From Lysobacterales bacterium (lineage in GTDB: Bacteria; Pseudomonadota; Gammaproteobacteria; Xanthomonadales; Xanthomonadaceae): 64,000 nucleotides of DNA. The stretch lies in NCBI GenBank assembly GCA_046318115.1, contig JBKCVA010000021.1:114-64113 (forward strand), read 5' to 3'. This document shows, in pieces, positions 1 through 64,000 of this stretch. The position numbers were made by a program, and so were the translations under genes. Under the pieces are notes generated by a model. That model did not search any database and was not told the DNA's origin. It saw only the letters and a list, made by a program, of their open reading frames with translations. Positions within the stretch are counted from its first letter, which is position 1, and every line of letters begins with the position of its first letter.

Positions 1-262
1 CCAAGTGGTTCGCAGCGCTGCCCGATCAGCCTGCTGGGTTATGCCCGACCAGCTCGACCTGTTCGAGTCTCCGGCCAAGGCCAAGGGATTCATTGCGATC
101 GCCAAGCGCTGGATCGTGGAGCGGACGCACGCGTGGAACGAGCGCGTGCGTCGGCTGGTGATGCATCACGATCGCAAGACCAGCGTGTCCGAAGCCTGGG
201 TTTGGCTCACCGAGGCGCGGATGCTGCTTCGACGCCCGACCACCCAATTTGTCAACACCCTC
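1..262 (+). mobile_element. Right end of an IS5-family insertion sequence: transposase C-terminus plus right terminal inverted repeat TTGTCAACACCCTC (249-262); the element continues beyond the window start
   Basis: Translation contains GFIAIAKRWIVERTHAW...RRLVMHHDRK...EAWVWL, matching the RWxVERTxAW...RRL DDE_Tnp_1-type C-terminal signature; the end reads GAGGGTGTTGACAA on the minus strand, typical of IS5-family TIRs. Confidence 0.85.
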
Positions 263-843
263 TCAGCGCACCATGGTGCCCCACCACGCCGCCACGCGCT
301 GCAGTCCTTCTGCCACGCTCACCCGCGGCGCGTAGCCGAAGTCGCGGCGCGCCGCGGAAATGTCGTACCAGTGCGTGGTGGCGAGCTGTTCGGCGACGAA
401 GCGCGTCATCGGCGGCTCCGCTTCGATGCGGAACACGGTGTAGATGCCCTCCAGCACGGCGCCGATCGCGAACGCCAGCCCGTAGGGCACGCGGCGCGTC
501 TCCGGCCGCAGGCCGCAGGCCGCAGGCGCGCAGCATGGCGTTGATCATGTCGTCGGCGTAGACCGGCTCGCCGTTGCTGATGAAGTAGGCGCGCCCGGCG
601 CAGCCCGCGCCGGGCGCCACGCGGTCCAGCGCGTCGAGGTGCGCCTGCGCCGCGTTGTCGACGTAGACCACGTCGATCTTCTTTCGCACGGAGCCGACGA
701 AGCGCAGCCGGCCGGCGCGCGCGCGGTCGACGATGCGCGGCAGCAGGTGGTTGTCGCCGGGGCCCCAGATCAGGTGCGGGCGCAGCGCCACGGTGGACAG
801 CGTGGCGTCGTTGGCGGTCAGCACGCGCTGCTCGGCGGATGCA
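263..843 (-). pseudogene. oleD: 5'-truncated, frameshifted remnant of an OleD-like 2-alkyl-3-oxoalkanoate reductase (3-beta-HSD/NAD-dependent epimerase family)
   Basis: [45 protein letters not shown] in one frame and [28 protein letters not shown] in another; the N-terminal GxxGxxG half is absent; the frame switch coincides with a (GGCCGCA)x3 repeat at 504-524. Confidence 0.8.
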
Positions 844-845
844 AG

Positions 846-865
846 AATGTGTTGCGTGGCACATT
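846..865. promoter_or_regulatory. CRP/Clp-like palindromic operator AATGTG-N8-CACATT upstream of pgaA
   Basis: Perfect 6-bp inverted arms with the CRP-family spacing (TGTGt-N6-gCACA) in an AT-rich patch about 70 bp upstream of the likely pgaA start. Confidence 0.5.
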
Positions 866-937
866 TTTTGCTGTGTGACGCGTGTCCGTCTCCGCCACCG
901 GTGGAGTCCAGCCGCACGCCGATGTCCGGAGCTCCTC

Positions 938-3022
938 CTGAAAGTCGCGCCCTACCTACTACTGAAGCCCGCGCCCCTCGTCCTCGCCTTCAGCCTGGCC
1001 GGTTTCGCCTGCGGGTTTCCGATCGCGGCCTCGGCGCAGTCCACAAGTGACGCAGCGGGGCAGGCTTCCGAGGACGTTGGCGCGCTCATGGAGGCCGCCG
1101 CCGAGGCGCGTCGGCAATCCGACTGGCCGCTGGCGCTGGACCTCTATGCCCAGGCCCTGAGCGTCCGCCCCGGCCACGCGGCGGCGATCCGCGAGCGCGC
1201 ACTGACGCTCCAGCAGCAGGGTGCGGTGATCGAAGCCTGGCGCCAATACCGCGAACGCCCCACCCTGTTCCGCGCCAGCGAGGCGCTGGGCTTCGAGCTC
1301 GATGCGCTGGCGCGGCGACTGAACTGGGCTCAGCTCGAACGCGACCCGCAGGCCCAGCAAACCGCCCTGCTCGCCCTGCTCGACGAGTACGAGGCCATGC
1401 GCCTGGGCGCCGCCAGCGACGATGCCGGTGCCCTGGCGCGGGTCGAGAATGACCGCCTGCTGACCCTGCAGCTGCTCGGCCGCCATGCCGAAGTGGAAGC
1501 CGAAGTCACAGCGCGACTGGAGCGGGGCGAAGCCCTGCCCGACTGGCTGAAGGTGCCTGCCGCCGATTCCTTGATGGCCCTGCGCGAGCCTGAGCGCGCG
1601 CAGGAGCAACTGCAACCCGTCCTCGAGTCCGAACCGGGCAATGCCAGCGCCACGGTGCTGCAGGGCTATGCACTGTTGGAGCAGGAGCAGCACGAAGACG
1701 CGCGCGCCCTGCTGGGCGAGTGGTTGGCCGCGAATCCACCCTTCGATGCGGACGGCAAGGCCAACTGGGCGCGTCCCAGCGTCGAGCTGAACGACATCCT
1801 CATCGAGAATTTCAGCGAGCAGATCGACAGCGCCTACGCCCGCATCGTCGAACTGAGTGATCTGGCGCCGCTCGACCCCGGTCTGCAGGAGGCGCGCGCG
1901 GGCATCGAGCGCCGCCGCGGCTGGGCCGAAAAGGCCCTGGTCAGTGCGCGCATCGCCGCCACCGAGGCCCCGGACTGGGTGCTGCCGCGCGCCGCCGAGA
2001 TCGAAGCCCTGCTCGACCTCGATCGCATCCGCGAAGCGCGCATCCAGCTCGACACCTTCATCAAGCGCCACGGCAAGCACCGGCAGGCGCAGGGGGTGCA
2101 GCAGCGCTGGGAGCGCCGACAAGGCGCCCAATGGGCCGCCGAAGCCCTGCGCGCGCAGTCAAGTCTGGTCGAAGAGGGCGGCGGCGGGCCGCTGGGCCCG
2201 GGCGGCAACGGTGAGTTCCGCGCGATCGCGCGTTGGGAAGGTCCACTCATCGACGATGCCTGGCGCGTGGGCGCCCTGGCGGGCGTGCATTGGGCTGACT
2301 TCCAAGGGCAGCGCGTGGAGCGCAGCCGCGCGGCGGTCACCCTGAGCTGGCGCCAGGACCAGTTGGCTTGGGGCGCCGAGGCCGGCCGCACCCTGGATGA
2401 CTTCGTCCCCGAGACGGCGCTGGGCGGATGGCTGCGCTACCGGCACAACGACATCTGGCGGAGCTCGTACGCGCTCTGGCACCACGCGCCTTTCGCTTCC
2501 CTGCAGGCCCGGGCAGCGGGCATCCGCGCCGACGGCGCACAGTTCGGGCTCAGCCGCAGCCCGGATGAGCGCAGCCGCAGCGGGCTCAGCCTGGAACAGC
2601 TCCGCTACGAAGACGGCAACGTGCGCACCAGCGCCTACCTGTCCCACCGCCAGCAGATCAAGGCCCAACCGCGCGGCGAGTGGTACGCCCGCCTCGGTCT
2701 CGGCGGCGGCCGCGCCAGCCGCGAAGACGCGCCCTATTTCAACCCGCGCCGGGACGCCAGCGCGGATGCCGGCCTGACCCTTGACCGGGTGCTTGCGCGC
2801 GACTACGCCGAAACCTGGCGGCTGCGACTCGATGTCGACATCAGCCGCGGATGGCAGGACGGCTACGGCAGCCACTGGACGCCCGCAGTGGAAATCATGC
2901 CGCGCTGGCAGTGGTGCGCCGGCCACGAGGTGAGCCTCGGCCTGCGCTGGAGCCGACCGGTCTACGACGGCCGTCGCGAGGAACGCTGGGCGGTGGTGCT
3001 GCGCATCGGGGGTGGCGAATGA
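938..3022 (+). CDS. pgaA: PgaA-like PNAG export porin (N-terminal TPR region, C-terminal beta-barrel); start uncertain, likely CTG at 938
   Basis: ORF 839-3022; signal-peptide-like N-terminus, helical TPR-like repeats, YFNP motif and aromatic-rich C-terminal strands; first gene of a pgaABCD-type operon; GGAG lies 6 nt before CTG 938. Confidence 0.8.
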
Positions 3023-4809
3023 GCCGTTGGCTGATCGCCGTACTGCTGCTGTGGACGAGTGTCGACAGCCGCGCGGAACTGCTGGTGCTGCGCTTCGCCG
3101 ATGTGGTGAAGGACGCACGCGAAGCTGGCCATGAGCGATTGAGTCGCGACCAGCTCACCGCCCGCTTCGATTGGCTGGCTGCGCAAGGCTACCGTCCCGT
3201 CAGCCTGCAGCAGGTGCTGGACGCCCGTGCGGGTCGCGCCGAGCTGCCAGCGCAAGCCGTGCTGCTGAGCTTCGACGGCGGCTTCGACTCGCTGGAGACC
3301 GAAGTGCAGCCCCTTTTGCGCGCCTTCGGCTGGCCGGCGATCGCCGCGCTGCCTACGGCGCGGATCGGCCAGGACGACGAACGCCTCGACTGGCCGGCGC
3401 TGAAGCGCATCGCCGACCAGGGCTCGATCGAGCTGATCAGTGGCGGCCATGCACTGGACCAGCCGTGGCCGCGCGGCGAGGACGCCGCACCGCTGCCCTC
3501 GCCGACGCTGCGCCGTTTCGAGGGCTCCGCGCTCGAGACCTCGCGCGATTTCGCCGCGCGCGTGGCTGCCGACCTTCAGCTCAGTCGCGAAGCCCTCGAG
3601 GACGGCGCCGGTCGCACCCCGCGCGCGGTCGCCTGGCCACTCGGCGCGTGGACGCCTTTGGGCATGCGCGAGGCAGACATGCGCGGCATGGCGCTCGGCT
3701 TCGACCTGTCGGGGCGCTCCCAGCACGCCGACGCCTGGCCGGTGCTGGCGCGCCTCGACGTGGCCAGCGAGGCCAGCCTCGCCGACTTCGTCGCCGAACT
3801 CACCCCGCGGCGCATGCCGTCCTTCCGTGCGGTGCAGGTCGATCTCGACTACGTCTACGACCCCGATCCGGCACAGCTCGAGCGCAATCTCGATGCCCTG
3901 GTGGAGCGCATCGACGCGATCGCACCCAACCACGTCTGGCTGCAGGCCTTTGCCGATCCCGACGGCGACGGTGCCGCCGATGCGGTCTACTTCGGCAACC
4001 GCCACATGCCGATGCAGGCCGAGCTGTTCGGGCGCGTGGCCGAACTCCTGCGTCGCAAGACCGGCGTCGAAGTGCATGCCTGGCTGCCGGTGCTGGGCTG
4101 GCACTGGCCGGCGACGGAAGATGCCCCGCGCGCGCTCCGGGCCTCGAACGCCGGCGAGATCCCGCGGCTCGACCCCAGCGACCCGCGGACCGCCCAGCGC
4201 GTGGCCGAGATCTATGCCGATCTTGCCGCCCGCGCGCCGATCCAGGGCCTGCTGTTCCACGACGATGCCTTCCTGCGCGAAGACGAACTGCGCAGCGCCT
4301 GGCCCGACAACCGCGAGCGCGTGAACGCGCTGGTGGAGCTGACCCGGACGCTCGAAGCGGCCGCCGAGTCCGAACGCCCGCGCCTGCGCACCGCCCGCAA
4401 CCTGTATGCGCGCCCCCTGCTGGAGCCCGCCAGCGTCGCCTGGTTCGCCCAGGATCACGCCTCGATGCTGGCCGCCTACGACCGCGTCGCGCTGATGGCG
4501 ATGCCACGCATGGAAGGCGCTGGCGATGCGCGCGCCTGGCTGCTGGATCTCGCCGCCGAGGTGGAGCGCATCGACGCTGGCTTCGAGCGCACCGTGTTCG
4601 TCCTCCAGGCCCGCGACTGGGCGGGTGGACGGGCGATCGGCGATGACACCCTGATCGACTGGGCCCGCGAGCTGCGTGCCCGCGGGGTCCGCCATCTCGC
4701 CTACTACCCGGATGATTTCATCGGCGGCCAGCCCGGCCTGCGTGCAGCACGCGCCGTGGCCAGTGCGCGTCGGTTCCCGTACCTGCGGCAGGACCCCGGA
4801 ACCCGCTGA
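3019..4809 (+). CDS. pgaB: PgaB/HmsF-like protein: CE4-type N-terminal domain (degenerate active site) plus GH153 C-terminal domain
   Basis: GYRPVSL..LLSFDGG..WPA..AWPLG and VDLDYVYDPDP..WLQAFADPDGDG..HAWLPVL..GLLFHDDAFL..ARNLYA..MAMP..LQARDW..YYPDDF; ATGA overlap with pgaA. Confidence 0.9.
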   Translation: MSRWLIAVLLLWTSVDSRAELLVLRFADVVKDAREAGHERLSRDQLTARFDWLAAQGYRPVSLQQVLDARAGRAELPAQAVLLSFDGGFDSLETEVQPLLRAFGWPAIAALPTARIGQDDERLDWPALKRIADQGSIELISGGHALDQPWPRGEDAAPLPSPTLRRFEGSALETSRDFAARVAADLQLSREALEDGAGRTPRAVAWPLGAWTPLGMREADMRGMALGFDLSGRSQHADAWPVLARLDVASEASLADFVAELTPRRMPSFRAVQVDLDYVYDPDPAQLERNLDALVERIDAIAPNHVWLQAFADPDGDGAADAVYFGNRHMPMQAELFGRVAELLRRKTGVEVHAWLPVLGWHWPATEDAPRALRASNAGEIPRLDPSDPRTAQRVAEIYADLAARAPIQGLLFHDDAFLREDELRSAWPDNRERVNALVELTRTLEAAAESERPRLRTARNLYARPLLEPASVAWFAQDHASMLAAYDRVALMAMPRMEGAGDARAWLLDLAAEVERIDAGFERTVFVLQARDWAGGRAIGDDTLIDWARELRARGVRHLAYYPDDFIGGQPGLRAARAVASARRFPYLRQDPGTR

Positions 4810-6071
4810 TGGACTGGCTGCAGAACCCGGACTTTCTGAGCCTGTTCTTCGGCTTCGCCTTCTACTACCCGGCGACCATGTCGATCGTGTGGATGTGCGG
4901 CGGGCTCTACTACTTCCTGCGCCGTGAACGCCACGAGCCGCCGCGACACCAGCCGCCGGAAATGAAGGAATACCCCTTCGCGACCCTGCTCGTGCCCTGT
5001 CACAACGAGGGCCCCAACTGCGAGGACACGATCTCCGCACTCGCGGCGCAGATCTACCCGGACTTCGAGATCATCGCGATCAACGACGGCTCGACCGACG
5101 ACACCGCCGAGCACCTGAACCGTCTGACCGCGCGCTTCCCGCGTCTGCGGGTGATCCATCTGAGCCGCAACCTCGGCAAGGCCAACGCCCTGCGCATGGG
5201 TACGCTCGCGGCACGCGGCGAGTACCTGATCTGCATCGACGGCGATGCCATGCTCGACCCCTGGGCCACGCGCTGGATGGTCTGGCATCTGGCTTCGGGT
5301 CCGCGCGTGGGCGCCGTCACCGGCAACCCGCGCATCCGCAACCGCAGCACCCTGCTCGGGCGCCTGCAGGTCGGCGAATTCAGTTCGATCATCGGCATGA
5401 TCAAGCGCGCCCAGCGCGTGTACGGCCGCATTTTCACCCTCTCCGGCGTGATCGCCGGCTTCCGCAAGACCGCCTTGGAGCGCATCGGTTTCTGGAACGA
5501 AACCATGATCACCGAGGACATCGACATCAGCTGGCGCCTGCAGCTCGACCACTGGGACATCCGCTACGAGCCCAATGCGCTGTGCTGGATCCTGATGCCG
5601 GAAACCTACAAGGGCCTGTGGAAACAGCGCCTGCGCTGGGCCCAGGGCGGCGTGGAAGTGCTGATGAAGCACGCCGGCAACCTGCTCAACTGGAAGAAGC
5701 GCCGAATGTGGGGCGTGCTGGCCGAGTACTTCTTCAGCGTGCTCTGGGCCTACGTGATGCTCGGCATCCTGGTGCTCTGGGTCATCGGCCTCGTCTTCCA
5801 CATGCCGCCGGCGCTGTACGTCGACACCATCCTGCCGCGCTGGCATGGCATGGTGCTGGCCCTCATCTGCATGACCCAGTTTGGAGTGTCGATGATCATC
5901 GACCGCCGCTACGAGGCTGGGGTCGGTCGCAACTATTTCTGGATGGTCTGGTACCCCATCGCCTACTGGCTGCTCAGCCTGTTCACCACAGTGGTGGCCG
6001 TGCCGAAGACGATCTTCCGCGGCAAGCCCAAGCGTGCCACCTGGGTCAGCCCAGACCGGGGCGTGCAGTGA
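4809..6071 (+). CDS. pgaC: PNAG synthase, GT2 family
   Basis: NDGSTD, GKANAL, IDGDA, TEDID and QRLRWAQGG motifs plus C-terminal TM helices ending WVSPDRG. Confidence 0.95.
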   Translation: MDWLQNPDFLSLFFGFAFYYPATMSIVWMCGGLYYFLRRERHEPPRHQPPEMKEYPFATLLVPCHNEGPNCEDTISALAAQIYPDFEIIAINDGSTDDTAEHLNRLTARFPRLRVIHLSRNLGKANALRMGTLAARGEYLICIDGDAMLDPWATRWMVWHLASGPRVGAVTGNPRIRNRSTLLGRLQVGEFSSIIGMIKRAQRVYGRIFTLSGVIAGFRKTALERIGFWNETMITEDIDISWRLQLDHWDIRYEPNALCWILMPETYKGLWKQRLRWAQGGVEVLMKHAGNLLNWKKRRMWGVLAEYFFSVLWAYVMLGILVLWVIGLVFHMPPALYVDTILPRWHGMVLALICMTQFGVSMIIDRRYEAGVGRNYFWMVWYPIAYWLLSLFTTVVAVPKTIFRGKPKRATWVSPDRGVQ

Positions 6072-6613
6072 GCAGCAAGACGCTCAATCCGGCCGAACAG
6101 GTCGCCGCGACCGCGAACCAGCTCAAGCCGCAGGGCCCGCTGATCGTGGCCCCTGAGAAAGTCAGCTGGCGGGACCGCACGATCTCGCATCTCCTGACCG
6201 GCGCCGCCTGGGCCGCCTACTTCTGGCTGATCGCGCCGGCGATCACCACGCTGGCGTGGATCCTGGGCCTGCGCTACGCCTGGATCGAGCTGACCGCGCC
6301 CCTGTTGACCGGTCAGGGCATGCCGGGCCTGCTGCTGCCCATCCTCGCGGGCAGCGGTGTCGTCGTGCTGCTGCTGTGGGCTGAATTCAACCGCTGGCGC
6401 TTCACCGGCGTCGAACGCCGCAAGACCACCCCGCCCGTCTCCGACGCCGTAGTCGCCGCCGCGCTCGGCGCCCCGCTCTCGCTGCCGCACGAACTGCGCG
6501 CCAGCTTCGAGACGCTGCCGGTCGTGGTGCTGCAGATGAACGAGCAGGCCGAGCCCGAGGGCTTCATCGCCACGCTGGAACCGCCGAAGCCGCTGCGCAG
6601 GATCATGAAGTAG
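6068..6613 (+). CDS. pgaD: PgaD-like PNAG biosynthesis membrane protein
   Basis: GTGA overlap with pgaC stop; two TM segments; LLLWAEFNRWRFTGVERR matches the PgaD WAxYNxxRFxGxxRR pattern. Confidence 0.85.
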   Translation: MSSKTLNPAEQVAATANQLKPQGPLIVAPEKVSWRDRTISHLLTGAAWAAYFWLIAPAITTLAWILGLRYAWIELTAPLLTGQGMPGLLLPILAGSGVVVLLLWAEFNRWRFTGVERRKTTPPVSDAVVAAALGAPLSLPHELRASFETLPVVVLQMNEQAEPEGFIATLEPPKPLRRIMK

Positions 6614-6616
6614 GCC

Positions 6617-6639
6617 CATAGGGTGGGCGCTGGCCCACC
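6617..6639 (+). repeat. REP-like hairpin CATAG-GGTGGG-CGCTGG-CCCACC
   Basis: Same 23-nt architecture as the copies at 11167-11397 and 15025-15047; lies 3 nt after the pgaD stop. Confidence 0.7.
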
Positions 6640-6788
6640 GTGGGCTCGACGCTCGCACCACGATGGACGCGTGCCACGCCCGAAACGCTTCCACGGTGAG
6701 CGATCGGGTCCAGCCCTGCCGCCCCCTGACGCCTGGTCTGCAGCACGCACGCGCGTCAGAATCGCGAACGACCTACCCGGAGAAGCAC

Positions 6789-7166
6789 ATGGGCCTGCTC
6801 GACGGAATGCTTGGCAATGCCTCGAAGATCGACTCCGCGAAGATCCAGCACGAGTTCACCAGCCTTCTCGCGCAGGGCGAGCGTGTCGAACACGCCTACC
6901 AACTCATTCGCGACTACTTCGTTTTCACCGACAGGCGCTTGGTGCTGGTCGACAAGCAGGGGCTGACCGGCAGCAAGATCGAGTACCACTCGATCCCCTA
7001 CCGGAGCATTACCCACTTCAGCATCGAGACCGCTGGCACCTTCGATCTCGATGCCGAGCTCAAGATCTGGATCTCCAGCACCGCCGTACCTGTCCAGAAG
7101 CGCTTCAACAAGAAGCTCAGCATCTACGAGGTGCAGGCGGTGCTGGCAAGCTACGTGCTGCGCTAG
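6789..7166 (+). CDS. Bacterial PH-domain protein (YvbH/bPH_1-like)
   Basis: MGLLDGMLGNAS..LIRDYFVFTDRRLVLVDKQGLTGSKIEYHSIPY..FSIETAGTFDLDAELKIW; GGAGAAG RBS. Confidence 0.9.
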   Translation: MGLLDGMLGNASKIDSAKIQHEFTSLLAQGERVEHAYQLIRDYFVFTDRRLVLVDKQGLTGSKIEYHSIPYRSITHFSIETAGTFDLDAELKIWISSTAVPVQKRFNKKLSIYEVQAVLASYVLR

Positions 7167-7223
7167 CGACGCAGCTTCGGCGCCAGCTGCTGTCGCTCCG
7201 TCGAGGCGGTGCAGCCGAGCCAC

Positions 7224-8066
7224 TCAGGCATCCGCAGTCGAGAGCGTCTGCGCCCGCAACCAAGCCAAGGGCGAAGCCCCGACCCGTGCACTGAACACCC
7301 GCGCCAGCGCGGACGCCGAGGCGTAGCCGACCTGCTGGGCCACCTGCCCCACCGGCCGACCGCGACGCAGCTCGGCCATGGCCAGTCCCACCCGCCAGCC
7401 CGCGAGGTAGTCCATCGGCGTCTGTCCCAGCACCTGCTGGAAATGCAGGGCGAAGCGCGCGCGCGACATGCCGGCACGCTCGGCGAGCTGCTGCAGCGTC
7501 CAGACCTCCGCCGGCTGGGCGTGCATCGCCACCAGCGCCTTGGCCAGGCGTGGATCGGCCAAACCCGCCAGGACTCCCAAGCGAGGCCCGCCGCCGCTCA
7601 TGGCGATGCGCAGCAGGTGCAGCACCAGCAGCTCGCTCAAACGATCCAGCGCGGCTGATCGGCCACAGCGTTGCTCGAAGGCCTCATCGAACAGAAGCTG
7701 CAGCACGCTCGCGAGTGCCGGGGCGGCGTCCAGCGCCAGCACCAGCGGATTGGGCAGTGCCACGGACAGCGGATCGGCGCCCGACGGACCAAAGGCCACG
7801 GAAGCGCAGACGAGTTCAGCGGACTCGCCGGGGGGTGTCGCCAAGCGATGCGCGAGTGGGCGCGGGTAGAAGGCCAGGCTGGGCCGTTCCAATCGCTGCA
7901 GGCATTCACCCCGACTGTCCTGCAGCTCGATGACGCCGGTCCGCAGCACATGCAGATGCCCCGAGCCATCGCTGCTGTCGAACAGCTCGCTGCCGCAGAC
8001 CAGGCCCGAATGAAAGACGCGCGCCTTCAGGGCGAAGTGGTCGAGCAGGTGGGCGAGACGGTCCAT
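7224..8066 (-). CDS. AraC-family regulator with Cupin_6 N-terminal domain (RclR-like)
   Basis: MDRLAHLL..SGLVCG..ELVCASV..; C-terminal WTLQQLAERAGMSRARFALHF..GQTP..VGYASASALARVF double HTH; divergent from the AhpD-like gene. Confidence 0.9.
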   Translation of the reverse strand: MDRLAHLLDHFALKARVFHSGLVCGSELFDSSDGSGHLHVLRTGVIELQDSRGECLQRLERPSLAFYPRPLAHRLATPPGESAELVCASVAFGPSGADPLSVALPNPLVLALDAAPALASVLQLLFDEAFEQRCGRSAALDRLSELLVLHLLRIAMSGGGPRLGVLAGLADPRLAKALVAMHAQPAEVWTLQQLAERAGMSRARFALHFQQVLGQTPMDYLAGWRVGLAMAELRRGRPVGQVAQQVGYASASALARVFSARVGASPLAWLRAQTLSTADA

Positions 8067-8174
8067 TTGAGACTCCGGGTATCGCATTGGAGACGATCGG
8101 ATTCCAAGAGTATCGAAGTGAACGGGAAGATGTGCCCCGTGGCCCGACGCCCCCCCACTTCCAAGGAGATCACC

Positions 8175-8732
8175 ATGCCCCGCATCGCCCCGCTCGACCC
8201 CACCCAGGCCAGCCCCGCCACCGCCGAAGCCCTGTTCGGCGTGAAGGCCAAACTGGGCGGCCTGCCCAACCTCATCCTGACCCTGGCGCATTCGCCGACC
8301 GCCCTGCACGGCTATCTGGGCTTCGGCAGCGCGCAGGCGCAGGGCCTGCTGGACTCGCGCCAGCGCGAGATCGTCGCGCTGGCCGTGGGCCAGGCCAACC
8401 GCTGCGGCTACTGCCTGGCAGCGCACTCCGTGATCGGTCGCGGCGCGGGACTGAGCGCGGACGCGATCGCCGCGGCACGCGCCGGCCGTGGCCTGGAGCC
8501 GCGCGACGCCGCCCTCGCACGCTTTGCCCAAACCGTGGTCGAGCGCCGCGGCAACGTCGACGAGCGCGAATTCGACGCCTTCATCGGCGCCGGCTTCGGC
8601 GCGGGCGAAGCCATCGAAGTGGTGGCCCTGGTCGCACAGAACACGCTGACCAACTACGTCAACCACCTTGCCGGCACTGCCGTCGACTTCCCCGTCGTCG
8701 CCCTCGACCTGCCGAACTCGCAGGCGGCCTGA
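8175..8732 (+). CDS. AhpD-like/carboxymuconolactone decarboxylase family peroxidase-related protein
   Basis: REIVALAVGQANRCGYCLAAH core motif; AAGGAG RBS. Confidence 0.9.
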   Translation: MPRIAPLDPTQASPATAEALFGVKAKLGGLPNLILTLAHSPTALHGYLGFGSAQAQGLLDSRQREIVALAVGQANRCGYCLAAHSVIGRGAGLSADAIAAARAGRGLEPRDAALARFAQTVVERRGNVDEREFDAFIGAGFGAGEAIEVVALVAQNTLTNYVNHLAGTAVDFPVVALDLPNSQAA

Positions 8733-8832
8733 GCGCGCGCGCGAGGCAATCAGAGCGCCCCGGGCACGCTCCTCCCTGCTGCGTGCGGGGCTACCGCTTC
8801 GCGCGCATGCCCCCCACTCATCAGGATCCGCC

Positions 8833-9234
8833 ATGTCCCCACTCATGCCTGCCGTCCGCGCGCTGCTCGTGCTCGCGCTGTTCTCGATCGCGAGCCTTGC
8901 CCAGGCCGAGAGTCGCTTCGACGCCTTCACCCCGGAACGTTTCCAGGCGCTGCAGGCGGAGGGCAAGACCATCGTCATTGACGTGTGGGCGCCGTGGTGC
9001 CCGACCTGCCGCAACCAGTCGCCAAAGCTCGAGGCCCTGTTGGCCGAGCCGGCCTTCGCGGAGTTCGCAGGGCTGAAGCTGCACTGGGACGATCAACGCG
9101 AACTCGCCAAGCAGCTCGGCGCACCGCGACAGAGCACGGTGTTCGTGTTCAAGGGCAGCGAGCAGCGCGCAATGAGCGTGGCCGAGACTGATCTCGACCG
9201 GCTGCGCGAGGTCTACCGCACGGGCCTCGACTGA
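8833..9234 (+). CDS. Exported thioredoxin-family protein
   Basis: Signal peptide (LLVLALFSIASLAQA), DVWAPWCPTC active site, cis-Pro region PRQST. Confidence 0.9.
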   Translation: MSPLMPAVRALLVLALFSIASLAQAESRFDAFTPERFQALQAEGKTIVIDVWAPWCPTCRNQSPKLEALLAEPAFAEFAGLKLHWDDQRELAKQLGAPRQSTVFVFKGSEQRAMSVAETDLDRLREVYRTGLD

Positions 9235-9241
9235 AGCACCT

Positions 9242-9970
9242 GTGGATCTCTCGCTCACCACGCTCGGGCTGGCCGCAATCGCCGGCCTGCTCACCACGCT
9301 GTCGCCTTGCGTGCTGCCGATCCTGCCGATGGTGGCCGCCTCGGCCACCGGCCGCAGCCGCTGGGGTCTGCCAGCCTTGGCCGCGGGCCTGGCGCTGGCT
9401 TTCACCCTGATCGGAGTGACCCTTGCGCGCAGCGGCGATCTGCTGGGACTCGACGAGCGTGCCCTGCGCAGCATGGCCGGCGTGCTGATGCTGGTGCTGG
9501 GCACGGTGCTGATCAGCGCGCGCCTGCAGGCGGCGCTGTCGGGCCTGTTGTCGAAGCTCGGTTCGCTGGGCGGCAATGCCGCAGCCAAGATCCGCAGCGA
9601 GCACCCGGCCGCGCAGTTTGGCGTCGGCGCCCTGCTCGGCGTGGCCTGGAGCCCCTGCGTCGGGCCCACCCTGGGCGCGGCGATCGCGCTTGCAGCCACG
9701 GGTCAAGGCAGCGCTCAGGCCGCCGTGGTGATGTCGGTGTTCAGCGTCGGCGCGGTGCTGCCCCTGCTCGGCGCAGGACTGCTCTCACGCCAGGCCTTCG
9801 CCTGCCTGCGCGATCGCGCCCTCAGCGCGGGTGGCATCGGCAAGACGGTGATGGGCGCCAGCCTGCTGCTGGTCGGCGTGCTGGTGCTGAGCGGCCTCGA
9901 CAAGGCACTGGAAGCCTGGCTGCTCGATGTGGGGCCGAGCTGGTTGACGGAACTGAGCGTGCGGTTCTGA
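9242..9970 (+). CDS. ccdA: CcdA/DsbD-family transmembrane disulfide reductant
   Basis: LSPCVLPILP and AWSPCVGPTLG redox-Cys motifs, about 6 TM helices; GTG start. Confidence 0.88.
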   Translation: MDLSLTTLGLAAIAGLLTTLSPCVLPILPMVAASATGRSRWGLPALAAGLALAFTLIGVTLARSGDLLGLDERALRSMAGVLMLVLGTVLISARLQAALSGLLSKLGSLGGNAAAKIRSEHPAAQFGVGALLGVAWSPCVGPTLGAAIALAATGQGSAQAAVVMSVFSVGAVLPLLGAGLLSRQAFACLRDRALSAGGIGKTVMGASLLLVGVLVLSGLDKALEAWLLDVGPSWLTELSVRF

Positions 9971-10191
9971 GGCTTGGCAACGGCGGGGCCTGCTGGACTG
10001 GGGCGTGGAGATTGCCCCATGAAGGCAGGCCCCCGACGGGATCCCGACTTTGCACGCACCCTAGCCGCAGCAGCGCTTGATTCCGGGCGGAATTCGGCAA
10101 AGTCAGGGGGAGCGCCCAGACTTCCAGAGCCGCCTGCGCGGGTCTACCGTAGGAAAGGTGGCGCGTAGCCTGGAGGCAAACCGGTGGGAAT

Positions 10192-10491
10192 ATGCGATTG
10201 AGGCTGAAACCCTACGAGGCTCCGTGGCACATCACGACGCGCTCGATCACGTTCGGACTGATCGCCCTGAGCTTCGCTTCCTGGCTGACGGCATTTGCCG
10301 TCAACAGCTTCGCCCACCCGTGGTTCATGGGGGTGTTGGCCTTGGCCTTCCTGGTGTTCGGCCTGAGCGGCGCTCTCGCCTGGATTGTCTATTGCGTAGG
10401 GTTCGCGCCGGGATTTGCCGCACGGGCAGCGCGAAGAATTCGCCAGCGCATCGGAACGCGCAGGGAGGAGCAAGATCAGGATTCCCGGTGA
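10192..10491 (+). CDS. Hypothetical small membrane protein (2 TM, basic C-terminal tail)
   Basis: 99-aa ORF with two hydrophobic segments; no recognised family. Confidence 0.5.
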   Translation: MRLRLKPYEAPWHITTRSITFGLIALSFASWLTAFAVNSFAHPWFMGVLALAFLVFGLSGALAWIVYCVGFAPGFAARAARRIRQRIGTRREEQDQDSR

Positions 10492-10567
10492 CCCTCGCAC
10501 CTGCACCGCAGGCATCTTCCATCGCGTTCACGGGGTGCTTGCGCATCCGACCTCGGGGGACACTCCA

Positions 10568-11008
10568 TTGAACCTCCTCGTTAGGCGAAGACACATCTCA
10601 ACCCCGCCCGGCTATCCCGAGCGGGAGTGCTTTCTGGTTTCGTACCAGATGCCCTTCTGCAGGCACTGCTATGTGCTCTGCCACGAGCCGACAGATCCGG
10701 ATCATCCAAGTGTCGACCTCGCGACCATGAGCTTCTTCATCTCGGAGGCGCACGCGCTGTCGACGAAGGCGGTGGGAAACGCCCACTCGTTCGTCATCAT
10801 TCACAGCGGCGGCTTCGTTCGTAAGCGCCACAATCTGCACCTGCATGTCTTCGTGATCCGGAGGCGGTGGCAAAAGGCTTGGCTGTACGCGCTGTTGACA
10901 GCCATCCACGGCACCTCCGCGGCATGGAGGCTGGCGCTGGGGGCATTCGGACGCGCGCCTGCCCGGCACTTCGAGCCCAAGGGCTCTCGCCACCCGTCCG
11001 CGGACTGA
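10568..11008 (+). CDS. Divergent HIT-like protein (start uncertain: TTG 10568 or ATG 10649)
   Basis: P..RH.YVLCH, a central helix and IIHSGG....HNLHLHVFVI align by eye to the HIT fold HxHxHxx region. Confidence 0.5.
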   Translation: MNLLVRRRHISTPPGYPERECFLVSYQMPFCRHCYVLCHEPTDPDHPSVDLATMSFFISEAHALSTKAVGNAHSFVIIHSGGFVRKRHNLHLHVFVIRRRWQKAWLYALLTAIHGTSAAWRLALGAFGRAPARHFEPKGSRHPSAD

Positions 11009-11166
11009 CGCGCCGGCGAACGTGACCTCGGGTCTGGCCGGCCTCCGCATGCGTGCGCTGACCGGCTTCAGCATGGCGTTGACCTGCGCTGTTTGTGCGC
11101 GCGTGGGCGGGCTCCGCGAGTCACTCCCATTGAAAGCAAAACTGACCGCAGCGAAGGTCTCGGTTC

Positions 11167-11447
11167 GGTGGGTCAAGACCCACCCTATGCGTCGTGCGGG
11201 GTACCGGGGTTTCGAACAGCCGGACAGCCATAGGGTGGGTCTTGACCCACCAGGAACATAGGGTGGGTCTTGACCCACCGGAGCCCAACGCTCGCCTCTG
11301 TCTCGAAGAGGGCGACAATTCGCGACGAAGGGCCCAGCCCAACGCTCGCCTCGACAAGGGTCTTGCCCCCGAGCCATAGGGTGGGTCTTGACCCACCGGA
11401 GCCCCACGCTCGCCTCTGTCTCGAAGAGGGCGACAATTCGCGACAAA
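11167..11447. repeat. Composite REP/BIME-like array: four copies of CATAGGGTGGGTCTTGACCCACC (11167-11189 reverse; 11229-11251, 11257-11279, 11375-11397 forward) and a duplicated ~70-bp unit
   Basis: Identical 23-mers, each with an 8-bp hairpin; the segment GGAGCCCMACGCTCGCCTCTGTCTCGAAGAGGGCGACAATTCGCGAC follows copies 3 and 4. Confidence 0.9.
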
Positions 11448-11508
11448 CGGGGCGCCCAGCCTTGCGCGATCCGTGTTCGCGCGTCGCGACGCAATCCGGC
11501 GCTCGCGA

Positions 11509-12549
11509 CTACTCCCCGCCCCGCCCCGCGGCATCCGTGATCTCGCCAAGCGCTTCCAGCACGCTGGTCGCGAACGCGCCCGCCGGCAGGAAGAACTCGA
11601 TCTGCAGGGTCACGTCATCTTCGAAGCGCCACACCAGCTCGCGCACTGGCAGCCGCAGCGCGCGACGCTCCTGCTTGAGGTCGATCGACTCCAATCCGGC
11701 TCGCAACGCCTCGAACTGCGCCGCGCACTGCGTCTCCAGTTCGGCAAGCGCACCCGCGCAGCGCAAGGCGCCAGTGCCCCACAGCGGCCCGGTCGGGTGG
11801 ATGTCCATGCGGTGCGCGCGCTCGATCAATTCAGGCGTGATCGGCTCGGGCCCGAACACGCTGTGGCTGCCGTCGAGCATGCACACCTCGCCCTCGATCA
11901 GCTGGTCCCAGTCACCGCGCTGCACGCGTTCGCCAAGCACTGTGTTGAAGATCGCCGAGCGCGCCGACGACAGCAGGATCGAGCGCTCTTCGCGATCGAC
12001 GCGACGCCCCGCGAACATCGCCTCGGCAGCCTGAAGATTGCGGCCGTCTCGACCGAAACGCTGTGCGCCGAAGTAGTTGGGCACGCCGCGCGCAGCGATG
12101 TTGGCGAGGCGCTGTTCGATGGCCTCGCGGGCACCTTCAACCCCGCGCAGGCGCAGGTGGAAGCGGTTGCCCTTCAGCGCGCCGCGCGGAAGCTTGCGGT
12201 TGTGCCAGATCTGCTCGATCAGCACGGCTTCTGCGTCTTCAAACGGCGTGGCCGGTGCGATGCGCTTGGGCAGGTGCAGGCTGAACCACTGGCGGGTCAC
12301 CGCGTGACGATCCTTCAGCCCCGCGTAGCCCACGCCCATCGGCGCGATGCCGGCCCACTTGGCCAGCTGCTTGGCGATCCAGCCGGTGTTGGCCTGACGC
12401 TTTTCGATGCAGACAAACAGGTGCTCACCGCCGCCGCCCGGGGCGAAGCCCAGCACCTCATCGACGCGGAAATCCTCGGGCTGCTCGCGGATACGCGCAG
12501 ACAGCACCGCCTCGCCCAGCGCGCGCGGCCGCTCCGGCACCGCGCTCAT
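11509..12549 (-). CDS. truD: tRNA pseudouridine(13) synthase
   Basis: [48 protein letters not shown] motifs. Confidence 0.97.
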
Positions 12550-13028
12550 GCGCCCACCTTCTGCAGCAGGGCCACGGCCTGGGCGGCGATACCTTCCTCG
12601 CGGCCGGTGAAGCCCAGCTTCTCGCTGGTGGTGGCCTTGACGCTGACCGCGTCGACATCGATCTCAAGATCCGCCGCAAGATTCGCGCGCATGGCCTCGA
12701 TGTGCGGCAGCAGCTTGGGCCGCTCGCAGACCACGACGCTGTCGACGTTCACCACCGCCCAGCCGCGCGCTTTCAGCATCGCCAGCACGGCGCGCAGCAG
12801 GTTGCGGCTGTCCGCGCCTTTCCAGCGGTCGTCCGAGGGCGGGAAGTGCTTGCCGATATCGCCCAGCGACAGCGCGCCCAGCAAGGCGTCGCACAGGGCA
12901 TGGATCAGCACGTCGCCATCGGAGTGGGCGACGATGCCGCGGCCATGCGGGATACGCACGCCGCCGAGAGTGACGAAATCGCCGGGGCCGAAGGCGTGGA
13001 CGTCGTAGCCGGTGCCGATGCGGAACAT
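12546..13028 (-). CDS. ispF: 2-C-methyl-D-erythritol 2,4-cyclodiphosphate synthase
   Basis: [54 protein letters not shown]. Confidence 0.97.
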
Positions 13029-13123
13029 GGCGGTTTCCTTGGGACGCGGGGCGCTGTGAAGCGGGGCGCGGATGGTGGTGCAGGCGGTGGCCGGCTGCAA
13101 GCGCTGGGTCGACGCGGCTGAAC

Positions 13124-13801
13124 TCAGAACAGACCGGGCTGCTCGGGCGCGGGCGCCAAACGCGGCCTGCGCGGCGAAGCCGGCGGCGCGCGCCCACGCT
13201 CGACCTTGAGGGCAGGCGTCTGCAGCGACAGCGCGAAGGCTTCGGCTTCGAGCAAGGACAGATCCAGCCACTGCCGCGCGTCTTCGCGCGCGACCAGCAC
13301 CGGCATGCGGTCATGCACCTCGGCGACCTGGCCACGCGCTTCGGTGGTCAGAATCGTGAAGCTCTCGACCGCCTCGTCGCCGCGCTGCCAGCGCTCCCAC
13401 AGGCCGGCGAACAGCAGGGCCCCGCCGGCGGCGGGCTCGAACAGATGCGGGATCTTGCGTCCGACCTCCTCGCGCCACTCGTACCAGCCCGAGGCCGGCA
13501 CCAGGCAGCGGCGCGCGCGGAAGGCGCCGCGGAACACCGGCTTCTCGGCGACGCTTTCGACGCGCGCATTGAAGGCCGAGAACTTCGTCGAGGGAGCTTC
13601 CGACCAGGCCGGCACCAAGCCCCAGCGCAGGCGCGCCGCGCGCAGCACGCCCTCGGCGTCGGGTCGCAGCACCCAGGCCCGCGCGGTCGGCGCGATGTTC
13701 AGCTCGATGCCGGGCGGCACCGCGGGCGCGAGCACCGGCAGCGGCGTCGAAGCCGCATGGACCTCGGCCCAGGTGGTGGCATTGGTGTAGCGACCGCACA
13801 T
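13124..13801 (-). CDS. SOS response-associated peptidase (SRAP/HMCES/YedK family)
   Basis: N-terminal [29 protein letters not shown]. Confidence 0.95.
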
Positions 13802-13912
13802 GGCAAGCTCGGCGTGAGGCGGGTCTCTAGGCTAACGCGCAGTGCCTGAAGAGCCGAGCGCAGATCATGGCGCTTGCGCTTGCGGCCTCCTTGGGGGGAG
13901 TGAAGAGCTAGA

Positions 13913-14017
13913 AGTGAGTTGTGAGTAGTGAGAGGTGCGTGGTGCGTGGTGCGTGGTGCGTGGTGCGTGGTGCGTGGTGCGTGGTGCGTGGTGCGTGGTG
14001 AGTGGTGAGTGGTGAAC
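13913..14017. repeat. Heptamer tandem array: 9 perfect GGTGCGT units (13934-13996) with degenerate (A/T/G)GTGAGT-type flanking units
   Basis: Counted directly; about 15 units in register. Confidence 0.95.
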
Positions 14018-14054
14018 GATGCTTTCGAGCCAGCCGCAGCGCGCAGACACGTTG

Positions 14055-14103
14055 CCCTTCGCCCCACGGGAGAAGGTGGCGCGCAGCGCCGGATGAGGGG
14101 CCG
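14055..14103. repeat. GGGAGAAGG-type extragenic palindromic element
   Basis: CCCTTCGCCCCACGGGAGAAGGTGGCGCGCAGCGCCGGATGAGGGG resembles the widespread proteobacterial GGGAGAAGG...GGATGAGGG intergenic repeat; single copy in this window. Confidence 0.45.
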
Positions 14104-14175
14104 TGCGGAGCGCAACGCTCCCGCGCCCCGGGCCTGCGGCACACTGTTCCACCCGCACCACGAAGAGAACACCGC

Positions 14176-14868
14176 ATGCGCAGACTCGGCCTGATCGGCG
14201 GCATGAGCTGGGAGTCCACCGCGCTCTACTACCGAGCGCTCAACGAAGGCGTGCGCGCGCGTCTGGGCGGCCTGCATTCAGCGGAGCTGCTGCTGCACAG
14301 CGTCGACTTCGCCGACATCGAGGTCCTCCAGCGTGCGGACGACTGGACGCAGGCCGGCAAGGTACTGGGCGAAGCGGCCTTGGGGCTGCAGCGCGCCGGC
14401 GCCGAAGGCCTGCTGCTGTGTACCAACACCATGCACAAGGTGGCACCGTCGATCGAGGCGCGCTGCGACCTGCCCCTGCTGCACATCGCCGATGCCACCG
14501 GTGCGGCCATCCGTGCTGCGGGTCTGAAGCGCGTGGCTCTGCTAGGCACCCGCTTCACCATGCGCGAGGCGTTCTACCGCGAGCGTCTTCGCGAGCGCTT
14601 CGACCTGGTGGTCGAGGTCCCGGACGAGGCCGCGCAGGCCGGGATCGATCGGGTGATCTTCGAGGAGCTGTGCCTCGGCCGCATCGAGAACGCCTCGCGT
14701 GCGCTGTATCGGGACGCCTGCGCGCGCCTGCTGGATGCCGGCAGCGAAGGCGTGATCCTCGGCTGCACCGAGATCGGCCTGCTGCTCAAGCCAGAAGACG
14801 TGGCCGCACCGCTCTTCGACACGGCAGCGCTGCACGTTGAGGCAGCGCTCGATTGGGCACTGGCATAG
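14176..14868 (+). CDS. Aspartate/glutamate racemase family protein (YgeA/RacX-like)
   Basis: LGLIGGMSWESTALYY, LLLCTNTMH, VILGCTEIGLL two-Cys motifs. Confidence 0.95.
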   Translation: MRRLGLIGGMSWESTALYYRALNEGVRARLGGLHSAELLLHSVDFADIEVLQRADDWTQAGKVLGEAALGLQRAGAEGLLLCTNTMHKVAPSIEARCDLPLLHIADATGAAIRAAGLKRVALLGTRFTMREAFYRERLRERFDLVVEVPDEAAQAGIDRVIFEELCLGRIENASRALYRDACARLLDAGSEGVILGCTEIGLLLKPEDVAAPLFDTAALHVEAALDWALA

Positions 14869-14958
14869 CCGCTGCGGATCGGTGACCCGCAGGCCCAGCT
14901 CTAGGGCCCTCCGCCTCCAGATCGACGCGGTGATGTGCAACGGCCCATCGAAGACGAT

Positions 14959-15047
14959 GACCGAGGCCGGTGCGGGCTCAGGGTTGGGCGGGGCCCACCC
15001 CATTGGAATCCTCCATCACAAGCCCACAGGGTGGGCCCTCGCCCACC
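14959..15047. repeat. REP-containing composite repeat, left copy flanking the CocE gene
   Basis: GACCGAGGCCGG...GGGCTCA.GG..GG.CGG.GCCCACCCCA.TGG.AATCC.CCATCAC shared with 17276-17338; followed by CACAG-GGTGGG-CCCTCG-CCCACC. Confidence 0.7.
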
Positions 15048-15244
15048 ATGGCGTGGAGGCTCGCCTGGCTCAGCGGTTTCTCGATGTTGCCTGGCGGCCC
15101 GCTCCGGTCCGTCGCTTTCCGATTCGTTAGGAGGTTCACCCCGCTCGGCCGAACATCGCAGGCCAGGTGCGGCTGCCTGCGCACGCACTGTCGGCCTTTC
15201 CGAATCGAGTGTTACTGTGTTTCGAAATCAGCCGGAGCTTTTGC

Positions 15245-17065
15245 ATGCGCGCCTTCGAAACGAGCGAGTTCAGCGTGCGCGGTCGCTGGCTGGCGCTGCT
15301 TCTGGGCCTGCTGGTGGGCGTGCCCGTCCCGCGTCCGGCGGCTGCTCAGCAGAATACGAACGCAAAGCCAGCCGCGCCCCCCGAAACCGTGTTCCAGCCG
15401 GACGTCAGGTTCCAGGCCCGCGACGGCGTCGAGCTCGCCCTGCGGCTCTGGCGTCCGGAGACCGTCGAGCAGGTCCCGGTGGTGCTGCAGCACACGCCTT
15501 ATCTGTCCGACGAAACCCATCTGCGCGCGCAGAAGTTCGTAGCGGCCGGCTTCGCCTATGCCAGCCTCGACCGTCGCGGACGCGGCGTCTCCGGCGGCGA
15601 CTACGTTCCGCTGGAAAACAGTGGCCCCGATGGCGCCGATGCCGTGGCCTAGCTGGCTGCGCAGCCCTGGTCCGACGGCCGCGTGGCGAGCATGGGCGGC
15701 TCCTATCGCGGCATGACCCAGTGGCAGATGCTGGCCGAGCAGCCTCCGGCGCTGCTGGCGGCCGCACCGACCGCATCGGTCTACCCGGGCTGGGACTTCC
15801 CGCAGCCGCGCGGGATTTTCCTGAGTTACATGGCGCAGTGGCTGGCCTTTACCGACGGACGCGCCAGCAATACCCAAGTGTTCGGCGACGTTTCCTACTG
15901 GCGCGGAAAGTACGAGCGGATCCACCGCGGCGAGCTCCCCTTCAGCGAGCTCGCGCGAATCAGCGGTGCCCCGCAGGCGCGGTTCGAGCGCTGGCTGGCG
16001 CACCCCGGCTTCGACAGCCATTGGCGGAGCCTGAATCCGAGCGCCGAGGACTACGCGCGCATGCAGCCGCCGCTGCTCAGCATCACCGGCTACTTCGACG
16101 GCGATCAGGAAGGCACGCTGCGCTACTACGAGGAGCACCTGCGCCACGCCAGCGCGGACATCGCGGATCGCCACTGGCTGCTGATCGGCCCCTGGAATCA
16201 TGCGGGCACACGCACACCGACCCGGACGGTCGGCGGCCTCGAATTCGCCGACGCCGCCATCCTCGACATCGACGCACTCCATATCGCCTGGTTCAACCAC
16301 GTACTGCGCGGCGCCGAGCGCCCCGCCGCTCTCGCTGGCAGGGTCAACTACTACGTGATGGGCGCCGAGGAATGGCGCCACGCTGACACACTGCAGGACG
16401 TTGCCGCACACACCTGGGCGCTCTACCTCGACCCGGATGGCGCCGACGCGACGTCGGTCTTCCACAGCGGTCGCCTCGGCGCCGCGCCGCCCGCGCGCGC
16501 CACCCCCAGCAGCTACCGCTTCGATCCAAGCGTCGTGCACGGTGGCGAGCCGGTTCTGACCAGCGGGCCCGACACCTATGCCGGCCATGCGGGCGCAGGC
16601 CGGCCGAACCAGCTGTTCTTCCACAGTGCGCCGCTGCCTGCAGCGCGGACGGTCTGCGGGCAGATCCGCTTCCAGGCCCACATCGAGATCGACGTACCCG
16701 ACACCGACGTGCACGTCGAGCTGTTCGAGGTGGATGCGAAGCAGGCGATCCGCTGGCTCGGCCGTGACTACCTGCGCGCTCGCTTCCGCGAAAGCTTCAG
16801 CGAAGAACGACTCGCGCAGCCCGGTCGGATCGAAACCTGGAACTTCGATCGCTTCTGGTGGACGTGCCGGCGGCTGGAAGCCGGCAGCCGGCTGCGGCTG
16901 GTGATCGGACCGGTCGACACACCCGACCTGCAGAAAAACCTGCACACGGGCGGACGCATCGGCTTCGAGCGCATGGAAGACGCGCGCACCGCCACGGTGC
17001 GCCTGCATCACGACCGCAGATACCCCAGCCGCCTGCTGCTGCCGACGGTCGAACCGATCGACTGA
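15245..17065 (+). pseudogene. Secreted CocE/NonD-family hydrolase interrupted by an in-frame TAG at 15650-15652
   Basis: ORFs 15167-15652 and 15683-17065 are in the same frame; RDGVELA..TPY..DRRGRG.SGG..DAVA*LAAQPWSDGRV..GGSYRG..IGPWNH; the stop sits where Trp is expected. Confidence 0.85.
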
Positions 17066-17275
17066 GCCTGTCGCCCGGAGCCTCAGGAACACGCCTGCCG
17101 CAGGGCACCAGGGATTCGGTCGATGCGTACCATTCGGTCAATAGGGGGATCCAAGCCCGAGAGGTTTCGCGAAGACGCTGAACAGGATGGCCCCTGACCC
17201 ACCCTCGCGTGGAGGCTCGACCCCCTCCGGGGCTTTCCCATTGGCGCGGTCGCGCGTGAGGGATCGTCGATGAGG

Positions 17276-17338
17276 GACCGAGGCCGGCGTTGGGCTCATG
17301 GTGGGCCGGCGCCCACCCCAATGGGAATCCGCCATCAC
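17276..17338. repeat. REP-containing composite repeat, right copy flanking the CocE gene
   Basis: Direct, imperfect repeat of 14959-15019. Confidence 0.7.
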
Positions 17339-17418
17339 GACACGCATGGGGTGAGCGGCGCGGGCTCAATGCTGGCCTCGGCTCGGCTCTGCGCCAAGCT
17401 GCACATCCGCGTCCGACC

Positions 17419-19731
17419 TCAGCGCTGCTCCAGCTCCGCGCGCGCGACTTCGCGTACCAGCCGGAAACCGACATCGTCATAGCCATGCGCGGGATCAACC
17501 GCAGCCTCGCGCTCGCGCTCGGGCTGCTCGGCCTCGCGGCGCCCGAAGCCCAGCAGCGGCTGACGCACACAGCCAGCGGCGCAGGGCGCGCTCCACTCGC
17601 GCACCTGGTCAGAACGGGCGCAGCCTGCTGGCGCGGCCCGACAGGCTTCCGCCGCCATCGCCGCCGGCAGGGCGCGCCATTCGTCGACCTCGGGCATGCG
17701 GTAGCGCCGCCCCTCCTGCCCACTCAACCACTGCGCGTAGGCCGCGGCATCCGCGAGGCTCACACAGACCACCGGTTCTGCAGACGACTGCTCGAAGCCC
17801 GGCGCATCCCATCGTCGTTTGCGCAGGTTGAAGGCAGCACTGCGGATCTTGCAGTTGGCCGCAGCGCGCCCGGTGGCAGCGACGAAGCGCGCGTAGTCGC
17901 TGCGGCTGACCGGCTCGACCAGCGCCGCCAGCCCTGGACGCTCGCCCTCCGGCAGGCGCAGCAGCTGCTGCGCAGGAGTGCCCGCCAACCGCTGGCCGAC
18001 GCGGGCACGCACGATGCCCTGTGACCATTCGGGTTCCAGCGTGGCCGCCGCGATCGAGAGGGCTTCCGCCTCGACGCGCGCCGCGCGCAGCGCCTCGACA
18101 TCTCCAGCCGCGAGCGCTGCCTGCAGACGGGAGCGCGCCCAGTCGCGCGGCGCCTGCTGCACGGCGCGCCAGGCCTCGCTGTCGGTCAGCGCCAACGCGT
18201 GCGCCAGCGCGACGGCGGCGCTGTAGAGCCGACGGTCGGGCGCGCTTGCGTCAGGGCTGAAGCTCCGTTCGACGTAGGGCTGGGCTGCCGCCAGCCAGTC
18301 GTTGCCCAAGCGCGCGAGTGCGTCCGCGTCGGCCCCGAGGGCTTGTGCGGTCAGCAGCGATTCGTGGGCATTGGCGCCGGACGGCTGGGTGAGACGACGC
18401 TGGCGGATCTGCAGCCCGGCGAAATGCAGCGCCTGCTGCAGCGGAGGCAGCGCCGCAATCTCCGGGTCGATGGCGGCTTCGGTGTCGGCGGCGGCATCGG
18501 CCGTGGGCAACTCGCCCGAGGACGCAGCTGGAACCTGCCCGGGTTCGAGCACAGCCGAAGTCGGCAGGGCCGGGGTCGACGTGGCCGCGAGCGGCGGCGC
18601 GACCGCAGCGGCGCGCGCGAGCGCCGCCTCGGGGCCAGGCGCCGGCTCGGCCAGCGCCCCGATCACCTCGGCAACCGCCGCACTGGCGCCGGGCCGATGC
18701 CAAGCCTGCCAGGCCACCACCAGCGCCAGCGCCAGCACCACTAGGGCAGCCACGGCGATGAACAGCGGGTTCACTGTGCGCTTTGGCGTCGTCGGCAGCA
18801 CCGCACGCGGCGCGGTGATGGCCTCATCGAGCGGCACCGGCGCAGGCGCGGGCGCAGGGCCGGTGTCGAGCCGCGCCTGCTCGATGCGATCCAGCGCAGC
18901 CATCATGTCCTGCGCGCTGGCGAAGCGGGCGTCCGGCGTCTTCGCCAGGGCGCGGTCGATGAAGGCCTGCCAGTGCGACTTGTGCGCGGGCAGGCGGGGG
19001 ATCGGGTCGACCGAGTGGCGCACCGCCATCTGCAGAGGACCATCCGCCTGGAAGGGCAGTTCGCCCATCAGCTTGTCGTAGGCCAGCACGCCGATGCTGT
19101 AGAGATCGGCGCGACCATCGACCTTCTCGCCGCGGGCCTGCTCCGGTGCCATGTGGGTGGCGCTGCCGAGCGCGAAGCCACCGTCGGTGACGCGTTGGCG
19201 GTCGGAGCGGTGCATGGCGATGCCGAAATCGGTGAGCAGCGGGCGATCGACGTTGTCGAACAGCACGTTCTCGGACTTGATGTCCCGATGCACGACGCCG
19301 CGTTCGTGGGCGTAGTCGAGCGCCCACAGCAGCGCGCGCAGGATCGCGATGAGCCGCGGCTCGTCGCTGACCAGCTCACGCTGCCCCAGATGGCCGCGCG
19401 GCAGGAAGGGCATCACGTAGTAGAGCAGGCCCAGCTCGGTGCGGCCGACGTCATGGATGCTGACGATGCCGGGATGCTGCAGCTTGGCGATGGTGCGCGC
19501 CTCGCGCTCGAAGCGCAGCTTGCTGATCTCGTCCTTCAGCGCGGTCGGCGCGATGACCTTGATGGCCACCTGCCGGTCCAGCGACTCCTGCACGCCCAGA
19601 TAGACGTAGGACATACCGCCCTGTCCCAGCCGACGCAGCACGCGGTAGCCCGGTATGTCGGGCATGTAGGCCGACAGCAACTCGGACAACTCGTCGGGCG
19701 AGAGATCGGGCGAGGGCGTAGGGGTAGCCAT
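17419..19731 (-). CDS. Hanks-type Ser/Thr protein kinase with TM segment and C-terminal FGE-sulfatase (SUMF1)-like domain
   Basis: GQGGMSYV, VAIK, HRDIKSEN, DFG, MAPEQ, DLYSIG; TM LFIAVAALVVLALALVVAW; PVVCVSLADAAAYAQWLS..RMPEVDEW..VREW..GFRLVRE. Confidence 0.92.
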   Translation of the reverse strand: MATPTPSPDLSPDELSELLSAYMPDIPGYRVLRRLGQGGMSYVYLGVQESLDRQVAIKVIAPTALKDEISKLRFEREARTIAKLQHPGIVSIHDVGRTELGLLYYVMPFLPRGHLGQRELVSDEPRLIAILRALLWALDYAHERGVVHRDIKSENVLFDNVDRPLLTDFGIAMHRSDRQRVTDGGFALGSATHMAPEQARGEKVDGRADLYSIGVLAYDKLMGELPFQADGPLQMAVRHSVDPIPRLPAHKSHWQAFIDRALAKTPDARFASAQDMMAALDRIEQARLDTGPAPAPAPVPLDEAITAPRAVLPTTPKRTVNPLFIAVAALVVLALALVVAWQAWHRPGASAAVAEVIGALAEPAPGPEAALARAAAVAPPLAATSTPALPTSAVLEPGQVPAASSGELPTADAAADTEAAIDPEIAALPPLQQALHFAGLQIRQRRLTQPSGANAHESLLTAQALGADADALARLGNDWLAAAQPYVERSFSPDASAPDRRLYSAAVALAHALALTDSEAWRAVQQAPRDWARSRLQAALAAGDVEALRAARVEAEALSIAAATLEPEWSQGIVRARVGQRLAGTPAQQLLRLPEGERPGLAALVEPVSRSDYARFVAATGRAAANCKIRSAAFNLRKRRWDAPGFEQSSAEPVVCVSLADAAAYAQWLSGQEGRRYRMPEVDEWRALPAAMAAEACRAAPAGCARSDQVREWSAPCAAGCVRQPLLGFGRREAEQPEREREAAVDPAHGYDDVGFRLVREVARAELEQR

Positions 19732-19873
19732 GGGTGGCGGGGGGCAGTCTGGCGGCGAGGATACGCCGTTTGCCGTTGCAAAAGTTCACCCCAGCTCACA
19801 GCGCGACGGAACGCCCTGCGAAACGCACCGGCCCAGCGGGCGTCCGCGCCGGCGCGCGCCGAGCCGCTCGGGG

Positions 19874-20638
19874 TCAGAGGTGCTTTAGCAGCTGACGGAT
19901 CTGCGGGAGGCAGCGCCGGCTGATCTCGAGGGCGTCGGCACTTCGCTTGAGCAGGGCATGGACCTGACCATCGGCGCCACGACGCAGTTCGCGAAGTTCG
20001 CTGCGGGCGACAAGGCAGTTGCGGTGGATGCGCAGGAAGCGCTCCGGGAACTCGTGCTCGAGCGTCTTCAACGAATCTTCGACGAGATCCTCGCCGCCGA
20101 GGTGATGCACCACGACGTACTTCTCCTCGGCCTGCAGGTAGACGATGTCGGCGATCGGGATCAGGCGAAGGCTGCCGCGCAGGCGGGCACAGAGGTGGGT
20201 GCGCGCCTGCGTCTTCGGCAGCGCCTGCAGGCGCTCGTTGGCTCGCCCGCGGCCCAGCGCGCGGGCGCGCTCGAGGGCCGCCCCCAGGCGCTCGGCACGC
20301 ACCGGCTTCAGCAGATAGTCGATGGCTCGTGCCTCGAACGCCGCCAGGGCATGCTCGTCGTAGGCCGTGCAGAACACCACTGCGGGCGCTGACGGGTCCG
20401 CGGCCAGATGGCGGGCTGCCTCGAGACCGTCCATCACCGGCATGGCGATGTCCAGCAGCACCACGTCGGGCCTGAGCTGTTCGCAGGCATCGATCGCCTG
20501 GCGGCCATCGGGCGCTTCGCCGACCACGCGCACGCCCGGCAGCCCCAGCAGCAGGTCGCGCAAGCGCTGGCGGGCGAGCGGTTCGTCATCGACGATCAGG
20601 ACATCGAGGACGGCAGCGCGGGATTCCGTGGCATCCAT
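19874..20638 (-). CDS. algR: LytTR-family response regulator, AlgR-like
   Basis: IVDDEPLAR, LLDIAMP, FCTAYD, DYLLKP; LytTR domain FLRIHRNCLV. Confidence 0.88.
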   Translation of the reverse strand: MDATESRAAVLDVLIVDDEPLARQRLRDLLLGLPGVRVVGEAPDGRQAIDACEQLRPDVVLLDIAMPVMDGLEAARHLAADPSAPAVVFCTAYDEHALAAFEARAIDYLLKPVRAERLGAALERARALGRGRANERLQALPKTQARTHLCARLRGSLRLIPIADIVYLQAEEKYVVVHHLGGEDLVEDSLKTLEHEFPERFLRIHRNCLVARSELRELRRGADGQVHALLKRSADALEISRRCLPQIRQLLKHL

Positions 20639-21660
20639 AGGGTCACCGAATAGTGGTCAGGGGCGGGCACCGCGGTCATCCACGCGGTCGGGCCAAAAAA
20701 GTGCTGCAGGCGCTGCTCGATACTCAGCACGGCATGGCGGTTGCCGCCACTGGCAGCCTGCGCAGGACACGGGTTGCCGATCTCGATGCGTAGACCGTCG
20801 TCGATGCAGCGCAACTCGATCAGGATCTCACCCCCCTGCGGCAGACGGGCGACACCGTGGAGGATCGCGTTCTCGACGAGCGGCTGCAGCAGCAGGCGCG
20901 GCAGGCGCAGCGTCTGCGGCCAGCCGGGCTCGAGATCGATGCGCAGGCGCAGACGATCGCCCAGACGGAGGCGCTCGATGCCGAGGTAGCGGTCGATCAG
21001 TTCGAATTCCTCGGCCAGTGTCCAGTCGCCCTGCCCCGCGCCCAGCGCCGCCCGGAACACCTCGGAGAGGTCCTCGATCGCACGCTCTGCGGTGGCGGGG
21101 TCGCGGCGCACCAGGCTGATGATGCTGTTGAGGCTGTTGAACAGAAAATGCGGGCGAATGCGTGCCTGCAGGGCACGCACCTCCGCCTGTGCGCTGGCCT
21201 GCACCTGCGCCTGCCAAAGCTGTTGGACGTAGAAGTAGCGCAGCAGCGCCGCCGACAGCAGGCCAGCCACCGCGGCACAGGACAGTGCGAACTGCAGTCC
21301 ATGGCCCGTGGGCACGGTGAGCCCGAGCCTCAGCGTGACATCGAGCTGGTGGACAGCGCCCGCTCCCAGCAGTGTGGCCAGCGTCGGGATCGCCCAGCCG
21401 GCGGCGATCGAAAGCGGACGCGGCCGCAGCCGGAGTACCAATGGCCTGAGCTTGCACAACAGCACGCTGGCCAACAGGCCCAGCCACTGCGCGAACACAC
21501 TGGCGACGAACAGCCGTGAACCGGCGTCAGCGGGGTCACCGGCCGCACCGGGCATCAACACAGCGGCCAGCACGATGATCTGCGCGGCCACCATCACCAC
21601 GAACAGGGTGGGTATGCGGCAGAAGTCGGGGAGCCAGTGATCGAGCGGAGCGCTGTGCAT
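20596..21660 (-). CDS. fimS: FimS/AlgZ-like sensor histidine kinase (His_kinase family)
   Basis: LPDFCRIP.. TM region, ALQARIRPHFLFNSLN, LQPLVENAILHG; directly upstream of the LytTR regulator. Confidence 0.85.
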   Translation of the reverse strand: MHSAPLDHWLPDFCRIPTLFVVMVAAQIIVLAAVLMPGAAGDPADAGSRLFVASVFAQWLGLLASVLLCKLRPLVLRLRPRPLSIAAGWAIPTLATLLGAGAVHQLDVTLRLGLTVPTGHGLQFALSCAAVAGLLSAALLRYFYVQQLWQAQVQASAQAEVRALQARIRPHFLFNSLNSIISLVRRDPATAERAIEDLSEVFRAALGAGQGDWTLAEEFELIDRYLGIERLRLGDRLRLRIDLEPGWPQTLRLPRLLLQPLVENAILHGVARLPQGGEILIELRCIDDGLRIEIGNPCPAQAASGGNRHAVLSIEQRLQHFFGPTAWMTAVPAPDHYSVTLWMPRNPALPSSMS

Positions 21661-21695
21661 CGGCGGAAGTATGCCTGCCGCCCGCGTGGGCGCCG

Positions 21696-22367
21696 CTACC
21701 GCTGTTCGCCCAGCAGATGCCGCTCCATCCATCCGGAGAGGTCCCGGATTTCCTCGGCGCAGACGCTGTGTGGCATGCCGTAGCTGTGCCAATCCACCGG
21801 ATGCCCCCAGGCCTGAAGCCGCTGCCGGGCCGCCAATCCCAGCATCTGCGGCACGATGGGATCGACCGCGCCGTGGCCGATGAACACCGGCAGGCCGGCC
21901 TGGATCGGGGCGCGCTGCGCTTCGATGCGCGCGGCAATCGGCAGATAGGTCGACAATGCAACGATGCCGGCGAGTCGCTCGGGATGGGTGAGCCCTGAAG
22001 CCAGCGCCACAGCTCCACCCTGCGAGAAGCCCGCCAGCAGGATCCGCTGACTGTCGACGCCGCGCTGGCGCTCGCGCGCGATCAGGCGCTCGACCCCGGC
22101 CACCGAGGCGAGGATGCCAGCCTCGTCCTCGATCGCCATCAGCTCGAGACCATGGATGTCGTACCAGCCGCGCATGCGCATGCCGCCGTTCAGAGTGATC
22201 GGCCGCACCGGTGCGTGCGGGAACACGAAGCGCAGCGGCGGCCAACCCGTGCGCAGCAGCTCGGGCACGATCGGCTCGAAGTCGTGTCCATCCGCCCCCA
22301 GCCCATGCAGCCAGAGCACGCTGTGGCGCGGCTGCTTGCCGGTTTCGATTTCGATGCACTCCAGCAT
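21696..22367 (-). CDS. Carboxylesterase/phospholipase (Abhydrolase_2)
   Basis: LWLHGLGADGHDF, MRGWYDI, AGFSQGG, HGAVDPIVP, HSVCAEE. Confidence 0.95.
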   Translation of the reverse strand: MLECIEIETGKQPRHSVLWLHGLGADGHDFEPIVPELLRTGWPPLRFVFPHAPVRPITLNGGMRMRGWYDIHGLELMAIEDEAGILASVAGVERLIARERQRGVDSQRILLAGFSQGGAVALASGLTHPERLAGIVALSTYLPIAARIEAQRAPIQAGLPVFIGHGAVDPIVPQMLGLAARQRLQAWGHPVDWHSYGMPHSVCAEEIRDLSGWMERHLLGEQR

Positions 22368-22455
22368 GGGCGTCTCCGTAGGTGGGGCGCGCAGTGTAGG
22401 CGTCCGCGCGCAAACGCTGGCGTCCGGAGCATGTCGCATGACAGCATCCACGCCC

Positions 22456-23397
22456 ATGTTCGATGTCGTCGTCCTCTTCTTCCTGCTGGGCTTGATCGCG
22501 CGCCTGGCCAAGTCCGACCTGCGCCTGCCGGAAGCGGTCTACGAGGTGCTGTCGATCTATCTGCTGCTGGCGATCGGCCTGAAGGGCGGCATCGAGCTGT
22601 CCAAGCATTCGATCGGCGACCTGCTGCCGCAGGTGGCGGCGACGATGGCGCTGGGCTTCGCGATCCCGCTGATGCTGTTTCCGCTGCTGCGCCTGCTGCG
22701 CTTCGCCAGTGCGGACAGTGCCTCGCTGTCGGCGCACTACGGCTCGGTGAGCGTGGTCACCTTCGCGGTGGCGACTGCCGCCCTCGACCGTGCGGGCGTG
22801 GCCTACGAATCGCACGCTGCGCTGTGGGTAGCAGTCATGGAAGCGCCGGCGCTGGTCGCCGGCATCCTGCTGGCGCGCATGTCGCGGCTCAGGGATGTGC
22901 GCTGGCGCCGCCTCGGCCACGAGGTGCTGTTCGGCAAGTCGGTGCTGCTGCTGGCCGGCGGGCTGGCCATCGGTGCGGTTGCAGGCGTCGAGGGCAGCAA
23001 GGCCATCGCGCCTGTGTTCATCGATCCTTTCCGCGGCATCCTCGCCCTGTTCCTGCTCGAACTGGGGCTGGTGGCCGGCGGGCGGCTGCGCGAGATCGGT
23101 CCCTTTGGTCCACGGCTGCTGCTGCTGGGCCTCGGCTTTCCGCCCCTGCTCGCGGTGCTGGGCGCGCTGACCGGCGTGGCCTTGGGCCTTTCGGTGGGCG
23201 GCATCGCGATCCTCGCCACGCTGGCCGCGAGCGCCAGTTACATCGCCGCGCCCACTGCCATGCGCATGGCGGTGCCCGAAGCCAACGCAGCGCTGTCGAT
23301 CACCGCTGCACTCGGCATCAGCTTCCCCTTCAACGTGATCGTTGGCATTCCGCTGTATCTGAAGCTCGCGCACTGGTTGGGAGGCGCACCCGCATGA
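22456..23397 (+). CDS. sbtA: SbtA-family sodium-dependent bicarbonate transporter
   Basis: LSIYLLLAIGLKGG, AHYGSVSVVTF, MEAPA, LFLLELG, ASASYIAAP, LGISFPFNVIVGIPLY. Confidence 0.92.
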   Translation: MFDVVVLFFLLGLIARLAKSDLRLPEAVYEVLSIYLLLAIGLKGGIELSKHSIGDLLPQVAATMALGFAIPLMLFPLLRLLRFASADSASLSAHYGSVSVVTFAVATAALDRAGVAYESHAALWVAVMEAPALVAGILLARMSRLRDVRWRRLGHEVLFGKSVLLLAGGLAIGAVAGVEGSKAIAPVFIDPFRGILALFLLELGLVAGGRLREIGPFGPRLLLLGLGFPPLLAVLGALTGVALGLSVGGIAILATLAASASYIAAPTAMRMAVPEANAALSITAALGISFPFNVIVGIPLYLKLAHWLGGAPA

Positions 23398-23702
23398 CCT
23401 TGCCCAAACATCCCCGCACCCTGCTGGTGATCATCGCCGAGGCTGCGCTCGAGAAGTCGCTGGCCCGCGACGTGCGTCGTCTGGGTGCGCACGGCTACAC
23501 GGTGTATGACGTGCGCGGCGCCGGCCACAGCGGCATCCGTGAAGGCAGCTGGGAGGCGGACCGCAGCATCGAAATGAAGGTGATCTGCGAGGCCGAGGTC
23601 GCTGATCGCATCGCTGCCCACGTGCTGGGCGAGTACGGCGCCAACTTCGGCCTGACCCTGTTCTTTGCCGACGTCGAAGTGCTGCGCCCAGGCAAGTACT
23701 GA
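23394..23702 (+). CDS. sbtB: SbtB-like PII-family regulator
   Basis: LLVIIAEAALE..GAHGYTVYDVRGAGHSG..SIEMKVIC; ATGA overlap with sbtA. Confidence 0.85.
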   Translation: MTLPKHPRTLLVIIAEAALEKSLARDVRRLGAHGYTVYDVRGAGHSGIREGSWEADRSIEMKVICEAEVADRIAAHVLGEYGANFGLTLFFADVEVLRPGKY

Positions 23703-23877
23703 GAGCCCGCGAAAACCATCCGCCTGCCGCGGCCGCCTCCGGCAGCCCGCGGTGGCAACGCGCTCCGCGAATTCAGGGTTCATGGGCGCGCCGAACGTCC
23801 GTGAATTCACATGCCGCGCTTTGCCACGAAGGGCCAGAGACGCCCTCGCTGCCGCGTCTGAGTTTTTTCGCAGGCTC
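23703..23877. mobile_element. MITE-like non-coding element (175 bp) with 13-bp imperfect TIRs GAGCCCGCGAAAA / TTTTCGCAGGCTC
   Basis: Terminal inverted repeats plus a diverged second copy in opposite orientation at about 38975-39145. Confidence 0.6.
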
Positions 23878-24128
23878 CGGGTGCGCGTGGGCAAACCCTC
23901 GACAGACGGCCGGCTCCTCGGGACGCGCGTCCCTGCATCGCGATGCAGTATTCGCTGTGCTACGCCCCTCTGAAGGCGAGACGGAAGCAGGGCCCTCGCA
24001 GACGCTTCGGCCCATCCCCTCATCGACCCGCTCTCCGCTTTGGGCGCCCGTGCGCTCGAACGCGCTCAGCATCACACCGCGGGTCTGCTGGCTACGGCAG
24101 GATGGCGGCCCGTGTCACACTCTGTCAC

Positions 24129-24785
24129 ATGAAGTCGCGCATGCCGCCCAATCGCCTGCCCCTCCCCATGCGCCGCACCGGCCGCATTGCCGCCATGGCC
24201 GTTCTGCTCGTCCTCAGCGCGCCCGCAGCCCTTGCGTGGCCTCAGAAGGACGCATCGCCGGACACCTTCCCGCCGTTGGGGAGCCAGTGCGAGAGCCTGG
24301 ATGCAGAGCCGATCACCTACGGTATGCAGTACGACCTGCCCGGCAGTGGCCTGCCTGACGAAATCCGCGACATCCACGACGTGTGGCTGGCCGGTGGCTG
24401 CGTGGGCTGCCACAACCAGACCGCGATGGGCGGGCTCAGGCTGGACACCCCGGACTTCGCCGGCTACGAACTCGTGCTGGCCAACAGCTTCCGCAACAGC
24501 GAGATCTTTCGCGTCGTCCCCAACAGGCCGGAGTCGAGCCTGCTGTACGCGATGATCAACTGCACGCCCCCCGGCGACTACCCGTTCATGCCGCCGGCCA
24601 CGGACCAGTTGCCCGTTCGGCTGTCGCCACGGCTGCGCGCCCTTGTCTATGACTGGATCGCACAGGGCGCGCGGGGTTTCGATGCGTTCGGCGCGCCCTA
24701 CAGCGACGTGGTCTTCCGGGACTCGATGGAATCCTCGCGTCAACAATTCAACCTCGTGATGCCAACTCCGATGAGGACGCCGTGA
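24129..24785 (+). CDS. Secreted monoheme c-type cytochrome, planctomycete cytochrome C (PSCyt1)-like; start may be 24168
   Basis: Signal peptide, CVGCH, GGLRLD, RVVPNRPESSLL, MPP, YDWIAQGA. Confidence 0.8.
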   Translation: MKSRMPPNRLPLPMRRTGRIAAMAVLLVLSAPAALAWPQKDASPDTFPPLGSQCESLDAEPITYGMQYDLPGSGLPDEIRDIHDVWLAGGCVGCHNQTAMGGLRLDTPDFAGYELVLANSFRNSEIFRVVPNRPESSLLYAMINCTPPGDYPFMPPATDQLPVRLSPRLRALVYDWIAQGARGFDAFGAPYSDVVFRDSMESSRQQFNLVMPTPMRTP

Positions 24786-25279
24786 TCCTGAAAACCTTGC
24801 CAACGCTGCTCGCCGCTGCCGCACTGTCGATCTCGGCCGACGTCCGCGCAACCGGCGGCCCCAGCGGGTGCGCGCAGCTCCCGCTGGACACCTTCCCCAT
24901 CCGCTACGACGTCAGCTTCGAAGCGGACATCCGGCCCCTGTTGGATGTCCAATGCAGCACCTGCCACATCAACAGCAGCAACGGCGGCCTCAACTTCAAC
25001 CTGGCGAACGCCGTGAGCAATCTCTTGGGCGTCGATGAGCGTGGCCGCGCCGCCAACGGCGACGCCAGCATTCTCCGGGTGCGGCCCTTCGAGCCTTTGG
25101 CGAGCGCGCTTTTTCTCAAGATCAACTGCGATGTACCGCCCTTCGGATCGCAGATGCCGGGCGATGCAGCGCTGCAGGCCGCGGTCTACGACTGGATCGC
25201 GAACGGCGCGCTGATGCCCGATTCCGTCGGCGGGCAGCGCCTGTTCATCGGTCGCTTCGAGAGCATCCAGCGGCCCTGA
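24782..25279 (+). CDS. Secreted monoheme c-type cytochrome, PSCyt1-like paralogue
   Basis: Signal peptide, VSFEADIRPLL..CSTCH, GGLNF, RVRPFEPLASAL, QMP, YDWIANGA; GTGA overlap with the upstream paralogue. Confidence 0.8.
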   Translation: MILKTLPTLLAAAALSISADVRATGGPSGCAQLPLDTFPIRYDVSFEADIRPLLDVQCSTCHINSSNGGLNFNLANAVSNLLGVDERGRAANGDASILRVRPFEPLASALFLKINCDVPPFGSQMPGDAALQAAVYDWIANGALMPDSVGGQRLFIGRFESIQRP

Positions 25280-25314
25280 GCCGTCTGCGCGCATGCGCAG
25301 CCTGTATCAGCAAC

Positions 25315-25348
25315 AAAAAGGGCTGCCCGAAGGCAGCCCTTTCTGTTT
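25315..25348. terminator. Bidirectional intrinsic terminator between the cytochrome pair and DUF1501
   Basis: AAAAAGGGCTGCC-CGAA-GGCAGCCCTTTCTGTTT hairpin with A and T tracts on both sides. Confidence 0.85.
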
Positions 25349-25366
25349 CGTCGCTGCGTCCGGCAC

Positions 25367-27082
25367 TCAGACGGTGATGAAGGGCATCGTCTGCGTGTTG
25401 TAGGCCATCACCGCCGCATTGGGGTGCGAGCCGTTGGTGAATGCGCCGATGTTGGGGAACAACACCGGAATGTCGACTGCGCTCACGCCCATCCAGCGGG
25501 CAAACGTGGCCGACATCTGATCGACCGAACTGGTGGGCAGGAACTCGCCGCGGTTGAAGCTCTCACCGAGCAGGTCGGGGCCACCGGAGTAGCTGCGGTT
25601 CAACAGCTGCAGCGGGTAGCGTCCGTAGATCTGGCCACCATTCAACGGGCCACCCTCGCTGGACGGGCGACCGAACACCATCTGCACCGCGCCCCAAGCG
25701 TGGTCGGTGCCGCTGCCGTTCGAGTTGATCGTGCGCGCGAACTCGCTCTGGGTGAAACCCATGACTTCGTTCAGCACGCCGCTGTAACCCGGCACGTTGT
25801 TGAGCACCGCAATCGCTTCATAGAAGAAGTGCACGGCTTGCGCGACCTGCTGCAACAGGCCCTGATGACCTCCCCAGTTGCCATTGACCGGAGCGGCTGC
25901 CGGGATCTGCGCATCGTGGGTGTCGTAGCCACCCGTGCTGACATAGAAGACCTGGCGGTTGGCCGCGATGCTGAAGCCGCTGACGCCGGGCCGGGAGACC
26001 GCAATCATCCTGGCCACCTGACGCAGCTGGTTGCCCAGACCCGAGCCGGGGATGTTGTTGACCGCGGTGTTGAACGAAATCGTGTTGCCGGCCTGGGCCT
26101 GGGTGAAGCGGGTGTCCGTCCCCAGGAGACCGATGGCCTGGTTGATGCCGGTCGACAGATTCATCGAGCGATCGACGATCTGGCCGTACTCGTTGCTGAA
26201 GGCCTGCGGGTAGGTGGTGTTGAGCAGGCTCTCCAGCACCTCGCGGCGCTTGGTTCCGGCGAGATTGTTGCTGTTGTAGTTGTTGAGCGAGGTCGCCGGG
26301 TTGGTGCCGCTCGTCGACAGCCGGTAGGGGATCACCGGCTGGCCGCCGGTGTACTCACCGACAAGGAACCGGGTCTGGCCACTGATGGAAATGCAGGGCG
26401 AAAGACCACTCGCGGGCGATACCCCCAGCAGCCGGCCGGCCATCCGCCCACCCCAACCGCTGGGCTGGGAGGAGTTGGCGCCACCACCAATTTGCCAAAG
26501 GTTGGTCTGGTCGTTGTGCGAGTAGAGCTGCGGCGGCCGCTTCCAGGTGTTGAAGTTCTGCCGCCGAACGGGCTCGACCAGCGGGCCGACGTTGGCGATG
26601 AACGCAAGACGTCCCTGGTTGAACATGCGCCGAAGGCCGGTCTCGGTGCCCTGCCCTGCATTGTTCGCTGCCGCCGGGTTCAACGCATAGGGCACGCCCT
26701 GGAGCGCCAGCGCATTGGGCAGCTGGCCGCCGGCGCCACCGCCAACCAGCGGAATGCCCAGCTGGGAGCCGGAACCCTGGAAAAGACCTCCACGCGAGGT
26801 GACGTACCAGCCGTAGGGCGTGGGGCCGTAGGGCGCCAGCGCGGTGCGGCCCGCCACCGGAATCTGGGTGGTCGTGTCCGAGGGGATCAGCAGATTCCAC
26901 GAGTCGTTGCCGCCGGACAGGTAGATGCAGACCAGCGCCTTGTAGCCGCTCGGAGCGGACTGGGCGAGCGCCGTTCCCATCATGGAAAGCTGCGGAACGA
27001 AAGTGGCGGCCGCGCCGGAGGCGGCCATGCAGGCGGCGCCTTTCAGGAAGTCACGGCGCTTGTCGAAATGGATGCGGGACAT
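25367..27082 (-). CDS. DUF1501 family protein with Tat signal
   Basis: KRRDFLK twin-arginine motif; YKALVCIYLSGGNDSWN, LYSHNDQ, GGYDTH, SEFART..NGSGTDHAWG, PTSSVDQM. Confidence 0.9.
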   Translation of the reverse strand: MSRIHFDKRRDFLKGAACMAASGAAATFVPQLSMMGTALAQSAPSGYKALVCIYLSGGNDSWNLLIPSDTTTQIPVAGRTALAPYGPTPYGWYVTSRGGLFQGSGSQLGIPLVGGGAGGQLPNALALQGVPYALNPAAANNAGQGTETGLRRMFNQGRLAFIANVGPLVEPVRRQNFNTWKRPPQLYSHNDQTNLWQIGGGANSSQPSGWGGRMAGRLLGVSPASGLSPCISISGQTRFLVGEYTGGQPVIPYRLSTSGTNPATSLNNYNSNNLAGTKRREVLESLLNTTYPQAFSNEYGQIVDRSMNLSTGINQAIGLLGTDTRFTQAQAGNTISFNTAVNNIPGSGLGNQLRQVARMIAVSRPGVSGFSIAANRQVFYVSTGGYDTHDAQIPAAAPVNGNWGGHQGLLQQVAQAVHFFYEAIAVLNNVPGYSGVLNEVMGFTQSEFARTINSNGSGTDHAWGAVQMVFGRPSSEGGPLNGGQIYGRYPLQLLNRSYSGGPDLLGESFNRGEFLPTSSVDQMSATFARWMGVSAVDIPVLFPNIGAFTNGSHPNAAVMAYNTQTMPFITV

Positions 27083-27092
27083 GGCGTGCTCC

Positions 27093-29330
27093 TCAGCGCT
27101 GGGTGCTGTACTCGGGGGAGATGGCGATCAGGTGCATCATCAGCAGTGCCTTGCGACGCTTGCGCTCCGCCTGGGTGCCGTTGGTCGTGCCGTTGGTGCC
27201 GCCATTGAGGTTCTCGTTGAGGCCGCCACCGCAGCGCAGCGCATTCATCAGACGCCACTTCATGCCAGGTTCGGAGTTCAGGCAGTTGAAGCTGCCGGTG
27301 ATGTCGGCGCCGCTCATGGTGCCGCCCATCATGCGGACGTTGAAGAAGTTGATCAGCTCCATGTCCTGGGCCAGGGTGGCGGACGCAAGGTTGGAGTTGG
27401 CGGGCACGACGGCCGGCATCGCATCGATCTGGGCGGTGGGGAAATAGGCACGATCGGTCGGCAGCGTGAACGTGGTTCCGCAGTCGTTGCCACCGTAGCC
27501 GGAGCAGATGCGGGTGAACAGTTCATTGGCCACGGTGACCGCGCTCACCTCGTGGACGATCTGCAGCTCTGGCGAGAACAGACCCAAGCCCGCGATGGCT
27601 CCCGGCTGTCTGTAATCGGGCTCGTAGAAGTTGAAGACCGAGGGCGCGCCGTGCGGGCGCTGCGCGAAGATGTCCTGCGGATTGTTCGGGCCCCAGCGAC
27701 GCAGACTCGGCTGCCCGGCCAGCGGGTTCGCCTGGCCACCGCGCGGATTGGTCGCCGGGATGTTGGCGGTATCGCCCGAGCGCGCGCCGAAGTGGCGCCA
27801 GAGGGCCACCAGCTTCAGCATCGGCTCGCGAACCTTGCCGAAGTTCACCGGCTGCTGCGGGTCATTGGCGGGCCGGCGCGCCTCGATGTCGAGCAGGATC
27901 GCCGACACCACGGTCTTCATGTCACCGCGCACGCCCGATCCATTGTTGATGAAGGCGTCAGCGACCCGCTCCACGTAACCCGGGCTGGGGTTGGAAGTGA
28001 CCAGGCGCTGGATCAACTGGCGGGCCACCATCGGCGGCGTGTTCGGGTGGTTGAACAGGAAATCGATCGCCTGGTCGATACTGCCTTCGCAGTAGTTGAC
28101 GCAGGCCTGCTGCTGCTGGGCAGTCAGGTTTGTGGCGGCACAGTTCAGCGTGGCAATGCCATCGAAACTGGGAATGATCTCCAGTGTTCGGTCACCGCCG
28201 ACAGCGCCCAGCACCAGACGCTTGTTCGGTCCCGGGGAGCCCGGCGGCAGGTTGACGAGAGTCGACTCCGGGTCCGGCAGCTGGCCGCCCTGATTGTCGC
28301 GACCGGTGTCGTGGAACGCCGGGTAGCAGACCATGGGGCGGTAGAAGTCCGGATGGATCAGGCCGCGGTCCGTGATCGGGTCAGCGATGATGTTGGCCGT
28401 GTTGAACAGACGCGAGCCACCTTGTCCGAAGCGGCAGCCCACCCCGGTGCAAGCGGTCGCGTCGTTGGCGCCGCAATTGCGGTTGAAGGTGACACCGCCT
28501 GCGGTGGATGCGCCCTGGGTGCAGGTATGGGACAGGCCTGTGAAGACTCGCGCGAGGTTCGCAATGTCCTCTTCGTTGTACGTGGTCAGCGTCAGATCCG
28601 GATTCTGCGGGTCGGTGACCGTGGTGTAGAAGTTCTTCTCACGCACGAGCAGGCCGATCGAGAACAGCTGCATGATCTCGCGGGCGTAGTTCTCGTCCGG
28701 CTGCACGCCGTTGTTGCCCGCCGTGTAAGTGCCGTTCGAGTTCAGCAAGAGGAAGCGCTGGTTGCGCAGCGAAGTGAGGTAGCGGCCCATCATCGGGCTG
28801 TAGCTGACCTCGCGGAGGAGATCGCGGTAATTGCCGAGCGCGTGGCGGACGAGGATGTCGTTCCACTCCGCCATCATGATTTCCTGGTCGATCAGGAACG
28901 CATCGCGGTCCGAGGCCACCACGAACTGCGACAGCGCCCACGCGACCCGCTGCCGGACCTGATCCGGCGCATTGACCGCGACGTCATACCAGCGTTGGAC
29001 GCGCTGGTCCTGACTCACGCCACCGGTCGCAAGCGAGGCCGTGTAAGCCTCCAGCCACGGGCGCGAGAGCGTCACCGTACCGAGGTTGAGCTGGGCCGAC
29101 AGCCATCCGCTCACGCCCTGCGTACGCACCGCTGAGATGTCCGCCGCGGTCGCGCCGAACGTCGCCTGGTTCAGGAATCGCGCGGCTTCGCCGTCGTTCG
29201 CCGGGTTGTTGAACGGAACCTCGAACGAGTTCGAGAAGATCGGATCGTCCGCCCGGCTGACCGGGGCGAACAGAGAGGCGGCCAGAGCGGCCAAGGCCAG
29301 CAGGAGGCTGGTCAAGCGTGCGGATGTCAT
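27093..29330 (-). CDS. DUF1800 family protein, exported
   Basis: AARFLNQATFG, DQVRQRVAWALSQFVV, GNYRDLLREVS.SPMMG.YL, PDENYAREIMQLFSIGL, HPNTPP, VTSNPSP, GKVREP, APSVFNFY. Confidence 0.92.
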   Translation of the reverse strand: MTSARLTSLLLALAALAASLFAPVSRADDPIFSNSFEVPFNNPANDGEAARFLNQATFGATAADISAVRTQGVSGWLSAQLNLGTVTLSRPWLEAYTASLATGGVSQDQRVQRWYDVAVNAPDQVRQRVAWALSQFVVASDRDAFLIDQEIMMAEWNDILVRHALGNYRDLLREVSYSPMMGRYLTSLRNQRFLLLNSNGTYTAGNNGVQPDENYAREIMQLFSIGLLVREKNFYTTVTDPQNPDLTLTTYNEEDIANLARVFTGLSHTCTQGASTAGGVTFNRNCGANDATACTGVGCRFGQGGSRLFNTANIIADPITDRGLIHPDFYRPMVCYPAFHDTGRDNQGGQLPDPESTLVNLPPGSPGPNKRLVLGAVGGDRTLEIIPSFDGIATLNCAATNLTAQQQQACVNYCEGSIDQAIDFLFNHPNTPPMVARQLIQRLVTSNPSPGYVERVADAFINNGSGVRGDMKTVVSAILLDIEARRPANDPQQPVNFGKVREPMLKLVALWRHFGARSGDTANIPATNPRGGQANPLAGQPSLRRWGPNNPQDIFAQRPHGAPSVFNFYEPDYRQPGAIAGLGLFSPELQIVHEVSAVTVANELFTRICSGYGGNDCGTTFTLPTDRAYFPTAQIDAMPAVVPANSNLASATLAQDMELINFFNVRMMGGTMSGADITGSFNCLNSEPGMKWRLMNALRCGGGLNENLNGGTNGTTNGTQAERKRRKALLMMHLIAISPEYSTQR

Positions 29331-29552
29331 GCGGATTCCCCCGGGCAGGAAGGGCGGTGAAACGATTTTTTACTCTAACCCGGGAAAAACAATTGAAAAC
29401 TTGGCCGAGCCCGCAGCCCCGATAAACGGTAGCAGAACCCCGCTGACACATCGCGTCACATTCTGCACTTGCGCGGCAAAGCGTGGAATCGAGTGTGAAG
29501 ACGCCACCCCGCCCGACCGGCGCTGGCGATCCGCGCCCGGATCCCGCCCGCT

Positions 29553-30887
29553 TCAGGCGGAGGCGACGCGCGAGCGTCGATCCGCCTCGGCGGCCTCCAG
29601 GGCGGCGAAGGCCGCCGCGATCCGCTGGCAATCCGCAGTGCTGACCCGCGGGGCCAGCGCCTCCACCAATTCCGCTTCCGAAGACTGACGCAGCCGCTGC
29701 AGGGCCTGGCCGGCGTCCTTGGGCGAAGCATGGCCCTCGCTCTGCAGCAGCAACTCGCCGTCGGCCGCAAGCAGCTTGAAGTAGAACTGCCCGTCCGCCT
29801 CGCGGTATTGCTTCACCTGCGGCAGCGCTTCGCGCTCGCTCTTCGTCGCAGATGCATTCGCGGCCACACCGGCGAAGCGGCGCAGACCGACCGCCTCGCG
29901 CAAGTCGGCCAGCAGCGGCGCGGCGATCGCGCGCGCGCGCGCGGCGCCGGCCTGCAGGATGTCCTCCAGCCGCTGAGGGTCCGCCATGTAGGCCTGATAG
30001 CGCTCGCGCATGGGTGCCACATCGCGCTCGATGCGCTCGACCAGACGCTGCTTGGCCTCGCCCCAGCCCAGCCCCCCGCGCAGGTCGGCACGGAAGTCCT
30101 CGGCCTCATCGGCGCGTGCAAAGGCGTCGAAGATCAGGGCCAGTGCATTGGCCTCGGGATCCTTGGGCTCACCGGGCAGTCGCGAGTCGGTGACCACCCG
30201 GGCCACCGCGTCCTTGAGGGCTTTGGCGCCGCCTTCGAAGAGCGGAATGGTGTTGTCGTAGCTCTTCGACATCTTGCGGCCATCGAGCCCGGGCAGGGTC
30301 GCCACCGACTCCTCGATCACCGCCTCTGGCAGGGTGAAGAAGCTGCGCCCTTGTCCGAACAGATGGTTGAACCGCGCGCCGATGTCGCGGGCCATCTCGA
30401 TGTGCTGGACCTGGTCGCGGCCCACCGGCACTTTGTGCGCGTTGAACATCAGGATGTCGGCGGCCATCAGCACGGGGTAGCTGAACAGGCCCATCGTGAC
30501 GCCGGCATCGGCATCCTCGCCGGCCGCCTCGTTGGCATCGGTCGCGGCTTTGTAGGCATGCGCCCGATTCATCATCCCCTTCGCGGTGACGCAGGTCAGC
30601 AACCAGGTCAGCTCGGGAATCTCTGGGATGTCCGACTGCCTGTAGAAGTGCACGCGCTCCGGGTCCAGCCCTGCCGCCAGCCAGGTCGCGGCGATCTGCA
30701 TGCGCGAGCTCTGGATGCGTGCCGGCTCGTCGCACTTGATCAGGGCGTGGTAGTCGGCCAGAAAGAAAAAGGCATCGACGTTGGGGTCGGCGCTGGCGGC
30801 GATCGCCGGACGGATCGCACCGACGTAGTTGCCGAGGTGCGGGGTGCCGGTGGTGGTGATGCCAGTGAGAACGCGGATGCGGGACAT
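29553..30887 (-). CDS. trpS: Tryptophan--tRNA ligase with C-terminal YegP/DUF1508-like extension
   Basis: [36 protein letters not shown]; tail [25 protein letters not shown]. Confidence 0.96.
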
Positions 30888-30918
30888 GGAGCCTCGTGGG
30901 TTGGGAGACAGGGCGCGC

Positions 30919-31059
30919 TCAGCGGCGCGCCGCCTCTTCGATCTCTTCGCCGGCGCGTTTCAGGTCCTTGCCGGCGCCCTGGATGGTGTTGCAGCCGGCC
31001 AGCACGAGCAGGCCGAGCGCGAGCGCCGCGAGGCGCCAGACAATCGTGGAAGTGCGCAT
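30919..31059 (-). CDS. Entericidin EcnA/B-family lipoprotein (46 aa; below the ORF-track cutoff)
   Basis: Translated by hand: [46 protein letters not shown]; lipobox LAGC and NTxxGAGKD. Confidence 0.9.
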
Positions 31060-31171
31060 GGAATCTCCGAAGGCTTGAGCGCCTGGGGACGGCGGGAGGG
31101 GCAGCCTAGCAGCGCCATCGCCCAGCCGTCAGCGCAGGTCCTGGAGACTATTCAGTGGCATCAAGCGCGCG

Positions 31172-32116
31172 TCAACGCGCCTCGCGCAGTGGATCGCGCA
31201 TCAGAGTGGACTTGCCGAACAGGCTCTCCACCAGGTCCACCGCCAGACGCGCCGTGCGGTTGCGCTCGTCAAACGCCGGATTCAGCTCGACGATGTCGAG
31301 CGAGGCCATGCAACCGGTATCGGCGATCATCTCCATCACCAGCTGCGCCTCACGATAATTCGGCCCACCCTCGACCGTGGTGCCCACCCCCGGCGCGATG
31401 CCCGGATCGAGGAAATCGACGTCGAAACTGACGTGCAGGTGGGTGTCGTCATCGACGCCTTCCAGAGCCTCCTCGATGGCGCGCTTCATGCCGACCTCGT
31501 CGATATAGCGCATGTCGTAGATGTCGAGTCCCGCTTCATGCACCAGCCGGCGCTCGCCCTCGTCGACCGAGCGGATGCCGATCTGCTTGACCTGGTCCGG
31601 GGTGATCGCCGGGATGCTGCCCCCAAGATGGGTCAGCGCGCGCGGTCCCATTCCGCACAGGCAGGCCACCGGCATGCCGTGGACATTGCCGCTTGGCGTG
31701 AGCTCGGAGGTGTTGAAGTCGGCGTGCGCATCCAGCCACAGGATGCGCAGCTTCCTGCCCTGGGCACGCACATGCTTGGCGACTGCGGTGATCGAGCCGA
31801 CCGCGAGGCAGTGGTCACCGCCAAGCATGATCGGCATGCGCCCGGCCTTGAGTTCGGCAGCGACGGCATGCATCACCGCCGTGTTCCATTCGACCACTTG
31901 CTCAAGATGCCGATAGCCCTCGTGCGGCGGCTGCCAGGGGTTGAAGGGACCGCGCAGGTTGCCGCGGTCGTGCACTTCGAGACCACGTGCGGCCAGCGCC
32001 TCGCCAAGACCGGCGACTCGCAGGGCTTCAGGCCCCATCGAGGCACCGCGATGGCCGGCGCCTATGTCGGTGGGTACGCCAATCAGACTGACCGGCGGGA
32101 AACGGTTCGAGCTCAT
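31172..32116 (-). CDS. rocF: Arginase
   Basis: GVPTDIGAG, GGDHCLAVGS, WLDAHADFNT, GNVHGMP, SFDVDFLDP, ELNP. Confidence 0.96.
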   Translation of the reverse strand: MSSNRFPPVSLIGVPTDIGAGHRGASMGPEALRVAGLGEALAARGLEVHDRGNLRGPFNPWQPPHEGYRHLEQVVEWNTAVMHAVAAELKAGRMPIMLGGDHCLAVGSITAVAKHVRAQGRKLRILWLDAHADFNTSELTPSGNVHGMPVACLCGMGPRALTHLGGSIPAITPDQVKQIGIRSVDEGERRLVHEAGLDIYDMRYIDEVGMKRAIEEALEGVDDDTHLHVSFDVDFLDPGIAPGVGTTVEGGPNYREAQLVMEMIADTGCMASLDIVELNPAFDERNRTARLAVDLVESLFGKSTLMRDPLREAR

Positions 32117-32493
32117 GGGTCTTCCTGTTCTTCGGCGGCACGGGCGGCGGCGGCGATGGCCTTGTCGATGAGCACCAGCAGCTCCAGCGTCGGCGTCAGA
32201 AGCTCTGCGCACAGGGCCTGCACCGGGCGACGCGCCTCGGCAGGCGACTTGATCCAGGCGATCCACTGCCGCTCGATGGCACGGGCCTTGTCGCTCACCT
32301 CGGGAAATCCGTAGGCGCCGGCGGAGCCCGCCATCTTGTGCAGCATGCCGCGCAATTCGGTGACGTCGGACTCGGCGGCTTCATTGCTCGGCGCTTCGCG
32401 GATCGAAGCCATGTAGCGCCTGAGCTTCTGCCGCTTGTCCTTGAGGGCCAGTCGATAGAGGGCCAGCAGGGAATCGAAACCGTCGATGCTCAC
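32113..32493 (-). CDS. Stand-alone Hpt (histidine phosphotransfer) domain protein
   Basis: LHKMAGSAGAYGFPEVSDKARAIE motif; stop overlaps the rocF start (ATGA). Confidence 0.8.
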   Translation of the reverse strand: MSIDGFDSLLALYRLALKDKRQKLRRYMASIREAPSNEAAESDVTELRGMLHKMAGSAGAYGFPEVSDKARAIERQWIAWIKSPAEARRPVQALCAELLTPTLELLVLIDKAIAAAARAAEEQEDP

Positions 32494-32541
32494 GTGTTCG
32501 GGCCGCCGTGGGGGTCGAGCGGGCAGCGCAGGCTGCGGAAA

Positions 32542-32617
32542 TGGTGCCGGCAGTCCGAATCGAACGGACGACCTACCGCTTACAAGGCGGTTGCTCTACC
32601 AGCTGAGCTATGCCGGC
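32542..32617 (-). tRNA. tRNA-Thr(UGU)
   Basis: GCCGGCATAGCTCAGCTGGTAGAGCA-ACCGC-CTTGTAA-GCGGT-AGGTC-GTCCG-TTCGATT-CGGAC-TGCCGGCA-CCA cloverleaf, 76 nt, encoded CCA. Confidence 0.98.
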
Positions 32618-32709
32618 ACGGGGAGCGGGATTGTAGCGTCTTGCGCGGTGGATTCGGGATCGTGGGGGCCAAGCGATGCCGAATCCAGAGCGGGCGCCCG
32701 CCCCGAACC

Positions 32710-33369
32710 TCAGGCTTCACAGTCGATGCGCGCGGAATCGACCCCTGCATAGCCGCCCAACTGGGCGCGCCAGTCGAAGCGTGGATCGGCGGCGATGTCG
32801 ACCCAGTACTGCGGAATCTCCTCTGTGCGCTCGCCAAGCTCGGCGCCAAAGCCCATCGCACGCACGTCGGCCTGGCGCTGGCGGGCGTTCGCAAGCTCGC
32901 GGAACAGTCCCAGCGAGATGGTGTTCTGTCGATCACCCGCGGTGACCACGTAGTAGTCGCGCAGCCCTTGGGCGGCGAGTTCGCGCGCGGTGGCGAGTGC
33001 GGCGTCTCGGGTCGGCTGCGCCGGCATGTAGACCCAATAGCCTCGGCGCGCCAGGGCGCGGGTCTCGCGGAACTGGATGCGCTGCACCACCGGAGTCAGC
33101 GCGCCGACCGCGCGACGCAGATCGGCCTGGGTCAGGAACGGGCCAATGCGCTCGCAGACCGCATCGGGGCTGGGCGCGATCGGTTGTGGCGCCTCCGCCA
33201 GCTCGCCGACCGCGCCGCGCGCCTCGAGCTCGGTGAGCAATTCGAGTCCCGGCACGGCGGGCTCGGTGGGTGCGAACCGACGCGGCTCGTGCTCCGGACG
33301 CAGGAACCACCAGGCGCCCACGCCAACGTTCATGAGCAGCAGCAGCAGCACGAGCACGCGGGGCAGCAT
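32710..33369 (-). CDS. SPOR-domain protein
   Basis: N-terminal anchor LLLLLMNVG; GYWVYMP..NTISLGLFRELANA; conserved position downstream of coaX. Confidence 0.85.
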   Translation of the reverse strand: MLPRVLVLLLLLMNVGVGAWWFLRPEHEPRRFAPTEPAVPGLELLTELEARGAVGELAEAPQPIAPSPDAVCERIGPFLTQADLRRAVGALTPVVQRIQFRETRALARRGYWVYMPAQPTRDAALATARELAAQGLRDYYVVTAGDRQNTISLGLFRELANARQRQADVRAMGFGAELGERTEEIPQYWVDIAADPRFDWRAQLGGYAGVDSARIDCEA

Positions 33370-33448
33370 CGGGGTCCGGAGATGGATCAGGCGGTAAACG
33401 GGCGCGCAGGATAGCAGGGTGATCCCGCCCCGCCGGGGCGGGGATCGC

Positions 33449-34246
33449 TCAATCATTCACGGCGGCCTGCAGCAGGCCCTGCAGCACCAGCCAGGCTTCG
33501 ACACGCACCGGACACTCCAGCAGGGGCGCAATCCCTGCCGCATCTCCCCCCGCCAACACCACGAGGGGCGCTTCGCCGGCTTCGCGTTCAAGCCGTCGCC
33601 GAGCGCGCTCGATGAGTCCCGCTGCCGCCTGCCAGGGTGCCATCGCGACTGCAGGCGCGGTGTCGTCCGCCCAGAAGGCCTCGCGCACTGGCATGGCGCC
33701 CGGCATCCGCAGATGCGGCGCTCTGGCCAGCAGGGACTCGTGCATCGTCGTGATGCCACCCAGGATCAGCCCCCCCAGGTGGCGGCAGTCGCGGTCAATC
33801 GCATCGATCGTCAGGGCGGTTCCGGCGCCAACGACCAGCAGTGGAGGCGCGGCAATCGCCAGCGCTCCGCGCAGGCTGAGCCAGCGATCGGTGCCGAGAT
33901 GCTCGGGGCGCGGATACGCACAGCGCAAAACTGCCCCTCGCGCGGTGGGGGCCTCTGCCGCGGTGCGCGCACGAAGCAGGCCGGGGCGCCGCACCCGCAC
34001 GGAGGCGGCGACACAGTGCTGAATCGCATCGACCATCGCCTCCGCCGCGACGGCCACAAGGTGAACACTGTGGAGCTCGGGCAGCCCGCGCAGCGCCTGC
34101 TCGAGAGCGGGCAGGAAGTCCGGGCCGGAATGGGCAAGCGCTGCCACCTCGCCGAGTCGCCACTGCGGGTGCTCCGCAGCGGGCGGCAGGGCCAGCGCCC
34201 ACTTGAGGCGGGTGTTGCCCAGATCGAGCAGCAGGTGTGGCTTCAT
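33449..34246 (-). CDS. coaX: Type III pantothenate kinase
   Basis: LLLDLGNTRLKW, LGTDRWL, VGAGTALTIDAI, GGLILGG, AGGDA. Confidence 0.93.
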   Translation of the reverse strand: MKPHLLLDLGNTRLKWALALPPAAEHPQWRLGEVAALAHSGPDFLPALEQALRGLPELHSVHLVAVAAEAMVDAIQHCVAASVRVRRPGLLRARTAAEAPTARGAVLRCAYPRPEHLGTDRWLSLRGALAIAAPPLLVVGAGTALTIDAIDRDCRHLGGLILGGITTMHESLLARAPHLRMPGAMPVREAFWADDTAPAVAMAPWQAAAGLIERARRRLEREAGEAPLVVLAGGDAAGIAPLLECPVRVEAWLVLQGLLQAAVND

Positions 34247-35028
34247 AGCGGCCTCAGGCTGGCTTCGCCGCTGTGCCAGACGCGCTCGCCATCGGCATGC
34301 TCGATGCGCAGTCCGCCATCTTCGGCGAGCCCCAGTGCGGTGCCAGGCCAGCGCCGCTCGCCCGAGACCATTTGTACCGCCCGTCCGCGCAACACGTCGA
34401 GACGCTCCCAGTCAGGCAGCAGGTCGGCCAAGCCCCGCGCCTGCATCTGCCGCAGGCGGGTGCGCAGAGCCCGCACCAGGACCGCCACCAGTTCCGCCCG
34501 ATCGGGCTTCAGCCCCAGCGTGGCGAGGTCGATCCACTCGACATCGGCCTCGAAGTCGCGCGGAAGGTCGAGGTTGAGCCCCAGGCCGACCACAAGAAAG
34601 ACGCCTTCGCCGCGCCCGCCGACCTCGATCAGCAAGCCACCCAGCTTGCGCTCGCGTGCCCACAGATCGTTCGGCCACTTGAGGCCCACTTCGACGGCGC
34701 CGAGCCCTCGCAGTCCTTCCGCAACGGCCAGACCAGCGATCAGGCTGGCGCCGGCCGCGGTCGCGATGCCGCCCGGCCAGGGCAGCGCCATCGAAAGGCA
34801 CAGGCTGCCACCGGGGCGCGACTGCCAGCGCCGACCGAGACGCCCGCGACCCGCCGTCTGCCGCTCGGCCACGCGAACCGTGCCCTCGGGCGGTGGCGTG
34901 CCTGCAGCCAGCAGGTCGGAATTGGTCGACCCGGTTGCGGCAACCCATTCGAGCAGCGGCGGTTCCGGGTCAGCCCCCACCAGCGCACGCAACGTGCGCT
35001 CGGCCAGCACGACAGTCGAATCGGTCAC
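34243..35028 (-). CDS. birA: Biotin--acetyl-CoA-carboxylase ligase lacking an N-terminal HTH; GTG start inferred
   Basis: TGSTN, AERQTAGRGRLGRRW, LKWPNDL, KLGGLLIE, VGLGLN, C-terminal SH3-like SGEASLR. Confidence 0.92.
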   Translation of the reverse strand: MTDSTVVLAERTLRALVGADPEPPLLEWVAATGSTNSDLLAAGTPPPEGTVRVAERQTAGRGRLGRRWQSRPGGSLCLSMALPWPGGIATAAGASLIAGLAVAEGLRGLGAVEVGLKWPNDLWARERKLGGLLIEVGGRGEGVFLVVGLGLNLDLPRDFEADVEWIDLATLGLKPDRAELVAVLVRALRTRLRQMQARGLADLLPDWERLDVLRGRAVQMVSGERRWPGTALGLAEDGGLRIEHADGERVWHSGEASLRPL

Positions 35029-35039
35029 CTGTGCAGGCC

Positions 35040-35663
35040 TCAACCTGCCCGGCGGTGGAACAGGCGCGCCCGCTCGAAGCGATGCTCGGTGCCGCTCAGC
35101 AGCCTCTGCACGTTGCTGCGGTGGGTGAACAGCATGAAGCCGGCAGCGGCCAGAGCGAAGGCGAGCTGGCCCGGCGCAATCCAGAGCGCCAGCGGGACCA
35201 GCGCGGCGGCAGCGAGGATGGTCGAAAGCCCGACATACCCCGTGAGCACGAGGCACAACACCCACACTGCGAACACCGGGCCGACGCTGAGCGGCCAGAC
35301 CACGCAGAGCCCGCCCACCAGGGTGCCCGCGCCCTTGCCGCCGCGGAAGCCGAAGAACAGCGGCCAGGTGTGGCCGACGGCCGCCGCCAGCGTGCAGGCG
35401 CCAGCCAAGGCCGTGACCGTAAAGGGCACTTCGGACGTCCACAGCCAAAACCCCAGGGCCGCGGCAAGCGCGCCCTTGCCGATATCGATCAGCACCACCG
35501 CCAGGGCAAAGCGCCAGCCGCGCGTCCGGAACGCGTTGGTGCCGCCAGCGTTGCCGCTTCCGCTCTGGCGGATATCGACTCCGATCGCACGACCGATCAG
35601 CAGGCTGCCGGAAAGCGAACCCAGGAGGTAGGACAGCAGGAGAGCGATCAGAGTCTGCAGCAT
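35040..35663 (-). CDS. plsY: Acyl-phosphate:glycerol-3-phosphate acyltransferase
   Basis: YLLGSL, DIRQSGSGNAGGTNAFR, DIGKG, GHTWP.FFGFRGGKG, HRSNVQRL. Confidence 0.96.
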   Translation of the reverse strand: MLQTLIALLLSYLLGSLSGSLLIGRAIGVDIRQSGSGNAGGTNAFRTRGWRFALAVVLIDIGKGALAAALGFWLWTSEVPFTVTALAGACTLAAAVGHTWPLFFGFRGGKGAGTLVGGLCVVWPLSVGPVFAVWVLCLVLTGYVGLSTILAAAALVPLALWIAPGQLAFALAAAGFMLFTHRSNVQRLLSGTEHRFERARLFHRRAG

Positions 35664-35738
35664 GGTCCTAGTGTGTGGGTTCGGGTAGGCGCCAAGGAAG
35701 CACCGGGCCGCGCGCGGCGGCCCCGGGCATGAGGCACA

Positions 35739-37574
35739 TCAGGCCTGCGGGAACGGGCCAAGGTCCAACAGACCGACGACCAGAGCGCCCGTCCCCGCAT
35801 GCGCGCCCACCGCGGGCCCCACCTCGACCACGCCGAGACAGTCGACCTGCAGTGACTCGCAAAGACGCTGCGCCAAGCGCTGCGCATCGCCCTCGCAGTC
35901 GACATGGCCGACCAGAAGCCGCCAGCGACGCTTGGGATCCAGACGTTTCAGCAGATGCCGCGCAAAACGCTCCGGCGCGGCCTTGGGGCCTCCGGCGAGA
36001 GCACCCGCCACGGCGAGTCGCCCACTGGGCTTGGCGCGGGCCACTGGCGTCAGGCCAAGCGCCGCCACCAGCCATCCGGCCCACGCCGGAAGTCGCCCCC
36101 CTCGCACGGCAAATCTAACGTCGCGAGTGATCGCCCAAGTCTGCACCCGCGGGCGAAGGGCTTCGACTTCGGCCGCGACCTCGGCCGCAGTCAGCCCACG
36201 CGCGGCAGCTTCGGCGCCAGCAATCGCCAGCAGCGCCTGGCCGCAGCTCGCATGGCCGGAGTCGACCACTCGGATGCGTTCTGCGGCGACGCGCGCCGCT
36301 GCCGTCTCACCCGCCTGCAGCGTTCCCGACAGCGCCCTTGCGATGCCCACGTAAACGAGCTCGCGATGGTGCGACAGGCGTGTTTCGAACTGCCGGCGGA
36401 AGTCGCCCGGCGGCGGCTGCGAAGTCTTGGGCGCCACCGCGCTACTCTTCAGCCGGCGATGGAACTCGGCGGCACTCATCGATACCTTGTCGAGGAATTC
36501 CTCATCGCCAAAGGACACCCGCACCGGCACGGCCGACAGCCCGAGGCGCTGCGCGAGCTCCGCGGGATAGTCGGCGCCCGAATCGGTCACCACGCCCACG
36601 GCTTGCGCGAGGCTGGCCTCGCGCTGCTGGGCAAGCATGTCCTCGGCCTTGTGCGCACTCACCTTGCCGAAGCGCCCCGCCAGCTCGAACAGCTGGGCTG
36701 GCGCGCCGACGTGGGCATGGATGCGTACGCGCTGGCGGCCACCGGCAATCACTACCGAATCCGCGCCCGCCGCACTCAGGGCGGCGCGCAAGACGTCGGC
36801 ATCCAAGGACTCCGCGCTCAGCAGGCACTCGGTGCACCAGCGGTGTGCCGGGTCGACCTGATCGTGCAGATCTGCTCCAACGAAGGGGATGTCGTCCAGA
36901 TGCTCGATCCGGGCAGCGGCCCGAAGCCGTCCGGTGCGCAGGTAATCCGCGATGCCTTCCAACAGATCGACGAACCCCTGGGCCCCCGCATCGACCACCC
37001 CGGCCTGGCGCAGCACAGCCAGTTGGCGCGGGGTGTCGGCGAGCGCGGTTCGCGCGGACTCGAGCGCCCGCTCGAAACGCTCCCGCAGATCGCGTGCGCC
37101 ATCGGCGCGGGCACGCGCCAGGCCATCGGCGAACGCGCGGATCACGCTGAGGATGGTTCCTTCGCGGGGCTCGGCCAGGGCCTTGCGCGCGGCATCGGCA
37201 CCCGCGGCGGCGGCGGCGGCCAGCTCATCGGGAGGCAGCACCTCGGCATCGGCGACGCGCTCGGACACCCCCGACAGAAACTGGGCGAGGATCGCGCCGG
37301 AGTTGCCACGCGCGCCATCCACCGCATCGTCGGCGACCTGACGCAGCAGCGGGCCCAGGGCCGAGCAGCGGCGGCTGAGGCTGCCGCTGAGCACGCTGTT
37401 CAGGGTAAACGCGAGGTTGCTGCCGGTATCGCCGTCCGGCACCGGAAACACGTTGATGCGATCGAGCAGTTCGCGGCGCTCGATCACGCGACGCATGCCC
37501 GCGATCAAGGCGCGCCGCATCTGCGCGGCGGTGACGGGCGCTTCCAGGGCGCGGGGACTCAAGACGGCAACCAT
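35739..37574 (-). CDS. DAK2 (FakA-like)-DegV (FakB-like) fusion protein
   Basis: INVFPVPDGDTGSNL, GARGNSGAILAQF, EGTILSV, VVDAGAQGF, HIHAH-like RIHAH; DegV part VVTDSGAD, TSQPPPG, SGT, GAHAGTG. Confidence 0.9.
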   Translation of the reverse strand: MVAVLSPRALEAPVTAAQMRRALIAGMRRVIERRELLDRINVFPVPDGDTGSNLAFTLNSVLSGSLSRRCSALGPLLRQVADDAVDGARGNSGAILAQFLSGVSERVADAEVLPPDELAAAAAAGADAARKALAEPREGTILSVIRAFADGLARARADGARDLRERFERALESARTALADTPRQLAVLRQAGVVDAGAQGFVDLLEGIADYLRTGRLRAAARIEHLDDIPFVGADLHDQVDPAHRWCTECLLSAESLDADVLRAALSAAGADSVVIAGGRQRVRIHAHVGAPAQLFELAGRFGKVSAHKAEDMLAQQREASLAQAVGVVTDSGADYPAELAQRLGLSAVPVRVSFGDEEFLDKVSMSAAEFHRRLKSSAVAPKTSQPPPGDFRRQFETRLSHHRELVYVGIARALSGTLQAGETAAARVAAERIRVVDSGHASCGQALLAIAGAEAAARGLTAAEVAAEVEALRPRVQTWAITRDVRFAVRGGRLPAWAGWLVAALGLTPVARAKPSGRLAVAGALAGGPKAAPERFARHLLKRLDPKRRWRLLVGHVDCEGDAQRLAQRLCESLQVDCLGVVEVGPAVGAHAGTGALVVGLLDLGPFPQA

Positions 37575-37799
37575 CCCACGAGGATGCCAGAGCGCCCGTT
37601 CAGGTCACGCTGCGCTGCGACAGTCGGCGAGAAAGCGCCAAAGCGTTGACATTTCCTCACTTTGTCTGAACGCCCACACGCTACACTCGGGTGCTGTTCT
37701 GCCTGCGCTCCGCACGAGAGTTCTGCGTTCCGGAGGTCGGAACCCGTGCAACGCTCGCGGCGGAAGCCGCCTCGACAGCCCCTGCCCTAAGGAATGGTC

Positions 37800-38126
37800 A
37801 TGTCCCAGATCCGCACGACGTTGAGCGCTCTGCTGCTGTGCTTGTCCGTGGCGGCGCCCGCGGCGGCGGTCGAGGTCCTGCCCATGGAGGCCGAGCCAGC
37901 CGACTGCGGCGCTGAGGCGATCTCCGCGGTCGAATCGGAGGCTGACGCCGCGGGAGACACGGCTGCGCTGATCGAAGATGCCGAACTGCCCGCAGGCCTG
38001 CAGGCGGTCGGCGGCAACGCCGCGCCCGCGCGCGCGCCGGCGCCGGGCGGCGGCGACGCAACAACGGCTCCGCCGGCCAAGCCGAACTCGCGCTGGAACG
38101 CCTTTTTGCCGGGCATGGTGCGCTGA
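37800..38126 (+). CDS. Small secreted hypothetical protein ending RWNAFLPGMVR (start 37800 or 37794)
   Basis: Signal peptide, low-complexity middle, conserved-looking C-terminal motif; AAGGA RBS fits ATG 37800. Confidence 0.7.
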   Translation: MSQIRTTLSALLLCLSVAAPAAAVEVLPMEAEPADCGAEAISAVESEADAAGDTAALIEDAELPAGLQAVGGNAAPARAPAPGGGDATTAPPAKPNSRWNAFLPGMVR

Positions 38127-38162
38127 GCCCGCGCCCGCGGACTCCGTTGTGCTGGCGTCGCC

Positions 38163-38951
38163 GTGATTTCCCGCTGGTGGAGCTCCCGTAGGCGCTCACC
38201 TGTACAGCTTCCTCAGTCCACATTCCAAGCGGTGCGTTCGCGCTGTGACTGGGTCGCGGCCCTCGATAGCGACGCGCAAGAACGACTCCGTACGCTCGCG
38301 GGAGGCTTCCTGCAGCGCAAGGGGATCACGCCGGTGCGGGGTCTTGAACTGACAGAAGATGACCGCGCACTGATCGCCAGCCTGTGTTGCCTTCCGGTTC
38401 TGAATCTTGGCGGGCATTGGCTGGGCGGCTGGCAGGAGGTCGTGATCTACCCGGGCGCGTTCCGCGTGCGCCGCAGCGCTTTGGATGAGCCGACCGGCGT
38501 GCTTCACGAATGGGATGAGGAACTGGCGGGCGAAGCCTGGAGCGAGGGGCCGCTCATCCTGTCGTGGGAAGACGTGCTTCTCGACCTCGAAGAGCCCGCC
38601 GAGGGCTGCAATGTGGTCGCTCATGAGATCGCCCACAAACTTGATCTGCGCGACGGCGTGCTGGATGGCACGCCCCCACTGCCTTCGGCACGACAACGCG
38701 CGTGGGCCAGGGATTTCCAAGCCGCCTTTGACGCGCTGTGCGCGGAGGTGGACGCCGAACGCGAGACACGGATCGACCCCTACGCCGCGACCGCTCCGGA
38801 GGAGTTCTTCGCAGTGGTCAGCGAGTACCACTTCTCGGCGCCGGAAGTGCTGCGCGAAGCCCTGCCGGCCGTGGCCGAACATCTTGCGGATTTCTATGGC
38901 CCTTCGCCGGCCGAGCTGGCATCCGGGACGCTCGCTTTCCAGCCGCGGTGA
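38163..38951 (+). CDS. M90-family zinc-dependent peptidase (MtfA/YeeI-like)
   Basis: EVVIYPGAF, GEAW..GPLILSW, NVVAHEIAHKLD, IDPYAATAPEEFFAV. Confidence 0.92.
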   Translation: MISRWWSSRRRSPVQLPQSTFQAVRSRCDWVAALDSDAQERLRTLAGGFLQRKGITPVRGLELTEDDRALIASLCCLPVLNLGGHWLGGWQEVVIYPGAFRVRRSALDEPTGVLHEWDEELAGEAWSEGPLILSWEDVLLDLEEPAEGCNVVAHEIAHKLDLRDGVLDGTPPLPSARQRAWARDFQAAFDALCAEVDAERETRIDPYAATAPEEFFAVVSEYHFSAPEVLREALPAVAEHLADFYGPSPAELASGTLAFQPR

Positions 38952-38974
38952 ATTCAAGCGCCGACGCTTGCGCG

Positions 38975-39145
38975 CGTGAAGAATCATTGAGGCCGTAGCG
39001 AAGGCGTCTCCAGGCGTTTGCGGCAAACCGCGCTACGTGAATTCAAGGGCGCTTGGCGAGCTCGTCACCGTGGAATCCGCTTGATGCGCTGCCGCCACGG
39101 GTGGCCGAAGGCGACAGCAGTAGACGGCGGGTCTTTTCGCAGGCT
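38975..39145. mobile_element. Second, decayed copy of the MITE-like element (inverted relative to 23703-23877)
   Basis: Reverse complement shares AGCCYGCGAAAA, TGAATTCAC, GCGCKTTGCC and GAGACGCCYTCGCT blocks in order; one TIR degenerate. Confidence 0.5.
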
Positions 39146-39183
39146 GCCCGTCACCGAGTGACGCGACTCGCGCACAGCTCTGC

Positions 39184-40566
39184 TCAGCCCGCCGGCGAGA
39201 AGCGCAGCACGAAGCGCGCCCCCCCCAGCTCGTCCGAGCGTTCGACGGAGAGTTCTCCGCGGTACGCGCGCACGATGTCCTGCACGATGGACAGGCCAAT
39301 GCCGTGCCCTTGCACGCGCTCATCTCCGCGCACCCCACGCTGCAGGAGGTGTTCGACCCTCTCTGGAGGGATACCGGGGCCATCGTCCTCGACCGAGATC
39401 AGCAGACCTGCGCGGCGCTGCGGCGCAACCGTAAGGGTCTGCGTGCTCAGCAGCACCCGACGGTTGGCCCACTTGAACGCGTTCTCCAGCAGGTTCCCGA
39501 GAAGCTCCAGCAGATCGCCAAGTTCGCCGTAGAAGCGCGCCGTCGGATCCAGGTCGAACTCGCACAGGACGTTTTTGCGCGCGTAGACCTTCTCGAGGCT
39601 CTGCACCAGCGACTCGACGTGCGGCTCGATCGCAATTGGAGCAGCGAACACCTGGTGGCCCGTCGTGGCAGCCCGCGCCAGCTGGTAGGCAACGATGCCA
39701 TCCATCCGGGCGACCTGTTCGCGGACGTCGTCGCGCAGGCCCGCAATGTCGTCGTCGCGGCCGTCTTCGATGCGCGTGCGCAGCACCGCGAGGGGAGTCT
39801 TCAGGCTGTGCGCGAGATCACCCAGCGTGTTTCGATAGCGCATCAGGTGCTCGCGCTCGCTCTCGATAAGCTCGTTGATGTTGTTGGTAAGCAGGGCCAG
39901 CTCGCGCGGGTAGTCGCCACCGAGGCGTTCGACCTCGCCGCGCTCGACCTCGGCCAGCTCGCCGACGACCGCCCGCAGCGGCTGAAGGCTCCAGCGCGAG
40001 ATCAGAATCTGCACGGCCAGCAACAGGCCCGCGGCGGCGCCGAGATAGGCCCAGAGCGTGCGGCGGAACACGGCAACCTGGGCATCCACCGCCTCCGCTG
40101 TCTCGACGATGACGATCGAGAATTCGACGTCCTCATCGGCCTCACTTGTCCAAGCCACGCCAAGGCCCAGGCGATACACCGGACCTTCGTCACTGCCCAG
40201 CGGCCCCTCGAAACGGACCTCGCCCATGGCGAGCTCCATCGCCGTAGGCACGCTGCGCGAGACCATTGATGGCGACTCCCAGCTGAAACTCTCTGAGCGC
40301 ACTGCCGCGTAAAGGCCCGAGCCCCCGGTAAGGAATCGTGGCTCCGGCGGCACTTCCGGAATGATCAGCTCGCCACCGCGAGCGAGGTCTGCACCGGCGA
40401 GATAGGCATGCGCATAGGTCTGCAGGCGCTCACGCAGATTGGAGACCGCCGCCTCAGTGAAGGCGCGATCCAGCGCGAAGCCGGTGAGACTCAGGAAAGC
40501 GACCAGACCCAACGCGGCAGCGAGCAGCTGGCGCCCCTGCAGGGACAGCGCGCGGCGGGCGCTCAT
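39184..40566 (-). CDS. phoQ: PhoQ-like sensor histidine kinase
   Basis: Two TM, HAMP, DLAHSLKTPL, GNLLENAFKWA, VEDDGPGI, GHGIGL; downstream of phoP. Confidence 0.88.
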   Translation of the reverse strand: MSARRALSLQGRQLLAAALGLVAFLSLTGFALDRAFTEAAVSNLRERLQTYAHAYLAGADLARGGELIIPEVPPEPRFLTGGSGLYAAVRSESFSWESPSMVSRSVPTAMELAMGEVRFEGPLGSDEGPVYRLGLGVAWTSEADEDVEFSIVIVETAEAVDAQVAVFRRTLWAYLGAAAGLLLAVQILISRWSLQPLRAVVGELAEVERGEVERLGGDYPRELALLTNNINELIESEREHLMRYRNTLGDLAHSLKTPLAVLRTRIEDGRDDDIAGLRDDVREQVARMDGIVAYQLARAATTGHQVFAAPIAIEPHVESLVQSLEKVYARKNVLCEFDLDPTARFYGELGDLLELLGNLLENAFKWANRRVLLSTQTLTVAPQRRAGLLISVEDDGPGIPPERVEHLLQRGVRGDERVQGHGIGLSIVQDIVRAYRGELSVERSDELGGARFVLRFSPAG

Positions 40567-40653
40567 GCAGCCTTTCTCGCGCTGCGGGGCACCGCTGCAA
40601 ACGCGAAACCCGGCGCGGAGCGCCGGGCTTTGCGGGAATCCAGGGACATCGGC

Positions 40654-41334
40654 CTACTCGTCGCGCGGGATTGCGAAGCGATAACCGCGGCCGCGGACCG
40701 TTTCGATGGGCTTCAGCTCGCCGTCGGGGTCGAGTTTCTTGCGCAGACGACCGATGAACACTTCCAGCACATTGGAGTCGCGGTCGAAGTCCTGCTGGTA
40801 AATGTGTTCGGTGAGATCGGCCTTGGAGACCAGCTCACCCGCATGCAGCATCAGGTACTCGAGCACCTTGTACTCGTAGCTGGTCAGATCGACGCCCTGA
40901 CCGCTCACGCTCACGGTCTGCGCGGCGAGGTCCAGCTTGATCGGTCCGCAGTCGAGCGAGGGCTTGCTCCAGCCCGCCGCACGGCGCAGCAGGGCATTGA
41001 GTCGCGCCAGCAGTTCCTCGACATGGAAGGGCTTGACCAGGTAGTCATCCGCGCCCGACTTTAGGCCCTCGACCTTGTCCTGCCAGGACGAGCGCGCGGT
41101 CAGGATCAGGATCGGAAACTTCTTGCCCTCGGCGCGCAGTGCGCGGACCAGATCCATGCCTGACATCTTGGGCAGACCGAGATCGATCACGGCGACATCG
41201 AAAGGCACTTCGCGCCCGAGGTACAGGCCCTCTTCGCCGTCCTGGGCAAGGTCCACCGCATAGCCTTCACGCTTCAGGCGGGCGCCGAGGGTCTCGCGCA
41301 GCGGGGCTTCGTCTTCAACCAGCAGGATTCGCAT
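40654..41334 (-). CDS. phoP: PhoP-like OmpR-family response regulator
   Basis: MRILLVEDEAPLRE, IDLGLP, LTARSSWQDKVEGL, DDYLVKPFHVEEL, TVRGRGY. Confidence 0.92.
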   Translation of the reverse strand: MRILLVEDEAPLRETLGARLKREGYAVDLAQDGEEGLYLGREVPFDVAVIDLGLPKMSGMDLVRALRAEGKKFPILILTARSSWQDKVEGLKSGADDYLVKPFHVEELLARLNALLRRAAGWSKPSLDCGPIKLDLAAQTVSVSGQGVDLTSYEYKVLEYLMLHAGELVSKADLTEHIYQQDFDRDSNVLEVFIGRLRKKLDPDGELKPIETVRGRGYRFAIPRDE

Positions 41335-41423
41335 CGGATCGACTCCTCATGCAGGGATCTGGAATGTCGCCAGAGGACGCCTTGTGCGCCGCCAGCGATG
41401 CGCCGCAGGTGCGGCCATCGTAC

Positions 41424-41750
41424 TCACTCGTCGCGGAAGGTCCGGGGCAGTTCGCTGCGGCCGCCGCTCCGGCGATCGTCGCGACGATCGTCGCGGCGAT
41501 TGTCCTGCATGACGCGCACGCGCCCTTCGGGCGTCAGCACTTTCATGCGATAGGTGTCGCGGCCACCGCGACGCACCGGCTCGACCCGAAGCACGCGACC
41601 TCCGGTCTCCTGCTCCACCCGCCGCACCGACTCGCGGAGCTCGGACACAGGCACATCGGTCTCGCGCATGCCCTCGTCCGCGGACACGCGAGCGCTGCCG
41701 CAGGGCAGCAGCAACGCGAACAGCAGCAAGTGCAGGCGGTCGGACTTCAT
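41424..41750 (-). CDS. Small exported PepSY-like protein, first gene of the phoPQ operon
   Basis: Signal peptide; LRESVRRVEQETGGRVLRVE..YRMKVLTPEGRVRV. Confidence 0.7.
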   Translation of the reverse strand: MKSDRLHLLLFALLLPCGSARVSADEGMRETDVPVSELRESVRRVEQETGGRVLRVEPVRRGGRDTYRMKVLTPEGRVRVMQDNRRDDRRDDRRSGGRSELPRTFRDE

Positions 41751-41817
41751 GGAGGCGCGATCTTAGACCAGTGCGGCCGTGGGCGGGAGCGTGGGGGGCA
41801 GTCTCACCAGCGGGGGG

Positions 41818-41832
41818 TGAATCCGTACTGAA
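41818..41832 (-). promoter_or_regulatory. Candidate PhoP box (TTCA-N7-TTCA, 11-bp periodicity) upstream of the pepSY-phoPQ operon
   Basis: Minus strand GACTTCAGTACGGATTCACC; a -10-like GAGACT lies about 13 nt downstream. Confidence 0.4.
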
Positions 41833-41948
41833 GTCGGCCGCCGCCCGCGCCTTGCCCTTCACGGGGCGGCATCGCCGGCGTATCGCGCACGTTTGAATGC
41901 GGGCGCCACGGCCGGGCCCGCGCTGCGCGCATCCTTCGATCAGAGCAC

Positions 41949-42851
41949 TCAGAAGATTTCGGCGACGCAGCAGCGCAGGCTGCCGCCTGCCTTTTCAATC
42001 TCGTCGAGTTCGATACTGCGCAGCGCGAAGCCCGCATGCTCCAGCTGCAGGCGCTGGTCCGGCCGCAGGCTGTCGGCAGCGCGCGCGCTCATCCATACAG
42101 AGTCTTCAGCGAGACTGATGCAATTGGCGGCGAATGCATTCTTCTGCGCGGGCTCGAGCCACAGCACCTGCGGCGCATACACCGCGGCAACCGCTTCCGC
42201 CGCGGCGGGATCGGCAAAGCCTTCCGCACAGATCAGCGCCATGCGCCCAGCCAGCACCGACAGCACGACGTTGGTGTGGTACTCGCCCGCGGCCAGATCC
42301 GCTCGCAGCAGCGCGCGCAGGTCGAACGCTTCGACCATCGCCTGTGCTGCCGCGCGCGTGCAGCGCTCGCCCAGGCCGGCGTAGCCGATGCCGCGGGCGC
42401 GGTCGATCACCAATGAACCGGTCAGCTCACCGACCTCGCCATCGCGCAAGTCAAGCTCGGCGTAGCCGAGGAGGCCGGTAAAGAAGCCACGGATGTCCGG
42501 CCGCTCGGCCTCGCGTTGGCGAACTGGATGGCGCATCCGGCCCAGGATCAGGCGCCCAGGCGCTGTGGCGAACACATTGTTTGGAAACATGCCGTCCGGC
42601 GCATCCGGATCGCCAGCGAAGCAGAGCACCGGCAACTCGCTGGCCAGAGCCCGCTGCAGGGCCTGATGCTGGGCGCGCGCGCGGTCGCTGCTGAAGACCT
42701 GCTTGAGGTCCATGTAGGCATTGTCGCTGGCCGACTGCGCAGCGAGCTCGACGCCTGCGGGCGAGACCAGGAAGGCCGCCCGCGCGCAAGCCGGCCGATC
42801 CGCGGCAAGCGCCCGCGCAGCCATGACATCGAAGCCCTCGAACGCACTCAT
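41949..42851 (-). CDS. Arginine deiminase-related amidinotransferase-fold protein
   Basis: PDGMFPNNVF, MRHPVRQRE, ELTGSLVIDR, YHTNVVL, EKAGGSLRCCVAEIF. Confidence 0.9.
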   Translation of the reverse strand: MSAFEGFDVMAARALAADRPACARAAFLVSPAGVELAAQSASDNAYMDLKQVFSSDRARAQHQALQRALASELPVLCFAGDPDAPDGMFPNNVFATAPGRLILGRMRHPVRQREAERPDIRGFFTGLLGYAELDLRDGEVGELTGSLVIDRARGIGYAGLGERCTRAAAQAMVEAFDLRALLRADLAAGEYHTNVVLSVLAGRMALICAEGFADPAAAEAVAAVYAPQVLWLEPAQKNAFAANCISLAEDSVWMSARAADSLRPDQRLQLEHAGFALRSIELDEIEKAGGSLRCCVAEIF

Positions 42852-43867
42852 GCCGCGCGCGCCTGCTGCTGTTCGACCGCAGCCAGCGCTCGCTCGATCA
42901 ACTCCCAGCCGGCCTCGGGCCGATGCGCCTCGGTGCTGAGGATCTGGCGGAACCGACGGCCGCCGGGCTGGCCCGCGAACAGGCCGAGGATGTGGCGGCT
43001 GAAGTGCTTGAGCATCACTCCACGCGCCTGCAGCCCGCGCACATTCGGCTCCAGCGAACGCAGCAGCTGCTCGCGCGACTGCAGCGGCGCATCGGGCGCG
43101 AACAGCGCGCGATCCAGGCGATGCAGCAGGTAGGGATCGTGGTAGGCGGCGCGGCCGATCATCACGCCGTCGACCTGAGCGAGCTGCTCCCGCACCGCGG
43201 CCTCGCTGGCGATACCGCCGTTGATGGCGATCTGCAGCTCGGGCCGCTCGCGCTTGAGTCGATGCACCAACGGGTAGTTCAGCGGCGGAACCTCCCGGTT
43301 CTCCTTGGGCGACAGCCCCTGCAGCCAGGCTTTGCGGGCATGCACGATGAAACTGCGGCAGCCGGCGGCGGCGAGGGTCCCGACGAAGCAGAACAGGCTG
43401 TCGGCCTCGTCCTGGTCGTCGACGCCGATCCGGCACTTGATGGTCACCGGCACCGTCACCGCAGCCTGCATTGCGGCGAAGCACTCGGCCACACGCTGCG
43501 GCTCCAGCATCAGGCAGGCGCCGAAACGGCCGGCCTGCACGCGGTCCGAGGGGCAGCCGACATTGAGGTTGATCTCGCCATAGCCCCAGTCAGCGCCGAT
43601 GCGTGCGGCTTGCGCCAGCAGCTCGGGATCGCTGCCACCCAGCTGCAGGGCCAGCGGATGCTCGACCGCATCGAAGCCCAGCAGACGCTCGCGATCACCG
43701 TGAAGCACCGCCTGCGCATGCACCATTTCGGTGTACAGCCGCGCGTTCGGCGCCAGCGCGCGGTGGAACACGCGGCAGTGGCGGTCGGTCCAGTCCATCA
43801 TGGGCGCGACGGACAAGCGGAAGCTGGCAGGGAAATCGGCGGGCACGCGGGCAGTGCTCAAGAACAC
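42848..43867 (-). CDS. dusA: tRNA dihydrouridine(20/20a) synthase
   Basis: SVAPMMDWTDRHCR, ALQLGGSDP, NLNVGCPSDRVQAG, VHARKAWLQGLSPKENR, INGGI, MIGRAAY. Confidence 0.97.
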   Translation of the reverse strand: MFLSTARVPADFPASFRLSVAPMMDWTDRHCRVFHRALAPNARLYTEMVHAQAVLHGDRERLLGFDAVEHPLALQLGGSDPELLAQAARIGADWGYGEINLNVGCPSDRVQAGRFGACLMLEPQRVAECFAAMQAAVTVPVTIKCRIGVDDQDEADSLFCFVGTLAAAGCRSFIVHARKAWLQGLSPKENREVPPLNYPLVHRLKRERPELQIAINGGIASEAAVREQLAQVDGVMIGRAAYHDPYLLHRLDRALFAPDAPLQSREQLLRSLEPNVRGLQARGVMLKHFSRHILGLFAGQPGGRRFRQILSTEAHRPEAGWELIERALAAVEQQQARAA

Positions 43868-43924
43868 GGTGGCATAGGGTATCGCGGCGAGGCTGAAGAC
43901 TCCGCCCCTGCCTGGGTGCCCCCA

Positions 43925-45673
43925 CTACTCCACCCGCAAAGGCGCTTCCACGAGGCCCGAGTTCGATTCCCCGTTCCAGTAACGCAGGCGGTAGTTGCCC
44001 GGCTGCTCCGGCGCAACCAGGCTGACCTCATTGTTGGCGAAACCGCGATCCTGGTTGAGGCGCTGGCGACGCAGCACCTTGTCGCTCCCGGTCTCCACGA
44101 TCTGTACGTCATCGCGCACCGCTCCCGGCCCTTGCCAGCGCAGCGTGAAACGCTCGCCTGCACGGACGCTGGGCGGTGCGTCCAGGCTCACGGGAATCGC
44201 GCGCACGGTCAACGGGCGTTCGACCAGAACGCGATCGTCGCTGCCGCTGTAGTAGCGCAGCACATAGCGGCCAGGTCCGATCGGCGCGGTGATGCTCGCT
44301 TGCTTGTCCGCATAGCTACGATCCTGATTGAGCCGCTGGCGACGGATGACGCGGCTGTCGGCCACAGAGGTGATCTGGAGGTCGTCGCGGCCAGCGCCTG
44401 GCCCCTGCCAGCGCACACGGAAGGGACGACCCATCTCGACCTCGGCAGGCGCATCGAGGCTCACCTGCGCCGCCACCACCTCGATCTCCCGCTCAGCCAG
44501 AATCTGCGCGTTCTCGCCGTTGTAATAGCGCAGCAGATAGCGCCCCGGCTCGTTGGGCGCCTGCAGGCTGACCTCGCGCTGCTCGAAACCGCGATCCTGG
44601 TTCAGACGCTGACGACGCATGACCTGCACGTCGTCGACCGTGGCGATCTGCACGTCGTCGCGACCTGCGCCCGGCCCCTGCCAGCGAACCACGAAGGTCG
44701 CACCGATCGGCACCTGTGCGGGCGCCTCCAGGCTGACCGCGGCTGCAACCAGCTCGATCGACTGTCTCGCCAGCACCCGCTGCAGCTCGCCATGCCAGTA
44801 GCGCAACTCGTAGCGCCCCGGCTCGGCCGCCATCACCAGGCGCGCGGTTCGCGCATCGAAGCCGCCGTCCTGATTGAGGCGCTGACTGCGCAGCACGCGA
44901 CCGGTGCCATCGGCAGCGCTCGGATCGAACAGCTGCAGGTCATCGCGCAGATCGCCCGGCCCCTGCCAGCGGACCTCGATCGTGCTGGCGATGGCCGCCT
45001 GGGCGGGCGCCTCAAGTGCGGCCTCGGGGATCGGCATGGGCGGTGGCAGCGGCGCTTCCACAAGAGTCTGCTGCAGGGCCGCCTGCAGCGCGGCCACATC
45101 CGTGGCTTGAAGGTAGCGGCCGCCGGTGTTCTCGGCGAGGCAGGCTACCTGCCGGCCCTCCTGCTCGCTCAGGCCGAAGCCAACAACGTGCGCGGTGAAG
45201 TCGACGCCGCTGGCCGCCAATTCTTCTCCCAAGGCGCAGGGGTCGGAATCACAGGTTTCGACGCCATCGGTGATCAGCACCACGCGCGCGGCGCGCTCGG
45301 TGTGTCGAAGCGCCACCGCCGCACGGCGCACCGATTCGGTCAGCGGGGTCATGCCTTGGAACTTCAAGTCGCGCACGGCGGCGTTGATGGCGTCGGCGCT
45401 GCCAGCGGAAGGCGTCACCACGAGCTCGATGTCGCCGCAGTCGCCGCGCCGCCGGTGGCCGTAGGCGATGAGGCCGATCTCGGTCGAGGACGGCAGCGCA
45501 GCCAGGGCATCGGCAAGCGTCTCGCGCGCGATCTCCAGCTTGGGCCGGCCTTCGATCTGGCCCCACATCGAGCCCGAGGCATCCAGCACCACCAGGGTGG
45601 CCTCGTTGGCGCTTGCCACAGAGCTCAATCCGATCAGCAGTCCAGCGAGGGTGCGCCTCAGCGTGCGGCACAT
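43925..45673 (-). CDS. Secreted VWA-domain protein with four tandem ~90-aa Ig-like repeats
   Basis: Signal peptide, MIDAS DASGS..TPL..ITDG; repeats SL[ED]AP..RWQGPG..RDD.Q..RRQRLNQD..PGRY.LRY. Confidence 0.9.
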   Translation of the reverse strand: MCRTLRRTLAGLLIGLSSVASANEATLVVLDASGSMWGQIEGRPKLEIARETLADALAALPSSTEIGLIAYGHRRRGDCGDIELVVTPSAGSADAINAAVRDLKFQGMTPLTESVRRAAVALRHTERAARVVLITDGVETCDSDPCALGEELAASGVDFTAHVVGFGLSEQEGRQVACLAENTGGRYLQATDVAALQAALQQTLVEAPLPPPMPIPEAALEAPAQAAIASTIEVRWQGPGDLRDDLQLFDPSAADGTGRVLRSQRLNQDGGFDARTARLVMAAEPGRYELRYWHGELQRVLARQSIELVAAAVSLEAPAQVPIGATFVVRWQGPGAGRDDVQIATVDDVQVMRRQRLNQDRGFEQREVSLQAPNEPGRYLLRYYNGENAQILAEREIEVVAAQVSLDAPAEVEMGRPFRVRWQGPGAGRDDLQITSVADSRVIRRQRLNQDRSYADKQASITAPIGPGRYVLRYYSGSDDRVLVERPLTVRAIPVSLDAPPSVRAGERFTLRWQGPGAVRDDVQIVETGSDKVLRRQRLNQDRGFANNEVSLVAPEQPGNYRLRYWNGESNSGLVEAPLRVE

Positions 45674-45764
45674 TACATGCGTCTCCCATGGGTGCGGCAG
45701 CCAACATGGCCCGCCATGTCCGAGTACGGAAGACGCCGCGTCGGAAGGACATCGGCGTGGAGGC

Positions 45765-46010
45765 TCAATCGCCAACAGGCGCCGCCCACCAGAGCACGAG
45801 CAGCCCACCCACTGCCAGCATCCAGATCAGCGCCCCCACCCAGATCGAGGCAGTGTCCGCCGGTTCACTCCGCGGCCGCAGGGATTTCAGGATCACCCAG
45901 CCGGTGCCGCGGAAAGTGATGTTCACGACGACTTCGACAATCACCTCGATCACCCAGCGCACCGCACCTTTCAGCAGACCTTCGACCAGGGGTTCCAGCG
46001 GCATGGGCAA
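45765..46010 (-). CDS. Small hypothetical membrane protein
   Basis: 81-aa ORF with amphipathic/TM segments; no family recognised. Confidence 0.55.
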   Translation of the reverse strand: MPMPLEPLVEGLLKGAVRWVIEVIVEVVVNITFRGTGWVILKSLRPRSEPADTASIWVGALIWMLAVGGLLVLWWAAPVGD

Positions 46011-46115
46011 GCCTCCACTTTGCGCCGCACAGCGCCGCAGCCCTCCCTGCGATGCTGGAAGCCCAACGCAGTGACTCGGGCGGTTGTGAACGGCCCGCCG
46101 CTATACTCCGCGCCC

Positions 46116-47057
46116 ATGCCGGCCTCTGCCCCGACCCTGCTGCTGCTCAGCCTCGAGGCCGTGATCATTGCGGTCACCGAGGAGACGCCGCGCGTGCTGA
46201 CCGTGCGGGAGTCAGGCGGCGAGGAGGCCCTGCCCTCCGGCCCGCTGGACGTGGCGAGGCACCTGACCATCGAGCGCGGCCTGCGCGACTGGGTCGAGCA
46301 GCAGACCGGGTTTCCACTGGGCTACGTCGAGCAGCTGTACACCTACGGCGACCGTGAGCGCGACCCCAGGGAGCGCGAGCTTGGAGCGCGCGTGGTCTCG
46401 ACCGCCTACCTCGCCCTGGTGCGCGAGCAGCCACTGCCGCGCGAACTCACCGCTCAATGGTCCAACTGGTACGCCTATCTGCCTTGGGAAGACTGGCGCG
46501 GCGGCCGCCCGGCACTGATCGATCGCGACCTGAAGCCGCATCTCTACGCCTGGGCCGGCCGTGAAAAGCGACGGCGCGAACGCGCCGATCTGCTGTTCGG
46601 CTTCGACGATGGCCCCTGGGACCCGGAGCGCACGCTGGAGCGCTACGAACTCCTGTGGGAAGCCGGCGCAGTCGGCGAAGCACTGCGCGACCGCGGCGAG
46701 GGCGAACCCGCCCCCGGCTCCGGCCGCGTCATGGCGGCGGATCACCGGCGCATCCTCGCCACGGCACTGGGCCGCCTGCGCGGCAAGCTGAAGTACCGAC
46801 CGGTCGTGTTCGAGCTGCTGCCGCCAGAGTTCACACTGGGCCAGCTGCAGCGCGTGGTCGAGGCGCTGGCCGGGGCCCGCGTGCACAAGCAGAACTTCCG
46901 CCGGCTGATCGAAGCGGCCGGCCTGGTCGAAGGCACCGGCCGTCTCGACCACGGCACCGGCGGCCGTCCGGCCGAGCTGTTCCGCTTCCGCCACGAGGTG
47001 TTCCGCGAGCGTCCGGCGCCGGGGGTGTATTTCCCTGGAGCGTGGTGGGGGCGGTAG
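46116..47057 (+). CDS. NrtR-like Nudix-wHTH transcriptional regulator
   Basis: ALPSGP..GLRDWVEQQTG..YVEQLYTYGDRER, DHRRILATALGRLRGKLKYRP..FTLGQLQ..KQNFRR..GGRPAELFRF. Confidence 0.85.
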   Translation: MPASAPTLLLLSLEAVIIAVTEETPRVLTVRESGGEEALPSGPLDVARHLTIERGLRDWVEQQTGFPLGYVEQLYTYGDRERDPRERELGARVVSTAYLALVREQPLPRELTAQWSNWYAYLPWEDWRGGRPALIDRDLKPHLYAWAGREKRRRERADLLFGFDDGPWDPERTLERYELLWEAGAVGEALRDRGEGEPAPGSGRVMAADHRRILATALGRLRGKLKYRPVVFELLPPEFTLGQLQRVVEALAGARVHKQNFRRLIEAAGLVEGTGRLDHGTGGRPAELFRFRHEVFRERPAPGVYFPGAWWGR

Positions 47058-47342
47058 GACGATCCCTGCCCCGCGAGCCCGGCCTGCGCCGCGGGAGCAC
47101 GCGCGACGGGGCGACGGAGGGCACCTGTCCAGTGGCGAGGCGAGCGCCCGCTTCAGGGGAGGCCGGAACCCATCCCATGTGAAGACGGAAAACATGGGCC
47201 GCGCGCAGCGCCAGCGCCCACCCGATGCACGCGTGACATCGATAACGGCAGCGAGCATCGAGCTCATGGCCGGCCAGGGCCAGCCGGCTCGCTCGCGGCT
47301 GCCGTCCACTAAACTACGCGCCCTTTCGCGGATACCCCTTCC

Positions 47343-48095
47343 ATGTCCGAACTCGAATCGCGCGCGCTGGCCAAGACCTGGTTCTACCCTTTCAAGCTGC
47401 CCTCGGGGGCGATGACGCCGACCTATGACGGCGGCGCGCTGGATGCGATCCACCACACCCGCTCGCAGATGCTCGATGCGCTGATCGCGCGGGAGTTCGC
47501 TGGCGACCGCTCGCACTTGAGTTCGGTGGATCTTGCTTGCCACCAGGGCTGGTTCTCGGTGCAGCTGGCGCAGGCCGGCTTCGGCAAGGTGTTGAGCGTG
47601 GACGCCCGCGATGAGCACGTCGCCGACTCGCGCCTCATCCGCGATGCGCTGGGCCTGCCGCAGATCAACGTGATCCAGAGCGACGTGCACGCGCTCGACA
47701 CCGCCGCGCTCGGTGTGCACGACCTGGTGCTCTGCTTCGGCCTGATCTACCACTTGGAGAATCCGGTCGGCGCGCTGCGCGTAGCGCGCGCGCTAACGAA
47801 GAAGGTCTGCGTGATCGAGACCCAGGTCGTGCCCGGATTGACTGGCTGGGTCGACTACGGCAGCTACCGCTTCGTTCGGCCGCTGAAGGGCAGCTTCGGC
47901 ATCATCGACGAGACCGAAGAGACCCACGGCCCCGAGGCCAGCACCACCGGCATCTGTCTTGTGCCCAGCACCGAGGCGCTGGTGTGGATCCTGCAGCGCA
48001 TCGGCTTCTCGCGTGTCGAAGTGCTACCGGTGCCCGAGGACGGCTACGAGCAACTGGTGCACCGCAAGCGGGTGATGGTCGCGGCCTGGGTTTGA
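47343..48095 (+). CDS. Class I SAM-dependent methyltransferase (CmoB/DUF1698-like)
   Basis: VDLACHQGWF, LSVDAR, DLVLCFGLIYHLENP. Confidence 0.85.
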   Translation: MSELESRALAKTWFYPFKLPSGAMTPTYDGGALDAIHHTRSQMLDALIAREFAGDRSHLSSVDLACHQGWFSVQLAQAGFGKVLSVDARDEHVADSRLIRDALGLPQINVIQSDVHALDTAALGVHDLVLCFGLIYHLENPVGALRVARALTKKVCVIETQVVPGLTGWVDYGSYRFVRPLKGSFGIIDETEETHGPEASTTGICLVPSTEALVWILQRIGFSRVEVLPVPEDGYEQLVHRKRVMVAAWV

Positions 48096-48105
48096 GGGCA
48101 CCGGG

Positions 48106-48130
48106 GCCGGGCGCATCGCCTGCGCCCGGC
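48106..48130. terminator. GC-rich hairpin between convergent genes
   Basis: GCCGGGCGCA-TCGCC-TGCGCCCGGC 10-bp stem; no clear U-tract. Confidence 0.4.
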
Positions 48131-48144
48131 CCTGCCGGCGTCGC

Positions 48145-49452
48145 TCAGCGCTGGCGATACTTCTCGTACAGGCGCGTGTGCCGGCTGCTGAGGTCCACCT
48201 CGCGACCACGGATCCATGCACGCTCGACATGGGTGCGCGCCTCCAGCGGGTCGCCGTCGGCAATCACCAGGGTCGCGAGCTTGCCAGCATCGAGTGAGCC
48301 GACCTGGTCGGCGACGCCCAGGATCTCGGCGGGGCTCAGGGTGATCGCACGCAGGGCGTCCTCGAAGCTCAGGCCGTAGGCCACCGCGCTGGCTGCCTGG
48401 TACGGCAGGTTGCGCAGATTGCTGGTGTCGAAGCTGTCGCCGGGCGAAGCGATGGCGAAGCGCACGCCAGCGGCCTTGAGCTTCGCGGCCTGCGCATAGA
48501 TCGCATCGACCGCATCGAAGCGGCGCTGTGGCAGCACATGGGTGCCGCCGAGGATGACCGGCACCTCCTGCGCGCGCAGGCGATCCGCCAGGCGCCAGGC
48601 CTCCGCGCCGCCGACCAGCACGGCGCGAAGCTTGAACTCGGCGGCGAAGTCCAGCGCCGCGCCGATTGAAACCGCATCATCGGCGTGCAGGAACACCGCC
48701 TGCTCGCGCTTCAGCGCCGGCTGCATGGCCGCCAGACGCAGATCCGGTACGGCGACCGTGCCAGCCTGCTCGGCCAAGCCATAAGCACGGGCCTGCTCGA
48801 AGGCACGGCGCAGACCGCGCTGCTTCTCGGTCACCGCCTTCTTCGCAGCTTCGGCCACCTCGGCCGGCAGCCAGGGCGGCACTTCACCGCTGGGCCAGAC
48901 CACATGCAGGCCGATCGGCGCCTTCAGCGTCAGCTCTTCCCAGGTCCAGCCATCGAGCTGGATCAAGGCCGAGGTGCCGGTGATGACACTGCTGGCGCTG
49001 GCCTGCGGCGCACTCAGCGCCAGCAGCACGCCGTTGGCACGGGTCACCGGAATCAACTCGCTCTCCGGATTGATCGCGACTTCGGCGCGCACGTTGGCCG
49101 CGTTCAGGCCGACCTCGGCCATGTCGTTGGTGGCGCGCACCGCACCAATCTCGGTGAGGCCCAGCACGCTATGGGCGGCGATCAGGCCGGGGTAGACCTG
49201 CTTGCCGACGGCATCGATGCGGTCTGCACCATCGAGGGAGACCTCGCTGCCGCCGACGGCGACGATGCGCTCGCCTTCGATGCGCACGCGGCCGCTTTCA
49301 ATGCGGTCACCACTGACAGTGTGGACGGTGCCGCCGTCGATCACGATCGGCCGCTCGGCCGGACGCGCCGGCGGGCCGGGCTGGGCGAAGGCGGGAGCGA
49401 GCCCCAGCGACAGCAGGGCCGCGGCGCCAAACAGTCGGGACTTAGTGGACAT
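48145..49452 (-). CDS. Exported amidohydrolase-family protein (small partner)
   Basis: Signal peptide, GKQVYPGLIAAHS, ALRAITLSPAEILGV..VGSL..GKLATLVI. Confidence 0.88.
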   Translation of the reverse strand: MSTKSRLFGAAALLSLGLAPAFAQPGPPARPAERPIVIDGGTVHTVSGDRIESGRVRIEGERIVAVGGSEVSLDGADRIDAVGKQVYPGLIAAHSVLGLTEIGAVRATNDMAEVGLNAANVRAEVAINPESELIPVTRANGVLLALSAPQASASSVITGTSALIQLDGWTWEELTLKAPIGLHVVWPSGEVPPWLPAEVAEAAKKAVTEKQRGLRRAFEQARAYGLAEQAGTVAVPDLRLAAMQPALKREQAVFLHADDAVSIGAALDFAAEFKLRAVLVGGAEAWRLADRLRAQEVPVILGGTHVLPQRRFDAVDAIYAQAAKLKAAGVRFAIASPGDSFDTSNLRNLPYQAASAVAYGLSFEDALRAITLSPAEILGVADQVGSLDAGKLATLVIADGDPLEARTHVERAWIRGREVDLSSRHTRLYEKYRQR

Positions 49453-52400
49453 GGTCATTGATCCCGCAGCTGTTGAGGTCGGTGCCGTCGTGATAGAGCC
49501 CGCGCAGGGCGCCGAAATGGGCCAGCCAGCGCACGTCGCTCTGGACCAGCCGCAGCAGCGCCGGATCGATGCGCACGGGCTTGGCCTCCTCTGCCTTTGT
49601 GTCCGCCGTCATCGATTGGGACTTGCGCCGATCGGCAGCGGCCAGCGCCAGCAGACGCTCGCGCTCAGCCAGAATCTGCGCCTGCAGCTGCGCATCCTCG
49701 CTGCGGTCGAAGTAGCGGCGGCCATCGATCCAGGTCGTCTCGGCGCGCGCATAGTTCGACAGCGGATGCGCGCTCCACAGCACCAGATCGGCATCAAGAC
49801 CAGGCTTGATCGCACCGACGCGGTCGGCGATGCCGAGCTGGATTGCCGGGTTCAGCGTCACCAGCTTCCAGGCCTCCTCATCGCTCAGGCCGCCGTGGCG
49901 CAGGGCCTTGGCCGCCTCCATGTTGAGGCGCCGGGCCATCTCATCGCTATCGGAGTTGAACGAGCTCACCACGCCAGCGCGGGTCATCAGCGCGCCGTTG
50001 TGCGGGATGCCGTCGATGACCTCCATCTTGAAGGCCCACCAGTCGGCGAAGGTCGAGGCACCGGCGCCGATCTCCGCAATCTCGCGGGCCACCTTGTAGC
50101 CCTCCAGCACGTGCTGGAAGCTTGAGACCTTGAAGCCGAACTCCTGCGACAGACGCACAAACATCAGGATCTCGTCCTGCCGGTAGGAGTGGATGTGCAC
50201 GAGGCGCTCGCCGCGCAGGATCTCGACCAGGGCTTCGAGGCGCAGGTCGCGGCGCACGGGCTCGCCCCGCTCCAGCGCAGCCGCGTACGCGCGAGCGGCC
50301 AGGAAGTGGTCGCGCATGATCTGCTCCACGCCCATCCGCGTCTGCGGATAGCGCACGGTCATGCTCTCGCCCCAGTTCGACTGTTTGACGTTCTCACCCA
50401 GCGCGAACTTCACCCCCGTAGGCGCGCCCTCGAACACCAGGCCAGCGGCATCCGCGCCCCAGCGCAGCTTGATCACAGCGTTCTGCCCGCCCATGGGATT
50501 GGCCGAGCCGTGCAGCAGGTTGACAGAAGTCACGCCGCCCGAGAGCTGGCGATACAGATTGATGTCGGTGGGGTCGAGCACATCGCCAACCCGCACTTCG
50601 GTGGTCACGGCATGCGAAGGCTCGTTGACGTTGCGGGCGATCGCGGTGTGCGAATGCGCGTCAACGATGCCCGCGGTCAGATGCCGGCCTTCGGCTTCGA
50701 TCACCTGCGCAGCGCGACCGGCGCTCAGGCCCTGCCCGACCTCGACGATGCGCCCGCGTCGCACCCGCACATCGGCCCCTTCGAGCACACCCTGTTCGGT
50801 GTTGGTCCAAACCGTGGCGCCGCGGATCAGCAGTTCCTCGGCCTGCGGCGGCAGCGCCGCGCGGGCGTACTCACCGGCCGGGTAGCCGCTGTGGGCCGGG
50901 ATCGCGCGCGGCGGCTCGGCGGGTTTGGCGTCCTTGTCTGGCTCTGCCGAGGCCGCGCTGCTGGTGCCGGAAAAGCCGTAGCGGCGTCCGTCGACCGTCT
51001 CCGCGAAGCCCTCCACCGCGCCAGCCTCGCCGATCACGAAGTCGACCCGCGCGGTGCGTGCCGGCCAGCCGGCGGGGCTGGATTCTGGCAGTGCCACCCA
51101 GCGACCATCGAGCTGCTTCAGTTTCAATCGGGACTCACCCAGACTGAACTCGCGACTGTCGCCGCTGCCGCTCAGCGACCAGGTCTCGCTGCGGCCATCG
51201 GCATGCCACCGCAGACTCAACGAATCGCCCGGCAGTCGCGGAGTGATCGCTGCGAGCTCGAAGCGTTCCCCCTCAACCCAGACTTCGTAGAGCTTGGCCT
51301 TGTCCTCACGGAACAGGCCGGCATCGGCGATCACGAGGTTGGCGAGCTGGCCGGGGGCCACGCGGCCCAGGCGGTCGCCGGACTTCAGCAATTCGGCCGG
51401 GGTCACCGTGAGCGCGCGCAGCGCGGCGTCCTCGGAGAGCCCGGCGGCCACCGCACGACGGAGGGCCGGCCAGAACTGTTTGGCCGGCTCCTTCAGGCCG
51501 CGGGTCGACAGCGCAAACGGCAGACCCGCTTCGGCAACGCGCGCGGCATTGGCTGGCGCCTGCTCCCAGTGTTGAAGATCCGCCAGCGCTGTCTGCAGGG
51601 CCACGCCGGTTTGCTCGACGGCCGGCGCTTCGGGAAAGTTAAGCGGCAGCACCAGCGGGCGATTCCAGGCCTTGAGCTGGGGCAGCAGGCGGTACTCATG
51701 GCCAGTGCCCACCAGCACGCCGTCGAGCTTGAACTCGGCGGCGATCGCTTGGAATCGACCTGCATCAAGCTCGTCGTCCATCAGCAGGAAGACGCGCTGC
51801 TGACCCGCCAGCACCGGCGCCAGCGCTTCCAGACTCTGGCTGTGCTGCAGGCGGGCATCGGTAGTTGCCCGTCGCGAAGGCGCGGACTGCGTGCTGGCGT
51901 ACCAACGCGCATCGAAGAGGCTCTGTCGAATCAAGGCAATGCTGCCCATCAGCGAGCCGGGATAGTCCGAGCCGAACTGGAAGTCGAAACCGAACACCTG
52001 CGACACGCTTGGCGCCAGGATGGCGTCTCGGCGCGGCCCGCTATCGATCAGGCTGATCAGCGCGCCCTGTCCGGCCAGGATGCCCGCCTGTGGTGCGGTG
52101 TGGGCGGCGGTAAAGCCAAGCTCTCGCAGCGGCTTGGCATCGGCGGGTTTGTAGTCAAGCACGCGGGCAGCCGAGCGCTCGGGCTGGGCGCGCCGATTCC
52201 AGTGCGGAGTGCCCGGCTGGCTCGCCTGCTGATCGTGCGGCGGCGCGTGACCGGGCTGTCCGCCCTTGATCCCCCCGCGCTGGTGATCAGCTGGCAGCCC
52301 GAGCGTGCTGATGGGCTCGACAAAACCAGCAAACACCGTAGCGCCTGCAAGATCGCGGACCTCGTAGCCGGCGGGGACACGCAAGCCTGAACCCACCGAC

Positions 52401-52615
52401 TCGATGCGGCCGTCGCTCAGCAGGACAGTGGCGTTCTCGATGACGCGACCCGGCTCGGGCACCACGCGCGCATTGGTGAGGGCAATGCTGCGCGTCGGCC
52501 GATCGGCCACGCCCTCGCTGGGGAGCGTGCGCTGTTGGGCGGCCGCGACAGCGGCGACCAGAGGCAGCACGAAAAGACTGGTCCGGGCCAACCACCGAAC
52601 TTCTGATCTGGACAT
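49442..52615 (-). CDS. Exported two-domain amidohydrolase-family protein
   Basis: Two amidohydrolase repeats; second retains AGIVDAHSH, IHSYRQDE, FQHVLEG, NSD, TLNPA..GAIKPGLDADLV. Confidence 0.9.
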   Translation of the reverse strand: MSRSEVRWLARTSLFVLPLVAAVAAAQQRTLPSEGVADRPTRSIALTNARVVPEPGRVIENATVLLSDGRIESVGSGLRVPAGYEVRDLAGATVFAGFVEPISTLGLPADHQRGGIKGGQPGHAPPHDQQASQPGTPHWNRRAQPERSAARVLDYKPADAKPLRELGFTAAHTAPQAGILAGQGALISLIDSGPRRDAILAPSVSQVFGFDFQFGSDYPGSLMGSIALIRQSLFDARWYASTQSAPSRRATTDARLQHSQSLEALAPVLAGQQRVFLLMDDELDAGRFQAIAAEFKLDGVLVGTGHEYRLLPQLKAWNRPLVLPLNFPEAPAVEQTGVALQTALADLQHWEQAPANAARVAEAGLPFALSTRGLKEPAKQFWPALRRAVAAGLSEDAALRALTVTPAELLKSGDRLGRVAPGQLANLVIADAGLFREDKAKLYEVWVEGERFELAAITPRLPGDSLSLRWHADGRSETWSLSGSGDSREFSLGESRLKLKQLDGRWVALPESSPAGWPARTARVDFVIGEAGAVEGFAETVDGRRYGFSGTSSAASAEPDKDAKPAEPPRAIPAHSGYPAGEYARAALPPQAEELLIRGATVWTNTEQGVLEGADVRVRRGRIVEVGQGLSAGRAAQVIEAEGRHLTAGIVDAHSHTAIARNVNEPSHAVTTEVRVGDVLDPTDINLYRQLSGGVTSVNLLHGSANPMGGQNAVIKLRWGADAAGLVFEGAPTGVKFALGENVKQSNWGESMTVRYPQTRMGVEQIMRDHFLAARAYAAALERGEPVRRDLRLEALVEILRGERLVHIHSYRQDEILMFVRLSQEFGFKVSSFQHVLEGYKVAREIAEIGAGASTFADWWAFKMEVIDGIPHNGALMTRAGVVSSFNSDSDEMARRLNMEAAKALRHGGLSDEEAWKLVTLNPAIQLGIADRVGAIKPGLDADLVLWSAHPLSNYARAETTWIDGRRYFDRSEDAQLQAQILAERERLLALAAADRRKSQSMTADTKAEEAKPVRIDPALLRLVQSDVRWLAHFGALRGLYHDGTDLNSCGINDHVH

Positions 52616-52725
52616 TCGATTCCCCATGGGCCCAACCTGGGCCATGGGGCGACGGTAGTGGCGGGCGCCGTTTCCAGCGCCGCCCAGAAGTCACGCGCGG
52701 GTCGGATGCACCCGTGTGCTTCCGA

Positions 52726-54114
52726 TCAGAGGGGAAGCGACTGCACGCCGCGCTTGCGGACGATCAACAGGGCCAGCTCCAGCGACTGCTCGTAGTTGAG
52801 CCTCGGATCGACTGTGGAGCGGTAGGCGCGCTCGAGGTCGACATCAGTCAGGTCGCGGGCACCGCCGGTGCACTCGGTGACGTTCTCGCCGGTGAGCTCC
52901 AGATGCACCCCGCCGAGCCGCGTGCCCGCCGCAGCGTGCAGGTCGAACGCCTGCTCCAGTTCGCTGCGGATGTTGTCGAAGCGGCGCGTCTTGAAACCGT
53001 TGCTGGTCGACTCGGTGTTGCCGTGCATGGGATCGGCCACCCACAGCACGCGACGGCCCTCGCGGCGCATCAGCTCCAGATGCGGCGGAAGTTCGGCGGC
53101 GATCTTGGCCGCACCCATGCGGTGGATGAAGGTGAGGCGCCCGGCCTCGTTGTCCGGGTTCAGGGCATCAGCAAGGCGCAGCAGCGCTTCGGGCTTCACG
53201 CCAGGGCCGACCTTCACTGCCACTGGATTACGGATACCGCGCATGTACTCGGTGTGCGCGCCGTCCAGTGCGGCGGTCCGCATACCAATCCAAGGGTAGT
53301 GCGTCGACAAGTTGAACCAGCCCCAGTTGCGCGGTACCTGTCGGGTCAGCGATTCCTCGTAGTCGAGCAGCAGCGCCTCATGCGAGGTGTAGAAGTCCAC
53401 CCTGCGCACGCCCTGCGAGGCCTCGCCCGAGAGGGTCTCCATAAAGCGCACGCCATCGCCGATGGCACGCACCATCCGGTGGTACTCCTCGGCCAGCGGT
53501 GAGTGGCTGACCCAGCCCAGATCCCAGTACTCGGGGTGATGAAGGTCTGCGAAGCCACCGTCGATCAGCGCGCGCACGAAGTTCATCGTCAAGGCCGAGC
53601 GCGAATGCGCTTCGATCAGGCGCCGCGGGTCGGGCAGGCGAGCCTCGGGCGTGAACGCGGGCGAATTGATGATGTCGCCGCGGTAACTGGGCAGCTCGAC
53701 ACCATCCTTGATCTCGGTGTCCGCCGAGCGCGGTTTGGCGTACTGGCCAGCGAAGCGACCTACCCGAACCACAGGCATACGCAGGCCGTAGACCAGGACC
53801 ACGCTCATTTGCAGCAGGACCTTGAGGCGATTCGAGATCAGACCCGACTCGCAGTCGGAGAAACTCTCCGCACAGTCGCCCCCTTGCAGCAGGAACCGCT
53901 GACCCTCCTGCGCTTCCGCCAGTTGCTTCTTGAGCGCCAGAATCTCGAGCGACGTCACCAGCGGCGGCAACCGACTCAATTCCCCCAGCGTGGCATCAAG
54001 GGTCGTGCGGTCCGGGTAGCGCGGTTGCTGCAGAGCGGGGCGTGCACGCCACGAGGTCGGGCTCCAGTCCACAGGCAGGTTCACAGCTTCAAGATTGCGT
54101 TCGGACGGCATCAC
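52726..54114 (-). CDS. Class II DAHP synthase
   Basis: FLLQGGDCAESF, GRFAGQYAKPRS, SYRGD, YTSHEALLL, WIGMRT, DPMHGNT, HLELTGENVTEC, DPRLN. Confidence 0.96.
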   Translation of the reverse strand: MMPSERNLEAVNLPVDWSPTSWRARPALQQPRYPDRTTLDATLGELSRLPPLVTSLEILALKKQLAEAQEGQRFLLQGGDCAESFSDCESGLISNRLKVLLQMSVVLVYGLRMPVVRVGRFAGQYAKPRSADTEIKDGVELPSYRGDIINSPAFTPEARLPDPRRLIEAHSRSALTMNFVRALIDGGFADLHHPEYWDLGWVSHSPLAEEYHRMVRAIGDGVRFMETLSGEASQGVRRVDFYTSHEALLLDYEESLTRQVPRNWGWFNLSTHYPWIGMRTAALDGAHTEYMRGIRNPVAVKVGPGVKPEALLRLADALNPDNEAGRLTFIHRMGAAKIAAELPPHLELMRREGRRVLWVADPMHGNTESTSNGFKTRRFDNIRSELEQAFDLHAAAGTRLGGVHLELTGENVTECTGGARDLTDVDLERAYRSTVDPRLNYEQSLELALLIVRKRGVQSLPL

Positions 54115-54218
54115 ACGACTCCAGGGGCTTGCTGCAACGCGTCAGCGATCATGCCACAGGGTCGCGGAGGCCAAGGTCCGGACGAGAGCTAGGTCCAATC
54201 CGTCACACCGGCCCGAAT

Positions 54219-54725
54219 TCATCCACGGCGACGCAGTCCAGCCCAGAGTGCCCCGAATCCGAGACCGACGAACCAGACCAGGGTCCACACCGGCATCGAC
54301 AGCCCCAAGAAGGTCCAGTCAATCTTTGCGCAGTCGCCAGAGCCGGTAAACACCCTCTCGATCACTGTTTGCAGCGGGAATGCTTCCAGCATGTAGCCCA
54401 GCTCCATGCCAGCGCAGCTCGGCACCTCATCTGCCGGGAGATGCTGCATGCGGACATGCCAAACGGCGATGCCGCCACCCACCGCAGCCCCCAGACCGAC
54501 AAGCATCGTGTTGAGGACTCGCAGCCAGGCGGGTCGCGGCCCGATGACCGCGCCCAGAAGGAAGAACACGCCCATGAAGAAGAAGGCGACGCGCTGCAAG
54601 ATGCAGAGCGGGCACGGCATCATCAACATGCCGTGCTCGACGTAAAGCGCGTAACCCAGCAGCGATGCGCAGCAAACGAAGCCGGCAAGAAACTGGGCGC
54701 GGAAACTCCAGGCAAATGGGTTCAT
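54219..54725 (-). CDS. dsbB: Disulfide bond formation protein B
   Basis: PCPLCILQR, second Cys pair (PSCAG..GDCAKIDW), 4 TM. Confidence 0.95.
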   Translation of the reverse strand: MNPFAWSFRAQFLAGFVCCASLLGYALYVEHGMLMMPCPLCILQRVAFFFMGVFFLLGAVIGPRPAWLRVLNTMLVGLGAAVGGGIAVWHVRMQHLPADEVPSCAGMELGYMLEAFPLQTVIERVFTGSGDCAKIDWTFLGLSMPVWTLVWFVGLGFGALWAGLRRRG

Positions 54726-54844
54726 CGTGGCTCTCTTGCGGTAGTGCGACGCGGTCGCAATAGGTCAGGTGCGATTGGACAAGCCAGAGGCTCAGCACTT
54801 GCAGGCCGCGCTACGGACTGCAAATCCCGAAGGGGGTTCCCCAG

Positions 54845-54875
54845 AAACGAAAACCCCGGCGCAGGGCCGGGGCTC
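54845..54875 (-). terminator. Intrinsic terminator of the alpha operon
   Basis: Minus strand CCCCGGCCCTGCGCCGGGG followed by TTTTCGTTTC, about 25 nt after the rplQ stop. Confidence 0.8.
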
Positions 54876-54897
54876 TCGGGAAACATCGGTGCTACGA

Positions 54898-55284
54898 CTA
54901 CTCGGCAGCCGGCTCTGCATCCACCTGCGGACGATCGACCAGCTCGACATAGGCCATCGGCGCGCTGTCGCCTGCGCGGAAGCCGCACTTCAGGAGGCGC
55001 AGGTAGCCGCCCGGACGGGAGACGTAGCGAGGGCCGATCTCCACGAACAGCTTGCCCACGGCGACCTTGTCGCGCAGACGCGCGAAAGCGAGACGACGAT
55101 TGGCGACGCTATCGACCTTGGCCAGCGTGATGAGCGGCTCAGCAAAGCGGCGCAGCTCCTTGGCCTTGGGCAGGGTCGTACGGATCAGCTCATGCTTGAT
55201 GAGCGAAGCGACCATGTTGCTGAACATGGCTTTGCGATGGGCACTGTCGCGATTGAGCTTGCGGCCCGATTTCTGATGGCGCAT
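54898..55284 (-). CDS. rplQ: 50S ribosomal protein L17
   Basis: [20 protein letters not shown].. Confidence 0.99.
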
Positions 55285-55430
55285 GGGAAATTCCTGATTG
55301 AATACTGCAGCTGTTGGATTTCGCTGTCGCCATCCCGGCGTTGAAACGATGGACTGCGGATGGTCCGAGTCGGCCGTCCATGGCCGACGGTCGCGAGCAC
55401 TTGGGCCCGTCGACGAAGTGGATCAATCGA

Positions 55431-56426
55431 TCAGCCGAGCATGCCCTGCTGCAGACCGGCGGGGGGCCAGTTCTCCAGCTTCATGCCGAGCGACAGGCCG
55501 CGCTGAGCCAGCACTTCCTTGATCTCGGTGAGCGACTTCTTGCCGAGGTTCGGCGTCTTGAGCAACTCGACTTCAGTGCGCTGGATCAGATCACCGATGT
55601 AGTAGATGTTCTCGGCCTTGAGGCAATTGGCCGAACGCACCGTCAACTCAAGGTCATCAATGGGACGCAGCAACACCGGGTCGACACCGGTTGCAGCCTG
55701 CTTCGACTCACCGCGCTGACGCTGGGTGAAGTCTCCAAAGACCGAGAGCTGGTCGGTCAGGATGTCAGCGGCGGTGCGTACGGCTTCTTCGGCGTCGATA
55801 CTACCGTTGGTCTCAATATCGAGGACCAGCTTGTCGAGGTTGGTGCGCTGTTCAACGCGAGCACTCTCGACAGCAAAGGCGACGCGGCGGACGGGCGAGA
55901 AAGAAGCATCCAGCATCAGACGGCCGATGGCTCGCGACTCCTCGTCCGGGCGACGACGCGCGGACGCGGGCTGGTAACCCAAGCCGCGCTCCACCTTGAG
56001 GCGCATGTTGAGCGAGACATCCTTGGTCAGCGTGCAGATCACGTGCTCGGGATTCAGGATCTCGACGTTGTGATCGGTGCGGATGTCACCGGCGACCACG
56101 ACGCCAGAGCCCTGCTTGCTCAGGGTGACGGTGGCCTGATCGACGTTGTGCATACGCAGGGACACGTCCTTCAGGTTCAGCAGGATCTCAAGCACATCCT
56201 CCTGGATCCCTTCGACCGTGGTGTACTCGTGCAGCACGCCGTCGATCTCGACTTCGGTAATCGCGAAACCGGGGATCGACGAAAGGAGGACGCGACGCAG
56301 CGCATTGCCGAGCGTATGGCCGTAGCCACGCTCCAGCGGCTCGACAACCACCTTCGCGCGGTTGTTGGCGATACGTTCGATGCCGATGCCGCGCGGACGC
56401 AGCACCTGGGTGGCGGAAACGGACAT
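55431..56426 (-). CDS. rpoA: RNA polymerase alpha subunit
   Basis: [36 protein letters not shown]. Confidence 0.99.
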
Positions 56427-56444
56427 TCGGCGGTTCTCCGTGGA

Positions 56445-57071
56445 TTACTTCGAGTACAGCTCGATGATCAGGTTCTCGTTGATGTCCGAGGGCAGATCCG
56501 AGCGCTCGGGCAGCGCCTTGAAGACACCGCTGAACTTCTTGCTGTCGACGTCGATCCAGTTCGGAACCAAGTCCATCTGCTGGGCGAGTGCCGACGCCTC
56601 CTGAACGCGCAGCTGGCGCTGGGCACGCTCGGTCAGCGCGATGGAGTCACCGGGCTTGACCTGGTAGGACGCCAAATTGACCGCCTTGCCGTTGACAAGG
56701 ACGCCGCAGTGGCTAACGAGCTGGCGGGCCTGCGGGCGCGTGACCGCAAAACCCATGCGGTAGACCACGTTGTCCAAGCGGGACTCGAGGATCTGCAGCA
56801 GGTTCTCGCCAGTGTTACCGCGGCGGGTTGAAGCCTTGCGATAGACGTTGCGGAACTGGCGCTCCAGCAGACCGTAGATGCGCTTGACCTTCTGCTTCTC
56901 GCGCAGCTGGACCGCATAGTCAGAGAGGCGGCCCTTGCGGGCGGCGCCATGCTGGCCGGGCTTCTGCTCGAGCTTGCACTTGGAATCCAGCGCGCGGGCC
57001 GGGCTCTTGAGGCTGAGATCTGCACCTTCGCGACGGGCGAGTTTGCAGGTGGGGCCGATATAACGTGCCAT
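56445..57071 (-). CDS. rpsD: 30S ribosomal protein S4
   Basis: [25 protein letters not shown]. Confidence 0.99.
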
Positions 57072-57094
57072 GGGTATGAGCTCCTAGCCGCGCG

Positions 57095-57487
57095 TCAGAC
57101 GCGACGCTTCTTCGGCGGACGGCAGCCGTTATGCGGAATCGGCGTGACGTCGATAATGTTGGTTACCTTGTAGCCGACAGCGTTCAGCGAACGCACGGCC
57201 GACTCGCGACCCGGACCGGGGCCCTTGATGCGGACTTCCAGAGTCTTCAGGCCGTACTCCAGCGCAACGCGACCGGCCTTCTCAGCAGCCACCTGGGCCG
57301 CAAAGGGAGTCGACTTGCGGGAGCCGCGGAAACCAGCGCCACCGGAAGTGGCCCAACTCAGGGCGTTGCCCTGGCGGTCGGTGATCGTGATGATCGTGTT
57401 GTTGAAGGACGCTTGGACGTGGGCGATGCCGTCGGTGACGACACGGCGGATCTTCTTTTTGCCCTTGACGGGAGCCTGCTTGCTCAT
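57095..57487 (-). CDS. rpsK: 30S ribosomal protein S11
   Basis: [32 protein letters not shown]. Confidence 0.99.
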
Positions 57488-57496
57488 GACCGGTCC

Positions 57497-57853
57497 TTAC
57501 TTCTTGATCTGCTTGCGCGGACCCTTGCGGGTACGGGCGTTGGTGCGCGTGCGCTGACCGCGCAGCGGGAGGCCACGGCGATGACGCAGGCCGCGATAGC
57601 AGCCAAGGTCCATCAGGCGTTTGATGCTGATGCCGATCTCGCGACGGAGATCGCCTTCGACTACGAACTTGGCGACTTCGGCGCGGAGGCGATCCACCTC
57701 GGCCTCCGTCAAGTCCTTGATCTTGGTGCTCGGGGTGACCCCGGCAGTCACACAGATCTTCTGCGAACGGGTACGGCCGATGCCGTAGATGCTCTGAAGC
57801 CCCACCCAGACATGCTTCTGGACGGGAAGGTTGACACCTGCGATGCGCGCCAT
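57497..57853 (-). CDS. rpsM: 30S ribosomal protein S13
   Basis: [33 protein letters not shown]. Confidence 0.99.
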
Positions 57854-57892
57854 GAGGCGATCTCCAACAAGGTATTGCGCGGTGAATCGGAA

Positions 57893-57898
57893 AGTATA
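57893..57898 (-). promoter_or_regulatory. Candidate -10 element (TATACT) of the alpha operon promoter
   Basis: Near-consensus -10 about 40 nt upstream of rpsM; no convincing -35 at 17 bp. Confidence 0.4.
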
Positions 57899-58030
57899 CG
57901 TTGGCTTCGAGGACAAATAAAGTCCCAGGGTGCCAATGACACAGCACCCCTGAGGGCACGGGGCGATGGTGCCCGTGCTCCGGCGTTGTCCGGTCCAGCC
58001 CGGGCGCTTTGCACCCAAGCTGCACCTCGA

Positions 58031-59395
58031 CTACCCGCGCGAGAAGCCGGCGCGCGAGCCGCCCTTCAGGTTGGCCTTCTTCAGCAGGCTGTCGTACTGA
58101 TGAGACATCAGATGCGCCTGAATCTGGGCCATAAAATCCATAACAACGACAACCACGATCAGCAGCGAGGTGCCGCCGAACAGATGAGCCACCGCCGCAG
58201 GAACGCTCATCCCAAGCTGCAGTGCCTCAGGGAGCAGACAGACCGCAACGAGGTAAAGCGAGCCGGCCAAAGTCAGGCGCGTCAGCACGCCGTCGACATA
58301 GTCTGCTGTGGCCTTGCCGGGACGAATCCCCGGGATGAGAGCGCCCGACTTCTTGAGGTTCTCTGCCGTCTCTTGAGAATTGAACACGAGAGCGGTGTAG
58401 AAGAACGCGAACCCGATGATCAGAGCGCCATACAGAACCATGTGCAGGGGCTGACCAGGCGCCAGTGCTACCGACAGGTCCGTGAGGAAGCCAACGCTTC
58501 CCGCCTCACCGAACCAAGTAGCGGCCGTTCCTGGAAAAAGGATGAGACTGGACGCGAAAATCGCCGGAATCACGCCCGCCATGTTCAGTTTGAGCGGAAG
58601 GTGCGAACTCTGGTTCATGTACGCCTGACGGCCACCCTGGCGCCGCGCGTAGTTCACTGTAATGCGCCGCTGGCCGCGCTCGACAAACACGACGAACGCG
58701 GTCACCGACAGCACGATGACGGACAACAAAATCACCGTCAGCGGGTTCATCTCACCTTGGCTGACCTGGGTCAACACCGTAATGATCGCGCCCGGAAGTG
58801 TTGCGACGATGCCCGCGAAGATGATCAACGAGATTCCGTTGCCAACGCCACGCTCGGTGACCTGCTCGCCCAACCACATGAGAAAGAGGGTTCCAGCGGT
58901 CAGCGATACAACCGCAGTAAAGACGAAACCGGGGCCGGGGTTGAAGACCACGGGACCTACCGGGCTACTTTGCCCCTGCAACGCCATCGCGATACCGAAG
59001 GCCTGGAACACCGCCAGCAACACCGTGCCGATGCGGGTGTACTGCGTGATCTTGCGACGACCGCTCTCACCTTCCTTTCTCAGCTGCTGCAGCGAGGGAA
59101 AAATCTGCGAAGCCAGCTGCACGATGATCGATGCCGAAATGTAGGGCATCACGTTGAGCGCAAACACGCTCAAACGTTCCAGTGCGCCACCTGAGAACAG
59201 GTTGAACATCTGCACGACGCCCCCCTGCTGCTGCATGAGGGACGTCATGGCATCGGGATTGACCCCGGGCACCGGTACAAAGGTGCCGAACCGGTAGACG
59301 ATCAGCGCACCAAGCACGAACAGCAGGCGCTGGCGAAGCTCGGTGAGCTTGCCAAGGGCCGCGAGGGAACTTGCACCCACGTTCGACTGAGCCAC
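58031..59395 (-). CDS. secY: Preprotein translocase SecY
   Basis: [48 protein letters not shown]. Confidence 0.99.
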
Positions 59396-59398
59396 GGA

Positions 59399-59833
59399 TT
59401 ACTCCACCGATCCGCCGGCGGCTTCGATCGCCGCCTTGGCACCGGCGGTGGCAGTCAAGCCACGCACGCTGACCTTGCGATCAAGCTCGCCCTTCTTGAC
59501 GATCTTCGCCGTGCGCGCACGGGTCGGCACCAGATTGGCGGCCTGCAGGGCCGGGAAATCGATCACATCGCCTTCCACGAGCGCCAGCTGATACAGGAAG
59601 ACTTCGGCCACATCATCCTTCAGCTTGGAGCGGAAGCCGACCTTGGGAAGACGACGCTGGAGCGGCATCTGGCCGCCTTCGAAGCCGGGCTTGACCTTGC
59701 CCTTGCCAGTGCGGGCGTACTGGCCCTTGTGGCCGCGGCCGCAGGTCTTGCCAAGGCCAGAACCGATACCACGACCAACGCGAACGCGGTCCTTGCGGGC
59801 GCCGTCAGCGGGCTTGAGGGTATTGAGACGCAT
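59399..59833 (-). CDS. rplO: 50S ribosomal protein L15
   Basis: [35 protein letters not shown]. Confidence 0.99.
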
Positions 59834-59854
59834 GGTGTTCTCCGGAGATTCCGC

Positions 59855-60043
59855 TTACTGCTCGACGCGGACCAGGTAATAGACGGTGTTGATCAGACCG
59901 CGCACGCTCGGGGTATCCGGCAATTCGCGCACGTCGTTCAACTTGCGCAGACCGAGCGCCTTCACCGACAGACGGTGACGCGATTGGGTGCCACGCAGAC
60001 CCTTGACCAGACGAACCTTGACGGTCTTGCCTGCATTAGCCAT
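59855..60043 (-). CDS. rpmD: 50S ribosomal protein L30
   Basis: [25 protein letters not shown]. Confidence 0.97.
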
Positions 60044-60542
60044 TGCTGATCTCCTCCAGCTTCTTGCCGCGCTTGGCAGCGATCTTCGAGGGCGAGTGCA
60101 TCGCCTGCAGACCCTTGATGGTGGCGCGAACCAGATTGATCGGGTTACGCGAACCCACCGCCTTGGCGAGGATGTTCTTAACGCCGGCGGCTTCCAGCAC
60201 GGCGCGCATGGCGCCGCCTGCAATCACACCCGTGCCTTCCGAGGCGGGCTGCATGTAGACGCGCGCCGCGCCATGATTCGCCTTGATGGGATACCACACC
60301 GTGCCGCCATTCAGCTCGACACTGACCATAGCCTTACGGGCGTACTCCATCGACTTCTGGATGGCGACCGGCACTTCGCGCGCCTTGCCGTAGCCGAATC
60401 CAACGCGGCCGGCGCCATCACCCACCACGGTCAACGCGGTGAATGTGAACTGACGGCCACCCTTGACCGTCTTCGACACGCGATTGACGGCAACCAGCTT
60501 TTCCAGCATGCCGTCGCTGTTGTCACGATCATTCGTGCTCAT
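60036..60542 (-). CDS. rpsE: 30S ribosomal protein S5
   Basis: [28 protein letters not shown]. Confidence 0.99.
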
Positions 60543-60615
60543 TGCGTTTCTCTCGTTGCTTACGGCCCTGTGGGCCGCTTGTAGTTGTGGTGCAGCAAAT
60601 GGATCGCAGGAGCGA

Positions 60616-60969
60616 TCAGAACTTCAGGCCGGCCTCGCGAGCGGCATCGGCCAACGCCTTGATGCGGCCGTGGTAGCGGAAGCCCGAACGGTCGAAAGCA
60701 ACCGCCTCGATGCCGGCAGCCAAGGCGCGCTTGGCGATGACTTGACCGACCTTGGCGGCGGCGTCCTTATTCTTGGTGCCTTCCAGGCCCTCACGCACTT
60801 CCGACTCCAGCGTCGAGGCCGCAGCCAGAACCTTGGAGCCGTCGGAGGTGAACAACTGGGCGTAGATGTGCTGGCCGGTACGCGACACGGACAGACGGGC
60901 TGCGCCGAGCTCGCGAATATGGGCGCGAGTGGTCTTGGCGCGGCGCAGACGAGCGATTTTCTTTTCCAT
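60616..60969 (-). CDS. rplR: 50S ribosomal protein L18
   Basis: [34 protein letters not shown]. Confidence 0.99.
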
Positions 60970-61037
60970 GGTCTTTCCTTGGGGAAGCTGAAGGCGTGGA
61001 GCGAAGCCCGCGAAGCGAGCTCCACGAGGACTCCTGA

Positions 61038-61565
61038 TCAGGCCTTCTTGGCTTCCTTCATCACGATCTTCTCGCCGGAGTAGCGCACACCCTTGCCCTT
61101 GTAGGGCTCCGGCGGACGGAACGCGCGGATCTTGGCGGCCACTTGGCCAACCGCCTGCTTGTCGGCACCCTTGATAAGGATTTCCGTCTGGCTCGGGGTT
61201 TCGATGGTGATGCCCTCCGGCGCAGAAAACACCACCGGGTGGCTAAAGCCGAGGCTCAGGTTGAGATCGCGACCAGCCACCGAGGCACGGTAACCGACGC
61301 CGACCAGCTCGAGCTTGCGGGTGTATCCCTCGGACACACCAGCCACCATGTTGGCGAGCAGAGCGCGCAGGGTGCCAGCCATGGCGATCAGGTCGTCATT
61401 GGCGGCCTGGACGCGGACTTCGCCGCCTTCAACGGCGACAGCGACACCGGCGGGCTTAGCCTGGGTCAGCGAGCCCTTGGGGCCCTTCACGGTCAGATTC
61501 ACCGCATCCTGGGTCAGTTCGACACCCTTGGGCAGGGCGATGGGCTTCTTGGCAACGCGGGACAT
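61038..61565 (-). CDS. rplF: 50S ribosomal protein L6
   Basis: [34 protein letters not shown]. Confidence 0.99.
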
Positions 61566-61578
61566 GTGCGGTCTCCTC

Positions 61579-61974
61579 TTATGCCACCAGGCCCAGAACC
61601 TCGCCACCGAGGCCTTCAGCCCTGGCCTGCGCGTCGGTCATGATGCCCTTGGAGGTGGAGATGATGGCGATGCCGAGGCCACCCAGAACACGGGGGAGCT
61701 CGTCCTTGCCGCGGTACTGGCGAAGGCCAGAACGGGAGAACCGCTCAAGCTTCTCGATGACCGGACGTCCCTGGTAGTACTTCAGGGCGATCTCGAGCAC
61801 CGGTTTGTTCTCGACAGTCTGAACCTGCGCGTCAGCGAGGTAGCCCTCGTTCTTCAACAGGGTGGCGATGGCGACCTTCAGCTTCGAGGACGGCATCTTT
61901 ACGGTCTTCTTGCCAACCGCCGCCGCATTCTTGATGCGGACGAACATGTCGGCGATGGGATCAGTCATGCTCAT
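61579..61974 (-). CDS. rpsH: 30S ribosomal protein S8
   Basis: [38 protein letters not shown]. Confidence 0.99.
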
Positions 61975-62080
61975 TTGGCTTTACCTTTTGAGTCGCACCG
62001 ATATCCGCTTTCGCGAACGGTCCAAGTGGAAAGAGCCGACCCCTTGCGGAGCCGGCCCGGAACAACGTAAGTCCGACAGT

Positions 62081-62386
62081 TTACCAGCTTGCCTTGCGAA
62101 GACCAGGCACGTCGCCGCGCATGGTGGCTTCACGAAGCTTGTTGCGGCCGAGGCCGAACTTGCGATAGACGCCGCGCGGGCGACCGGTCAGTTCGCAACG
62201 GTTGCGCTGGCGGCAGGGGCTGGCGTCACGCGGCAGCTTCTGCAGTTTGGCTTGAGCAGCGGCCTTGTCTTCGTACGAGGCCTTCGGGCTGGCGATGATC
62301 GCCTTGAGCTCGGCGCGCTTGGCGGCGAACTTCTCGGCGGTCTTGGCCCGCTTGATCTCGCGGTTGACCATGGAGGTCTTGGCCAT
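62081..62386 (-). CDS. rpsN: 30S ribosomal protein S14 (long, 101-aa form)
   Basis: [29 protein letters not shown]. Confidence 0.99.
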
Positions 62387-62404
62387 GTCTTGAGTCCTTC
62401 AGGA

Positions 62405-62947
62405 TCAGTTGCGGAAGGGGAAACGGAAGGCTTCGAGCAGCGCCTTAGCTTCCGCATCCGTCTTGGCCGTGGTGGTGATGGCGATATCCATGCCGCGGAT
62501 CGCATCGACCTGGTCGAAATCGATCTCCGGGAAGATGATCTGTTCCTTCACGCCCATGTTGTAGTTGCCGCGGCCGTCGAAGGAGCGGCCGGAAACGCCG
62601 CGGAAGTCGCGGACGCGCGGCAGCGAGATGTTGATCAGGCGGTCGAGGAACTCGAACATCTTGGCGCGGCGCAGGGTGACCTTGCAGCCGATCGGCCAGC
62701 CGTCACGGATCTTGAAGCTCGCCACAGAGATGCGCGCCTTGGTGGTCACCGGCTTCTGGCCGGAGATCTTCGCCATTTCGGCGACGGCATTCTCAAGGAT
62801 CTTCTTGTTGCCCACGGCCTCGCCCACGCCCATGTTCAGCGTGATCTTGGTGAGGCGCGGCACCTGCATGACGTTGGCGTAACCGAAGCGCTCCATCATC
62901 TTCGGCACGACCTGGTCTTTGTAGAACTTTTCCAGACGGGTGGTCAT
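62405..62947 (-). CDS. rplE: 50S ribosomal protein L5
   Basis: [31 protein letters not shown]. Confidence 0.99.
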
Positions 62948-62958
62948 TCCTGCATTCC

Positions 62959-63273
62959 TCAGGCGTCAATCGCCTCACCGCTGGAGCGGAACACACGCAG
63001 TTTGCGTCCATCCTCCAGCACCTTGAAGCCAACGCGGTCGCCCTTGCCCGTTGCCGGATTGAACAGCATCACGTTGGAGATATGGATCGGCGCTTCACGC
63101 TCGATGATCCCGCCGGGCTGGTTGGCCTGGGGGTTCGCCTTGGTGTGGCGCTTGATCAGATTGATGTTCGAGACGACGACGCGGTCACCGACCACGCGCA
63201 CCACCTCGCCCTTCTGACCCTTGTTCTTGCCGGTGATCACCAGAACCTGGTCACCCTTGCGAATACGGCTCAT
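62959..63273 (-). CDS. rplX: 50S ribosomal protein L24
   Basis: [25 protein letters not shown]. Confidence 0.99.
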
Positions 63274-63280
63274 GGGTTGT

Positions 63281-63653
<373 letters not shown>

Positions 63654-63672
63654 GGATCTTCTCCTTGAGCGA

Positions 63673-63933
63673 TCAGGCGCCGCGGCTCACGACTTCGACG
63701 ACGCGCCAGGTCTTGGTCTTCGACAGCGGGCGGCACTCCACCACGCGGACGATATCGCCTTCCTGACAGCTGTTGTTCTCGTCGTGCGCATGCAGCTTGG
63801 TCGAACGGCGCAGGTACTTGCCGTACAGCTCGTGCTTGACGGCACGCTCGACCAGCACGGTGACGGTCTTGTCCATTTTGTTGCTGACCACGCGACCTTC
63901 GACGGTGCGGGGGGTCTGGGTGTTGTCACTCAT
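63673..63933 (-). CDS. rpsQ: 30S ribosomal protein S17
   Basis: [26 protein letters not shown]. Confidence 0.99.
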
Positions 63934-63943
63934 GTCGGTCGCC

Positions 63944-64000
63944 TTACGCGTTGGAGCCCAGCAGCATTTTCACCTGCGCGATTTCGCGGCGCACGTTCTT
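63944..64000 (-). CDS. rpmC: 50S ribosomal protein L29, 3' end only (partial at window edge)
   Basis: [18 protein letters not shown]-stop, immediately upstream of rpsQ. Confidence 0.9.

Follow-up and report, generated by a model that had tools for sequence, protein, structure and literature searches.

The pga locus and its pgaB variant

In the 64,000-nucleotide stretch of Aquimonas DNA analysed here (the window), pgaB is located between pgaA and pgaC in a complete pgaABCD operon:

839-3022, + strand (5′ end approximate): pgaA, outer-membrane porin with a periplasmic TPR domain
3019-4809, + strand: pgaB variant, 596 amino acids, consisting of signal peptide, degenerate CE4 domain and GH153 domain
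4809-6071, + strand: pgaC, PNAG synthase (GT2)
6068-6613, + strand: pgaD

The ATG of pgaB overlaps the pgaA stop codon (ATGA), its TGA overlaps the ATG of pgaC, and the GTG start of pgaD overlaps the pgaC stop. PgaB and PgaC exceed the cut-offs of their families (TIGR03938, 473.7 versus 321.9 bits, and TIGR03937, 623 versus 422 bits), and PgaD matches PF13994 with 57.2 bits. The pgaA product stays below the TIGR03939 cut-off (267 versus 366.65 bits); profile search yields PF21197 (PgaA_barrel, 107.7 bits) and TPR matches. Just ahead of pgaA is a transposase fragment. The pgaABCD arrangement is repeated in six other Aquimonas genomes, and in all seven pgaB-positive genomes the operon is intact and no deacetylase gene is found in or adjoining it. 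Across Aquimonas, PgaC is 89-98% and PgaA 60-86% identical; PgaA shares about 32% identity with other Lysobacteraceae PgaAs.

Residues of the deacetylase and hydrolase domains

The initial annotation had described the gene as a PgaB with an apparently dead deacetylase domain and an intact GH153 domain. The stop-free reading frame, the TIGR03938 match, a MAFFT alignment against E. coli K-12 PgaB and codon look-up confirm the degenerate deacetylase domain, and resolve the protein into the following features (canonical residues in E. coli numbering unless stated otherwise):

3019-3075, + strand: signal peptide of the signal-peptidase-I type, cleaved before Glu as read from the sequence
3076-3804, + strand: degenerate circularly permuted CE4 ('NodB2') domain, residues 20-262
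3097-3099 (GCC), + strand: Ala27, replacing the catalytic acid His (E. coli H55, BpsB H49; MT5)
3274-3279, + strand: Asp86-Gly87, catalytic base Asp (D114) kept, metal ligand D115 replaced by Gly (3277-3279)
3361-3363, + strand: Arg115, replacing the active-site Trp (W143)
3442-3459, + strand: G142-G-H144-A-L-D147, replacing H184-x-x-x-x-H189, both metal His gone
3640-3642, + strand: Leu208, replacing the Tyr of WPYG (Y252; now WPLG)
3826-4788, + strand: GH153 (β/α)8 domain, residues 270-590
3841-3849, + strand: Asp275 and Asp277 (BpsB D326, D328), proposed -3 subsite
3955-3957, + strand: Asp313 (BpsB D364), proposed -3 subsite
4258-4263, + strand: His414-Asp415 (BpsB H473-D474), proposed catalytic acid pair
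4600-4602, + strand: Val528, replacing the +2-subsite Glu (BpsB E585, E. coli E607)

The two domains differ markedly in profile score, with 315 bits for PF14883 (GHL13) versus just 26.9 bits for PF01522. All four losses named in the initial annotation are borne out, namely the catalytic His to Ala, the metal-binding Asp to Gly, both metal His (H184 to G142, 3442-3444; H189 to D147, 3457-3459) and the Tyr of WPYG; the exchange of W143 for Arg115 was absent from its list and is added here. The dead states occur in all 21 full-length homologues of 59-99% identity (hereafter the clade), whereas the 99 homologues of 49% identity or less are all canonical. Ala27 is present in 21/21 clade members, and the Asp-His-His metal triad (D115, H184 and H189) is replaced by Gly, Ala or Gly, and Asp in every one of them; position 115 is Asp in 99/99 canonical relatives. 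Among the 109 diverse canonical representatives, position 143 is always Trp, Phe or Tyr and position 252 always Tyr or Phe, the latter being found in none of the listed dead ones. With Arg115 and Leu208, both the pocket Trp (W143) and the Tyr of the MT3 motif (A/W)YPYG (Y252) are lost, and the pocket aromatic Y121 is missing as well. Asp86, the MT1 catalytic base, is invariant in the clade, as are Arg115, Asp124, the middle histidine His144 and the new Asp147. Overall, the domain retains 35 of 91 near-invariant canonical columns, and 81 of its 243 columns are at least 95% conserved. In BpsB, H49A (the H55A equivalent) and D114A are inactive-deacetylase variants (PMC5933820), and in Y. pestis HmsF, D114, D115, W143 and H184 were reported necessary for function and W143 important for extracellular-matrix synthesis (PMC3036065). 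The N-domain of Aquimonas PgaB is thus predicted to be devoid of de-N-acetylase activity.

The GH153 domain preserves 94 of 109 near-invariant canonical columns and the motifs DLDYVYDPD, LQAFADPDGDG, GLLFHDD, MAMP and YYPDDF. Within the clade, neither its catalytic residues nor those of subsites -3 and -1 vary, among them the Asp cluster and the His-Asp pair (21/21 clade members) whose roles were proposed for BpsB (PMC5933820). The description 'intact' thus holds for the motifs and these residues, but not for the +2-subsite Glu, which is Val in 21/21 clade members compared with Glu in 90 and Gln in 9 canonical Lysobacteraceae-type relatives. Whereas BpsB E585A loses >90% of its activity, E585Q equals the wild type (PMC5933820). 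As Glu is found here in just 39 of 96 canonical representatives of the wider PgaB family, this variable position is a weak criterion for a GH153 domain.

The signal peptide contains no lipobox Cys, the lipoprotein hallmark of the E. coli and Y. pestis proteins, as had been noted initially. This absence is not linked to the dead CE4 site, because canonical Lysobacteraceae PgaBs likewise lack the lipobox Cys and have signal-peptidase-I type signals; the lipoprotein trait therefore does not define the wider PgaB family. The PgaB homologues begin at the same Met.

Distribution, selection and predicted fold

Seven of ten sampled Aquimonas genomes carry the dead-CE4 pgaB, each with exactly one PgaB match and hence no second, canonical copy, and three have no match. 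All 21 full-length homologues and the seven species-level genomes have a pgaB free of stop codons and frameshifts. Independent metagenome contigs from several studies differ from the gene at 0-2 positions, none of them at the substituted codons. Two studies contribute four aquatic metatranscriptomes with contigs 100% identical to pgaA, pgaB, pgaC and pgaD, which points to a transcribed operon, although DNA carry-over is possible. The degenerate gene is therefore genuine and no sequencing artefact, as the initial annotation had argued; its opposite scenario, intact relatives and one relaxed copy, is excluded by the degenerate motifs that all close relatives share. Every other Lysobacteraceae PgaB examined is canonical. 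In a maximum-likelihood tree of PgaC, Aquimonas forms a clade (UFBoot 96) whose sister is a genome with canonical PgaB (UFBoot 100), and both are nested among canonical Lysobacteraceae. The CE4 site was thus lost on the Aquimonas stem, after the split from this canonical relative.

Both domains evolve with dN/dS below 1, and for the N-domain the values range from 0.10 to 0.32 in the six closest pairs (L006-L007, L006-L008, L006-L009, L007-L008, L008-L009 and L010-L011). The median ratio of N-domain to C-domain dN is 1.9, versus 1.03 in canonical pairs (5-95% range 0.72-1.22). When matched on PgaC identity, the N-domain is 38% identical to canonical relatives versus 64% expected, whereas PgaA, the PgaB C-domain and PgaD are lower by only 5-8 points. 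Hence, the N-domain is under relaxed yet real purifying selection and about half as constrained as the GH153 domain.

AlphaFold2 models the protein with a pLDDT of 89.9 and a pTM of 0.87, and most 10-residue blocks of the N-domain exceed a pLDDT of 90. Foldseek aligns the model with full-length E. coli PgaB (4f9d) over 603 columns (TM 0.80/0.81), the N-domain with 3vus and 4u10 (TMt 0.79 each) and IcaB (4wcj, 0.80), and the GH153 domain with that of BpsB (6au1, 0.83). The (β/α)7 NodB fold of permuted CE4 enzymes is thus predicted to be retained.

A candidate pseudo-deacetylase in PNAG export

Export of PNAG in Gram-negative bacteria is thought to require its deacetylation, and a dead CE4 domain is therefore of consequence: in the freshwater genus Aquimonas, the PNAG export operon keeps under selection a PgaB whose deacetylase half is without its catalytic residues. 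Among the options raised in the initial annotation, a CE4 fold kept as a pseudoenzyme is supported by the fixed losses, the intact operon and the purifying selection. We consider it probable that the CE4 domain of this sole PgaB is a pseudo-deacetylase, maintained as a module that docks onto the TPR domain of PgaA and guides the polymer. The domain would then persist through non-catalytic work, and docking would keep the GH153 domain next to the export pore and pass the chain on. Since Lysobacteraceae PgaB has no lipid anchor, it would be PgaA docking that positions the GH153 domain; this role of the N-domain is extrapolated from E. coli, and the low identity of Aquimonas PgaA to other Lysobacteraceae PgaAs speaks against it. 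The cluster of D86, R115, H144 and D147 may occupy the former metal site as a salt-bridge network, or may retain some sugar binding. PNAG would either be exported fully acetylated or be deacetylated by an unlinked enzyme. A counter-point is the full conservation of the proposed GlcN-recognising -3 Asp cluster, which is easier to reconcile with partly deacetylated polymer.

This last point leads to a trans-acting deacetylase, a CE4 enzyme or another amidase from elsewhere in the genome that would partly de-N-acetylate PNAG while PgaB keeps binding and hydrolysis. Such an arrangement is compatible with the pseudoenzyme; the polymer's state is all that sets the two apart. In its favour are the invariant -3 Asp cluster, proposed to bind GlcN (PMC5933820), and the requirement of canonical GH153 domains for a deacetylated substrate. 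A genome search for other CE4 genes, suggested at the outset, uncovered three with PF01522 matches (L001, L002 and L003). L001 (G000:C63) has intact YH, TFDDG and HTMHH motifs in the permuted order of PgaB and IcaB, its best NCBIfam matches are PgaB (43.9 bits) and IcaB (37.6 bits), and genes of its type occur in 7/7 pga-positive but 0/3 pga-negative Aquimonas genomes; L003, a secreted CE4-containing protein of 640 amino acids, is similarly distributed. However, L001 and L002 have no recognisable signal peptide. L001 adjoins a gene that by eye resembles Wzx-type flippases and is therefore probably part of another polysaccharide locus, L002 adjoins a gene of acyltransferase-like appearance, and L003, whose MT1 (FTADTE) is atypical, is not flanked by polysaccharide genes. 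Moreover, the co-occurrence rests on about ten genomes and may mirror Aquimonas sub-clades, and no candidate is encoded in or beside pgaABCD in the seven genomes. We therefore regard a deacetylase in trans as unlikely. Still less credible is decay in progress, with the operon or the N-domain alone unused and drifting towards a pseudogene. The three genomes without pgaB, the roughly twofold dN of the N-domain and the transposase fragment upstream of pgaA would fit, but uninterrupted frames, dN/dS below 1 in both domains, the conserved N-domain columns, the high PgaC identity with preserved gene overlaps, the presence of the operon in metatranscriptomes and the confidently predicted fold largely refute it and leave it a negligible probability.

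The metal site is also lost in 17 of 130 diverse PgaB-like representatives (13%), and beyond Aquimonas in at least two pgaABCD lineages, a loss for which we found no report in the literature searched. P0144 and P0197 are metal-site-less PgaBs inside complete pgaABCD operons; these two and TPR-fused proteins of 900-1036 amino acids such as P0210 have lost at least two of three metal ligands and the Tyr of WPYG. Like Aquimonas PgaB, P0144, P0241 and P0242 combine Gly115 with Arg143, and P0144 and P0242 have the GHALD motif. Arg or Lys at position 143 occurs in 8/17 metal-site-less but 0/109 canonical representatives, seven of the eight also having Asp189, and His at position 186 in 13/17 versus 45/109. 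In the P0144 and P0197 operons, PgaC is 57% and 48% identical to that of Aquimonas, and the PgaC tree places both outside Lysobacteraceae. The GH153 His-Asp pair is likewise missing from P0197 and the TPR-fused clade. Because Aquimonas and P0144, at least, lie apart in the operon phylogeny, the Arg/Lys143-His186-Asp189 pattern may be convergent; in the N-domain tree, by contrast, these lineages cluster together (support 0.996), so the pattern may instead reflect common descent or long-branch attraction. That the deacetylase was lost recurrently and possibly convergently in at least three operon lineages, arriving repeatedly at the same replacement site (Arg/Lys143, His186, Asp189 and Gly115), and that these form a second class of PNAG machine, is a tentative proposal of low probability. 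If true, this class would export fully acetylated PNAG via PgaA, against the Gram-negative de-N-acetylation rule, or the remodelled pocket would provide a new metal-independent activity or specific recognition of acetylated chains.

The same residues could have rebuilt a functional site and make the domain more than a scaffold, a possibility already foreseen in the initial annotation. D86, R115, H144 and D147 would then belong to a de-N-acetylase that uses a different metal or none, or to an esterase acting on another PNAG decoration. The invariance of these residues and D124 across 59-99% identity, the enrichment of Arg/Lys143, Asp189 and His186 in metal-site-less proteins, the perhaps convergent pattern in separate operon lineages and the precedent of NodB-fold enzymes that work metal-independently (3CL6; PMC10967932) speak for it. 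Yet there is no visible substitute for the catalytic acid His, the pocket aromatics are missing, the few remaining canonical columns and the doubled dN resemble lost constraint rather than retuning, and the N-domain clustering allows for common descent or long-branch attraction. A rebuilt site is in our view improbable, and the pseudo-deacetylase remains the preferred reading.

The Aquimonas protein shares with E. coli PgaB (4F9D, 3VUS, 4P7L) and Y. pestis HmsF the CE4-GH153 layout and the position as second gene of pgaABCD. With the E. coli protein, to which it is about 30% identical, it has in common the catalytic base Asp and the key GH153 residues except the +2 Glu, here Val; none of H55, D115, H184, H189, W143 and Y252 is retained, a loop of 14 residues (E. 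coli ~147-163) is deleted and the lipobox is lacking. BpsB, or PgaB(Bb), of Bordetella bronchiseptica (5BU6, 6AU1) is the closest solved GH153 relative (42% identity), with equivalents of D326, D328, D364, H473 and D474 kept and E585 exchanged for Val; the middle His of its H-S-H-x-L-H motif is also present in Aquimonas PgaB. BpsB is an active deacetylase, and the state of its inactive H49A variant is the natural one in Aquimonas. Canonical PgaBs of Luteimonas, Lysobacter, Pseudoxanthomonas and Marilutibacter belong to the same family and operon type, have non-lipoprotein signal peptides and are accompanied by PgaCs up to about 81% identical to that of Aquimonas. In contrast to Aquimonas PgaB, they all keep YHD, FDDG and SHSHxLH, and their N-domains are 37% identical to it, compared with 57-71% between canonical pairs of equal C-domain distance. 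Like Aquimonas PgaB, the CE4 pseudoenzymes Ba0150 of Bacillus anthracis (4M1B) and EcCDA of Encephalitozoon cuniculi (2VYO) have a NodB fold that has lost catalytic or metal-binding residues; 2VYO has neither of the MT2 His and also lacks the catalytic Asp of MT1 and the Arg of MT3 (PMC10967932). Unlike it, they are single-domain proteins of the NodB1 type, not fused to a GH domain and outside a synthase-dependent exopolysaccharide export machine.

Active-site residues of the Aquimonas PgaB

The pgaABCD operon lies at 839-6613 of the window (forward strand), in an Aquimonas (Lysobacteraceae) genome of 4.36 Mb in 185 contigs that is 96% complete. Its genes are tightly packed, with overlaps between the pgaA stop and the pgaB start (ATGA) and between the pgaB stop and the pgaC start.

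Genes of the pga operon
839-3022, forward strand: pgaA; PgaA_barrel, 107.7 bits, and TPR matches
3019-4809, forward strand: pgaB, encoding P0001 (596 aa); TIGR03938, 473.7 bits (cut-off 321.9); GHL13/PF14883, 315 bits; PF01522, only 26.9 bits
4809-6071, forward strand: pgaC; TIGR03937, 623 bits
6068-6613, forward strand: pgaD; PF13994, 57 bits

Just upstream of pgaA, near the contig end, a fragment at 5-544 (forward strand) weakly matches DDE_Tnp_1_2, a family of DDE transposases (24.6 bits, under the 29.2 cut-off), and the operon may adjoin a mobile-element remnant. Immediately 3' of the pgaD stop, a GC-rich inverted repeat (GGGTGGGCGCTGGCCCACCGTGGGC, 6617-6650) could form a terminator-like or REP-like hairpin. 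The gene directly downstream of pgaD (6789-7166, forward strand) encodes a 125-aa bacterial PH-domain protein (bPH_1, 171 bits); as it occupies that position in only three of seven genus genomes, it is probably not an operon member and was not counted as one.

Comparison of P0001 with E. coli K-12 PgaB by MAFFT and with PDB chains by phmmer, together with codon look-up, bore out every CE4 substitution reported in the initial annotation and added the exchange of the pocket Trp.

CE4 positions of E. coli PgaB and their counterparts in P0001
H55, catalytic acid: A27 (codon 3097-3099)
D114, catalytic base: D86, kept (codon 3274-3276)
D115, metal ligand: G87 (codon 3277-3279)
W143, pocket Trp: R115 (codon 3361-3363), absent from the initial annotation
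H184, metal ligand: G142 (codon 3442-3444)
H189, metal ligand: D147 (codon 3457-3459)
Y252, Tyr of WPYG: L208 (codon 3640-3642)

In addition, 14 residues are deleted in the loop matching E. coli residues 147-163. The metal is coordinated by D115 and H184 (PMC13366581), and the residues reported as critical in Yersinia pestis HmsF are D114, D115, W143 and H184 (PMC3036065). In BpsB, the variants H49A and D114A are inactive as deacetylases, and their hydrolysis of PNAG made in situ is abolished as well (PMC5933820). Judged by its residues, the CE4 domain of P0001 is predicted to lack what metal-dependent de-N-acetylation needs.

The GH153 domain had been described as intact, which holds for the residues of the catalytic site and of the -3/-1 subsites: D275, D277, D313, H414 and D415, the counterparts of BpsB D326, D328, D364, H473 and D474, are invariant. 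It does not hold for the +2-subsite Glu, BpsB E585, which is Val528 in P0001; in BpsB, E585A costs more than 90% of the activity, while E585Q equals the wild type (PMC5933820). Because the +2 position is variable across the wider family, Val528 is weak evidence against hydrolase function. We also considered the Glu-to-Val exchange as a companion of the dead CE4 site and rejected it, since the two do not co-vary family-wide (Fisher p = 0.30) and the position varies in canonical proteins, that is, those with all five catalytic positions intact (H-D-D-H-H); it is a change specific to the clade. The signal peptide indeed has no lipobox Cys, as first noted, but this residue is also missing from canonical PgaBs of other Lysobacteraceae and is therefore unrelated to the dead site.

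Distribution, origin and selection in Aquimonas

A word-indexed protein search with P0001 retrieved 21 proteins of 59-99% identity (P0002-P0022), all with RFAD/RYAD, FDG(G/A) and S(A/G)(G/S)H(A/V)LD. The 99 proteins sharing no more than 49% identity with it (from Luteimonas, Lysobacter, Pseudoxanthomonas, Marilutibacter and others) all have YHD, FDDG and SH(S/T)xxxH, and among 301 Lysobacteraceae genomes the dead variant is confined to Aquimonas. Seven of the ten genus genomes sampled have it, with exactly one PgaB match each, and three have no PgaB match at all. The six other genus genomes with the variant share the same pgaABCD arrangement (6/6), their proteins being 89-98% (PgaC), 60-86% (PgaA), 59-87% (PgaB) and 63-93% (PgaD) identical to those of the window. 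Elsewhere in the Lysobacteraceae, one genome carries two PgaB matches on a single contig, separated by about 4 kb (G210:C49:10713-12494 and 16524-18401; 43% and 49% identical to the query), which may reflect a tandem pga duplication.

Twenty metagenome runs from lakes, freshwater or drinking water, belonging to many studies, contain 62-99% of the operon's sampled 31-mers, and four of the runs have contigs with only 0-2 differences from pgaB, none of them in a key codon. These independent contigs reject a sequencing or assembly artefact and, together with the agreement of all clade members, support the initial view of an evolved loss. Contigs from four aquatic metatranscriptomes (two studies) are 100% identical to parts of pgaA, pgaB, pgaC and pgaD, which is consistent with transcription of the operon in situ, DNA carry-over being an alternative source of contigs in RNA libraries.

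In a PgaC tree (IQ-TREE, LG+G4, UFBoot), the sister of the seven Aquimonas operons (support 96) is a Lysobacteraceae genome whose PgaB is fully canonical (support 100), and both are nested among canonical operons, which places the loss on the Aquimonas stem.

Nei-Gojobori dN/dS on codon alignments of pgaB from the seven genus genomes ranged from 0.10 to 0.61 over all pairs for the CE4 (N-terminal) domain and from 0.11 to 0.34 for the GH153 (C-terminal) domain. The upper values belong to the pairs that have diverged most, in which dS approaches saturation at a GC3 of about 0.83; in the six closest pairs of pga loci (L006-L007, L006-L008, L006-L009, L007-L008, L008-L009 and L010-L011) the CE4 values were 0.10-0.32. 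The median ratio of dN in the N-domain to dN in the C-domain was 1.9 in the clade versus 1.03 (5-95% range 0.72-1.22) in 250 canonical pairs. Of the columns conserved to 95% or more in canonical relatives, the clade keeps 35 of 91 in the N-domain and 94 of 109 in the C-domain; inside the clade itself, 81 of the 243 N-domain columns reach that level of conservation.

Identity of operon components at matched PgaC identity (0.60-0.72)
PgaB N-domain: 38% between Aquimonas and canonical, 64% between canonical pairs
PgaB C-domain: 56% and 62%
PgaA: 32% and 40%
PgaD: 38% and 43%

As the drop in the N-domain goes far beyond that in the C-domain, PgaA and PgaD, the acceleration is specific to the CE4 domain, which has lost about half its constraint yet stays short of neutral. 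An AlphaFold2 model of P0001 (52-sequence alignment) reached pLDDT 89.9 and pTM 0.87, with most N-domain blocks above 90 pLDDT and the 150-170 loop as its sole soft part. Foldseek matched the model to full-length E. coli PgaB (4f9d, TM 0.80/0.81), the BpsB GH domain (6au1, TMt 0.83), the isolated deacetylase domains 3vus and 4u10 (TMt 0.79) and IcaB (4wcj, TMt 0.80).

Candidate alternative deacetylases and the proposed role of the retained domain

No deacetylase gene was found in or beside the pga operon, either in the window or in the six other genus genomes. The genome holding the window has three PF01522 genes besides pgaB.

Other PF01522 genes of the genome (G000)
L001, G000:C63:764-1372, minus strand: 329 aa; intact motifs in PgaB/IcaB-like permuted order; best NCBIfam matches PgaB (43.9 bits) and IcaB (37.6 bits)
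L002, G000:C152: 269 aa; intact motifs in PgaB/IcaB-like permuted order
L003, L003:610-2532 (G000:C84): 640 aa, secreted; weak CE4 (PF01522, 30.6 bits) with atypical MT1 'FTADTE'

A trans-acting deacetylase encoded outside the operon may serve Aquimonas PNAG, although no candidate is compelling. L001 and L002 share the motif order YH...TFDDG...H(T/S)xxH...YP(V/F)G, and the L001 type occurs in all seven pga-positive genus genomes and in none of the three pga-negative ones; however, L001 has no clear signal peptide and L002 none, and their neighbours, judged by eye from translation, look like a Wzx-type flippase gene and an acyltransferase gene, respectively. The secreted L003 is likewise of a type found in most pga-positive and in 0/3 pga-negative genomes, but its MT1 is atypical; its N-terminal half (about 300 aa) is uncharacterised, with a faint DUF4350 match. 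Moreover, the co-occurrence of L001 and L003 with pga comes from about ten genomes and may only mirror sub-clades. For the polymer itself, the conserved -3 Asp cluster speaks rather for a polymer that retains some GlcN, and the lack of a linked or clearly periplasmic deacetylase rather for export in fully acetylated form. An adaptation of PgaA to an uncharged polymer was rejected, the net charge of the barrel being -2 to +8 in Aquimonas and -4 to +12 in canonical Lysobacteraceae; two sequences translated in the wrong frame were left out of this comparison.

The CE4 domain is retained under selection beside a GH153 domain that keeps its catalytic and -3/-1 subsite residues, and the operon is maintained; so refined, the initial interpretation of a dead CE4 domain acting as a pseudoenzyme gains support. 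We propose that the domain is kept for non-catalytic roles, of which docking would be the best supported. In Lysobacteraceae, whose PgaB lacks a lipid anchor, contact with the PgaA TPR may therefore serve to place the GH153 domain at the porin. The invariant cluster D86/R115/H144/D147 may provide an Arg-Asp salt-bridge plug in place of the metal, or a residual sugar-binding site.

Apparent recurrence of dead PgaB and comparison with known PNAG systems

When 1.84 billion representatives clustered at 50% identity were scanned in full with HMMER, 289 proteins reached E ≤ 1e-30. Among the best 150 of these 289, which were examined, 130 cover all five catalytic positions; 109 of the 130 are canonical, and 17 have lost two or all three of the metal ligands.

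Residues at three E. coli PgaB positions, dead and canonical representatives
Y252: Tyr/Phe in none of the dead representatives listed (17 dead) and in 109/109 canonical
W143: Arg/Lys in 8/17 dead and 0/109 canonical; Asp at 189 in 7/8 of the representatives with Arg/Lys
H186: His in 13/17 dead and 45/109 canonical

P0144 (G-E-G-Q-D) and P0197 (Q-D-N-G-G) each belong to a complete pgaABCD operon whose PgaC is 57% and 48% identical, respectively, to that of Aquimonas, no closer than to canonical Lysobacteraceae, and both operons fall outside this family in the PgaC tree. At least two further pgaABCD lineages with a dead PgaB thus exist beyond Aquimonas. Among the other dead representatives, P0210, P0222, P0238, P0255-7 and P0279 are mostly TPR-CE4-GH153 fusions of 881-1036 aa in which the GH153 His-Asp is lost too. 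One of them, P0210 (1002 aa, L058:6001-9009 of a metagenome contig), is TPR plus CE4-like plus GH153-like with both catalytic sites degenerate, and its gene adjoins that of a PAS-GGDEF protein outside any pga operon.

T(A/S)RI is common to Aquimonas, P0144, P0241 and P0242, and GHALD to Aquimonas, P0144 and P0242; a tree of the N-domain groups all four (support 0.996). This dissents from the C-domain tree, the PgaC identities and the PgaC maximum-likelihood tree, all of which set Aquimonas apart from the P0144/P0241/P0242 lineages, and N-domain identity among the four (38-40%) does not exceed that to canonical proteins (39%). On these grounds we rejected a single origin and treat the dead lineages as probably independent; the N-domain grouping and shared pattern may reflect convergence, long-branch attraction or ancient common descent. 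The Aquimonas protein appears to represent a recurrent class not described before: no report of a naturally inactive PgaB or PgaB pseudoenzyme was found in the literature searched, and the most detailed published account of how pga operons evolved deals with indels and fusions round a 'conserved deacetylase core' and leaves catalytic-residue loss unmentioned (PMC7112194).

P0005, P0020, P0021 and P0131, which lack both the deacetylase residues and a lipobox, appear in public databases as 'poly-beta-1,6-N-acetyl-D-glucosamine N-deacetylase PgaB' or 'biofilm PGA synthesis lipoprotein PgaB'; P0131 (WP_395794749.1, 'PgaB [Aquimonas sp.]') is a cluster member of P0021 (59% identical to P0001), and P0022 (96%) is named 'MAG: ... 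PgaB, partial [Aquimonas sp.]'. For the dead-site clade the name N-deacetylase is probably wrong, and the problem reaches about one in eight of the diverse PgaB-like representatives surveyed.

In the models built on E. coli, Yersinia and Bordetella, de-N-acetylation by PgaB is held to be indispensable, GH153 cuts deacetylated polymer only, and dPNAG is bound by the PgaA TPR more readily than PNAG is; in deacetylase point mutants the polymer reportedly stays in the periplasm, a result ascribed to Itoh et al. in 2008. Aquimonas has an intact, apparently expressed pgaABCD operon whose only PgaB is predicted to be unable to act as a metal-dependent deacetylase. Taken together, the dead lineages offer a natural experiment on whether deacetylation is truly needed for export, on CE4 tasks beyond catalysis, such as docking to the PgaA TPR and chain guidance, and on what GH153 recognises. 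A naturally deacetylase-dead PgaB fixed in one genus would constitute a new variant of a known PNAG system.

Follow-up and report, generated by a model that had tools for sequence, protein, structure and literature searches.

Genes for small monohaem cytochromes are linked to DUF1800-DUF1501 gene pairs in the Lysobacterales, and the linkage is real. On the best reading, which we regard as an evenly balanced proposition, a periplasmic DUF1800/DUF1501 enzyme has these cytochromes as its dedicated electron carriers. The case comes from a 64,000-nucleotide stretch of DNA from a Lysobacterales bacterium (the window). In its segment 24129-29330, two forward-strand cytochrome genes, here called cytA and cytB, converge on a reverse-strand DUF1800-DUF1501 operon, with a hairpin terminator between the two units. 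The original prediction had placed four genes here, and all were recovered as open reading frames at the same coordinates.

The cytA gene (24129-24785, forward strand, from the open reading frame call) encodes a PSCyt1-like, Sec-exported monohaem c-type cytochrome of 218 amino acids, with its CVGCH haem motif at 24399-24413. The cytB gene (24782-25279, forward strand) starts with GTG and encodes a second monohaem cytochrome of 165 amino acids, with a CSTCH haem motif at 24953-24967. The cytA stop and the cytB start overlap in the sequence GTGA, with a GAGGA 5 nt ahead of the start of cytB. Beyond cytB is the terminator hairpin (25311-25348), a single-copy element in the genome. It has an 11-bp stem (25317-25342), and because an A-run precedes it and a T-run follows it, it can be read as a terminator on both strands. 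This agrees with the bidirectional terminator, common to both units, that had been proposed. On the reverse strand, the DUF1501 gene (25367-27082) encodes a Tat-exported protein of 571 amino acids with a predicted alkaline-phosphatase/sulfatase-like core, and its twin-arginine motif, RRDFLK, is encoded at 27041-27058. The DUF1800 gene (27093-29330, reverse strand) encodes a Sec-exported protein of 745 amino acids, 12 of them cysteines. Only 10 nt, with GGAG among them, separate the DUF1800 stop from the DUF1501 start, which is tight coupling. The AT-rich intergenic region upstream of DUF1800 and after trpS (29331-29552, reverse strand) is likely to be the promoter of this operon.

Lack of co-expression had been named beforehand as a point that would count against a joint system. 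In contigs from four RNA runs, coverage is of similar depth over all four genes, contig depth being a poor gauge of co-expression, and is missing only at the terminator. One RNA contig spans cytA-cytB (24128-25264), coverage is absent from 25265-25347 in all four runs, and in three of them the contigs end at 25348-25350 on the terminator side. DNA-run contigs, unlike these, span the terminator. Upstream of DUF1800, contigs of two RNA runs end at 29345-29346, and depth drops farther upstream.

CytA and CytB are paralogues (31% identity over 137 amino acids, E 5e-13), which, with the GTGA overlap, fits their earlier description as a coupled pair of secreted monohaem proteins. The motifs listed at that time (CxxCH, GGL, RVxPxxPxxSxL, INC, MP, and YDWIAxGA) are all present in the cytochromes. 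Positions invariant in 47 homologues are an N-terminal C54, C91xxC94H95, C145 (in INC), M154-P155, and D175-W-I..G-A, so that the extra cysteine pair expected outside the haem site can be identified as C54 and C145. The DTFP motif, which had been put forward as common to both cytochromes, did not hold up. Orthologues do not conserve it, and we attribute its presence in the two proteins to chance.

CytA scored 20.8 bits against the Pfam PSCyt1 model (PF07635), just under the 22-bit cut-off, and a Pfam profile search did not detect PSCyt1 in CytB. We base PSCyt1 membership on profile comparison, not on these single-sequence scores. PSCyt1 was matched by 28 of the 47 aligned homologues (E <= 0.01), one operon-type homologue reaching 27.6 bits, and hhalign paired the family profile with a genuine PSCyt1 domain at 97.4% probability (E 1e-11). 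CytB in turn scored 137.8 bits against the family profile HMM. The PF07635 assignment in the original prediction stands for the family profile but not for either protein by Pfam alone. By this comparison CytA and CytB are PSCyt1-family domains, predicted to be c-type haem proteins, and the genome has the maturation gene ccmE. In a tree, the cytA orthologues form a distinct clade of 13 and the cytB orthologues a clade of 11. A recent tandem duplication was rejected as the origin of the pair because the tree places the two in separate, old lineages.

To see how far the linkage extends, we surveyed the neighbours of the 79 closest DUF1501 loci in species genomes, 73 of which were evaluable, counting a cytochrome if it lay within 2.5 kb. 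There was one at 39 of the 73 loci (25 co-directional and 14 convergent). Within the DUF1501 clade that includes the window protein (37 members, SH-aLRT 100), the count rose to 31 of 35 evaluable loci. At the level of the genus, a locus of the window type is present in 9 of 10 genomes. Three gene orders were seen: convergent, DUF1800-DUF1501-cytochrome, and cytochrome-DUF1800-DUF1501. The last of these is found at a second locus in the window's own genome, on contig C28. The cytochromes are thus linked to the pair in other genomes, one of the points on which the original prediction had staked itself.

The genes might still be neighbours through genomic hitch-hiking, with no functional link, if the spot simply tolerates insertions and the terminator is merely common to both units. 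The convergent units of the window are not one operon, and most DUF1800-DUF1501 pairs have no cytochrome: genomes hold 3-5 pairs, and roughly 1 pair in 6 has a cytochrome neighbour. However, the three gene orders include true operon positions, with the cytochrome 40-160 nt after DUF1501. Adjacency also reaches down to about 36% DUF1501 identity, across different cytochrome lineages and flanking genes that vary by locus (DUF969/DUF979 and a Ser/Thr kinase, sbtA/P-II and trpS, or 4HBT), and about half of the cytochrome-domain matches in 41 related genomes adjoin a DUF1800-DUF1501 pair. Hitch-hiking is already disfavoured by these observations, and we consider it very unlikely.

In the tree, cytA, cytB, and the co-directional cytochromes each belong to an old lineage of their own, so the cytochrome partnership has either outlived rearrangement or been re-made. 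The cytochrome is not essential to the core pair because most pairs are without one as a neighbour, and in the 35-41% identity band it was absent from 30 of 39 evaluable loci. An even sample of 400 Gammaproteobacteria gave no PSCyt1-like match beside a pair outside the order (1.5-kb flanks, searched with clade-specific HMMs). Clustering of open reading frames at 44 loci gave no further conserved module genes beyond DUF1800, DUF1501, and the cytochrome.

The twin-arginine signal predicted for DUF1501 was confirmed by a score of 21.5 bits against the Tat signal model TIGR01409 (cut-off, 16.7) and by R9, R10, and F12, which are invariant in 63 sequences, R9 and R10 lying inside the RRDFLK motif. 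The protein also passed the suggested Pfam check against PF07394 (43.4 bits; cut-off, 27). Because that match covers only residues 374-489, the window DUF1501 represents a remote subfamily, and hhalign of its clade against classical DUF1501 aligned only the C-terminal EF-x-R...G-x-DH region. An alignment has D60, S188-H189-x-D191-Q192, D387-x-H389, and D460-H461 as invariant residues. A sequence search found no solved structure for DUF1501. When its AF2 model (pLDDT 78.8) was used for a Foldseek search, the top matches were all sulfatases, alkaline phosphatase, and phosphonate monoester hydrolase, and they were weak (best E 3e-4, probability 0.91, TM ~0.27). Pfam places DUF1501 in the alkaline phosphatase clan. 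This weak match suggests an alkaline-phosphatase/sulfatase-like core with a putative Asp/His metal site, and in the model DH-type Asp/His motifs appear to lie at strand ends, which is where type I sulfatases and other members of the alkaline phosphatase superfamily have theirs. However, type I sulfatases have a formylglycine motif, whereas a regular-expression search of DUF1501 for C/S-x-P/A-x-R found none, and DUF1501 was rejected as a member of that class. No redox-cofactor motif was found in DUF1501.

DUF1800 gave a clear result in the corresponding check of PF08811 (232.5 bits; cut-off, 26.1), matching in two stretches split by a Cys-rich insert of about 130 amino acids (residues ~287-420). 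Nine cysteines, H326, and D328 are invariant in the alignment. Searches for relatives of DUF1800 found no solved one by sequence and no PDB fold match with the AF2 model (pLDDT 86.9, pTM 0.88; best E 1.2). PSCyt2 (PF07583) and PSD1 (PF07587) had no match in any of the four window proteins. DUF1800 was also rejected as a remote PSCyt2/PSD1 homologue, with an hhalign probability of 0.4% against one PSCyt2-PSD1 protein, a weak test because the template was a single sequence. Its mature N terminus carries a GFE-type tag (PIFSNSFE). We rejected F-x-x-G/S-F-E tags, which are C-terminal on the cytochromes and N-terminal on DUF1800, as evidence of docking because about 75 unrelated open reading frames of the genome end with the same tag.

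In the mechanism that we propose, DUF1800 and DUF1501, encoded in one tightly coupled operon, would presumably form a periplasmic catalytic unit. DUF1800 would contribute a Sec-exported, disulphide-rich part, and DUF1501 would contribute a Tat-exported core with an Asp/His metal site. CytA and CytB, each predicted to have one conserved disulphide and a single haem that is ligated by His and Met and attached by Ccm, would be encoded by a bicistron with translational coupling, which shares its terminator with the DUF1800-DUF1501 operon. They would connect a redox reaction carried out by DUF1800/DUF1501 with the respiratory chain. We infer physical association of the cytochromes with DUF1501/DUF1800, the direction of electron flow, and chemistry that is redox rather than purely hydrolytic. 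Enzymes with the alkaline phosphatase fold are typically hydrolases or transferases, which counts against a redox reading of DUF1501. There is a redox precedent on this fold, E. coli alkaline phosphatase, which oxidises phosphite.

The haem proteins might instead be accessory factors, either a maturase that oxidatively modifies a DUF1501 residue after export, much as formylglycine is made in sulfatases, or a haem sensor or ligand-binding subunit. The SHxDQ loop of DUF1501 (residues 185-193), which is invariant and has low AF2 confidence, could be a modification site, and most Aquimonas-type loci retain two different cytochromes. However, His/Met-type ligation, indicated by the invariant Met-Pro, is typical of electron carriers and not of catalytic or sensory haems, and the same cytochrome domain is C-terminal on dehydrogenases, which is the position of an electron-transfer module. 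DUF1501 also lacks a C/S-x-P-x-R motif. We find an accessory role quite improbable.

The electron carrier reading gains context from other loci. A cytochrome-GSDH operon on contig C110 is conserved in 7 further genomes, and GSDH-PKD-cytochrome fusion proteins exist, in which the cytochrome domain is at the C terminus of the dehydrogenase. Within these genomes of the same genus, the cytochrome family appears to serve PQQ-type (GSDH) dehydrogenases as an electron carrier. Contig C78 has a DUF1800-DUF1501-GSDH operon, which was conserved in each of the 6 genus genomes examined for it. GT2 glycosyltransferase genes are neighbours at paralogous loci, and chitin synthase genes have been described as neighbours of DUF1800-DUF1501 (PMC5122149). 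These GSDH, GT2, and chitin synthase neighbours point weakly to sugars or glycans as the substrate of DUF1800/DUF1501.

The same observations could fit coupling at the level of a pathway, with no direct electron transfer. DUF1501/DUF1800 would then be a hydrolase or transferase, acting for example on a phosphate- or sulphate-type group of a periplasmic sugar or glycan, and a different enzyme, a dehydrogenase such as a PQQ-type GSDH, would oxidise the product with the cytochromes as acceptor. The hydrolase-like DUF1501 core with its conserved metal-type Asp/His residues, the pairing and fusion of the cytochrome family with GSDH, the GSDH gene after another DUF1800-DUF1501 pair, and the glycan-related neighbours would all agree with this. 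However, the window module has no dehydrogenase gene, and the GSDH genes examined in the genome have a cytochrome of their own (C110) or none (C78). The cytochrome is co-inherited tightly with the DUF1800-DUF1501 pair and not with a dehydrogenase, which a direct partner fits better, and we judge pathway coupling to be unlikely.

For the preferred role of CytA and CytB as direct electron carriers, the best analogy is the quinohaemoprotein-type dehydrogenases, in which a PQQ enzyme has a cytochrome c domain or partner, just as members of the window's cytochrome family are fused to GSDH-type (PF07995) proteins or share an operon with them in these genomes. Those enzymes are PQQ beta-propellers, whereas the partner in the window is a predicted alkaline-phosphatase-fold protein together with DUF1800.

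The pairings of DUF1501 with DUF1800 and with PSCyt, which the original prediction had given as background, are documented (PMC5122149, PMC3542564). DUF1800-DUF1501 operons of Proteobacteria, reported to be of unknown function (PMC5122149, Goncalves et al. 2016), resemble the window in both families, their order, their tight coupling, and the Tat signal on DUF1501. However, no cytochrome was described in them, and the window clade has, in addition, one or two cytochromes of the PSCyt1 type and the Cys-rich DUF1800 insert. DUF1501 occurs with PSCyt1, PSCyt2, and PSD1 in Planctomycetes and Verrucomicrobia, where its function was likewise reported as unknown (PMC3542564, Kamneva et al. 2012). Such modules are found in Planctomycetes, Verrucomicrobia, and Lentisphaerae, and an electron-transfer role has already been proposed for them (PMC3542564; PMC5615132, He et al. 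2017). In these modules, as in the window, DUF1501 is Tat-exported and has a c-haem domain of the PSCyt1 type as its partner. However, the haem domain of the window is free-standing (165-218 amino acids) with an extra conserved disulphide, and the large partner is DUF1800 instead of PSCyt2/PSD1. Classical DUF1501 scores 470 bits against Pfam, compared with 43 bits for the remote window subfamily, and a survey of 301 Pseudomonadota genomes turned up the classical DUF1501/PSCyt pair in 1. We rate the window module as a variant of the planctomycete DUF1501/PSCyt module that has DUF1800 as its large partner.

The papers searched contained no functional study on DUF1501, DUF1800, or PSCyt; two further mentions of DUF1800 were uninformative, and the nearest biochemical lead was "possibly electron transport." A bolder idea, which we put forward tentatively and regard as somewhat doubtful, is that DUF1800-DUF1501 is no hydrolase pair but represents a novel type of redox enzyme, Tat-dependent and periplasmic, that uses an alkaline-phosphatase scaffold and has dedicated PSCyt1-type cytochromes as its connection to the respiratory chain. 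The triad of the Lysobacterales and the PSCyt/PSD1-DUF1501 modules of planctomycetes would then be two versions of one widespread extracytoplasmic oxidation system. Few exported families with no assigned function are as abundant as DUF1501 and DUF1800, which have dozens of copies in Planctomycetes, and the linkage hints that DUF1800/DUF1501 does electron-transfer chemistry outside the cytoplasm. The link to GSDH and glycosyltransferases would narrow the substrate search to sugars or glycans. The Lysobacterales triad offers a small, tractable system for the redox question, with four soluble proteins and a spectroscopic haem read-out, and its carriers include the cultivable Aquimonas voraii DSM 16957, Dokdonella immobilis CGMCC 1.7659, and Pseudomarimonas arenosa CAU 1598. 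Linked loci of this kind are found in many related bacteria of fresh water and soil.

The region 24129-29330 reads as four genes in two convergent units with a common terminator, which is the layout originally noted. Judging by the names of close homologues, the source organism belongs to Aquimonas (order Lysobacterales/Xanthomonadales) or sits beside that genus. On the plus strand, cytA (24129-24785) runs into cytB (24782-25279), whose GTG start overlaps the cytA stop (GTGA) and is preceded by GAGGA 5 nt upstream. The minus-strand unit begins with the DUF1800 gene (29330-27093), followed 10 nt later, after a spacer containing GGAG, by the DUF1501 gene (27082-25367). The two units converge on a single hairpin (25317-25342) with an 11-bp stem, an A-run 5' and a T-run 3', which is single copy in this genome. 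(In the public DNA run X5, the hairpin sequence [25311-25342] was on very short contigs at ~150x, whereas its flanks were at ~8x. Therefore, the same hairpin is common elsewhere in the X5 metagenome.)

Transcription was examined in four RNA runs, two metatranscriptomes and two labelled transcriptomic. RNA contigs of at least 99% or 95-99% identity covered cytA, cytB, DUF1501, and DUF1800 at word depths of ~5-10, and a single contig (24128-25264) spanned both cytochrome genes. Coverage of the genes neighbouring the four-gene region was uneven, which speaks against DNA carry-over. Transcripts of all four genes therefore occur together in these samples. Contig depth is too crude a measure for claiming quantitative co-expression. 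RNA contigs in three of the four runs terminated at 25348-25350. Furthermore, no RNA contig in any of the four covered the terminator segment 25265-25347, whereas contigs in four DNA runs crossed it. Therefore, both transcripts appear to stop at the hairpin.

CytA scored 20.8 bits against PSCyt1 (PF07635), just below the 22-bit cut-off, and CytB had no Pfam or NCBIfam match above threshold. However, the PSCyt1 assignment stands for their family. Among 47 aligned homologues, all from DUF1800-DUF1501 neighbourhoods, 28 matched Pfam PSCyt1, and the family profile matched a genuine PSCyt1-PSCyt2-PSD1 protein at its first PSCyt1 domain (probability 97.4%, E 1e-11). Invariant in all 47 were an N-terminal Cys (C54 in CytA), C91-x-x-C94-H95, S137, C145 (the INC motif), M154-P155, and D175-W-I..G-A. 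As judged from the alignment, these residues fit a c-type haem with His/Met ligation plus one extra disulphide. A DTFP motif, originally noted as shared by CytA and CytB, was not conserved. The genome encodes CcmE. The two cytochromes are indeed paralogous (31% identity, E 5e-13). In the cytochrome tree, cytA orthologues (13), cytB orthologues (11), and co-directional cytochromes of sister clades (15) formed separate lineages. Therefore, cytA and cytB are old paralogues rather than a recent tandem copy. Public runs reveal strain variation here: the signal-peptide region of cytA had a 9-nt insertion, GCCGCACCG (3 codons, at window position 24171), in runs X4, X14, and X19.

Both partner proteins matched the families predicted for them. 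DUF1501 scored 43.4 bits against its family model (PF07394; cut-off 27) and 21.5 bits against the Tat signal model TIGR01409 (cut-off 16.7). In 63 DUF1501 sequences of its clade, the Tat RR-x-F was invariant, in keeping with the predicted Tat export, as were G57-G58-x-D60-x-x-N63, S188-H189-x-D191-Q192, D387-x-H389, and D460-H461. An AF2 model (mean pLDDT 78.8, pTM 0.83) had as its only PDB fold relatives sulfatases, alkaline phosphatase, and phosphonate monoester hydrolase, all weak (best E 3e-4, probability 0.91, TM about 0.27). We found neither a formylglycine motif nor a haem motif in the sequence, and a sequence search found no solved structural relative. A dense patch of ~30 substitutions, mostly three bases apart, was present at 25526-25964 in runs X14 and X19, and X11 had the same substitutions from 25829 onwards. 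This patch looks like a recombination tract.

DUF1800 scored 232.5 bits against its model (PF08811). It has a Sec-type signal and 12 Cys residues, nine of them invariant and one nearly so. The Pfam match is split by an insert of ~130 amino acids with the invariant motif H326-P-D328...C335-Y...D341-x-G. Its AF2 model was confident (pLDDT 86.9, pTM 0.88), and the PDB gave no match by fold (best E 1.2) or by sequence. We considered whether DUF1800 might be the proteobacterial form of PSD1. However, profile comparison with a PSCyt2-PSD1 protein indicated no homology (probability 0.4%), and so this idea is unsupported.

The predicted linkage of cytochrome and DUF1800-DUF1501 pair recurred in the genus and in species-level relatives, in several gene orders and flanks. 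The convergent arrangement was present in 9/10 genus genomes. A second locus in the window's own genome, on contig C28, has cyt-DUF1800-DUF1501 on one strand throughout, and three other genus genomes have this type. (The C28 cytochrome [G000:C28:454-972, L170] has C-G/A-Q-N-C-H, or C-x3-CH, in place of CxxCH, a variant kept in four genomes [C28 type; L024, L025, and L029].) A wider scan of the nearest DUF1501 relatives, with one genome per species, gave 79 loci, and a cytochrome was scored by HMM scan within 2.5 kb downstream of DUF1501. It was found in 39 loci (25 co-directional, 40-160 nt after DUF1501, and 14 convergent) and not in 34, with 6 cut by contig ends. Evaluable loci had a cytochrome in 13 of 14 cases where DUF1501 identity to the window's was at least 60%, in 17 of 20 at 41-46%, and in 9 of 39 at 35-41%. 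Cytochrome presence was strongly clustered on the DUF1501 tree. A clade of 37 (SH-aLRT 100) had it in 31/35 evaluable loci, and an inner clade of 15 (SH-aLRT 100) held nearly all convergent loci (14/15). L068 is the inner-clade locus without a cytochrome, and L076 is one further convergent locus, outside that clade. Flanking genes differed by locus (DUF969/DUF979 with a Ser/Thr kinase, sbtA/P-II with trpS as in the window, or a 4HBT thioesterase), and no further gene was conserved with the three at the loci compared. Genus recurrence, the C28 locus, the species-level scan and tree, and the differing flanks all indicate that the linkage is real. Across 41 related genomes, DUF1501 was in 20/21 with the cytochrome domain versus 12/20 without (Fisher p = 0.009, not corrected for phylogeny). 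The majority of DUF1800-DUF1501 pairs (3-5 per genome) have no cytochrome. Among 400 evenly sampled Gammaproteobacteria, 24 other genomes had PSCyt1-like matches, none beside the pair within flanks of only 1.5 kb.

DUF1501 occurs with PSCyt1/PSCyt2/PSD1 partners in Planctomycetes and Verrucomicrobia, where electron transport was suggested (PMC3542564), and the same organisation was noted elsewhere (PMC5615132). DUF1800-DUF1501 operons with a Tat signal have also been described (PMC5122149). In none of the papers found, including these three, is DUF1800-DUF1501 given a function or a cytochrome partner. PSD1 is rare in Pseudomonadota (1/301 genomes). The sole genome (L138; G332:C5:999000-1015000) encodes the classical pair of a 2xPSCyt1-PSCyt2-PSD1 protein (1077 aa) and a Tat-DUF1501 (512 aa). 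By eye, its neighbours resemble sugar-phosphate isomerase/epimerase-type proteins, Gfo/Idh/MocA-type oxidoreductases, and a LacI-type regulator. Unlike those modules, the loci described here have one or two free-standing PSCyt1-type cytochromes, and DUF1800 stands in place of PSCyt2/PSD1. This is a form of a known, unexplained DUF1501/PSCyt kind not previously described.

The genome has a third cytochrome paralogue (G000:C110:8093-10115; L172:5094-7116), followed directly by a full-length PQQ-type glucose/sorbosone dehydrogenase (GSDH; PF07995, 458 bits). This couple is kept in seven further genomes (L033, L035, and L039-L043) and looks like a two-gene quinohaemoprotein-type system. Other genus genomes encode GSDH-PKD-cytochrome fusions in ORFs of 877-1003 aa, and the same domain ends exported proteins of ~1000 aa with two haem motifs, the middle of which resembles hydrazine-synthase alpha (PF18582, 43 bits). 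(Loci of these large cytochrome-ended proteins are L030:8654-11284 [minus strand], L031, L048:6708-9797, and L051.) On contig C78 (G000:C78:117300-122033, L169), a GSDH-like gene follows DUF1800-DUF1501, an operon kept in 6/6 genus genomes checked (L173-L178). One genus thus shows three pairwise associations (pair-cytochrome, cytochrome-GSDH, and pair-GSDH). The analogy with quinohaemoproteins makes an electron-transfer module the best reading of the PSCyt1-type domain. The DUF1800/DUF1501 unit, in turn, most plausibly exchanges electrons with the cytochrome or works in the same periplasmic oxidative pathway. We consider it highly probable that these four genes function together as one conserved module, and give about even chances to DUF1800/DUF1501 being a redox enzyme for which the cytochromes carry electrons directly. 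As far as computation can test it, the original prediction is supported.

In the Pseudoxanthomonas/Lysobacter/Thermomonas clade, a family-2 glycosyltransferase (GT2; PF00535, 76 bits) adjoins the pair, upstream or downstream (L113, L117, L121, L122, L125, L128-L130, and L134). This recalls the chitin synthase associated with DUF1800-DUF1501 (PMC5122149), and together they point weakly to sugars or glycans.

CytA (C-terminus, ~24700-24730), CytB (C-terminus, ~25240-25270), and DUF1800 (N-terminus, ~29220-29245, minus strand) share a tag, hydrophobic-F-x-(D/N/S)-(G/S)-F-E. We rejected it as specific evidence of a cytochrome-DUF1800 complex because it is widespread in the genome: 75 ORFs have it within 25 aa of the C-terminus versus ~10 expected. 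Most finish exactly in GFE plus 0-3 residues, and the C78 GSDH-like protein also terminates in the tag. It seems to be a generic tag at the ends of exported proteins, found in two DUF1800 paralogues (contigs C21 and C44) at the mature N-terminus instead.

Follow-up and report, generated by a model that had tools for sequence, protein, structure and literature searches.

A candidate single-chain fatty acid kinase encoded next to plsY in the Xanthomonadales

Fatty acid kinase is presented as a Gram-positive (Firmicute) system, whereas Gram-negative bacteria are described as relying on FadD or on acyl-ACP synthetases (PMC10146087, PMC10848957). In S. aureus FakA, residues D38/D40, C240, H282 and H284 are each required for activity. 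The carboxylate of the fatty acid is held by four FakB residues (PMC10848957), which align with T384, S416, R494 and H592 of the protein described here. The role of FakA_C is disputed, this domain being viewed either as a docking site only or as a fatty acid site as well (PMC9136124 versus PMC10848957). Synthetic lipid pathways currently employ FakA together with FakB (PMC13400652). The Xanthomonadales are stated to have PlsB and PlsC only (PMC11633183, PMC13400652). A literature search, with most subscription journals outside its reach, returned no report of a natural FakA-FakB fusion or of a Fak in the Xanthomonadales.

The window analyzed here is a stretch of 64,000 nucleotides from a Lysobacterales bacterium. 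It carries a candidate single-chain fatty acid kinase gene at the head of a string of co-oriented genes. The features of this region are as follows.

37575..37793, no strand: divergent intergenic region 5′ of the kinase gene, presumed promoter site (sequence)
35739..37574, minus strand: candidate single-chain fatty acid kinase (Dak2 + FakA middle domain + DegV), 611 aa (ORF, Pfam, NCBIfam, AF2)
36948..37445, minus strand: Dak2/DhaL ATP-Mg domain, residues 44-209 (Pfam PF02734, E 2.5e-35)
36618..36842, minus strand: FakA-like_M, the middle domain (Zn, dimerisation), residues 245-319 (Pfam PF21645, E 2.2e-12)
35769..36599, minus strand: DegV domain (FakB-type, predicted to bind fatty acid), residues 326-602 (Pfam PF02645, E 8.3e-55, 186.5 bits)
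35664..35738, minus strand: 75-bp kinase-plsY spacer (sequence)
35040..35663, minus strand: plsY, acyl-phosphate:glycerol-3-phosphate acyltransferase, 207 aa (TIGR00023; PF02660, E 6e-42)
34243..35043, minus strand: birA, biotin protein ligase (Pfam BPL_LplA_LipB + BPL_C; start TTG 35043, alternative GTG 35028)
33449..34246, minus strand: coaX, type III pantothenate kinase (Pfam Pan_kinase, E 1e-26; synteny)
32710..33456, minus strand: SPOR-domain protein gene, the final conserved member of the gene string (Pfam SPOR; synteny)

The preliminary description of this DNA had seen one open reading frame that joins a FakA-like kinase region to a complete DegV domain. This is borne out, since Pfam recovers the three domains and every quoted motif was found in the 611-aa protein: NVFPVPDGDTG (41-51), ARGNSG (88-93), VVDAG (193-197), HRWC (244-247) and HAH (286-288). 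The residues of functional interest are D47, D49, ARGNSG 88-93 and D195 in the Dak2 domain, C247, C250, H286 and H288 in the middle domain, and T384, S416, R494 and H592 in the DegV domain. The DegV domain is complete, with 186.5 bits for PF02645 against a cut-off of 27 and 207.4 bits for TIGR00762 against 99.7. Hundreds of homologues have the same Dak2/FakA-like_M/DegV architecture and the synteny is conserved; together these recurrences are far beyond chance.

The scores for characterized families are low. The protein obtained 158.6 bits with the FakA equivalog (NCBIfam NF038248, FakA_VfrB; cut-off 975), 250 bits with YloV (TIGR03599; cut-off 396), where the profile match was limited to positions 3-302 of 530, and 86.5 bits with the FakB1 equivalog (NF038249; cut-off 350). 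Because these scores lie under the NCBIfam cut-offs, the fusion is, as judged from its sequence, not an orthologue of the characterized FakA or FakB proteins. FakA_C was found neither by Pfam, which gave no PF13684 match in the 611-aa protein, nor among the PDB sequence matches. Nor is a dihydroxyacetone kinase indicated: a Dak1 domain is lacking, and the scores were 23.8 bits against a cut-off of 575 (TIGR02361) and 23.7 against 138.3 (TIGR02365).

Residues 15-323 align with residues 5-325 of S. suis FakA (E 1.9e-33), and the Mg-binding DGD motif lies within this alignment. D47/D49 are aligned with D38/D40 of S. aureus and D37/D39 of S. suis, and C247, H286 and H288 with the S. suis Zn ligands C244, H289 and H291. 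The best match of the DegV domain was T. thermophilus DegV (2DT8; E 1e-26, 30% identity). Its residues T384/S416/R494/H592 are aligned with T61/S93/R170/H264 of S. suis FakB2 (numbering of PMC10848957) and with T62/S95/R173/H270 of S. aureus FakB1 (numbers counted on the alignment). As far as alignment can tell, the residues known to matter in Firmicute FakA and FakB are all present in the fusion. Moreover, across 72 fused homologues of 38-87% identity, D47, D49, ARGNSG 88-93 and D195 are invariant, as are T384, S416, R494 and H592 (72/72), and the Cys and His residues of the middle domain are kept in 71-72 of the 72.

A confident AF2 model of the 611-aa protein was obtained, with a pLDDT of 92.3 and a pTM of 0.90. 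Foldseek paired the DegV part with fatty-acid-loaded DegV/FakB structures (TMt 0.82-0.90) and the Dak2 part with S. aureus FakA_N (TMt 0.92, rmsd 1.4 Å); the chain as a whole matched S. suis FakA (E 1e-26). A complex prediction for residues 1-325 versus 326-611, each with its own alignment, gave a score of 0.01, which counts neither for nor against the model.

The product of the gene 3′ of the kinase passes the PlsY equivalog test (TIGR00023, 149.1 bits versus a cut-off of 137.2). The 75 bp between the two genes, noted earlier, correspond exactly to 35664-35738, and birA and coaX, as had been described, are on the same (minus) strand as the kinase gene; the SPOR gene is likewise. With the birA start at TTG 35043, the stop/start overlaps of plsY-birA, birA-coaX and coaX-SPOR are 4, 4 and 8 nt. 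birA is conserved 3′ of plsY in relatives. The clustering with birA and coaX that the preliminary description had pointed out is a conserved gene order; that the kinase is functionally tied to the supply of CoA or biotin is conjecture. A promoter scan that included 37575-37793 yielded no sigma-70 consensus. No terminator-like site was found in the 35664-35738 spacer; the four that were detected are all intragenic and are not in excess of those in shuffled sequence (2.3 +/- 1.4).

Contigs from RNA libraries of two studies cover the kinase ORF with 99-100% identity. The kinase-plsY spacer is crossed by contigs from a single sample (runs X14 and X16), and contigs of one sample also span plsY-birA; such libraries can include DNA, and these contigs are no proof of a single transcript. 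In both studies the contigs end at 37502-37574 and restart at about 37710-37763, with the intergenic region between uncovered. Two further RNA runs (X19, X20), in which only a small share of words was found, were left out of the coverage. Independent DNA and RNA runs carry the same kinase-gene sequence.

The source genome has a single Dak2 and a single DegV domain, both within the kinase gene, and it carries plsB and plsY. A search of this 96%-complete, 185-contig draft found no plsX. The yceD-rpmF-fabH-fabD-fabG-fabF string is unbroken, with plsX cleanly absent between rpmF and fabH. Because the genome is without plsX, the fusion is its only recognizable acyl-phosphate source and probably the sole one for PlsY. 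FadD-like ligases are present, whereas a search of the 96%-complete genome for an outer-membrane fatty acid channel of the FadL type found none. The fatty acids may therefore be released by turnover of the cell's own lipids rather than scavenged. With FadL not found and with FadD-like ligases and PlsB present, uptake of external fatty acids through the fusion would not be needed.

We propose that the fusion works as a single-chain fatty acid kinase and provides PlsY with its substrate, forming a salvage route next to PlsB, and we put the probability of this reading at about 0.8. By homology, the C-terminal DegV domain would bind a free fatty acid, whose carboxylate would lie at T384/S416/R494/H592. 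The N-terminal Dak2 domain would bind ATP-Mg through D47, D49 and D195, and the gamma-phosphate would be transferred to the carboxylate of the fatty acid. The middle Zn domain (C247, C250, H286, H288) would, again by homology, organize the enzyme and probably dimerize it. The DegV domain occupies the exact place of the degenerate, FakB-docking FakA_C of Firmicute FakA, so that the acid carrier would be permanently tethered and not recruited. The acyl-phosphate would then pass to the PlsY encoded 75 bp downstream, which would acylate glycerol-3-phosphate at sn-1. PlsB takes acyl-ACP or acyl-CoA; since PlsB is present and PlsX absent, Fak-PlsY would be a second route to phosphatidic acid that is reserved for free fatty acids, with the fusion as PlsY's only substrate source. 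The domains, residues, fold, RNA-library contigs and the co-occurrence and adjacency with plsY described below all fit the single-chain fatty acid kinase feeding PlsY that had been predicted, and the absence of plsX strengthens the prediction.

Among 151 genomes of the order, the fusion is present in 99, plsY in 100 and both in 98. Weak matches to the fusion query in G104, G120 and G070 (E ~1e-4) were counted as spurious and left out of the fusion total. The linkage survey that had been called for placed plsY directly 3′ of the fusion and in the same orientation in 94 of 99 fusion genomes, across ten families. plsB was found in 150 of the 151 genomes, and plsX was not detected in at least 52 of those with fusion and plsY. 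Both fusion and plsY have been lost from several of the order's well-known genera. This joint retention or loss argues for a common pathway. Among the named genomes, plsY lies at most 400 nt 3′ of the fusion in 54 of 73 loci with sufficient flank and slightly farther in 6 more, and is missing within 4 kb 3′ in 13 (~18%). In a Marinimicrobia genome whose homologue has 38% identity, plsY is likewise 3′ of the fusion. An uninterrupted frame of ~600 aa recurs in ~100 genomes of the order, isolates included, and in more than 100 protein clusters. Separately, a second copy of the fusion in one relative (G134) is visibly decayed, with stop codons.

These data also bear on a reading in which the protein is a Fak-type kinase whose DegV domain binds a different carboxylic or lipid molecule, possibly a DSF-type signal acid, a monoacylglycerol or a branched or hydroxy fatty acid. 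Its product would then be no PlsY substrate, and the neighbourhood would be a general lipid/cofactor operon. The 13 of 73 named loci without a plsY 3′ would suit this reading, and so would the score far under the FakB1 equivalog cut-off, as the lipids bound by DegV proteins are varied and a FakB function has been demonstrated for just some of these proteins. However, neither the kinase residues nor the carboxylate-binding tetrad vary, co-occurrence holds in 98 of 99 fusion genomes and 98 of 100 plsY genomes, adjacency extends over ten families, and in plsX-less genomes PlsY would otherwise be without a substrate source. We consider a different ligand unlikely.

Still less likely, in our view, is a fusion whose main task is regulatory, the sensing or buffering of free fatty acids, with no bulk biosynthesis and PlsY nearly idle. 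A pure sensor needs neither intact catalytic residues nor strict pairing with an intact PlsY, and the fusion and plsY are kept or lost together. Yet PlsB is so general in the order that the Fak-PlsY route must be dispensable for bulk lipid synthesis, and the joint loss from well-known genera would agree with this. S. aureus also provides a precedent, since Fak influences SaeRS signalling there; a link of fatty acid kinase with lipid homeostasis and SaeRS has been reported (PMC5539427). Finally, an inactive relic, or an annotation or assembly artefact such as two genes fused by sequencing error, might be feared in a 185-contig draft but is highly improbable and for practical purposes refuted by the conserved frame and the invariant functional residues, to which the recurrence of the sequence in independent DNA and RNA runs and the different look of real decay, as in the second copy of G134, can be added.

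The single-chain fatty acid kinase can be placed in a wider evolutionary scheme, which we advance tentatively and which, its parts taken jointly, is doubtful. In this scheme the single chain would be a complete, possibly the original, Fak, FakA_C would be a remnant, the fusion would be the sole source of acyl-phosphate in those Xanthomonadales that lack plsX, and the statement that Xanthomonadales have PlsB and PlsC only would be overturned. As in DhaK-DhaL, the EDD-fold domain paired with Dak2 would itself provide the site for the acid, and phosphotransfer would therefore occur without a hand-over from protein to protein. Firmicute FakA_C would be a degenerate remnant of that EDD-fold domain, later recruiting free FakB paralogues. 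If all this were true, Fak-PlsY would give Gram-negative bacteria a self-contained route by which free fatty acids are turned into lysophosphatidate.

Roughly two thirds of the sampled Xanthomonadales genomes, including those of the cultured genera Lysobacter, Rhodanobacter, Dyella, Arenimonas and Pseudoxanthomonas, carry plsY and the candidate single-chain Fak gene. The PlsB/PlsC-only statement for the order needs qualifying, as it is true just for the lineages from which both genes were lost. The plsX-less carriers would offer a simple system, in which a single kinase and a single acceptor enzyme operate without exchange with acyl-ACP, and would be useful to probe the role of free fatty acid salvage in the Gram-negative envelope. 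A natural fusion also bears on whether FakA_C is a docking site or a fatty acid site, and a one-protein generator of acyl-phosphate could simplify synthetic lipid pathways.

Compared with known systems, the fusion shares with the dihydroxyacetone kinases (E. coli DhaK/DhaL) the pairing of an EDD-fold substrate module with a DhaL/Dak2 nucleotide module, and Citrobacter freundii DhaK is a single chain too (PMC10848957). In contrast to these kinases, it has a reversed domain order, no Dak1, weak DhaL scores and a substrate pocket of the DegV fatty-acid type. For residues 326-602, the best matches in both sequence and fold are stand-alone DegV proteins, namely T. thermophilus 2DT8 and T. maritima TM841 (1MGP), with TMt 0.89-0.90. 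However, stand-alone DegV and FakB proteins are free and of ~280 aa, whereas the DegV domain of the fusion is covalently joined to the kinase. With Firmicute FakA and FakB (S. aureus; S. suis complex PDB 7W7H; PMC9136124, PMC10848957), it has in common the Dak2 DGD aspartates and the middle Cys/His/His Zn domain, as well as the DegV fold with its Thr/Ser/Arg/His carboxylate site. Unlike that two-protein system, the fusion is one chain, and a DegV domain predicted to be ligand-competent stands in place of the FakB-docking FakA_C. It has one acid-binding domain, whereas Firmicutes have several exchangeable FakB paralogues, and its Zn domain contains a second conserved Cys (CTEC). The host differs as well, being Gram-negative, with PlsB present and PlsX absent. 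In Firmicutes, PlsX links acyl-phosphate with acyl-ACP. The presumed product, acyl-phosphate, and its consumer, PlsY, are the same in both systems.

The fusion gene is a single uninterrupted ORF, and lies in a window with a G+C content of 62-72%. Its domains and neighbours are as follows.

35739-37574, minus strand: kinase ORF of 611 codons (ORF and translation)
Residues 44-209, minus strand: Dak2 domain (Pfam, E 2.5e-35)
Residues 245-319, minus strand: FakA-like_M domain (Pfam, E 2.2e-12)
Residues 326-602, minus strand: DegV domain (Pfam, E 8.3e-55)
35040-35663, minus strand: plsY, after a 75-bp spacer (149.1 bits against the PlsY equivalog cut-off of 137.2)
3' of plsY, minus strand: birA, coaX and a SPOR-domain gene (Pfam), with stops and starts overlapping or nearly touching
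5' of the kinase gene: divergent intergenic region of 219 bp (sequence)
Beyond the 219-bp region, divergent from the kinase gene: small ORF, hydrophobic at its N-terminus and putatively encoding a secreted protein
Same upstream side as the small ORF: M90 peptidase gene (Pfam)

The preliminary description had proposed that one ORF joins a FakA-like kinase region to a complete DegV domain, 75 bp upstream of plsY and co-oriented with birA and coaX. Pfam and NCBIfam agree on the join, every motif quoted at that time is present in the translation, and the spacing and orientation are exact in the sequence. The YloV profile (FakA family, NCBIfam) matches the protein over only the first 302 of its 530 positions, and the TIGR00762 DegV domain model (NCBIfam) matches end to end (207 bits, cut-off 99.7). 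The fusion is thus a FakA minus its own C-terminal domain, with a true DegV domain instead.

Residues 15-323 align to residues 5-325 of Streptococcus suis FakA (PDB 7W7H, E 1.9e-33), and the crystallised S. aureus FakA_N also aligns to the N-terminal half. In these alignments D47 and D49 correspond to the Mg-ATP aspartates D38/D40 of S. aureus and D37/D39 of S. suis. The S. aureus D38A/D40A double mutant does not complement a fakA deletion (PMC9136124); in S. suis FakA, mutation of D37 markedly lowers activity and D39A is still active (PMC10848957). C247, H286 and H288 are the middle-domain Cys and His-x-His residues (S. aureus C240, H282, H284; S. suis C244, H289, H291), whose mutation in S. 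aureus costs about 100-fold or more of the activity (PMC9136124) and which together bind Zn in the crystallised S. suis protein (PMC10848957). The fourth Zn ligand of S. suis, H226, corresponds to H237 of the fusion, kept by 40 of 72 fused homologues.

The best match of the C-terminal half is the fatty-acid-loaded DegV protein 2DT8 of Thermus thermophilus (E 1e-26), and S. aureus FakB1 also aligns. T384, S416, R494 and H592 are equivalent to FakB1 T62, S95, R173 and H270, as counted on the alignment. In S. suis FakB2 the fatty acid carboxylate is bound by T61, S93, H264 and R170, and R170A abolishes activity; FakA_C has no equivalent of this arginine (PMC10848957). Its presence in the fusion therefore makes the domain FakB-like rather than FakA_C-like. 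In an alignment of the 72 fused homologues (38-87% identity), D47, D49, R89-G93, D195, H286, T384-P387, S416-T418, R494 and H592 are invariant, and C247, C250 and H288 are kept in 71. With C250 the fused family has a CTEC motif (residues 247-250, window 36826-36834) where S. suis FakA has a single Cys (YCTE), and its Zn site may, judging from sequence, be of the Cys2His2 type.

The AlphaFold2 model built on this alignment has a mean pLDDT of 92.3 and a pTM of 0.90. Over the whole length, Foldseek ranks both S. suis FakA chains first (E 1e-26) with a large rmsd, which indicates that the domains are differently arranged. Taken separately, the Dak2 part superimposes on S. aureus FakA_N (TMt 0.92, rmsd 1.4 A) and the DegV part on solved FakB/DegV structures (TMt 0.82-0.90). 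No sign of decay was seen in the frame, residues or fold of the gene. A relative (G134, contig C18, 30903-33011) carries, in addition to an intact pair, a second fusion copy beside plsY fragments, with in-frame stops (two TGA in one match, three TGA and one TAG in an overlapping match); this second pair seems to be a duplicated two-gene module in decay.

The fusion is predicted to work like FakA/FakB. Homology suggests that the fatty acid, with its carboxylate presented by the DegV domain, would receive the ATP gamma-phosphate from the Dak2 domain, and that the middle domain probably dimerises the enzyme as it does in FakA. The FakA_C of Firmicutes is the docking site for FakB (PMC9136124), and in the S. 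suis model it also serves as a DhaK-like half-site paired with the partner chain's Dak2 domain (PMC10848957). In the fusion, by contrast, a DegV domain predicted to be ligand-competent sits at the exact position of FakA_C, after a linker of about 5 residues; being covalently attached there, it would need no docking step.

The window's own genome (4.36 Mb, 185 contigs, 96% complete) contains a single DegV and a single Dak2 domain, each within the fusion gene, and a full plsB (971 bits). Neither Pfam nor TIGRFAM gave a plsX match there, even with the threshold relaxed to E <= 1. The usual gene string is yceD-rpmF-[plsX]-fabH-fabD-fabG-fabF. Here yceD-rpmF-fabH-fabD-fabG-fabF is contiguous on one contig, so that the absence of plsX is not an assembly gap. 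The 348 bp between rpmF and fabH (locus L119, 4799-5145, contig C92) hold only an 87-codon ORF without a Pfam match, and could be a plsX remnant or plain spacer.

The linkage to plsY holds across the order. The same 151 genomes were searched four times, giving a full-length fusion in 99, plsY in 100, both in 98, plsX in 57 and plsB in 150; as the genomes are mutually related, these counts are descriptive and not a statistical test. The sole fusion genome without plsY is 69% complete. Both genomes with plsY but no fusion come from a single small family, in which the other sampled member has plsX. Coordinates compared by hand place plsY immediately 3' of the fusion, in the same orientation, in 94 of the 99 fusion genomes; in three of the others the two genes lie on separate contigs, in one plsY is 4.4 kb away, and the last is the 69%-complete genome.

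Genomes with fusion, plsY and plsX, by family
f3: 17, 17, 0
f11: 17, 17, 0
f4: 4, 4, 0
f2: 5, 5, 0 (of 8)
f12: 4, 4, 0 (of 17)
f1, the window's own: 3, 3, 0 (of 18)
f6: 17, 17, 15
f7: 15, 15, 16 (of 17)
f9: 0, 0, 17

The fusion and plsY occur without detectable plsX in at least 52 sampled genomes, which leaves the fusion as the only recognisable acyl-phosphate source there. Genomic context is the strongest line of evidence. All 17 sampled genomes of family f9 (e.g. G009, G021, G031) have plsX and neither plsY nor the fusion; their PlsX would make acyl-phosphate for which no user is known, unless the Pfam model missed a divergent PlsY.

Among named genomes, the fusion occurs in Arenimonas, Rehaibacterium, Novilysobacter, Pseudoxanthomonas, Lysobacter enzymogenes, L. 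brunescens, Rhodanobacter, Dyella, Dokdonella, Tahibacter, Wenzhouxiangella, Lentisalinibacter and Steroidobacteraceae, and, at 38% identity, in a Marinimicrobia single-cell genome. Enough flank was available at 73 named loci, and plsY follows within 400 nt at 54 of them and within 1.7 kb at a further 6; the entire plsY-birA-coaX-SPOR string is present in 38 of these 60. Class-wide, about 16 of 300 genomes (one or two per family) gave a full-length match.

Since PlsB is universal in the order, the Fak-PlsY route would be a second, dispensable entry into phosphatidic acid, and its dispensability would explain why whole genera lost both genes together. Where PlsX, and with it acyl-phosphate/acyl-ACP exchange, is missing, the route would take free fatty acids only. 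FadL was not found in the window's own genome (96% complete), and acyl-CoA ligase-like and FadB-like genes are present; uptake from outside and recycling of intracellularly released fatty acids are equally likely sources.

Matches to the stretch come from many metagenomes (freshwater, lake, wetland and drinking water) and from six RNA runs; four of these runs, from two studies, were compared over window 32600-38300. The kinase ORF is covered by RNA-library contigs at 99-100% identity. In one sample, a contig at 34975-36346 runs from the start of birA through the whole of plsY and the spacer into the 3' portion of the kinase gene, and a second covers 35386-36481; assembled contigs are no proof of one continuous transcript. 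In both studies the contigs stop at 37502-37574, on the kinase start codon or slightly within the gene. No contig covers the 219-bp divergent region (37575-37793), and coverage picks up again in the divergent gene. This unevenness fits RNA better than contaminating DNA, and is a weak hint that the kinase mRNA is leaderless or has a very short 5' leader.

Elsewhere in the window, a tryptophanyl/tyrosyl-type class I tRNA synthetase ORF (29553-30887, minus strand) carries a C-terminal DUF1508 domain. In a 511-aa ORF (41949-43484, minus strand), the C-terminal half contains a dimethylarginine dimethylaminohydrolase domain of the eukaryote type; Pfam recognised no domain in the first ~250 residues of this ORF. 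An arginase-family gene (31172-32266) lies in its vicinity.

Compared with FakA, YloV and FakB1, the fusion falls under every whole-protein cut-off and lacks FakA_C (NCBIfam), and is not an orthologue of FakA or FakB. Its only names in source databases are 'DegV family protein' and 'DAK2 domain-containing protein', and no paper on it was found in the literature searched. New here are the residue-level check, the context in which plsX is cleanly absent, the counts of fusion-plsY co-occurrence and adjacency over the order, and the RNA-library cover of the gene. Also new is the conflict with two recent papers stating that Xanthomonadales have only PlsB and PlsC (PMC11633183, PMC13400652), a statement that presumably rests on genomes that lost both the fusion and plsY.
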